From Pocillopora damicornis (taxonomy: Eukaryota): a stretch of 64,000 nt of DNA. Positions within the stretch are counted from its first letter, which is position 1, and every line of letters starts with the position of its first letter. Below the pieces are notes generated by a model, which made no database searches, was not told where the DNA came from, and was given only the letters and a program-made list of their open reading frames with translations. The stretch spans positions 1 through 64,000 of the forward strand of contig NW_020845457.1 in assembly GCF_003704095.1 (NCBI RefSeq), read 5' to 3'. Of the stretch, positions 1-64,000 are shown piece by piece. Both the position numbers and the translations under genes were made by a program.

Positions 1-651
1 AAGACTGAATTGATTGTAGTATTGCAAATGTTTCATACATAACCTCAGGTTAGTTGATGGAGTCCTGCAAGGTTTGGAAAGGGTCGAACAAATTACGTGC
101 GTTCAAGCTTCAAAGCAAAACCGACNNNNNNNNNNNNNNNNNNNNNNNNNNNNNNNNNNNNNNNNNNNNNNNNNNNNNNNNNNNNNNNNNNNNNNNNNNN
201 NNNNNNNNNNNNNNNNNNNNNNNNNNNNNNNNNNNNNNNNNNNNNNNNNNNNNNNNNNNNNNNNNNNNNNNNNNNNNNNNNNNNNNNNNNNNNNNNNNNN
301 NNNNNNNNNNNNNNNNNNNNNNNNNNNNNNNNNNNNNNNNNNNNNNNNNNNNNNNNNNNNNNNNNNNNNNNNNNNNNNNNNNNNNNNNNNNNNNNNNNNN
401 NNNNNNNNNNNNNNNNNNNNNNNNNNNNNNNNNNNNNNNNNNNNNNNNNNNNNNNNNNNNNNNNNNNNNNNNNNNNNNNNNNNNNNNNNNNNNNNNNNNN
501 NNNNNNNNNNNNNNNNNNNNNNNNNNNNNNNNNNNNNNNNNNNNNNNNNNNNNNNNNNNNNNNNNNNNNNNNNNNNNNNNNNNNNNNNNNNNNNNNNNNN
601 NNNNNNNNNNNNNNNNNNNNNNNNNNNNNNNNNNNNNNNNNNNNNNNNNNN

Positions 652-1578
652 TTGTAAACCGGGTTACACAGGAAAATATTGCGAAACTGGTGAGTTATTC
701 GTTTAATATAAATTGAACCATGTTCGTTAATTACAAATTTTAAGTAATGTCATTCGGTGTTGAAAACTGCAAACGCTTGTCCATTTAACGCCATTAAAAT
801 NNNNNNNNNNNNNNNNNAGAACAAGAAATTGATATAAAACATTTTTTGTAGATATCAGCGTATGTTCCATGGCCAGTGATCCCTGTTTAAATGGAGGGAC
901 GTGTGTTGCTGAGGCTCTTGGACATCCGCTTTGTAATTGTCGGCCTGGATACGGAGGAAACCTCTGCCAGACTGGTGCGTATGTCACTNNNNNNNNNNNN
1001 NNNNNNNNNNNNNNNNNNCAACTGATCTTTAAATAAAGACCCAGTGGGGTTTTCTTTGAATTTATTCTGACACAATCTATCAGGATTTGTTGAAATCAAA
1101 GAAGTATCCTTTTTTTTCCTCCTCGCGCACATNNNNNNNNNNNNNNNNNNNNNNNNNNNNNNNNNNNNNNNNNNNNNNNNNNNNNNNNNNNNNNNNNNNN
1201 NNNNNNNNNNNNNNNNNNNNNNNNNNNNNNNNNNNNNNNNNNNNNNNNNNNNNNNNNNNNNNNNNNNNNNNNNNNNNNNNNNNNNNNNNNNNNNNNNNNN
1301 NNNNNNNNNNNNNNNNNNNNNNNNNNNNNNNNNNNNNNNNNNNNNNNNNNNNNNNNNNNNNNNNNNNNNNNNNNNNNNNNNNNNNNNNNNNNNNNNNNNN
1401 NNNNNNNNNNNNNNNNNNNNNNNNNNNNNNNNNNNNNNNNNNNNNNNNNNNNNNNNNNNNNNNAGACATCAATGAATGCTCCAGTAACCCCTGTTTAAAC
1501 GGAATGTCGTGTTTTGATCTAGTGAATGGATATGAATGTATGTGAGACCAGATCAATTATGACGGAGTTCATTGTGAA
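652..1578 (+). CDS. Partial gene: three phase-1 EGF-like exons (<652-689, 852-974, 1466->1578); third has an in-frame TGA
   Basis: [13 protein letters not shown]|gtgagt; ag|[41 protein letters not shown]|gtgcgt; ag|[37 protein letters not shown]. Confidence 0.65.
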
Positions 1579-2586
1579 NNNNNNNNNNNNNNNNNNNNNN
1601 NNNNNNNNNNNNNNNNNNNNNNNNNNNNNNNNNNNNNNNNNNNNNNNNNNNNNNNNNNNNNNNNNNNNNNNNNNNNNNNNNNNNNNNNNNNNNNNNNNNN
1701 NNNNNNNNNNNNNNNNNNNNNNNNNNNNNNNNNNNNNNNNNNNNNNNNNNNNNNNNNNNNNNNNNNNNNNNNNNNNNNNNNNNNNNNNNNNNNNNNNNNN
1801 NNNNNNNNNNNNNNNNNNNNNNNNNNNNNNNNNNNNNNNNNNNNNNNNNNNNNNNNNNNNNNNNNNNNNNNNNNNNNNNNNNNNNNNNNNNNNNNNNNNN
1901 NNNNNNNNNNNNNNNNNNNNNNNNNNNNNNNNNNNNNNNNNNNNNNNNNNNNNNNNNNNNNNNNNNNNNNNNNNNNNNNNNNNNNNNNNNNNNNNNNNNN
2001 NNNNNNNNNNNNNNNNNNNNNNNNNNNNNNNNNNNNNNNNNNNNNNNNNNNNNNNNNNNNNNNNNNNNNNNNNNNNNNNNNNNNNNNNNNNNNNNNNNNN
2101 NNNNNNNNNNNNNNCTTACGTTTTACTGCCATAATAAAGGTTTATAAGTGATTCCGACCCGTTCCTCCGCCACTGTTTACTCGTGGTTCGAGCTGGCAGG
2201 TGATTAGTTTGCATTTTCATCNNNNNNNNNNCCACACCCTCTTGGACGGATCCTAGTGTGGAAGAGCCCATGAAATCGTACAGATTACTTTTGAAACGCA
2301 ATTTCAAAGTGCAGCAGATAACCGAGACGACCTGGCATAAATTTTTTAGAGCTTAATCATTTATGTTCCTATCTTTTATCCTTTTGAGCTTTTTTGCTCT
2401 TTAACCATCAGTAATTTGGACCAAGTATACTCCTTACATTTGCGGTCTTAACAATCGCAACGGGATCACATAAGGAGTTACAGAGCNNNNNNNNNNNNNN
2501 NNNNNNNNNNNNNNNNNNNNNNNNNNNNNNNNNNNNNNNNNNNNNNNNNNNNNNNNNNNNNNNNNNNNNNNNNNNNNNNNNNNNNN

Positions 2587-3235
2587 TAAACAGGGGTTAC
2601 TGGAGCATTCATTGATGTCTACAAGAAAGAAAAATGTCTCCTATCAATTTATTGCATGAGCTTACAGNNNNNNNNNNATTCATTATCCTGATCAACAGAC
2701 GTCTTCCGTTTACTCAGGGGTCACTTTCACATTCGCTGATGTGTGCGAGGAGGAAAAAAAAGGATACTTCTTTNNNNNNNNNNAATCCTGATGGATTGTG
2801 TCAGAATAAATTGAAATAAAACCTCAGGGTCTTTATTTAATAGACAATAAAAAATTCAGTTGATGTCAGCAAGCTGAGCAACATCGTAGAGAAGTGANNN
2901 NNNNNNNAGTCTGGCAGAGGTTTCCTCCGTATCCAGGCCGACAATTGCAAAGCGGATAGCCAAGAGCCTCAGCAACACACGTCCCTCCATTTAAACAGGG
3001 ATTACTGGTCATGGAACATACGCTGATATCTACAAAAAATGTTTTNNNNNNNNNNCTTGTTCTTCCTAAATATTCAGAGCATTTTAATGGCGGTAAATGA
3101 ACAAGCGTTTGCAGTTTTCAACACAGAATGACATTACTTAAAATTGGTAATTAACAAACATTGTTCAATTTATATTAGACAAATAACTCACCAGTTTCGC
3201 AATATTTTCCTGTGTAACCCGGTTTACAATTACAG
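2587..3235 (-). CDS. Partial gene: three EGF-like exons (3192->3235, 2908-3029, <2587-2618), possibly downstream exons of the PAN exon at 5752-6072
   Basis: [15 protein letters not shown]|gtgagt; ag|[41 protein letters not shown]; ag|[11 protein letters not shown] then N gap. Confidence 0.65.
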
Positions 3236-4496
3236 NNNNNNNNNNNNNNNNNNNNNNNNNNNNNNNNNNNNNNNNNNNNNNNNNNNNNNNNNNNNNNNNN
3301 NNNNNNNNNNNNNNNNNNNNNNNNNNNNNNNNNNNNNNNNNNNNNNNNNNNNNNNNNNNNNNNNNNNNNNNNNNNNNNNNNNNNNNNNNNNNNNNNNNNN
3401 NNNNNNNNNNNNNNNNNNNNNNNNNNNNNNNNNNNNNNNNNNNNNNNNNNNNNNNNNNNNNNNNNNNNNNNNNNNNNNNNNNNNNNNNNNNNNNNNNNNN
3501 NNNNNNNNNNNNNNNNNNNNNNNNNNNNNNNNNNNNNNNNNNNNNNNNNNNNNNNNNNNNNNNNNNNNNNNNNTATTATCATCATTTGATGTGTTGTATT
3601 TTAGTGATTTTAATTTTTTAGTTTTTGTTGCAGGTCTAAGTACGTTTTTATGTACTCTTGGATCAACTAATCTTTCGATTTGTTTGATTCTTAAATTTCG
3701 TGTAAAGTTCAATTTTTTTCCTTTTCAAATTAACGTAAATTGATTTTTTGAGTGCTTTGGATTNNNNNNNNNNGACTGTTGTGTGTCGGTTTTGCTTTGA
3801 AGCTTGAACGCACGTAACTTGTTCGACTCTTTCAAAACCTTGCAGGACTCCATCAACTAACCTGAGGTTATGTATGAAATATTTGCAATACTATAATTAA
3901 TTCAGTCTTTCTTCCATCAATACACGCACTTTCGCCTTCTCTCATGATTTATNNNNNNNNNNNNNNNNNNNNNNNNNNNNNNNNNNNNNNNNNNNNNNNN
4001 NNNNNNNNNNNNNNNNNNNNNNNNNNNNNNNNNNNNNNNNNNNNNNNNNNNNTAACTTCAATCTCGAGTTCAGAGCCATTTGCAGCTCCAAAGAGGATTT
4101 TTTTGCCTGCTGATTCTGAAGCAGATGATTAACATCTTTCGCTTGTTTGTTTGACAACCTTGACTAAGGCTATTATCGAAGACTATTACTATAAATGATA
4201 AAGTCATCGATGAAAAGTACTCAAAATCTACGTTTTTGAAAAAGAATGTTTCGCTGACTTCGAATTTTTTTCCTTCGCTGACGAATGATCTCAAACATTT
4301 GAGTTTTAGAATTAAGAAGAACACGAACAGGACCGAACCTTTTTTGTACCGATTCTTATGCAAACAACAGCTTTTATATAATCATTTTTTTGGAACGCCC
4401 TGGGGTTATCAAAGGTATAAATGAGCTTGTCAGTGATGACATGTGAAGTTACATGCAATGACGTCTTAAAGGAAAATGTTTCAACTTTCTTTGTTC

Positions 4497-4919
4497 CATA
4501 GGACAAGTTGGTATCTGTGAGTGCTTCTCCGCCATAGGAANNNNNNNNNNNNNNNNNNNNNNNNNNNNNNNNNNNNNNNNNNNNNNNNNNNNNNNNNNNN
4601 NNNNNNNNNGCGTTTCTAGAAAGTTTTACAGAGAAACATCTGCTTTTCAAACGGGAAAAGTCATGAACTTCCATGCGGGAATTTTGTGTGTGCTGATTCT
4701 TATGCAAATTTTTCATCCTTATGTTTTGTTTGGCGATAAGGCTTTTGGTGATTTAGGGTGTATAAGCTGAATAACAGGATAAAGGAATCCGGCTTATCCA
4801 TTATTCGTTGGATATTTTTTCATGTACTTCATTTTTATTTTTCCTAACAACACCTAACTCATACGTTCATGCTTGTTCCTATGGCGGAGAAGCACTCACA
4901 GATACCAACTTGTCCTATG
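4497..4919. repeat. 44-bp perfect inverted repeat (4497-4540 / 4876-4919), each arm next to an N gap
   Basis: cataggacaagttggtatctgtgagtgcttctccgccataggaa and its exact reverse complement. Confidence 0.7.
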
Positions 4920-5488
4920 AAACNNNNNNNNNNNNNNNNNNNNNNNNNNNNNNNNNNNNNNNNNNNNNNNNNNNNNNNNNNNNNNNNNNNNNNNNNNNNN
5001 NNNNNNNNNNNNNNNNNNNNNNNNNNNNNNNNNNNNNNNNNNNNNNNNNNNNNNNNNNNNNNNNNNNNNNNNNNNNNNNNNNNNNNNNNNNNNNNNNNNN
5101 NNNNNNNNNNNNNNNNNNNNNNNNNNNNNNNNNNNNNNNNNNNNNNNNNNNNNNNNNNNNNNNNNNNNNNNNNNNNNNNNNNNNNNNNNNNNNNNNNNNN
5201 NNNNNNNNNNNNNNNNNNNNNNNNNNNNNNNNNNNNNNNNNNNNNNNNNNNNNNNNNNNNNNNNNNNNNNNNNNNNNNNNNNNNNNATTAAAGAAACCTT
5301 CAGAAACCTTTACGGACTTATCGAGATTTTTGAGATAATTAAGTGTAAAAATAGAAGTATTAATTTTAAAAGCAGATGTTCCATTCGTTGATTGAGAGTC
5401 ANNNNNNNNNNTATGAGAATAGTATTTGGACTACCCTTTTCATTTCCACCTGCGGTAACTTTAGGGTGAAAACCAGAACTCTCCTGAA

Positions 5489-5651
5489 ATGTTGGCTTTT
5501 GCTGTAAGTTTCACCATCTTTCTGGAGTTTGCTCNNNNNNNNNNAACAGTCACTAGCCATTTACATCTCGACGGCAGAAGTGGGTTAAGAAGGAACATTC
5601 ATGTAAAGAAAAATCGAGTTTCGTACGGACATTTTGCAGTTGAAAGATTCC
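5489..5651 (+). CDS. Gap-truncated exon 1 of a PAN-EGF-USOMP5-like family member (signal peptide + start of PAN region), opposite strand to the other copies
   Basis: MLAFAVSFTIFLEFA..SHLHLDGRSGLRRNIHVKKNRVSYGHFAVERF aligns with the LDG.xGL.R...SYGNF..KF motif of the other copies. Confidence 0.6.
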
Positions 5652-5751
5652 NNNNNNNNNNNNNNNNNNNNNNNNNNNNNNNNNNNNNNNNNNNNNNNNN
5701 NNNNNNNNNNNNNNNNNNNNNNNNNNNNNNNNNNNNNNNNNNNNNNNNNNN

Positions 5752-6072
5752 GTATTTATCTTCATTTAACAGCTCACATCGAAGATTTCCTTCTGAATTT
5801 GGAGATGAGGCGACGTTTAACGAAGAACATGGCGGATTTTCCACACAATTGATAGCACACTCTCTGTAGCTGCTCACGACAATCGATAAACCAACTGATA
5901 CCTGAAGACGATGGAACTTGTCAGCTGCAAAGTTGCCATACGATACCTTTTTTTCTTGGAAATAAACTCCTCGCCTTAGGCCAGCTCTTCCATCCAGTTT
6001 AAATTCGCTTTGTTCAGCTTTCATATCAGAAAGCAGAACCAAAAAGTGATAACAAATGATAAATTTAAACAT
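5752..6072 (-). CDS. Gap-truncated exon 1 (signal peptide + PAN/Apple domain), family copy A
   Basis: MFKFIICYHFLVLLS...RECAINCVENPPCSSLNVASS...[10 protein letters not shown] shows PAN-type C-x3-C-x5-C...C spacing; runs into an N gap. Confidence 0.75.
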
Positions 6073-6871
6073 TTGCGTTTCTATCCTATGCCTGTCTTGC
6101 CTGTGTATCAATTAAGCGAAGACCTAACAACTGGTTCTATTTGCGTGCAGAATCTGATGCAAATGAGTATCACCTTCTGTGTGTGTTATTTCGTTATGAA
6201 TAAAAAATAAATGTACTTTTTCAACGATGTCTTGCTATTGATGACTAATTGTAGAGTAATTCTTTACCATTTGAATTAAGACAAATAGCATAAAGATAGA
6301 ATAACTTAAAGAAGCTTAGCAGGGCGAAAAGAAGCCATTCTAAACTGTTCCTCTGGCTATATTTCAGTGCGTTCCCATTTATGACCAAGGTCTGATTAGA
6401 TCGTTGGAGAGGGGCACTTGGGTGCCCCTGACTTTGCTATGCGACATAACTACTCTTAAAATAATTCTTCGAAATAAATAATATGCGACTCCTTTTGTTT
6501 CTGGTTTGCAAAGGTGCGCCACCCAAATCCGAAGAATGTTTATGTTGTCAGTCTTTTCCAGTACTAGGAAATTTATTCACCAGTTTTTCTCTCTACTTGA
6601 ATACGTACCCGCTGATGCATTACGAAAAACGAAAGCTCGTAAGCATGAACTCCCCTACGCTTGAAAGATCAAAGTCACGCCTCCAGAAACCAGCTGATTA
6701 TAGAATAAACATCGCGAAGAAAAATGATAAGAAATTTAGCTTATTCGGCGACGAGATAAATAAATTTGTTAACTGCCCTTTGCTAAGAAAAACTTTCCAA
6801 CTACTGTTATGCCTGAACTCGTTAAGAAGCTTTTATATAACAATAAAATAAAAAGAAGAAGAGATGATTAA

Positions 6872-9800
6872 TTATTGCACCAAGATGTATCCCATAGCTC
6901 TGATTTGAGCGCCACCATTTCCGCATGTATTGCTGTCTTCATGTAACCCTCCCGTACCAAATCCGATTCTGCTATCACAAGTGTAGCAGTCGTTCTCATT
7001 GTTACCAAGAATACCAATTCTAGCTTTGCCGAAATCAGAATTACCGCTGACCACATTGAATCCTTCCCTGTCACAATTAGGTAGTAACGAAGCCTGTGCA
7101 CCGATAAGCGATAACCATGCGCTACGGCCCAATGATGTGGGGCGATGAGTTCCGTCAGCAATCAGTGAATACAATGAACTGGCCTGCTCGGTTAGCACTA
7201 TGAATTGTTTTTGCTGATCGATCTTCATTCCGAGACAAATCTTGTGGAAGGGCGTGTTCCAATAGGTTCGTAACTTGGTCTCTTGCGAGTCGAACCCAGT
7301 CTCTCCTCCAGCAAGGTTGTACTCATTTGCGAGGTTCCAGTATGAAGAGTGAAAGTGAAAAGTTTGCTTAAAAAGAAACAAAATGAAAGAAAAGCATTAA
7401 AAAAAATACAACAATGGAAAAAAAAAGCAGACGAAAACAAGCAAACAAAAAAACAAACAAACAAAAACCAAAAAAAAGGGAGGAAAAGAGGTGTTTTAGT
7501 TAACGATCGAAGGGGCAAAGTATATGCTTGATTTGCCGGCTTGTTATGAAAAGAAAAATGGGCAAGGTTCGCTATAAATCGTTCGGAAACAAAGTTGAAC
7601 TTCAACCTCCATATTATTAGCTAATACAGTGTACTTGCGATAATCAAGCTCAAAGTTTACTCTCTTGTTGTTTAATTTGCACGCACAAGACGCCATCAAC
7701 AATGCTGATCTTAGCAGTGTGTAGCATGCGCTTTGCATATGAACCTAGTTATCATCTAGCTTACCACTGAGGTCTCTGTAATTCACCGGTTCCTTTAGAG
7801 GAAATTCTACCCCGGCCAGGGGTAATAAAATGAATAACATCTTTCTTTGTGCAGCTTACCTTATTACCATCCATTTTTATAACTGTTGTCCAGCCACCAC
7901 TGCCACACCCAAAATCCCCCATGTGACAGTACACAGAGGTCAGTTGTCCTCCAACGAAGAGTGAATATCGTTGACTGGAAGCATTTGACCTTTGAAAAAG
8001 GAGAACTCAGTCAAAGAATCAAATCAGGGCAGAACATGAGTATGCTTATCCAGTAACGATCTATGGTTTAGTTCTGTTGCTTCCCAGACCACCAGTTTTT
8101 TAAATCGCAATTTGTTTTTGTTTTAGCGAGACATTTCAGTGTGGAAAAAAAATCCGTTCTATGTCTTTTACATGAAAACTCATAACCAAACTCACCCAGA
8201 TCATCACGTTCTTCCATGAAAGTTTTAAAAAAGGCATCAAATTGTAAAATGGTAAAAGGATGCAACTTAATGACTTACCGAGAAAGGTACACGTCGTTGC
8301 ATGAGCGTAATGCTGAAAGCAATAAAAATAGTTTTTCAGTCATTAGGTTTAAACAAAAAATTAAAACATCCAAATATTCACAATAGATTTGTGCCAGGGT
8401 TATATATTTTGAGTTGCATAAATCCTTATTTCTTCAGCCTCAATTTATTNNNNNNNNNNNNNNNNNNNNNNNNNNNNNNNNNNNNNNNNNNNNNNNNNNN
8501 NNNNNNNNNNNNNNNNNNNNNNNNNNNNNNNNNNNNNNNNNNNNNNNNNNNNNNNNNNNNNNNNNNNNNNNNNNNNNNNNNNNNNNNNNNNNNNNNNNNN
8601 NNNNNNNNNNNNNNNNNNNNNNNNNNNNNNNNNNNNNNNNNNNNNNNNNNNNNNNNNNNNNNNNNNNNNNNNNNNNNNNNNNNNNNNNNNNNNNNNNNNN
8701 NNNNNNNNNNNNNNNNNNNNNNNNNNNNNNNNNNNNNNNNNNNNNNNNNNNNNNNNNNNNNNNNNNNNNNNNNNNNNNNNNNNNNNNNNNNNNNNNNNNN
8801 NNNNNNNNNNNNNNNNNNNNNNNNNNNNNNNNNNNNNNNNNNNNNNNNNNNNNNNNNNNNNNNNNNNNNNNNNNNNNNNNNNNNNNNNNNNNNNNNNNNN
8901 NNNNNNNNNNNNNNNNNNNNNNNNNNNNNNNNNNNNNNNNNNNNNNNNNNNNNNNNNNNNNNNNNNNNNNNNNNNNNNNNNNNNNNNNNNNNNNNNNNNN
9001 NNNNNNNNNNNNNNNNNNNNTTGCTAAGGAATTACGTAAACAGAGTGAGTGCATGAGTAAGAGGCAGCGCAACCTGTTGCTAAGCTTTGCGTTTGTGCGG
9101 GTAAAAATAGCGGACATTCGTTGATGTCTGTTCGGAGAAAGATTTTTGGAAATGATGAGATAAGAGCAGCTGGTTCATCGATAATGTAGTTAAGTAATAG
9201 ACATCGTTTCAGAAAGAGATGAAAACGAAATCAGTTCACACAATTTTAAACATCAGCTCTTTTAGCAAATGGTATATTACATTGCTTTTTACAATATCCT
9301 TGCTTGAGAAAATAATATATAATATATATATAAAATATATAATATATATATAAAATATATAATATATATATAAATATATATAACTGCAGACAGTACTGTT
9401 TTGGCCTTCTGGGCCTCATCAGTGCAATGCTGACGCTAAGATGGAGGTAAGGCAATATAACAACCCCAAGTGATCTCACATATGTGGGATCATCTAAGCC
9501 ATGCCAGAGTGGTCAAACTAGAAAAACTAGTGAGCATGCACAATGCTAGCAGCAATGACTCATCCTAGTAGAGTGCTCAATTTGGACATGAAAGCAAAGC
9601 TTTGTATGCCAAAGAGCTATATCTAACTATATATATATATATATATATATTTATTACCTGTTTACCAGTAAAACAAATTATGATAGTTTTTTGACCAATC
9701 AGACTGCGCTTGTATCTCAGTTACCGTATGATGTAATCCATGCAAATGTTAACTAGAGGTGGTAGAGGAAGTAGACACTCACCAGTTTGACAGCGAACTC

Positions 9801-10502
9801 CATTGTATCCAGGCTGACAGTTACAAACATATCCATTAACCCGATCAACGCACGTCCCTCCGTTTAGACAGGGATTACTGGAACATTCGTTGATATCTGC
9901 AATAAAAGATAGCAGACTCTGGGATGGCCTTGACCGAGCTTTTGGTTGATACGTTGATAATCTTTCAGTCATTAGGTTTAAACAAAAAAAATAAAACATC
10001 CAAATATTCAATAGATTTGTGCCGGGGTGATATTTTGAGTTAAATCCTTATTCCTTCAGCTTCAATTCGTTCTGCGACATTGCTAAGGAATTACGTAAAC
10101 AGAGTGAGTGCATGAATAAGAGGCAGCGCAACCCGTTGCTAAGCTTTGCGTTTGTACGGGTAAAAATGGCGGACATTCGTTGATGTCTGTTCGGAGAAAG
10201 ATTTTCGGAAATGGCGAGATAAGAGCAGCTGGTTCATCGATAATGTAGTTAAGTAATAGACAGCGTTTCAGATAGAGATGAAAAGGAAATCAGTTCACGC
10301 AATTTATTTCAAATTGCACGAGAAAAATTATGTGATTACGTATTAATAACATACATGAAAAAATACGAGTTAGCCTATCATTATTATGCAGAAGCAAAGC
10401 GCGCATCAAGTGCAAAAATAATTTATTCAAACCCTGCAAGTGACATCGTGCGTTCGGTTAAAACAACCGCGTAAGATCAAAAAATATATATATATATATA
10501 TA

Positions 10503-10560
<58 letters not shown>

Positions 10561-24139: not shown

Positions 24140-24532
24140 TCATTGCACTAAGATGTAACCCATGGTTTTGATACCATTGTTACCGCAAGATACATCGTTG
24201 TTGTGCTTCCTACCCGAGCCAGACCCAATTCTTGAATCGCAAGTTACTAAGTTGTTCTCATTGTTTCCCAATATACCAATTCTAACTTTGCTCATATCTG
24301 ATCTATCGCTGACCATATTAAAACCCTCACTGTTGCAATTGTCTTGCAAGGAGGAGAACTTGTCAACTATGAAATTTCCATATGTCACTAGATCTCTATG
24401 ATCAGATCCTTGCGAATGAATTTCTCGCCTCAAGGCACTGCTGCCGTTAAATTGAAGGTGGCTTTTTCTTGTCTTAAAAGAAAATATAAGAAAGAGATAG
24501 AAATAGAAGACGTTTTTTGTTCGATGCGTCAT
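24140..24532 (-). pseudogene. Internally deleted intronless mini-copy F (5' half of exon 1 fused in frame to 3' half of the last exon), 130-aa ORF
   Basis: ...VTYGNFIVDKFS|[40 protein letters not shown]...MGYILVQ*; one conserved Cys and the GFG motif are altered. Confidence 0.7.
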
Positions 24533-25670
24533 GATTACACATCACGCATTTATGCGACAATTTTGTGGATTTTTAGAACCGTCTGCAAGTGTCTGGGGGC
24601 TTTTTGCGAAAAAATAGGTGCTACGTTAAACATCTGCTGCTGCTGCTTTTTGTAATTAAACAGGTTCTCTTTTCTTTCAGTAAGTTATTTTTCTTACAGC
24701 TAATATCAAAACAATTGTAAGGCTCGCTCTGTGATTGGTCACAGCGATGAAAAGCATCATTTTATCCGCTGAATTTTTACAAAACATACTTAAGGCAAAC
24801 GCAATATACACTCCGAGAAAAAGTAATGAAAACAGTACAAAGAAAACCTGAATTTCACAGCTATAGTAAGGGGATTACTCGACAAAAAACCGTTATCTTG
24901 CAGTTTAATCCTGATCGCCATGATGGATCATTTCTCTTAGATTTATGGGCTGAAACCAATGCTCTTTCAATAACCTCTGTACGTATTTACTTCTCCCCTC
25001 TGCATGTAGAAGCAGTGAAGAAGAACCACGCTTGTTTATTTCGCGAGATGTACATTTTTGATCACGGTTATGCGCAATTTCGGCACATATTTTCTTTCCT
25101 TCAATTAGTACTGGATGAACATTTTTCGAAGAAGATAAAGAAAAAATTGAAAAGTGTTAGGAGATTTGATAGACGTCTGTGACCTGTAGACATGTTCCAT
25201 AGGATACCACGCGAAAGCGTTACTTGATAGGAAACACTCAACCTCGTTTTCAGGAAGCGGCGAGAAGAGATAGCCTGGTTAACTCTCTGGTAGGCTCCTC
25301 CTTCTTTTCTGTAAGAAACCTACTGCCTTACTCCCCCCCCCCCCCACCAAAAAGAGGACTTTGATTCCGGTCTTCATTTCCGGGATGTAACGCAGTGCGT
25401 CAACCCTTCGTCAGAGCAATTGGTGAATACTCAGGTTAATATCATCATTCACCAGGAATGGGCAGCGTTTCAATGTAGAATTTATTTGCCTCAAAAAGCC
25501 TTCATGATTACGAAGTTGGCTTAGTTAGGAATGTGGGGTAAGGCTGGGCACGAATCATAATATTTGACCGGCGCATAGGGCTTAGGTAGAAGCCGCTGAT
25601 TAAATTGTATGCTCAAAAATCGCTCAAGACAAGTGATGAAGTCATTTTGTCATGTTTTTCCTGGAATTCA

Positions 25671-32423
<6,753 letters not shown>

Positions 32424-35400
32424 GGAACTGAAATGGCGCTCGATTCATGCCCTTTTCACACCCCTTATAGGAAATTGAAAATGGTTCGGAGGTAATACGA
32501 TATTCTGGGCCTGGTTGTGCAAAAGGCGGTTGGCACAATTCCATAGGAATATTGAGAGTTAACTTGTTTTCTCTTTTATTAAAATGTTCATAATGTGCTT
32601 ACGTTTTTGTGAGGTTTATCCCGTTGTGAAGCAAAACTGAATTTAATAGACAGATAACCAGGAAAACCTGAACTTACAAATGTGTAACTTATTGAAAGAT
32701 TAGTGGGTTAGTGGTATCGTTATTGACTAACCTGGCCCGAATTTCTGTTGTTTATCTGATTTGGTTTTAATTTTCTATTTCTTTGAGAGACGTGATATTT
32801 GAAATACCATGTCCAATTTCTGTGATTTTTACCAGATTGTTTTAAAAATTGAAATAACTCGAAAGACCCAATTTATTTTTATGAAACGGAATCCATAGAA
32901 AAGATGAAAGAAAGAAACAAGAAGAAACAAAACTTCTAATCTGATTTGACAAGGTTTGGAGGGAGGAGCATAAGTGTGAAGACTACAAGAAGCAGTCATT
33001 CTGTGATTCCATTTTAAATTCATTCCGTTTTGAACAAAACTTAGCTTGTAACGCTTCACAAGAAAATGAATAGCTCTAGATCCTGTGTGATCCACGCAGA
33101 CGTGTGTTATGTTTTCTGTAATTACAATTGCACCCTTGGAAGAAGTATTTGTCTGTTGGCTCGTCTGTTAACCCTGATAAGACTGATTAGCATCCAACTT
33201 CTTCAAACTGTATCGCCATAGAATGAAACTATAAGGTCATAATGAGAAAATTGATTATCGCTTACTAAATAATCCATTGATTGTTGAAGAAATTCTCCTA
33301 TTCAGCACTATGGGAAATGTACAAAGAATGCTAAGGAGAATGTACTAGGTTAGGCTTAGGATTGTTAGGGTTGACCTGATTTTGTTCTTTATTCGGGTAA
33401 CTTGAGCGAGACTGTATTCCAAAACAAGAGAAAATAAAAGAAAGAAAAAAATGAAAAGATGGCTGGGCTTCGATTCTGATCAAAATGTAGTGCGGACTTT
33501 CAAAATCCTCCCTCTCTTTAACACCATGCGTTGCTGTTGTTGTCTGTTTTTAGTTTGGGTCAGGAAATCGAGAGAAAAACGTACTAAGTCGTGCAATTTC
33601 GAAGACTGGTGCATGCACCCTGAGACGGAACATTTCTCAGAATAAAGATTTAAGCAAGAACAATGTCCCACAGGAGTGACAAGTAACTATCAAAAATCCC
33701 TGTGGCTTTACCCATTAGAAGTTCCGCTGTCTGCCACCGCTAGCTCGGCAAGCCATCTCTTCATTATTAGTTACGCATGACCAAACAGTAGTATTGCGTG
33801 ACATGCGAAATTGGCTGCCGTGCTCGAGAGTTGCACCAGATCAAAACGTCTTTGAAAGTGACAATTATTAAGGAAGAAGGTAAGAGCAGATGTGAGAAAT
33901 TTGTTATTATGCATATTATATCGCGATGTTTTGCTTCACTTTGAACCTAAACACCAGAGACGCTCGTTTGACTGATCGTTCGATGATTTCGTACATAGAC
34001 ATCCCAGACATCTCTGCTCAAAGGTTTAGTCTGGCTCGGAGACGCGATTTTATTTTGAGCATTAGGAATAAATCAGCTAGATTTTCAGGACAATATGGCA
34101 GGATAACGCAACAATTCGTCAGAGTAAATGCATTGTCTTTCCTAATATACGTATTAAAAATGATCGAGCTAGTTCATACGAATGATGTGGGTTTGTAGTT
34201 TCATAATTAAATTAAATTGCAAATGAACAGCTGTTCGCTTAAAAAAACTGGCACAATTCACTTCGATCGTTTCCTTTGAGAAAGATATTTCGATGGGAGG
34301 TTTTCCAACCGATGTGCACATGTTGAGGCAAGCAAAAGCGCAAGTCGTATGGCTTTAATAGAAATTGTGATTGTATTGCGGATATTACCTGGTAAATTGC
34401 GTACGAGATTTGTATGGTTGAGTTCTTATTTTGCCTAAAGATATCGAAATTTCTTGTGATTTCCAAAGATTTTGCCGTTGTTTAACTCGCTGATTGCATA
34501 AAAAAATTTGCATTTTATTGAGACGACTGGGGGCGTATCAACAATTCTCATTGGCTTATTTGCTCATTGGGGTATTTTAATGAGGCGAGTGCACAGACCC
34601 GTGTCGATGAGTTACTTATGTTTACAGCCAAATATTGCTACATTCAAAGTTCTTGCCATTTCCCATGCTAAAACGTCTGTTTTTTTTCCCTATTATATCG
34701 ACAGTCAAGTGCTGGAAAATGGGAAATTTAAAATCCGCTTTCGTGCTCAGGGTTTTTTCACCATCAGTATTAGTTTTCAATAGATAGTTGGTTTTTATTT
34801 CCGATGTCCCCTTCTCTTTCCTCAGCTAGCGATCAATCGATCGATTGAAATTAAAAAGTTACCGATTTCGATCGCGAAGTTATAGAATACGAAGTATATT
34901 TGAAACAACGATCTCGGAAGGCACTTTTGTCTCATACAGCCACAGATTACGCAACGTAAATCTTGACATTTATTTTAGGAAAATTCCTGTTGTTTCATAA
35001 TTATCACTTCAACTCGTCTATTGTGTGACATTGCGCAATCAGTCAGGTCACTTACTCTATACACCTAACATCAGTCAGCTCTCTATACATTTTTAAGGTG
35101 CTGACAATGAGACTGTTTACCTATCAATAGCGCATTTGGTTCGAGATCAATTTATTCTTATTTCACATCCTATATCAGGGCTGAGTTCGAGCACTAAAAC
35201 ATCACAGAATAGTCAAGCAATGTGGTAAATGGAATAGGGTGCTTAAGAAACTTTGGTCAAATGGCAATTTTTAAAAAATAACTTGTATTGCATCACCTGG
35301 ATCTCCCGGCTCAAGCCCGACCCATCTTTTCTAAGACATCCAGAAAAGATTTTGAACTATGACCAAATTTTTGTCGCTGTTCGTTGGAATGTTGCAATTC

Positions 35401-35722
35401 CAAGGAAAGAGGGTAAAATGAAATAATTGAAAAAGACCCGACTAATTAATCCTTTATAATTGAATCGTCGACGAAGACGAAAAAAAAAATCAATATGCAT
35501 GAATTTTTCCTTATCAGGTAATGGTTGATTTCAGATACATCTACAGAAATGATTCATATCAGTCGAATTACAACGCTTATTAATTTCTCTGCGTTTACGT
35601 GTGCTTTCAGCGCCAAGTTCTTGTGATAGTGATGTCATATCCATATTTACGTGTTGCCTTCGAGCGTTGCACCTTTGTTTAATAGTAGAATTTTTTTTCC
35701 ATGTAGCAATACTGGTTTAATC

Positions 35723-37512
35723 ATGCCCAACGAAAAGGATTTCGCTTCCCTGTTCCAGACTGTTGATGAACATCCTGAACCAATCAATGCAGAGGTAAAG
35801 GGTAACCTCCCCTCCTGGCTGAGGGGAACCTTACTCAGAAATGGACCAGGTAAATTCGAGTGCGGCGACACTTCGTTTAAGCACCTGTTTGATGCCCAAG
35901 CACTTCTCCACCGTTTCCACATAGAAGATGGACATGTGACCTACAGCAACAGGTTCATAAGAAGTGAAAGCTACGCCGATTCTCTAAAACGCGGGGACTC
36001 CATTCATATGCAGTTCGGCACTTTTATACCCCCAGACCCGTGCCAGAACATCTTCTCCCGTTTGTTCTCGTGGTTTTGGAAAGAGGAAATCGGCAGGGAT
36101 AACACTCTTGTCAATGTGTTTCCTATCAAAGGCAAGACTTACGCAGCGACCGAGACAAATTTCATCTATGAGATCGACCCCAAAACCTTGGAAACTTTGA
36201 AGAGGGTCGACCTCCTAAAGGAGTTTCCAGGTAATGACATAAACCAAAAGCTATGTTCTATGAGTTTGGCTCCTTTGTTTCATACTCTTTCAAGATTAGG
36301 TCGACCTGACTAACTTTATTGTACAATGACAATGGTGATGGCGAAGGCGTCGGCAATGATTGAGGTTGGCCTGTCCTTTTACTGATTCATTACATGCTGG
36401 TCTTAAATTTAAAGTAGACTACGATTCAATCAATCGTTATCAATTAATTATTCTAAATGTTCAATTGGCTTTTCTTCTATCAATCAGCTGACGTAAAGAT
36501 CAATTCTGCGACAGCCCATCCTCACGTAACCCCAGACAAATCAGTGATCAACATCTCTGCCACGTATGGTCGAACTTCCACCTACAACATTATTCAAATA
36601 CCACCATCCTCTGAAAAACCAGACGAGCGTCCTTTGGAAGGAGGTAAGGTCCTTTGTTCCATCCCAGCCACAAACGGGCTCGGCTACATGCACAGTTTCT
36701 GCATCACAGAAAATTATTTCGTAATTACCGAACAGCCACTCGTTCTGGATTTATGGCGGGCTATAACCCACAGGTTTTCTGGATCTTGTCCTGCGGACTT
36801 TCTATGCTGGGATCCAGACAGACTCACCAAGTTTCACGTGGTCGACAGAGAAAGTGGAACGCGTGTTGGTGTCTTCACAGCGGATCCATTTTTGGTGTTT
36901 CACCACATCAACGCGTTCGAAAAAGACGGCAAGATTTTTTTGGACGGTTGTTGCTTTCACGACGACTCAATTATTCGTCAAGTGTATCTTATTAACCTGC
37001 GTTCCACCAATCAAGAAGAACAAAAGAAGTATGACGTCGCTGAGGTTCGCCGGTACGAGCTACCACTGAAAGAGCTTGGAAACGAGGAGGTAGAAAAACC
37101 TCTCCCCAAAGGAGCTGACGGACTGGACTACACTTTGCTGTATACTGGATTGGAACTACCGCAATTTAATTACGCAGAGAAAAACGGCAAGCCATACAAG
37201 ATTGTCTATGGCTTGTTACCAAATCCAGATGATCCATTTGGTCAACTGGGGAAACTGAATGTTGAGACGAAGGAAATCCTTAAGTGGGAGAAGCCTGGGA
37301 GTCAACCTTCGGAGCCTGTGTTTGTTAAAGCTCCTGATGGGAAGAACGAAGATGACGGTGTGGTGCTGTCATGCGTGATAAACGTCTCTGACCAGACTAC
37401 CTCTCTGCTGATGTTGGACGCGAAAGATTTTAAAGAGCTGGGTCGTGCTGTGGCCAAAGTGGTGTCTCCAATGTCATTCCATGGAATTTTTCAGCATGAA
37501 CAAGGACTATAA
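35723..37512 (+). CDS. Carotenoid oxygenase (BCO1/BCO2/RPE65 family) #1, ~510 aa; exons 35723-36230, 36488-37512
   Basis: G.LP.WL.GTLLRNGPG, PDPCQNIF, four Fe-ligand His (TAHPH, YMHSF, FHHINAFE, SFHGIF), PSEPVFV, EDDGVVLS. Confidence 0.93.
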
Positions 37513-40500
37513 CTACTGGACTGAATTTTTTCCCTCCAAGATGATTCTCTCTTGTTCTAGATGGAAAAAAAACTTTACACATAGATTTTTGAGAAATGAC
37601 AGAGTTTAAATATGCAAAATCTGTCTGTGATATGATCTGAAGCGTAATACTGCAGATATATTTCTTGATTTTCTTATGGGGTGAGTTTATTAAACTAATC
37701 CCAGCTCCAACCATGAGTCCTGGAAGGTTCTCTCGATGGAAATTTAGATAGAAAATCAGGTATTGAAAGTCACACGTGCGATTTCTTTAATTAAATCAAT
37801 CTCCAAGGGTTATTGTTAATTGTTGTCAAATAACGTGCAAAAAAACTATACAAGAACAAAGACAACAAGGACGTAACAAGAACAATATCAATGATCATTA
37901 CCTTCCATAATTTTAGAGGTGGGTCGACCCACCAATAGCTAATGCTAATTTTGAAGGGCCGGGCTACTTTTATTAAAAGTTACTTGATTTTATTGGATCA
38001 AAAAAATACAACTGCGCGCGCCAGCAGAGAAGAAAACAAAACTCGATGGTGATGGGTGAGACTTAATCAGTTGAATAGTCATAATAATGTTTCTTTCTTT
38101 AACTCCCTCTTTCCTTTTTTTNNNNNNNNNNNNNNNNNNNNNNNNNNNNNNNNNNNNNNNNNNNNNNNNNNNNNNNNNNNNNNNNNNNNNNNNNNNNNNN
38201 NNNNNNNNNNNNNNNNNNNNNTTGCTTCGAAATTCGAAAGGTACCAGTCAGTGTTAGCTAACTAAAGCACACGTACTATAATAGTGCACACTGTTGGCTT
38301 TTTATTACACTTTCTTACCAGATTAGTTCGCCATAAATGCGTTTTTTTTTAAGGGTTCTGAGCGTTTGAAGGCGGTAATAAGAGCTCTTAGAAGCGGTAA
38401 ATTTTACCGGTTACCGCCTGATAAGGAGAACCCTGCTGTTCATGGTCCAATACAAGGCGGTGCAAATGTTTCTAAGGACTCTCTATGCCCATTACATGAA
38501 CACATACTTAAATCTAAATAAGGAACGAGAAGGACTTCAGCAGTGCTTAGAAGTTCAAGTAGGGAACGGAACATCAGGAATATCCGCTGCCTCAAAGGTA
38601 AGTCGTAACCTTTAGCTTCTTTCGATGTGCTCTGTAACGATTTTTTAATTACTGAAAGGGTTGAACCTATGATGCAGTTTAAGGAGTGAAACGAAGGTAG
38701 CGAGTTTAACCGAGTCTAATTCCATAATAACGTACGTAGAAATGCTCATTTGTTACACTGTAAAATCATTGTTTTGCCTCGAGGTATTACGACCGAAATT
38801 ATTAATATAGTGATGTAATGGCATTCCCTCAGTAGTTTAAATTTCTTTTCTAGCCGTAATCTACGATAGACTGCTATGATGCAAAATACAATATCATGAC
38901 TAGCACCGTCAAACGCAATAGGATTATCTATGCAAATTTTTGTGACAAATACAATTTCGACAACAACAACACTCATTATGCATCCACCTGAAAGCTCGTT
39001 CAAGCTTCAACCCCAATTTTCTTATCTTTCCCCTTTTTAGTTGCTTTTTTAACGCGATTCAATTCATAACACCATGAAAAAGTCCACAGAGACTAAACGA
39101 GTTAGTTCGCGTTAAACTTCTACTTTTAGCATTAGCAACGATATCAATTTTGCCCTGCATTCGCCCCAACGAGAATGTGACGAGATCTCGCTTTCTAGTT
39201 CCAGCATGGCTAATATTTGTAGATCGTAAGAACTCCGATTCTTTAGCGACTGATTAACGCGTTTGTCATCCTGAAAAGTTTATTCGCATCTTTCGTTGAT
39301 TTGTCGTAAATAGCGTTTGTATTTGCAAAGGGTTCTTGTTGTCATAACCTTTTACGCGTGACCTGGTGCTAATTTAAAGAAATGACCCTGACGCGCACGT
39401 GCAACGTTTCTAGTTCACGGCAGGGAAATGCATTTCATGCACAAAATACATGTAGTGACTTGTGCACGAAATTTTTATGAGTTCTCCACGTTAACTTCCT
39501 TTAGTTTGTCATTCCATGTTTTATTTTTTTGGTCTTTGAGGAGAATAAAATTTCTATACCTGTTACGTAACGTTGAACGAATAATTTTATCCTTAGCAGG
39601 AGCCCATTTCTCCTGTCCTTAGTAAGGATTTCTTCTAATAATTGCAGTTCTTTCTTTCTTCTTTCGATAATTTAGCATTTATGACGAGAAACATCTTTCG
39701 GCCGTGTCAGTTTAAAATTTTACATTTTGTCGATATTCAGATCACGTGTAAATCACGCGATTACGACTTTAACAATGTTCTCATCAACCGCCGTTCTCGA
39801 TGAGTTGATAACAAACTCTTGGCCTGTCCGATTTTTCAGTGATTTAGATTAAGTGAAATTTAAAATGGCATTAATTCTGATATAGCGAAAATTTCATGTG
39901 GGTAAAATATCACTTTAATATTTGCAGTGTTGGATGGGAAGCACATTCTCTATCGTCACGCGTTCCACTTGTCACGTTTGAAATCACGTGCTCACTCAGC
40001 CGGCAAGCAGTCTGTGAGGAACGTTAAGGTCTGCAAGTCCTTGCAGACTTTGCTTTAGGGCTTTTATCACCTACTCGCGAACGAAGAAACGCTAATATAA
40101 AGAGGGCTGCTTGCACGCACGCTTATGCTCACACACAAATATCTCTTGTTTAAAAGTTTTAATAAGATTACAACCTTGAGATAAAAGAAAAAATAGGAGC
40201 GAAAGACCCATCACAGCTGCAAATTTGCTAAGAACCTTAATTGTGAGAGACAGCTAGCTAGGGAATTCAAGCACAGGGGTTTTCCTTGAAACGCTGTTGG
40301 TGACCGTAAGGCGAATGCGATTGCCCCGTTTTATGCGCACTATAACACCTATTAATCTGTTGGAAAGGCAATTTTTTTAGCAGCAAAAGAAAAACACCAA
40401 AGATTCGCTCTAAGCTCTGGGATAAAGCCCTCAGAACTATCGCCTACCCTTCTTTTCACTGAATTGAGTTAGAAATCGTGAAATGTCTCCTTCCGTTTGA

Positions 40501-40625
40501 ACAAACAATTCAGTACTATCTCTTTTATGCGTGATCATTTTTACGAAAATTCTTTTTTACGAAAAATTTTTTTCACTATAAATGGTATAACCTATTGTTT
40601 CTCAGGCGTTTCCACCGTTCTACCC

Positions 40626-42389
40626 ATGACCGAATCGCAAGACATCTCTCCCTTGTTCCAAACTGCTGATGAGCAATCTGAGCCAATCAAAGCAGAAGTT
40701 AAAGGTAACCTCCCCTCATGGCTGACCGGGACCATGATAAGGAATGGACCTGGTAGATTCGAGTGTGGTGACACGTCGTTTAATCACTGGTTTGATGGCC
40801 AAGGTCTGCTACACAGCTTTCACATACAAGATGGTCACGTGACTTACAGCTCCAAGTTTGTACGAAGCGAAAGTTATGCAGACACAAAGAAACGCAAAAA
40901 CTCCATTCATCTCGAATTCGGCTCTTTTATTGCCCCAGATCCCTGCCAGAATATCTACGACCGTTTTGTGTCGAAGTTTTGGATGAGTGAAGTGCCTTTT
41001 GACAACGCATTTGATTCCGTGTTTACCTTGAAGGACAGAGTCTTTGCAGCAGCTGATTCCAACATCATATTTGAAATTGATCCCAAGACCTTGGACACTT
41101 TAGATAAGGTCGATTTTGCCAAAGAGTTTCCAGGTAAAATGAGCATTTCTTGGTAAACAGTTTGTATTAATCAGTTAAATATTTATTACTCTTTCTGTTG
41201 GTCAATATAAGGTTTGAAGGTGAATGCACTGCTTCCATAAAATAAAACTCTTTCTCTTACTGACATTTTAGATTTGGCCAATCAGAGAGCCGTTAGGTCT
41301 CGGTTATTTCTTTGTATGTTGATCTGTCCCATTCTACTTTTGAATAACTACTTACCGTAGTTGTTTGTCCCACAAGGTGACGCCAAGATCAAATTCACCA
41401 CAGCACATCCCCAACACACTGAGGATGGTTCACTTATCAACATCTCCGTGACACACGCTAAAGACTCTATGTACGATATCATAGAAATCCCAGCCTCCAA
41501 GACGGGAAAGGACGAGCATCCTCTGGAGGGGGGTAAATTGATTTGCTCGATCCCACCCACCAACGGAGTTGGGTATATCCACAGTTTTTGCATCACCGAG
41601 AACTATATCGTGGTTCCTGAAGCACCACTGGTACTGAATTTGTGGGAAGCTTACGTTCACCGGTTAAAGGAGAGTGGTGTCGTTGATTGGTTCCAGTGGA
41701 TAGAAAATGAACGTGGCAGATTCCATGTTGTCGACAGGAAGAAAGGTACTCACGTTGGAATATTTACAGCTGATCCGTTTTTTACGTTCCATCAGGTCAA
41801 CGCTTTCGAAAGGGACGGGAATATTTATGTAGACACTTGCTGTTTCCATGATCACACAATCATCAAACAGACATACTTGCATAACATGCGATCCACCATA
41901 ATCCCAGGGGTAAAGAAGCTCGATATCCCTGACATTCGACGCTACGAGCTTCCTCTCAAAGACCTCGGAGATGTAAAGTATGGAAAGCCCCTTGAGAGAG
42001 GACCTGACGGCCTGGATTATACTATTCTACATGCCGGCGTGGAATTTCCAATTATTAACGACACAGAAAAGAATGGCAAGCCCTACAGTTTTTTCTATGG
42101 TGTAGGAGCTGATGATCAAAAGTGGTTTAGTCACCTGGTGAAGGTGAATACAGAGACCAAAGAGTATATCACGTGGGGAGAGCCTGGAGGTTTTGCGTCA
42201 GAGCCTGTATTTGTCAAAGCGCCTGATGGGAAAGATGAAGATGACGGTGTGGTGCTGTCATGCGTAATAAACATCCCAGAGGAGACCACCTACCTTTTGG
42301 TGCTGGATGGTAAAGAATTCAAGGAATTGGGGCGAGGTGTAGTAAAAGGAATTACACCAATGAGCTTCCACACCGGCTTCTTCAAATAG
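40626..42389 (+). CDS. Carotenoid oxygenase (BCO1/BCO2/RPE65 family) #2, ~506 aa; exons 40626-41133, 41377-42389
   Basis: RNGPG, HWFDG, PDPCQNIY, four His (TAHPQ, YIHSF, FHQVNAFE, SFHTGF); same intron position as #1. Confidence 0.93.
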
Positions 42390-44211
42390 AACATAAACTC
42401 GTATGTTATCACCTGGCTAAGCATTAAATGGATCGTGGTCTACTTTTGTAGAACTTGTAGAGCTCCATTTAGCCCATCCTACTTTACTAAGTTGAGAAGC
42501 CGTAGGAATGATTTATTTCAGTATAATTGTTCAGGTGATTATCGAGATACGCGCACTTTGATTGATTGCGGATTGCTTCATATCTCGCGATAGTCACCAC
42601 TCGCGCAAGTTGTTTGATATTAAAGCATAGAGTCGGATCAAACAGCTGAAATAAAATTTTTGTCTGTCCCAATGAATGTTAGGCTATTGCTTTGGCAGTT
42701 GTAACTAGTAGCTAGTAGCTATCAGAGTGCGATATCCTGGAATTCTCCGACGCAGGAGACAGTAGCCAAGAAGTCTCAAAATTTGGTTATGTGTGTTTTA
42801 ATGAAAACTAAAGTTTTACAAGGTCTTCGCACGATCACGATCAAAGGCTATCTAAAATATCGACGTTTCGGATTGACAACTTATTGGGAGTGTACTTCCT
42901 GTCATTTTACATATATCTGGGCTGAAAGATTACATAATTGCGTAATGTGTGCCCTAGTCCCCGCCATGCGATATAGAATTCTAAGATCTTATTTACTTAT
43001 TTACTGTATCGCAATTTGTTTTTTATCACAACCTCTAATCAAATCTTCTAATGCCAAATCTGCAATCTTCATTTTGCTCTGTAATGGGCGTGGGATTTGT
43101 TACCAACTAAATTTTATTTTTAGCTTGTATTATGTAAACAGGTTTCTCTACAACGGTCATGGTCAACCCACACTTTATTATAGTTACAGCTTTGGAAATG
43201 TGCGTGCCTTACATTTTAGAATATTTTAATGTTGTTCCATACAGATACCTTTTATATTAACCAAGTCGCTTTCGAAGTCGTATTAATTGTGTCGGAAAAG
43301 ATATGGCTGCATCTTTAACAGATTCGCTCAATTTTTTAAGGTCTTTTATTAAGTTAGAATCTCATTAAATGGCTAAGGTACATACTTGCTGATAATTTGT
43401 GCTTTACTAAAGAATTTGTTGTCAATTTATTCGTTCACTCCTTTTGATAATTGGAACAGTATCCAAGGAGGCAACAACAAATTAAAACAAAAAGAAACAC
43501 ATAAAAAAATCCAAGATTGAAATTATGAAGATATGTTGGTGGAAAGCAATTATAGTTTTCTGAACGCAGGCTTTCTCTTCTCAAAGTTTTCAACATGAAA
43601 TAAGTCGCTTTGTTGGTTTTGTTGACAGTTTGCTAGTTTGTCCATCTTTTGCCTCGTAATTGGGAAATCTGAATGGCTCGTAAAATCGTTCGATTATATT
43701 ACACACAAAAAAAGCTCAAAGAAAACAAACAGAATAACATCTTACCTTTAAATGATTCTATGTAACATGCAGTCACGTGATGATAATTACGCTCTCTGCA
43801 ATAATATATATCACTGGAAAGGATTATTAACATTAGACCTCACTAACATATGTTACGCAAGCTTTATTTACTTCTTTATTTACTTCTGATAATATCATTA
43901 CTAATATTTTTTCAAGAGATTAAAAACTGAGAGAACCTATCCGCGTGACCCACGATTTTTTTTTTAAAGTCAGTATTTAAATTTCGCGCCACGCTGGGAA
44001 ACAACTCTTTTTTTATACCTCCCATGATTACGTGTTAAACGGTCTCGATACCATCCACCTGTACGGTTTTTCAAAAATTGAGGTATGGCTTCAAGGCTAA
44101 ACAAGGTTACGGAGTTAACACATTTCGATCAAATAATAATAAGTTACTTGAGGAGTGTCTAGTTCACGAATGCTTTGGAAATGTTAGCAACATATCCTTC
44201 CTTTGTGGCTC

Positions 44212-47200
44212 TTATGCTTCTCCGTTACACTTGAGCTTTCCTAGTGTGTGATATCCTTCTTCTCGTGGCCAGTCCCCCAAGTCACCAAGTCTAATTTGTG
44301 AGACGGGCAGGACAGACTTGTCTGTCAAAAGGCCACTATCCTCTCTCCAGCCGGCCTTATTAAACAAAAACCAATTACCATCGCAGTTGCACCTTTTACT
44401 AGTGGTGCAAGAGTTTGTCACTCCGCATGCGCACATTCTATAATGACCTCTTGCTCCGCCCCAGTAATTCATCCGTGTTCCATTACGTGACACCCACCAA
44501 GCATAACCATCCGAAACCGACGCTACGTCATTTTTACATTCGTACTTGATAAACTGTTCACAGTTCTTTGAGACTTGAGTGAGCGCTGCTAGCTGAGCGG
44601 TGCTGACTCCAGTATATCGTACATCTTTCCTGTAACATCCTGGGGATTCACATCCATTTGTATTTCCGACGTGAGTTCTACTCTCACTGTCGTGACTGAT
44701 GACAGTCACGCCAACTCCACCCTTGTCACTCATGTCACAGTACACACTGAAGGGTGTCACGCCTCCTTTGCCATCAGGGTCAATGATGTAATTACCTGAC
44801 GGGGCACCAGGCTTCTCTGCTTTTATTCTGCTGCAGCCGGACTTGGGCCCGGGCTTAAAAACTTCGACGACTGATGTTGCCTCGATAGACCGCTGAAAAT
44901 TTTTAGCTTCACATGAGTAACTCCCAGCCTCATTTGGAGAAACTTTCGTAAGCAGCAAAGTTCCATTTGGATACAGAACATGATTTTGAGGAAGTGCTTG
45001 ACCCGACTTTTTCCAAAATATATTTAGTGCACCTTGTGCTGCACAGTGTAAAACTACTTTGCTGGAGGCTGATACATTCACTTTTTGTGGAGGGGTTATT
45101 CTAAATTTGAGTGTGTCAAGAACTGTCACTTGGGCGACAGCTGAGTCTTCTCCGAGTAGATTCGTTGCTACGCATGCGTAAGCTCCCCCGTCTGCTTTTT
45201 CTATATTAGAAATAGTCAGGGTTCCATTGACCACTGTCGTCTTTTTCCTCGGTAGTTGGCTCAAGGCTTTCTGCCATGTGACCGTTGGAGTCGGCTGACC
45301 GCTGGCTTGGCAGACCAGGGTCACGTTTTGGTTTTCTTCAACAAGTACAGACGAAGGTTTCCGAATAATGTTGGCACCAACTGGAAAAGGAAACAGAAAG
45401 AAACTAAAACTTTAGTGTATTATAGGAAATACTTTGTCATTGATAAAGACAGAGGTAGGCCATGTTTTTCTATAACTTTAGGACATCAGCTCCTATTCCC
45501 AGCCTGTCGTACCCTACCCAATGTCACGCATGCGAGTGAGGCTATAGTATACTGAGCTATCACTATTCCGTCTTATCGTACGAGTAAATAAGAACTGATC
45601 AAATGTAACAAAATAAATATGCTTAAAGACAAAAAGTGAAACGCTAGCAACCTTGAATAGACAACGCAGCTGTAGCATTCATCATTCCCAAGATGTTTTT
45701 TGCAACACAAGTGTACATTCCGTCATCCCCTGACGTAACACTCGTGATCACCAGACTTCCACGTGATGCCACAATACGCTTATCCGTGGGAAGAGTTGAG
45801 TTCTGCTTTAACCATGTCACCTCTGGCTCTGGATTTCCAGCAGCCAGGCATTGAAACGAGGCTGTTCCACTTGCGTTTACCACCTGAGACTTTGGAAGTA
45901 CCACGATCGAAGGAGTTGAGGTGGATTTGCCAGGGTTTCCCTTAACTCCGGGGGGTCCTATAGGTCCTGGAGGTCCCTGGGTACCCGGGGGGCCTTGGTT
46001 TCCCTTAGGGCCCTTAATCCCCTGTGGTCCGGGTGGTCCGTGTTTTCCTGGAGGGCCTTTGAGGCCCGGTCTTCCTCGTTTTCCCCTAGTGCTTTTGGGG
46101 CAATGTACTTTACAGGTTATGTCGCTCAAAGCAAGTCGCACTTCCCTTTGGATGACATCGCGATCGATGCTGTCGCTAACATTTCTTTTGTTTTTGAGGG
46201 TTTGCACCCGACGCTTGTGACGTACGTGAAACTCTAGATCTGTGAATAAGAGCGGACGAAAATAGTACACACTGTTATTTTTTGTGTTAAATCGCCACTG
46301 ACATAATTTTATGACAAATTCAGGTTGGTTCAGATGTAAATCAGCAAAGTTAAACTTGCTGAACTCCCCCCTATGTCTATTTGGTCTCTGGGGTACGATT
46401 AGGGTCGGATTGGACGAGACGAAACGAAAATGCCCAAATATTGAACGGACAGCCACAACCTGTGATGACCTTCTAGATCTAACCAACAACCCTAACCATA
46501 GATAATATTCCCTTTGGAATAGGAGGTTTTACTGATTCAGATATAATATCAAATGGCGTTACCATATCAAAGCAGCTTAGACTAGATTTTCCCGATATAG
46601 TAATTGGCACATTATCTGACCGTTTTTTTTTCCTTTCTTCTATGCTCCCCTCTATATCTGTTAGGTTTACGTGTTGCTATTTAGATTTGATAGATATCGT
46701 GGTTTATATAGTGAGATGTGCACCTCATGCAACGAGGAAGTCAATTTGGCTGAAACGTTATGTATACTTAATGAAGCCTATTCCTAGCACAAGTGGATAT
46801 TTCCTTTTGAAATATCACCATCTTTTGTTTATCTCTTAAGGAAGTCGTGAGGCTCACGGCATTAAATTATGCCGGAAGCTAAGCGATGTCAGGTTTCAGC
46901 AAGAAAGGACGAGTTGAAGGATGAAGCTAATACGGATACGAGTACGTTTTCTGACAGTAGCTGATTTATTAAAGTTTCAATGAAACGTTTTTGTCTCCCA
47001 TTAAGAACTTAAAAGATTCTTTTTGACGGGAATCATCCCACATTTATAATTTTTGTGCTCACCGATGTTCAGTTTTACAGTAATAGTTCAATGGCAATTT
47101 TTGCTACACAGCGATTTTCATTTACCTTTATCTGAGGTATGTTCCAAGGAAGACATATCTTCGTCACTTCCCTTGTTTCGTATCTGGAGGTTTTCTTCCT

Positions 47201-47333
47201 TTAGTTGATTTAATTCTTGAAGCATTTTTCGATGAACGTGAAGTTCAACCTCAACATGAATGAATCCTACAAGACAGATTACAGTGAGGAAAACAAGCGT
47301 GCTGGAGGCTTGTCTTGGCTGTGATTTCTTCAT
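44212..47333 (-). CDS. Type II membrane protein: TM - furin site - collagen (18 GXY) - 3 Ig - Caspr/neurexin-IV-type fibrinogen-related domain, ~654 aa; exons 47126-47333, 45652-46239, 44212-45380
   Basis: [16 protein letters not shown] anchor; RHKRR; GKR...GKS triplets; three Ig C-W-YxC sets; [10 protein letters not shown]...FSVYCDM...VTVISHDSE...CEQFIKYEC...YWGGA...CACG...CNCD; phase-1 GT-AG introns join in frame. Confidence 0.85.
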
Positions 47334-48879
47334 ATTAACGTTCAGCAAGGCGGCAGAGAATTGCTGGCTTGCGAAAAAGCCTCTAGTATAAAAGCGCAGC
47401 CGGCAAGCTGACTACTCTAATTTCGTGTTGCTGCTACGTGTTCTCTTAATCAATCTTGTCAATCATTACTTCCGCTCACGCTGTGCATGTGATGTGCAGT
47501 CATCTCTCTCGTAAGCGGACTCTCTCGGGAATATTGGAAAGAGCGTCCTCCTACGAGAATTGTTCCCTTAGTACCAAAGAAAAAAATTATATTGGGAAGG
47601 AAGTCCGCTTAAGGGAGATTCAAGGAGGAAAGTAGATCATGACGAATGTGGTCGTAACTTGACATCATAAATGTTATGTCAAAAGAACGGACAGCTTGCC
47701 TTCCCGCTTTGCTCAGTCAAAGGTCATATCTTTGTTGATTTGCAAATTAAGGAAATCGCTATGTATGAGGTGTCCGCTTACAATAGAGCGTAGACAAATG
47801 GAAAATCCAATTTTGTGTCCGCGTTTGTTTAGGAGAATGCTTACGCTTACGGGAGTGTTTAAAAGCACAGTTTTACTGGCTGGGTGGCAAAACGGGAATG
47901 AAAAATAGTGTCTGTAAATAGAGCTGTCTTCTGATGCGAGTGTCCGTCCGCGGAGAGTTCATTGTGTTTATATTTCTTTTAACAGGCCAGGTCACATGAA
48001 TAAGGAACTTTCATGCAGTTATGGTATGCAGTCAGAATAATAACTACTTAGTTACGACACAGCACGACTGTTACGTCACAAGTTTTCAGGATAAGGATAA
48101 CAAGTGCACGTTCTAGATACTTAAACCAAAAGTCCGCCGTTAAAGAATTTATCCTTGAAATGTAACAAACTTTACCACGCAATCATTGGATTGACACTAA
48201 TCAAGTTGTACCAAACTCACGTTTGATATTGGGAATATCGAGATGCGAACGAATCTTGAATCAGTTGTGTAAAGATTTAAGCGGAAGGATCTTATATCTT
48301 TGTGACTCAAATCACTCAAAGAACAGCTAGATCTCTAGATTTAAGATAATCAAATCAGAAGTCGTCATATACAGGGACTGGATCATCAATCGCGATACGC
48401 CTTTTGGAACACGGTAAATTAAAGAATTGCATTGTCATCTCTGAAAAGGACTTAAAAATTTTCTTCTTTACCCAACATCAAACGCTAACACATTCAATGT
48501 AAGACGTATATCAAGATATATCCCTGGTAAAGTATCTTCTACTCAATCGTTACCATGATATTCTACGTCAAACAGAACTGCTAGCTTCTTCATAACTACC
48601 TTTTTCCTTGACATCTCCAGAATCTATTGATCAATTTGCAAAAGTTTTCGGCGGAAATGAATAAGATAAATTAGACAGCTTCATATCAGTTTTTCGGTGT
48701 TATAGAGTTAAGATGTGCGATATATGAACCCTCAAAATTTAAAAGAAAACGTGCATTAAGAGATTCTCGGCACAGCGGTCTCAACAAGCTCTGAATTCAC
48801 CAGAGAACACTTAGTGGTTTAAACATTTATGGTTTAGAAGAGATTTTTTTTGAGCCTCTGACGCTCTCAAAGCGTATGT

Positions 48880-49884
48880 TTACATGTCTTGTGCTGTTGC
48901 CCGATATTTACTCGAACAGAGAGTAAGCATGTCTGATAGTCTCTTGAACTGGAGGAGCTGCAGAAATTCTCGTTTCATCTCTTTGTCTCTGAAAGCATAG
49001 ATGAATGGATTTACAGCGCTGTTCGAGTAATGCATCCATTTGACGATTTCCACCAGGCGCTGAAGATCGCGGCTTGCAGGCAAACACTGAGGACAGTAAA
49101 CAGCAATCATTAAAAGTGAATAAAATGGAAGCCATGCCAGAAAGAAGAATCCAGATACCACTGTTAGGGTCATCGCCACTTTAATTTCTTTCTTTAATTG
49201 ACTCTTTTCCCGGCAGGATATTCTACAAGTCCCGTCTGAACCAGGTGTATGGCGGCTCAGTGATATGGCGATGCGGAATATCCCAGCGTACATTAAGCTG
49301 ACAATTACAAGTGGACCAAGAAACCCCACAATAGTAAAACTCGGCGCATAAAAACGTTGAAGCTTGAATAGTTTCTGCAGTGGAGTTGACGAAGCAATGA
49401 GGGCTGCTAATAGCCATGCCGATGTAATCGTCGCCGTGTAAACTCGAGACGAAAGGCGTTGATATAAGAATGGCCTTGAGACAGAAATGAAGCGCTCGAC
49501 GCTAATGGCTGTTAAATGAAACACCGATGTCAGAGCGCTGAAAATGTCCAAGCTAATGAAAAACTCATAGAAAACCTCGCCTTTGCTGATTCCAAGGCCT
49601 GAGATGCAGATCCAAAGCGGTAAGGAGGCGACTCCCACGATGCAGTCGGAACAAGCCAAGCTGACCAGAAATACATTGCCTCTCTTTCGCAATTTTCGGT
49701 TGTGAATGAAAGCAGTCATAACGATTGAGTTGCCGATGACGATTGCAAGTGCGAGTAAAACTGAAAAGAAAACAAAGACGAGGGTATCCACTTCGGATCT
49801 GGGATGTAACGCTTCAGGCGAAAGTGAACTGTTAAGTGCTTCGGTTCCACTGTTGATCATGGATCTGTTTCGCTCACCCATCAT
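48880..49884 (-). CDS. Single-exon class A GPCR (aminergic/adenosine-like orphan)
   Basis: 7 hydrophobic segments; GN, SLACSD, ERF, AWLPF, NSAVNPFIY. Confidence 0.93.
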   Translation of the reverse strand: MMGERNRSMINSGTEALNSSLSPEALHPRSEVDTLVFVFFSVLLALAIVIGNSIVMTAFIHNRKLRKRGNVFLVSLACSDCIVGVASLPLWICISGLGISKGEVFYEFFISLDIFSALTSVFHLTAISVERFISVSRPFLYQRLSSRVYTATITSAWLLAALIASSTPLQKLFKLQRFYAPSFTIVGFLGPLVIVSLMYAGIFRIAISLSRHTPGSDGTCRISCREKSQLKKEIKVAMTLTVVSGFFFLAWLPFYSLLMIAVYCPQCLPASRDLQRLVEIVKWMHYSNSAVNPFIYAFRDKEMKREFLQLLQFKRLSDMLTLCSSKYRATAQDM

Positions 49885-52466
49885 ATTTCGCCTTTTTTCC
49901 TCACCTTGTTTCGCCTCGCGCTCAGCAAGTTTAAGAGAATAAAAATCAGTTCAAATCTAAGCGGAGAGTTTTAAATAAAAGAACAAACACATAAATCAAG
50001 CGCAGTTGGTGATTGACGTTTTAAAATCTTCTTTTCCGGTGTAAACAGCTGCTTGTCAGCTCTTCCTTTTCTTCTACCCTTTACTTAAATCAGTTTATGG
50101 AAACAACATAATTGTCGCTTTCCACGGGTGTAAAAATATATTTCTTCGGGAGATTACTGTTGCAGCATTTGCAGATAAGCGGTTTTCTAGGCCTGCATTC
50201 CGATTACCGTATCTTAAGGTCGCAATATTTTACGACTGTACGTTCATTTCACTCGTCTCGATCGAATATATTATTAAGTAACTGTAGAGCTTATTTCCAC
50301 CTTGTCAAAGAATACTCCATTTCAATAGTTTTACGGAAGTTTGGTTGACATAAGAACGTTCTAGTAATTGAAAGGGAATAGAAAATGAAAACAGTGGCTG
50401 TCACTTTTTTTTCTCAGAGAATGGAGAAAGACGATAACTCTTGCAGTTAAGATACAAATCGTCAAAAGCTCTAAAAAGCGACCAACATATAATCGAATGG
50501 CCACAAATTTTATCATGTGAAACCTTTGATTTTGCCGATGAGGCCGAGGAAACAGAGGAAAGTCCAAAAGAAAAAAGGGAATGAAAAGTATAGAGATATT
50601 TGGAAATATTTTCAGTAGTCTAAATGTAAATTAAAAGCGTATTGTTGAAAGTTGTCTTACAAATAAATGTGGAAAAGTGATACTTAGAGTCGTGGTTTAA
50701 TGAAACACAAATAAATCAAAACGTATATGTGTCAGAAATTCGATTATTTGTTCTTTTCCAGGCTAAATACAAAGTACGGTCCTCAGCCATCCATTGGTTA
50801 ACACAAAGAACAATGACGCAAGTGAAGTAACTAAAAATGTAGACTGAGATCGCAAATGTTTAAAAGGATCGGAAGCTATATCATCGCGGTGAAGCATAAG
50901 TTACAAAAATTCGATTTCTACTCTTTATTAATACCAATAATGTAGTAAGTAGTACAGTCATAATGATAAAGAACATTTTCTTAAAACATTTTAAGGCATA
51001 TAAACAATCTCACGACAGTTTTTACAAGCAAACGTCCTTATCAATAAAAGGCTGAAAGCATTGAAATGAAGATCAAGAGATTTGTAAAATAATACAATTC
51101 TCGACCTTTGATTTAGGGAAAAAATAAATACCTAATGTAATTTTCAACCAGTTTCGAGGAATTTATTCAAGCTGAGGTATGAGAGCTACATTTCTCAATT
51201 TATTGTTTTCTATGCTTTGGACTTATCCTTTTAGTGTGAATACTAATGTAAATTTGGAGTATGATGAACAGGCTACTTTGAGTTTCAAAGAACAGCGCTT
51301 CCTCATTTACTGCAAGCACAAAACCTTTTCTTGCGAGAATGAGTTTTAATTATGACATAAATATAAGAGACATTTATGGAAATCTTCGCATTTACCTTCT
51401 TTCAAAGCATGAGGCTTAGAGAATCTCGAAGATAGCCTTACTTTCATATTTCATTAGGAGGGCCACAATATCGATCAATTCAATTTTCCAAAAAATCGGT
51501 CAGTGTTATCTGTCGCAAGTAAAAGGAAAAGTAAACATGTTCTTGACAAGGAATTGAACAAAAAACCTCCAGATAACCGCTAATATTTTATTCCTATTAT
51601 TATCTCTATCATTTTATCTTTTATTTTTTTGGCGAGGTAACATTTCATTTTTTGTACAACGTATTTACATTATCAGTAAACAGTGAGGAAATTTCAGAAC
51701 GACAACATCACTTTAGCTTGGTTTACTGATGGAATAAATCATTTCTAATGTTGCCATAATTTCTCTCTGTCTTCCTTCTCTCTTTTTCTACTTTTTCATT
51801 TCCATTTTTTTTTTTGGAACACAACAGTGGTCAGTTCCTTCGAACACTGATGTCAATGCACATTCATTAAAAGTATGAATAACAGAAATAGTTAATCAAA
51901 ACACAATAGAGGCTGAAAATAGAAATTCGAATGAAATAAAGCGCCGTTTAACCATAAAAAATAAAAACGTACATAAAAAAAAAATTATTTAAAGAATAGA
52001 TCAATAAAAAAGACCAAGAAATGGAAGACGAGACCTAAAATCGAGTGTAAGAGATTTGTCAAGGGACGCCAGAAATTACGTAATCACGTCATATCACGTA
52101 AAATTCCCATTTACGAGCTTGTTTTCTCAAAAGAAAATTGAGGTTCATTCAGACTTCTTTTAAAAACTTAACAGGTCTTTACCCGTTTGATTATTGTTTT
52201 GACCGAGCACTGTTTTTCCATGCGTTTTAACCCAGAAGGACGCAATCATTCGTTCCTCACATCAGTCACGTGAATAAAACTGAGAAAAGAAAAGTAGTAC
52301 CAAATATCTCTTGCTATATGAACGAATTGCTGTTTTTATGTTAGCGTTAAGGCAGGAAAGAAAAATGTCCCGGCAATTGAAGAGGGGCGAAAGATTCCAC
52401 TAGCTTGTTTGTTGGTTTTTAAGTTCTATTGATTTCGTTTGAATTGAGCATCAGAAATAGGTTGCT

Positions 52467-53489
52467 TTAATTTCGAATGTACAAATCGAGAATCTCATGT
52501 GTATTTGGAAATTCCGGCTCCACTCGACCACTTCTACAAAATCTTTTAAAAGGACCCAAAAGTCTCGCGAAGGTTCGGCGCATTTCGGCATCACGAAAGG
52601 CATATATGGCGGGATTGATTGCACTGTTTGAGTAATGCAGCCACTTTATAATGTCTACCATTTCATACTGAGCGTTGGACGAGGAAGGGAGGCATTGAAC
52701 ACAGTAGACATAGAACATGTTTACCACAAAGAAGGGCGACCACGCAACGAAGAAGAATCCGGTCATAACGAGAAGCGTGAATGCGGCCTTGCGCTCTTTA
52801 CGAACTCGTTGCTTGAGGTTCCCGTGCTGTGATGGTGCGCAATGGATTAACACTCGTGCAACGCGGAAGATTCCTATGTTTACAAATGTAATTACCGACA
52901 ACGGGCCTAGGAAGCATACGGTAAACAATGCGGTAGCGTATACCTTTAGGATCTTCAACTTAAGCTTTTGTTCGTCATTGTCCCGCAAATAATTACCAGG
53001 ATGTGAGCAAGCGACGAAAATTCCTAAGATCCAGGACAACACCGATGCGAACGCATACGGTTTGATGGAGAGCGTTTGGTGGTAAAACGGTTTAGAGACG
53101 GCTATGAAACGCTCAATTGATATTGCCATAAGATGAAGGTTTGACACAAGGGCGCTGAAGATATCAAGAGCAGTGTAAAGTACCACAACAATGACACTTA
53201 CTTTCCAGTTCATTATCGAGCCAAAGATTCGGATTGGCAGGGAGACACCTCCTACAAGGAGATCAGAGAAGGCAAGGCTCACGATAAGTGCATAGGCGCC
53301 AGTGTGAAGTCGACGATTTTTCATATAAGCTGCAATGACAAGAACATTTCCTACCACGATGATGAATATAAGAAGTAAATTAACCACAGTCCCTGCTTTC
53401 ATTCCAATTCCAAGTTTTGCTAACGAATTTTTATCAGAGTCATTCTGTCCATTTAGAAGAGTAAAGTTCGTCATCTGACTTTTACTCAT
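52467..53489 (-). CDS. Single-exon class A GPCR (aminergic/adenosine-like orphan)
   Basis: GNVLVI, SLAFSD, ERF, AWSPF, NSAINPAIY; first in-frame ATG at 53489. Confidence 0.92.
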   Translation of the reverse strand: MSKSQMTNFTLLNGQNDSDKNSLAKLGIGMKAGTVVNLLLIFIIVVGNVLVIAAYMKNRRLHTGAYALIVSLAFSDLLVGGVSLPIRIFGSIMNWKVSVIVVVLYTALDIFSALVSNLHLMAISIERFIAVSKPFYHQTLSIKPYAFASVLSWILGIFVACSHPGNYLRDNDEQKLKLKILKVYATALFTVCFLGPLSVITFVNIGIFRVARVLIHCAPSQHGNLKQRVRKERKAAFTLLVMTGFFFVAWSPFFVVNMFYVYCVQCLPSSSNAQYEMVDIIKWLHYSNSAINPAIYAFRDAEMRRTFARLLGPFKRFCRSGRVEPEFPNTHEILDLYIRN

Positions 53490-55648
53490 GACGGCGAAAA
53501 AGTCTCGAGCCAAGATCACTCATCTATGCCGGCACGGCTCTAACAAACTCGTTTACATTCATGTTGACGTGATTTCTTTTTTTTTTTTTTTTGTGATTCC
53601 TCATGTATTTAAAGATGAAATAATCAATTTGAGGATCATGCAGTATTTGAATAGCATAACCTGATTTATGAATTTCACCGCGGCCGAGCCTTTTAATAAA
53701 AAATCCACATCTTGAAAGTTTGTCATAAGTTCTTTACAACCATCAATTACAATTCCCCATTCACAGCATTCGCAATTCATTTGGCTTCTGTTTTTCTGAC
53801 AAGATAATTTTTAGTAAGAATGTTTTAACATCGCAAAGTTCAAATAATACAGTGTTTCCATATGCATTCGGTCGGGTTTGAATGATCACAATGCAATCAC
53901 TTATCTAATGAAATAAGTTTGCGTGCGTTAGTGATAGGTAAAAGGAAATGAACTTTTATCTGTGCTCCTAGATGTCTTTCTCTCTCAGTTTCGCTTAAGA
54001 CAATGGTTTTCATCACGGTTGAGGCTTCCGACATAGGAAATATGTTTTGAGCTATTACCTAAATTATTTTGAATGTGTAAATATCAAAAAAACTTCATAA
54101 CATCTAGCTGTGTATAAGTGAAATGAAATTTCGAAAACATTATGGAAATTTGCGGCATGCCTTTCGTTAATTCAAAAGAAATAAAGAGCTCAATTTTCTC
54201 CTTTTAAAACTGAACTAGACATCACGGTTCTCTTTTATACATGAATGTGTGCACATCTCTCACTTCCCGCGATCCTAGCTCATCCTAGAAATTGTTTGGA
54301 TGTTCGAAGAGTTAAGCCATTGACTTTTTTTTTTAAAATTTATAAGATTACTGAAAATAATCTACTTCGTTCTGCTGCATTGAGAAAAATATGCGATGTT
54401 CGGCTTTTAGAGTTAAGCTTTATCTTTCCATCGACAGACTGTTTCTTTTATAACTCTGCCCAATAATATGAAATGGCTCATGTGCACAGCATCACTGAAT
54501 TTGATTCTTAACAAAAAAAAGACACTCAGCCTTGTAAAATTTTATGCACTTACGAACAACTGAGACAGGCATGGAGATTTTACGGAAACGACCACATTGA
54601 GTCAAATATGCTGCGTCCTACATAAAATGAAATCACATTAAAAAATATTCATGCTGCAATCAAAGGGAATATAATCTTATCCCCTTGTTGGAGTTGATTG
54701 ATCATGTTTTTATTAAGTATGACTGTTATTCATTTTAATTTGACAACCTGCATGGAAATGCACCAAAAGGTTGTTATGTTCTGCTCACAATGAGATCTGT
54801 GCCTTGGTTAAGTCAATTAAGAACTGGTCGACATGAAATATACATTCTCTAAATCCAACTCTCTCGTGTATGTGAAAATGATTGGCAAAGACTTACAAAT
54901 ACAATTTATCACTAAAAAAAATGTTGTTCAGAGATTTCATTTGAAAAACAGAAGGTTTAAGAGAAACTTTTGATTCTTCATTTTAGATTCATTTGATTTC
55001 CGCCCAGAGAAACTGTATTTCTCTATTTGCATTATTTGTCCCTTTGTAGCCTCTGAGATCGTTTAGGGGTTTATCTAATTCATGTAATAACAGCTTTGAG
55101 TGAATTTTTCTCAGTAACATGGCCTTCCGTGATCCTTCCAAGTTATAAGGGTGCCATAGCCAATCTTTGAACTACCTTTTTGTCATTCTGTCTTCCTATT
55201 GAAATTCACTAATTATTTTCTAGGGAACCTACAGAGACTCAACCTTTCTTACGTTTATTTCTCAAAACAATCTTCACGTAATAATTTTTTAGTTTATTAA
55301 AAACTTTCGGGTCAGATTTATGATTCTTCATGGGGTCCGGAATCATTATTTCTCAATTATGGCGCCAAAATACATTATGTATTTTACGCAAAAGGAACTT
55401 AGTTTCTACACTGCATCGCCAATATATTGATGAGTTCCACCTTTAAACTAATGTTTCAGTGATGAGCAATATATCTAAGAAGGACACTCACAAACACGTG
55501 ACACCTGAATAAGGTCATTTTTGTCTAAAAGTCGCGAAAAAGCACAGGTTTTTTTAGTGTTAATCACTTTATAATGCCGTATCTAGTTGCCTTATCACTG
55601 GATCCCTTCCGTGCTATTGATTTGTGTGCGTTCTAATAGCTTCCAAGG

Positions 55649-58436
55649 TCATTTTCCGCCAAAATATTCTTCTAATAACTCCTCTGCAGGTATAAAAGCG
55701 AGGTTGCTATAGTGCACGATGTCGTTCTTGACGGGTCCATGGGCTCCGTGAGTTCCAGTCCCTTGCGGATAAGAATCTGTTATGGGGAAGACGTCAAGTA
55801 CGAGAAACCCAGCTCTGCACATCTGCGTAGTAGCATAAGAGTTGTACAGCAAAATTCGCTATAAGGGCAATACAAATTGATAAGTATCAATCAGTTGGAC
55901 AAAAATAGAAATCAGTAACAAAATAATGTCGATGATGACAGCAATGAAGATGAAAATAATTAGTAGCAATCAAAACTATGGCAAAAAGGAGACCCAAACT
56001 AACAACTCTAATGAATGCAAGCGAATTTCCTAGTTCTCCTTCTTGGAATAGGATTATATTTCCTACGAGGCGTCCATTTGATTTCAGTCATGAAATAAAG
56101 ATCGAAAAAACACGAGAGAGGAAAATGGATTGCAAAAGAGAAAATACACATGGCGTAACCATGGTTTCGCAAACAGCTCGCAGTCACTTGCCTGTTGTGT
56201 AATAAACCTCTTATGTCCAAGATGAATGTTGCTTGCTTTTTCTTTGTTTATTGCTGTGGTTGTTTTCCATATAACTGTTCCTCGATAACTCCTCCACGTC
56301 CCATTCGTTGTCACATCATTTTTCAACACTCTCACTAAGCCAGCAATGAGTTTTTTGTAGCTCGTAAAGTTTGTGCTTTCAACAAAATGAAGTCCAAAGT
56401 TTAGTACAATGGCGCTGTTTTCGTCCATTTGAGGATCGTAGACAATGCGGCGAAAGTTTTCCAAAACTTTTTCATTGTTGTAATCTAAATTATCATATTG
56501 TCTCTTAGCAGCTGTAACATTATGGACAGGATAAATCCAATTATAACTGAAATTGCATCGTTTGAAAATGTTTCTACATATCCTTCTCTGTACCAGTGAC
56601 TGGGCAAAGAAAACGTTGACAGAATCACCATAAACCCACAAAGTTCCCCTTTTTCTGCCAATGGGTCGCGTGTCAATAATGTCTAAAAAAAAAAAGGAGA
56701 AAAAAGTTTTTACCAACAACCTTTAACTTTCACCCCACCAAATATTGGTTCACAAAAGGTTATTGGTTACCTAATTTGTTGGTTATTGTTTCCTCTCTCC
56801 ACTGGTTTGACAAAATCACGAACGGAGCATCTAATGGAAAGCTACAATTAATTCGTACTTATGAGTACCTTTGAAATGTGGCTTCCATATATTGCGCACC
56901 CATCGTCCATATCCGTCCCACAGAAAGTTGCATTTGACTTGACAACCTTTACTCCTTATTCTATCCATGGTTTCCTTTGATATGCTGGACATATTTGCTT
57001 ACATAGAGAATAAAAAGTTCTTTGAATAACATAAGAAAAAAGTTCTTTGAATAACATAAGAGCATTAGAAAATCGCCTACAGATCTCAAGGGGCTTGGGT
57101 AGACTTCTTAGAATTGCAAACCAGTTCCTTAACGAAATTTGGTCAGCAAGTTGGAAAGTATTTCCATGGTACATCAGTTTGGTGCAATCAATACCATACC
57201 TCACCAAATAATTACCTTCACGAAAAGTAAGCACCTGTCCGTAATTAGGGTAATGCATTCTTGTCAAAGCTCAGTCAATTAAGTCAACACAATACTTAGG
57301 AGTCCACTACTTCCTGAATTATGATCTTATATCATTGTTACAACCAGGCTAATGTCAGGAGAGACTGGCAGTAGAATTAAGAGCTAGCGCATGCAACCTT
57401 GAACTGCTTCATTGTGTTGAAGTTTTCGAGAAAACTGAGGAGCTTACCATTCTTAGCAGGAGGAATTGGTAATTCCACAGGACTCCCACCCCATAACGGC
57501 GCTTGAAGATAGTCCTTATTTCCTTCAACCTCTGGGTGCCGCTGATATTTCCCTTGTACATTGCCTTGGAAATGAGAAAAAAAGAAAGATGTGATCGGAT
57601 CTTCAAGTGGTTGTGAAATATTTAATGCCGGACAAACCCCTACGCAGGTATGCAACACAAGCACATTTTATCGTTTCTAATTTTTTTTTCCTTAAAGCAT
57701 TAATCGAGCATGGTTTGTTGCGTCGAATGAGCAATCCAATGGTAATATGCAAAATACATGCATACTGGGAAATGAAACCCATCTTTGACTCACCAATAAT
57801 AAACCAATCCACTGGAGGGTCCTTAAATCCATTGCATGAAGTAAAATCCAAAATGACGCTTGCCTTGTAGACTCCAGCTTCCATTGCAAGGAACAGAACT
57901 TCGTATGTTCCGTTTCCGTGATCAATAACTGTCGGAGAGATAGAGGAAAGTCCCCTTATAACAACCCTCCAAGAGTCACCACCCTCGAGTTTAGGATGAC
58001 CCTCCTTTGTTTGAGACTGGATGCTAAAACGGCTGTATTGCCCGGCGGGTCTGATATCCCACAGTGAGATAAAGCTTGCATCTGGATCGGTGGCATTTTT
58101 TTCAATGTCTCTTGACGAGTTCCATGGCATTTTGTTTTTGCATGGTAAAATCATGGCCTGCCAATCCCGTCTCGCTCGTCTTTGTCGACACCAGTGTTTG
58201 GTGAAATCAGCAACTTCCTTGCTTGGGGACTCATTTACAATCGACGAGGATATACTATCTATAGCTACTATATCTCGTAACCGAATGGATGTTTTGTGAC
58301 CAGCCAAGTCCAGCTCGTTCTTCACTAAAGGTTTTGATAACCACAAAAATACGTAGATAACAATAAAGACAGCAAGAGAGATTTTGTAGAAGTCTCTGCT
58401 GGATCCTGTTGAGCGAGGAAGGACCTGGATTCGCAT
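55649..58436 (-). CDS. NXPE-like (neurexophilin/PC-esterase, SGNH-type) type II membrane protein, ~529 aa; exons 57794-58436, 57448-57564, 56869-56997, 56192-56682, 55649-55858
   Basis: N-terminal TM; filamin/Ig-like GGDSWRV...DHGNGTYEV; catalytic-type GDS (VYGDSVN), NFGLHF, VIWKTTT and DxxH (DIVHY); last intron is GC-AG. Confidence 0.82.
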
Positions 58437-59689
58437 GGATTATCTGCACCTTTCACTCTCTCAGTGTCTTAATTTTTGCGCGTTATCATTATATAGAACT
58501 TTGTGCTGAACAGAATGGACGAAATTACGTAAGAATGCACAGATTATTACGAATGATATTCCGTCACACCCGTTACCAAACATCATAGTGGAATCTGCAA
58601 ACATGAAATATTTGCAGCGAATTATACACATGCAGGTATCCAAATGGTGCCAAGTAGTGTCAATTAGTTTTTTCCTCTACTTAAACATGTGCGTGAGGTG
58701 GTTCACGGTAAATCTAGCTCTGAAGGGAACTGACTACCTAAAGTTGAGTTTTGAGTGATTACTCAGAAAATTGAGGAGTTCAGTCCCTCTGTCTACCTTC
58801 TCCAATTGCGTTTTTAAAGGAGGGTCAAGTTGAATCATTACAACGGGAGAGATATTTCTAGAACCATCAGAATCTTCTTTTCAAAAGAAGTCTCTCGAAA
58901 CTTTGCATTCCGCCGTTTAAAATCCAATTTTAAACACAACTAGTGGACCTAAAAGCTAACGAACCAAAAAAGGGAGAAGTTGAATAATTCACAAATATAT
59001 TACCCTACAAGTCTTCATACGAACCGTTTATCAATGAACGCTATTTCAAAGAAACATAAACCCATAACTCGGTGTAAAGATAAACATTCTCAAGATCACA
59101 AAGGAAAAATTATTCTCGTATAGAATTAGTACGAGAAACCAACGTTTTACTACAGATATGTAGATGATTATTATGATGTAATAAATACGTACCTAAATAT
59201 CCGCCAGCTACTTTCAAATTCCTTTCAATTAGACATTTGCCCCGGTGACTTACAAATAATTTTTCTCTCCTGTGTGATATTATCAGTAGATAACGCTTAT
59301 GACCTTCGTTTGATTTAATGATGCGGAAAAAAGCCAGGGTATAGGAACTAAACAAAGTCACAAACAAGCTCTTCTTGGTTAGAGCTTTTTTGTTTGTGCC
59401 TCACGAACACAGGTACCGGGTAGACTCACCGAGGCATGGTAAGAGTGGACCTTTTTGTGTTATAAAACCTTGCTTTTCGTAAGTATCTCTCCGTTTTGTT
59501 TTTGGTTATACTTATTTTTTTTACGAAAAGGAACAGTATGACTCCTGTAAATAAAAATTAAACGAGATAGATTGCTGAGGATGGGCTTTAATTTGGGTGA
59601 GTGAAAAAAACTGGTTGAAAACTCTCCACATTGCTGCCTCCAACAATCAAATTGCAATGCAATGCTTGGTGCCTTGTACGGGGGGCATA

Positions 59690-59894
59690 AACATGAGTGA
59701 CCAAGAGATAATTTCTCCTTACAATAGCGATACAATATCTAGTACACAAGTGATAAAGAATAAGAATAAAGGAAAATATTAATTAGGGGATTATTAGTTG
59801 ATCCAATAACAAATTCTCCGAAATAAAATCATAAGTATTGTATGGCAGACAGTAGAGATAATTACTGATGAGATCTCGGAAGCGAAAGGGTTAA
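59690..59894. mobile_element. Short TTAA-bounded MITE-like repeat (related segments at ~33168-33374 and 29461-30188)
   Basis: atttctccttacaata... core and GGG-TTAA end; family similarity judged by eye only. Confidence 0.4.
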
Positions 59895-62359
59895 AACACC
59901 TGAAAGAATTATGAGCTATGTGACGAACTTCTGTTTTGTCTCCATTACAGCAAAGTATTGCTCGTCTGTTGTTCGTCCTCAGGGTCCCAGACTACATGAG
60001 CAGGGTGGGAATGACGAATGATGCGTTCAAGCGACACATTCCTGTGTATTCATGGATCAACGAGTTTTTCCCTTGCTCAAAATAAATTCTGTTGGATAAG
60101 ATGCACGCGCTTTAGCCAGTCAGAAATCTTTATTTCAAATTTCAGGTTGAAAGAGAGCGGTAACTTTAGGTAATTGAACCTGTCAGTTCCAATTACTTTT
60201 AGCCAAAACGAATTGTTTATTTTTCTAAAATTGACAAGATATCTCCGTTTGACACCGTATAATGGACCCACCTGTAGGACCTGCCTCATAGAGAAACGGA
60301 TGACAGACCAGACCTTTTCAATTGTGAAATTTCGAAAATTAAGATACAACCTTTTAAGCTTTTAAATTGTTTCAAGTCGTTCACCTGTGACTTGGTTCTT
60401 GATGGAAGGAGAAATGGTACGTGAACTAAATGGTACAGTATAGAACTATCTTGAATGCACAGACAATCTCTAAAATCAAGCTCTTCACATAGCGGACCTG
60501 AACTTCTTCAAAACTACTAGTTAATCAATGACTGATCGTCAAAGAAAGAGTCCATTGTCTCAAGAAAATATCACAATGACAGCGTATTTCATCAAGTTGT
60601 CTGAGGAACAAGACGAGAAAGACAAAGGGAAGATTTCTTGCCATCCCGGAAGAAAATTCTTCTTTACTGTCGCCACAGTCCTTATACTCCTCGCAACATT
60701 TCGTCTTTGGCTAATTACCCATCTGGTAACCGCGCCGGGAAACTTAAAAATGTACTAGACATCTACTTCAAATGCTTCCTAGGGAAATTAGTGGGATCCG
60801 ACATGAACGTCATCTCCCAATATATATAGAGCTTCGAATGAAAGTCTCTGGCATTGCGTTATGATTTAAGACGAATGGAACAAAAAGACTTCATCTACTT
60901 TTGAATGTTTTCTTATCCAGTTTCTATCAATACTTTGAGATTCGTCCCACGCTTTTTTAAAATTAACTGCAGAAGACAACATATGCCTTCTTATCCTCTT
61001 TTTTTCTTATTAATTTTTCTCCTATTTAATTTTTTTAATTGAAAATATGATTGTCATGTCATGGTGACTTAAGGAAGCAACCGAGTCGCTTACGCTGAGG
61101 CTGCTTTTAGCAAATTTAAGGATTCGATAGAAAACCGCAGTAACATAGTGTCAAAGACAAAACTGGCATCTAGCAATTTAACTTTTTTAAGTGTTGGAAA
61201 ATAAATGGAAATAATATGTTTTCATAAGCCATTTAGCAAAAATATAGTAAGCTAGTTGATCAGTTCTTACTTCCTTGGCGGTTTTGCTTTACAAGCAGAG
61301 CTGAAGAGCTTCGAAGCAAGGATATCAGTTATTTTCTGACATGCGACTTACAATTATCTCAATACAAGACCAGAAGTTGTCTTATCCGGTTCAGTGGGGA
61401 GATTGAATACAAAAGTACAGTTCTCTCTGAAAGTGACAACTTTATATTGCTTTCATGGACACAAAGTCACCGCTAATAAGTGACAATACTTATTTTTTAG
61501 TTGGTTTTCCAACCATGGGTACACCCTTACAGCGAGATGAAGAAAGTCTATTTTTGAACCACCCGAGGGGAAGACCTAAATATCGTCGGTAGTTATTTAA
61601 AATTGATCCCAAAGAGATCAAACCCGTAAGCGCTTCAAGAAAGACCATGTAGGCTAGAAACTGTACGTGCTCCAACCAAGGAAGGCTAAATCATCCGGCT
61701 AATAAATAAACATAGACGCGACAGCTGTGTAATTCTCACACTAACGACGATCTCAATTAAAATTAAATTAAATTCGTGCAAAGAAACTGGCTAACGAAGG
61801 ACATGAAGTGTTCAAGCCGGTCAGGTTTGATGTCACTACTCTAGAAATATTGCTTCTGAGTTCTTTCAGTTCAGGAAATCCACATTTGGCTTCATTACAC
61901 CAGGCGTGGCTCCGGCCAAGTCGACATCTCATGTCATACATACAAACATATATTATTTTACATGCAATGTAATCGATATGTGTACACTACCCCAAAGCTG
62001 TAATGATTGCCAAAAAGGTTTGCGGCAAGAGCTCATGAATTCTGAATCAGTTATGAGAGTGTACACAATTTACGATTATGTTTCTGATTCAGAAATACGA
62101 ACATCGACAGTCTTCTACAACAAATTTGATGTAATAATGAGTTTGACGTAAATCCTCATCAATCGATATATAACACGATCCATTTCTCATTGGATGAAGC
62201 GTCAAGATAAACCCGGTTGATTGTCTTAGTGGACGACAGAGACAGCATAAGTATAGTCTTCTCCAACACAAAGTTCCAGATAAACAAGAGTTAACGAAGA
62301 GCATTATAATTTCTGTTGGCTGAAAAAAGTTCAATCATCAAGCAAAGGAAGCTTTAAAG

Positions 62360-63343
62360 ATGGAGAACACAACTCATCTGGACGAAAAGGCATCGAACAA
62401 CACATCATTTCGTTCCATGAATGAAGTTTTCATCTTCATGTCTCTTTATGTCGTGCTCTCTTTGATGACCATCACTGGAAACACTTTTGTTATTGTCGCC
62501 TTCAAGAAGATTCGAATTCGAGCTGCCATAAATATGTTCTTTGTCAGCCTGGCTGTGTCAGATTTGATGGTTGGGGCAGTTTCAATTCCACTGTGGATCT
62601 ACCATCTGTCCTGTCCCTCTTTCAAAAGATGCCGTCTACCAAGTGCCACTGTAGGAGCCTTTTTTCAAGCATTCGACGTGTTTAGCGCGATGGCTTCCAC
62701 ATCAAACCTCATAGCCATAAGTATCGAGCGATACTTTGCTATCTGTTGGCCCGTTAAGCACCGAGTGAGCTCCCACAAGCGTTACTACAAAATGCTGTTC
62801 ACCACTTGGATCTACTCCGTGCTAGTCACAAGCATTTACTCAGTCGATTTCAGCCCAACATGGCAAAAATATCGTGGCTTACTGGTATTTGTGGCAGGCT
62901 TCGCTGTCCCTCTCATTGTCCTCATTGGCATGTACAGTAGTATCCACTGGGGTGTCAAGAACATGAATGCAAACTGGAAACGAGCAAACGCCGAGACATC
63001 GGTCCTTTCTAAAAGGCTTCAACAAGAAAGGCGAACAGTCACGACGATGGTCATCGTGACTGCGTTGTTCTTAGCCTCCTGGCTTCCCTTTTTTGTGGTA
63101 TCCCTGCTTTGGATTTTTCAACGTTCGAGTCTTCTTGGCGGTGGAGGAGGAAAAGGATTCATGCGGCTTATGGACTTCATAAAATGGATGCATTACAGCA
63201 ACAGTGCAGTGAACCCGCTTGTGTACGCCTATCGTAGCGAGGAGATGAGAAGAATTTTGGTAAAATTGCCTGAAAGGGCTCTTGGAATGGAGCTTGAGAG
63301 GCGTCGGGCAATTCGACCAGAAAATAGGAACAAGTGGCTTTAA
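62360..63343 (+). CDS. Single-exon class A GPCR (aminergic/adenosine-like orphan)
   Basis: GNTFVI, SLAVSD, ERY, SWLPF, NSAVNPLVY. Confidence 0.93.
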   Translation: MENTTHLDEKASNNTSFRSMNEVFIFMSLYVVLSLMTITGNTFVIVAFKKIRIRAAINMFFVSLAVSDLMVGAVSIPLWIYHLSCPSFKRCRLPSATVGAFFQAFDVFSAMASTSNLIAISIERYFAICWPVKHRVSSHKRYYKMLFTTWIYSVLVTSIYSVDFSPTWQKYRGLLVFVAGFAVPLIVLIGMYSSIHWGVKNMNANWKRANAETSVLSKRLQQERRTVTTMVIVTALFLASWLPFFVVSLLWIFQRSSLLGGGGGKGFMRLMDFIKWMHYSNSAVNPLVYAYRSEEMRRILVKLPERALGMELERRRAIRPENRNKWL

Positions 63344-64000
63344 AAAACTTGGCTGTTTTTCGACCAAAGTTAAGTGAACTTTGTGCCTTGTGTACTTTTT
63401 TCCTTAAAAATATAGTCCACAGGTTGGAAATAGAGAACATTAATAATCATGCGAACTGGTGCGCACAAACAGCTTGCACGGATATCAGGGGTACATAAGT
63501 CAAGAAGACGATGGTGGAAATTTTGGTAACTTATGAAACTTCTCCTCTTTTCAGCGCTTGACTCTCGATCAGTTCTATCTCTTTGCTACTTTGGTAGGGT
63601 TTTCTTGTTCTAATTTTTCGCTTTTAAAAGCAGCATACACTTTTTTTTTCGGCCAGGGTGAACAAATAGATGTTACAACGATTAACCCCCAAAAAACCTA
63701 AACTCAAATTGTGAGAAGCTATATTGCTGTTGGGTGCGTTTAGAAATCTTAAAATAACGTCGACAATTTTTTTCCCCAATTAGTAAAGTTGCAAAACACC
63801 CAACTGGCTACGGCTCGATAGGAATACCTGGAATTAGTACTAGCTTTCTATTTCGTGTAACGGACATAGTTGACGTAAAGAAAAAAGAATAAAAGCAGGG
63901 AACAAAGCTTATCCTTGTGTGCTGATGATGATTTAATCAATGGAAAGACAGGTGGTAAATTATCCGGTATCAGAACTTTCTCTCTACTATTGACATCCTT

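What the first reader, a model, noticed from the sequence alone, without database searches (positions are those of the whole stretch)
9381..9628. Retrozyme-like unit with a type I hammerhead ribozyme, in sense orientation inside an intron, with its catalytic G12 mutated
Seen on the minus strand: stem I AUUGCA/UGCAGU, core CUGAUGA (9422-9416), stem II GGCC-CAGAA-GGCC, AAAA instead of GAAA (9402), palindromic stem III CAGUACUG, and a GUC site (cut after 9389). The block has TAACT at both ends 243 nt apart and sits between TA microsatellites. Joining the ends extends stem I (AGC/GCU beyond a UAGAUAUA bulge), as expected for a unit-length copy of a circular or tandem RNA. Known: metazoan non-LTR retrozymes are short type I hammerhead repeats that give circRNAs and are thought to be mobilised by Penelope-like elements; short palindromic stem III favours dimeric cleavage; G12 is the general base. 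Inference: this is a member of a coral retrozyme family whose copy is disarmed (a CpG-type transition), which would spare the host pre-mRNA from self-cleavage.
Basis: partly seen in the sequence, partly recalled or inferred. Interest (0 to 1): 0.82.

Follow-up and report, generated by a model that had tools for sequence, protein, structure and literature searches.

The report
Dead copy of known coral retrozyme
This is one decayed, single-unit copy of the hammerhead-ribozyme "retrozyme" repeat already described and tested in the coral Acropora millepora. It sits in an intron and was switched off by an ordinary CpG mutation, so it is real but ordinary.

Summary
Window 9428-9383 (minus strand) is a type I hammerhead with A in place of the general base G12 at 9402. 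It lies in a 243-nt unit (9628-9381) flanked by TA microsatellites.

The unit belongs to a dispersed family: the assembly holds 52 hammerheads within 3 mismatches, and 33 are identical to the GAAA consensus. By eye it is homologous along its length to the published Acropora millepora retrozyme clone Amil224, which self-cleaves and gives circular RNA (PMC7229834). The kind is therefore already known.

Family copies share one 3' end, are variably 5'-truncated, and mostly sit in (TA)n. A few carry part of an upstream unit. This points to target-primed reverse transcription, probably by Penelope-like elements, which also end in (TA)n here. One such element is fused directly to a retrozyme 3' part.

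The copy is sense-intronic, 154 nt downstream of the donor site of an EGF exon in a PAN/EGF gene.

"Disarmed to spare the host" is unsupported. G12 is the G of the unit's only CpG, the same change recurs in other copies, and this copy is already 4% diverged. Neutral decay suffices.

Two unverified first-reader notes report hammerhead elements elsewhere in this genome.

The parts
9381..9628 (-). One full unit (243 nt plus the 5-nt AGTTA overlap) of the coral non-LTR retrozyme family
   Evidence: At least 42 genomic matches at 80-96% identity. It differs from the majority consensus at 10 of 248 positions. By eye it is homologous to the published clone Amil224.
9383..9428 (-). Type I hammerhead ribozyme motif with stems I, II and III and the cleavage site GUC (cut after 9389)
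   Evidence: Read directly from the sequence. 52 genomic copies within 3 mismatches against 0 for the control. Sub-threshold matches to the Rfam hammerhead clan.
9402..9402 (-). G12-to-A substitution in the catalytic core. It is the G of the only CpG in the family consensus.
   Evidence: 27 of 30 aligned copies have G here. 49 of 52 hammerheads have G here. G12A slows full-length hammerheads about 10^5- to 10^6-fold (PMC2553840).
9629..9652 (.). (TA)n microsatellite next to the 5' end of the unit
   Evidence: Read. 25 of 31 family copies have (TA) of 4 or more repeats within 25 nt upstream.
9312..9380 (.). Imperfect TA-rich microsatellite next to the 3' end of the unit (tail or target)
   Evidence: Read. 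26 of 30 copies with an intact 3' end have (TA) of 4 or more repeats within 25 nt downstream.
9783..9896 (-). Upstream EGF-domain exon of the host gene: 114 nt, phase 1-1, acceptor ...ttgcag|AT, donor CTG|GTGAGT
   Evidence: Pfam EGF E=2.5e-11. Splice sites read.
11687..12169 (-). First coding block of the host gene (signal-peptide-like N-terminus plus PAN domain)
   Evidence: ORF found. Pfam PAN_1 E=7.7e-05.
6875..7934 (-). Downstream coding blocks of the same gene (ORF blocks 7764-7934 and 6875-7381), which close the intron holding the retrozyme
   Evidence: ORFs found. The same block order recurs in the paralogues at 16878-23255. A donor-like AAG|GTAAGC was read.
8450..9020 (.). Run of N in the same intron. 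It was left as it is.

Best explanation
Window 9628-9381 (minus strand) is a single-unit daughter copy of the stony-coral non-LTR retrozyme. This is a roughly 243-nt non-coding repeat whose 3' part is a canonical type I hammerhead.

Shown here:
- It belongs to a family of about 50 copies with an intact GAAA consensus.
- It is homologous to the A. millepora retrozyme that has been tested experimentally.
- Family copies share a fixed 3' end, ...GUC|UGCAGUUAG(UUA) followed by (TA)n. They have variable 5' truncation and usually sit inside TA microsatellites.
- This copy lies in sense orientation in an intron of a PAN/EGF gene.
- It has A at catalytic position 12.

Inferred:
- Copies are made by target-primed reverse transcription at nicked (TA)n. 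The enzyme is probably the reverse transcriptase plus GIY-YIG endonuclease of a Penelope-like element.
- The RNA template was not cut at its own 3' hammerhead, because the inserted 3' end lies 9-12 nt beyond the cleavage site.
- G12A arose as a neutral CpG transition after insertion.
- It makes this hammerhead effectively inert (about 10^5-fold slower).
- With only one ribozyme at the locus, no circular RNA could be released here even before the mutation.
For: Motif and coordinates.

Family size and consensus.

Flanks, truncation points and partial tandems.
- 26 of 30 copies have (TA)n at the 3' side and 25 of 31 at the 5' side.
- 5' ends cluster at unit positions 1-7 (14 copies) and 85-103 (11 copies).
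- L003 holds 1.5 units.
- L007 and L008 carry 11 nt of an upstream unit.

Homology to the published clone: Amil224 in the supplement of PMC7229834. The hammerhead is identical except loop 2 (AGAAA against CAGAA). The published 225/245-nt size variants match the 243-nt unit.

Penelope-like elements with the same target:
- L039, L045 and L043 encode RVT_1 plus GIY-YIG.
- A CxxC-x4-CxxC linker precedes the endonuclease.
- Their tails end in (TA)n.
- Other minimal-hammerhead repeats also end in (TA)n.
- In L039 the element lacks its last 7 nt and its tail, and is fused directly to retrozyme positions 128-248.
- In L043 the element and a retrozyme lie tail to tail in one microsatellite.

CpG: the consensus has a single CpG, at C11.1/G12. 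The same G-to-A change is seen at C1759 and C629.

Effect of G12A: PMC2553840.

Gene context.

RNA: contigs from four RNA-seq studies carry consensus-type family sequence. They do not cover the intron flanks of this locus.
Against: - No Rfam hammerhead model reaches its gathering score.
- No compensatory base-pair changes are available, because the copies are too alike.
- No intact tandem dimer, which would be needed to excise a circle, was found in this assembly. The only in-register dimer, at C1759, has G12A in both units.
- No back-joined contigs were seen, so circular RNA is not shown for this species.
- The retrozyme does not share its 3'-terminal sequence with the one Penelope-like family examined. 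The partner is therefore not identified.
- The fused copy is a single case.
- Expression of the host gene was not seen: exon 1 had zero depth, and contigs over the EGF exon were about 90% identical, so they come from paralogues.
Confidence: 0.85

Rival explanations
1. Adaptive disarmament. An active hammerhead in sense orientation would cut the host pre-mRNA within the intron and lower mRNA output. Selection therefore favoured the G12A allele at this locus.
For: The copy is sense-intronic, 154 nt after the donor site. G12A nearly abolishes cleavage. A 2026 preprint reports a modest depletion of retrozymes from introns in Xenopus.
Against: G12 sits on the unit's only CpG, which is the most mutable site. 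The same change recurs at C1759 and C629. The copy carries nine other substitutions, so it is not young. About a fifth of all 52 hammerheads have core changes. Expression of the host gene was not detected. One locus cannot show selection.
Confidence: 0.08
2. A SINE-like element mobilised by a LINE (or another non-Penelope reverse transcriptase) that happens to carry a hammerhead.
For: 5' truncation and a simple-repeat tail are also typical of LINE-dependent SINEs.
Against: There is no internal pol III promoter-like or tRNA-like head and no shared LINE 3' end. (TA)n targeting and partial upstream tandem copies are hallmarks of Penelope-like elements (PMC8557442). Penelope-like elements with (TA)n tails coexist here, and one is fused to a retrozyme.
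Confidence: 0.07
3. A chance hammerhead-like motif in unique intronic sequence.
For: Rfam scores are below threshold.
Against: There are 52 copies against 0 in the control. The unit is homologous along its length to a ribozyme-bearing repeat that has been tested experimentally.
Confidence: 0

Closest known systems
Acropora millepora non-LTR retrozyme (clone Amil224; 225 and 245 nt variants), Cervera and de la Pena 2020, PMC7229834
   Same: - The same repeat: it aligns by eye along the whole unit.
- The hammerhead has identical stems I, II and III, core, and GUC|UGCAGUUAGAUAUAGC junction.
- The unit size matches (243 nt against about 245).
- GC content is low (46%).
- It is non-coding.
- The RNA is predicted to be highly self-paired.
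   Different: - Loop 2 is CAGAA, not AGAAA.
- In this assembly the family is small (about 50 hammerheads against about 1,500). It consists almost entirely of single or 5'-truncated units in (TA)n, not arrays of up to 62 units.
- This copy has G12A.
- Circular RNA is not shown here.
Penelope-like elements with minimal type I hammerheads in their pseudo-LTRs (Cervera and de la Pena 2014; Craig et al. 2021, PMC8557442)
   Same: Insertion into (TA)n, 5' truncation, partial head-to-tail upstream copies, and a hammerhead near the 3' end.
   Different: The unit encodes nothing. Its hammerhead is the canonical form with full-size helices, and lies 9-12 nt from the 3' end as opposed to about 55-60 nt. 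Its 3' end is not the same sequence as that of the Penelope-like family examined here.
Schistosoma Sm-alpha and newt satellite 2 hammerhead repeats (recalled from my own knowledge, not tested here)
   Same: Short non-coding repeats with type I hammerheads. Sm-alpha is dispersed and SINE-like.
   Different: No sequence relationship was tested. Newt hammerheads need dimers, whereas the coral one does not.
Conserved intronic hammerheads of amniotes (Rfam HH9/HH10)
   Same: A type I hammerhead in sense orientation in an intron. HH9 is the best Rfam match for intact copies, at 25 bits.
   Different: Those are single-copy and conserved across species at orthologous sites. This is a decaying repeat copy, and its score is far below the gathering score of 52.

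Membership tests
Metazoan non-LTR retrozyme (coral family) | Sequence homology to the described coral retrozyme monomer | tested here: met
   I compared the family consensus by eye with clone Amil224 printed in the supplement of PMC7229834. The hammerhead and the junction are identical except loop 2, and the rest aligns with small indels.
Metazoan non-LTR retrozyme (coral family) | Short non-coding unit (about 170-400 nt) with GC below 50% | tested here: met
   The unit is 243 nt with GC 0.46. The only ORF across it is a 77-aa ORF running into TA-repeat translation.
Metazoan non-LTR retrozyme (coral family) | Head-to-tail tandem units, so that two ribozymes flank a monomer | tested here: not met
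   This locus has one unit. In the assembly only C1759 has two hammerheads 243 nt apart, and both carry G12A. The family junction is nevertheless documented there.
Metazoan non-LTR retrozyme (coral family) | Expressed as linear and circular RNA of unit length | tested here: inconclusive
   Contigs of four RNA-seq studies carry consensus-type family sequence. They are short (about 100 nt) and show no back-joints, and contigs cannot show ends.
Hammerhead ribozyme, type I | Conserved core CUGANGA ... GAAA ... UH | tested here: not met
   This copy has AAAA at 9402-9399. The family consensus and 33 of 52 copies have the full core.
Hammerhead ribozyme, type I | Three helices around the core, with helix I open | tested here: met
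   Helix I is 6 bp including one G-U. Helix II is 4 bp with a 5-nt loop. Helix III is 3 bp with a GUAC loop. The unconstrained minimum-energy fold of the isolated 60-mer is not this fold (z = -0.36).
Hammerhead ribozyme, type I | Reaches an Rfam gathering score (RF00163, RF02275, RF00008) | tested here: not met
   This copy scores 21.2 bits and intact copies about 25-26 bits, against cut-offs of 48.5-52. The genome-wide RF00163 scan was uninformative.
Hammerhead ribozyme, type I | Self-cleavage | not testable with these tools
   The nearly identical A. millepora ribozyme cleaves at about 0.8 per min. G12A variants of other hammerheads are 10^5- to 10^6-fold slower.
Penelope-like element (autonomous) | ORF with reverse transcriptase and GIY-YIG endonuclease | tested here: not met
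   The unit has no such ORF. The domains are found in separate elements L039, L045 and L043.

The most novel reading that the evidence does not exclude
The coral retrozyme is copied by a (TA)n-targeting Penelope-like element of the zinc-finger-linker (Neptune-like) type. The template would be an RNA cut at its 5' side but not at its own 3' hammerhead. The C1396 fusion, in which a Penelope-like element lacking its last 7 nt is joined directly to retrozyme positions 128-248, would then be a template-switch footprint of one reverse transcriptase using both RNAs. In addition, because the catalytic G12 lies on the unit's only CpG, gene-body methylation would act as a built-in, context-dependent off-switch for inserted ribozymes.
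Probability: 0.2. Interest if true: 0.5.

Novelty: already known. Interest (0 to 1): 0.27.

Why it matters
The element itself belongs to a published and experimentally characterised coral retrozyme family.

Three details are modestly useful:
- The shared 3' end, the (TA)n targets, the 5' truncations and one fusion with a Penelope-like element add genomic support in a cnidarian for the view that animal retrozymes ride on Penelope-like elements.
- The inserted 3' end lies beyond the cleavage site, which means the copied RNA was not cleaved at its 3' ribozyme.
- The general base sits on the only CpG. This gives a simple, testable reason why old or methylated copies lose activity.

Tried and rejected
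- **Rfam over the window at gathering threshold.** It found nothing. The whole-genome RF00163 search scored only 73 of about 31,500 candidates, and nothing rang in the control genomes either, so it says nothing.
- **A shared 3' end between the retrozyme and an autonomous Penelope-like element.** The apparent case, L039, is not one. Sister copies L045 and L043 end at ...ccattgtgcaaat(TA)n without the retrozyme module, so L039 is a fusion. The fusion junction is unique in the genome. The element's normal tail occurs about five times.
- **L038 (C2336).** The two inverted hammerhead hits lie inside a larger inverted duplication with no long ORF. I did not pursue it.
Those loci (C49, C1915, C2202:401963, C2611, C2671, C3096, C4317) were not inspected.
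- **RNA evidence.** Only Logan contigs were available. They showed no back-joints and did not cover host exon 1. Contigs over the EGF exon were about 90% identical, so they come from paralogues. Neither circular RNA nor splicing of this gene could be shown.
- **Enrichment of core mutations in sense-intronic copies.** This was not testable without gene annotation of the roughly 50 loci.
- **Alignment with the published clone.** The comparison was by eye.
- **Spliced gene model.** Exons were searched singly by reference, and the joined model was not built.
Full report
**1. Observation**

The minus strand of 9440-9381 reads as a textbook type I hammerhead.
- Stem I 5' strand: AUUGCA, 9428-9423.
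- Core: CUGAUGA, 9422-9416.
- Stem II: GGCC / CAGAA / GGCC, 9415-9403.
- AAAA at 9402-9399.
- Stem III: A-C-A / GUAC / U-G-U, 9399-9390.
- C17 at 9389, with the cut after 9389.
- Stem I 3' strand: UGCAGU, 9388-9383.

AGTTA stands at 9628-9624 and at 9385-9381, 243 nt apart. TA microsatellites flank both ends.

Rfam does not call the motif. There is nothing at gathering level in the window. The best clan match is Hammerhead_3 at 21.2 bits against 48.5. Intact sister copies reach about 25 bits on Hammerhead_HH9 against 52.

**2. It is a repeat family with an intact consensus**

The 248-mer has at least 42 matches in the same genome, mostly at 90-96% identity. The 34-nt hammerhead occurs 52 times within 3 mismatches, against 0 for the reversed control. 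Of these, 33 are identical to a consensus with GAAA. Only the window copy and the two units at C1759 have A at position 12. One copy has the complementary CpG change (GGCTGAAAC).

Roughly a fifth of the 52 carry some change at an invariant core position. The genome also holds several other hammerhead families: 157 matches to a generic pattern against 14 in the control.

**3. It is the published coral retrozyme**

The supplement of Cervera and de la Pena 2020 (PMC7229834) prints the cloned A. millepora genomic retrozyme Amil224. By eye it aligns with the consensus of this family along the whole unit. The stretch ...CAGCACTGCACTGATGAGGCC...GGCCGAAACAGTACTGTCTGCAGTTAGATATAGCTCTTTGG is identical apart from loop 2 (AGAAA against CAGAA).

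That paper reports the following:
- unit variants of about 225 and 245 nt;
- efficient self-cleavage of a monomer clone (about 0.8 per min);
- abundant linear and circular RNA in coral tissue;
- similar repeats in other stony corals.

The kind of element is therefore already known and tested. Stem III is identical in the clone that cleaves as a monomer.

The consensus unit is predicted to fold into a stable, highly paired structure. As a circle it gives -73.5 kcal/mol, z about -3.4 against mononucleotide shuffles.

**4. How copies were made**

I extracted 31 copies with their flanks.
- All copies with an intact 3' part end at the same place...GTC|TGCAGTTA(G)(TTA), followed by (TA)n. 26 of 30 have four or more TA repeats within 25 nt.
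- 25 of 31 also have (TA)n just upstream.
- 5' ends vary. 14 copies start at unit positions 1-7, 11 start at 85-103, and the rest are scattered.
- L003 (C1759) has 1.5 units head to tail. L007 and L008 carry 11 nt of an upstream unit (gtactgtctgc) before position 1.

A fixed 3' end, variable 5' truncation, a simple-repeat tail and partial upstream tandems are the signature of target-primed reverse transcription. They are also described for endonuclease-bearing Penelope-like elements, several clades of which prefer (TA)n (PMC8557442).

The inserted 3' end lies 9-12 nt beyond the cleavage site. From this I infer that the copied RNA had not been cut at its own 3' hammerhead.

The pile-ups of 5' ends could have either of two causes, and I could not separate them. 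One is an RNA 5' end made by an upstream hammerhead, since several copies start with (T)GC-AGTTAG. The other is microhomology between TA-like stretches of the cDNA (positions 7-11 and 84-88) and the target.

**5. Penelope-like elements in this genome**

A GIY-YIG scan found its best hit 400 nt upstream of an exact retrozyme hammerhead at C1396. That locus, L039, encodes a reverse-transcriptase fragment (RVT_1, E=7.6e-07) and a GIY-YIG domain (E=3.5e-08). A CxxC-x4-CxxC linker precedes the endonuclease. This is a Penelope-like element, and the copy is 5'-truncated and frameshifted.

Two sister copies, L045 (95% identity) and L043 (91%), show where this element really ends. It has its own minimal hammerhead, then about 60 nt, then ...ccattgtgcaaat(TA)n.

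In L039 the last 7 nt and the TA tail are missing. The element runs straight into retrozyme positions 128-248 and then (TA)n. This junction is unique in the genome. It is what a template switch from retrozyme RNA to the element's RNA during one reverse-transcription event would leave. It is a single case, however, and a later deletion could also produce it.

In L043 the element and a diverged retrozyme lie tail to tail in one TA/TG microsatellite. Two other minimal-hammerhead repeat families also end in (TA)n.

The retrozyme therefore shares target and insertion style with resident Penelope-like elements, but not the 3'-terminal sequence of the one family examined. The partner is not identified. 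A 2026 preprint reaches the general conclusion, that retrozymes derive from Penelope-like elements, for vertebrates. It also notes evenly dispersed monomer copies.

**6. Gene context**

The following coding blocks lie on the minus strand.
- A signal-peptide-like plus PAN block at 12169-11687 (PAN_1, E=7.7e-05).
- An EGF exon at 9896-9783 (EGF, E=2.5e-11). It is 114 nt, phase 1-1, with acceptor ttgcag|AT and donor CTG|GTGAGT.
- Two further ORF blocks at 7934-7764 and 7381-6875.

The same order of blocks recurs in paralogues further along the window. This agrees with another first-reader note on a PAN/EGF/USOMP5-like gene array.

The retrozyme starts 154 nt downstream of the donor site, on the same strand, so "sense, intronic" holds on gene-structure grounds.

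Transcript proof is lacking. In four RNA-seq contig sets exon 1 had no cover. Contigs over the EGF exon differed by about 10%, so they come from paralogues. A run of N at 8450-9020 lies in the same intron and was left untouched.

**7. The G12A change**

The family consensus contains exactly one CpG in 248 nt, and it is C11.1/G12. The window copy differs from the consensus at 10 positions (4.0%), one of which is this G-to-A. With ten hits on 248 sites and about 13 invariant core sites, a core hit is expected in roughly four copies in ten, even without CpG hypermutability.

The same G-to-A is seen in both units at C1759 and in the old, 80%-identical copy at C629. The minimal hammerhead of the Penelope-like copy in L039 shows the same kind of change: GCCAAAAC against GCCGAAAC in its sisters.

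G12A slows a full-length hammerhead about 10^5- to 10^6-fold, to about 0.0001 per min (PMC2553840). The ribozyme here is therefore effectively dead. Nothing requires selection for this. The idea that it spares the host pre-mRNA remains an untested possibility with low prior odds.

**8. RNA**

Runs from ten studies hold part of the unit. Contigs from four RNA libraries in four studies were laid on 9160-12200.
- They cover 9364-9669 but not the intron on either side.
- At 9434, 9460, 9462 and 9512 they carry the family-consensus letters, not the window's. They therefore come from other copies.
- No back-joint was reported.

This is compatible with expression of the family. It does not show circles, and contigs from RNA libraries cannot exclude DNA carry-over.

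**9. Verdict**

The element is an ordinary decayed monomer of a published retrozyme family. The adaptive reading is unsupported.

Three details are incremental: (TA)n targeting with an uncleaved 3' ribozyme in the template, one fusion with a Penelope-like element, and the catalytic G on the only CpG. They are worth a note but do not amount to a new kind of system.

Two other unverified first-reader notes on this genome also report hammerhead elements.

Noticed in passing
L039:1083-2944 (G000:C1396:20303-22164), minus strand: A 5'-truncated Penelope-like element (reverse transcriptase plus GIY-YIG) lacks its last 7 nt and its TA tail. It is fused directly to retrozyme positions 128-248 followed by (TA)n. 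The junction is unique in the genome. It may be a template-switch product.
   Followed up: partly
L039:1230-1262, compared with the same stretch in L045 and L043: This Penelope-like family has its own minimal hammerhead (cccCTGAGGAAGGCAAATGCCGAAACGCGTCggg) about 60 nt from its 3' end. In L039 it too has G12-to-A at a CpG (GCCAAAAC).
   Followed up: no
L031-L036 (for example L033:6996-7181, L034:7113-7177): Two abundant minimal-hammerhead repeat families (CTGATGAGTGAGTAATCACGAAAC and CTGATGAGTGGGCAACCACGAAAC) end about 55 nt downstream in (TA)n. They are often found as inverted pairs. No long ORF was seen in the 10-kb loci fetched.
   Followed up: partly
L043:925-1100 and 1100-2013 (G000:C3662): A diverged retrozyme copy (75% identity, A6-to-G in the core) and a Penelope-like copy lie tail to tail in one TA/TG microsatellite.
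   Followed up: partly
window 10282-11097: Intron 1 of the host gene contains other repeats. RNA-library contigs from all four runs cover them at high summed depth, with many consensus-type differences.
   Followed up: no
window 10048-10176 and 9021-9117 (minus strand): Nearly the same short ORF ([30 protein letters not shown]) occurs in both introns flanking the EGF exon. A second EGF-like block lies at 11216-11103. This suggests an internal duplication of an EGF exon together with its intron segment.
   Followed up: no
window 13906-14569: A PAN block of a neighbouring paralogue is split into three pieces with shifted frames, so this array member is probably decayed.
   Followed up: no
L038:2259-2354 and 5872-5963 (G000:C2336): Short retrozyme-derived fragments (positions 22-57 joined to 200-248) with mutated cores lie inside a larger inverted duplication about 3.5 kb apart.
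   Followed up: partly
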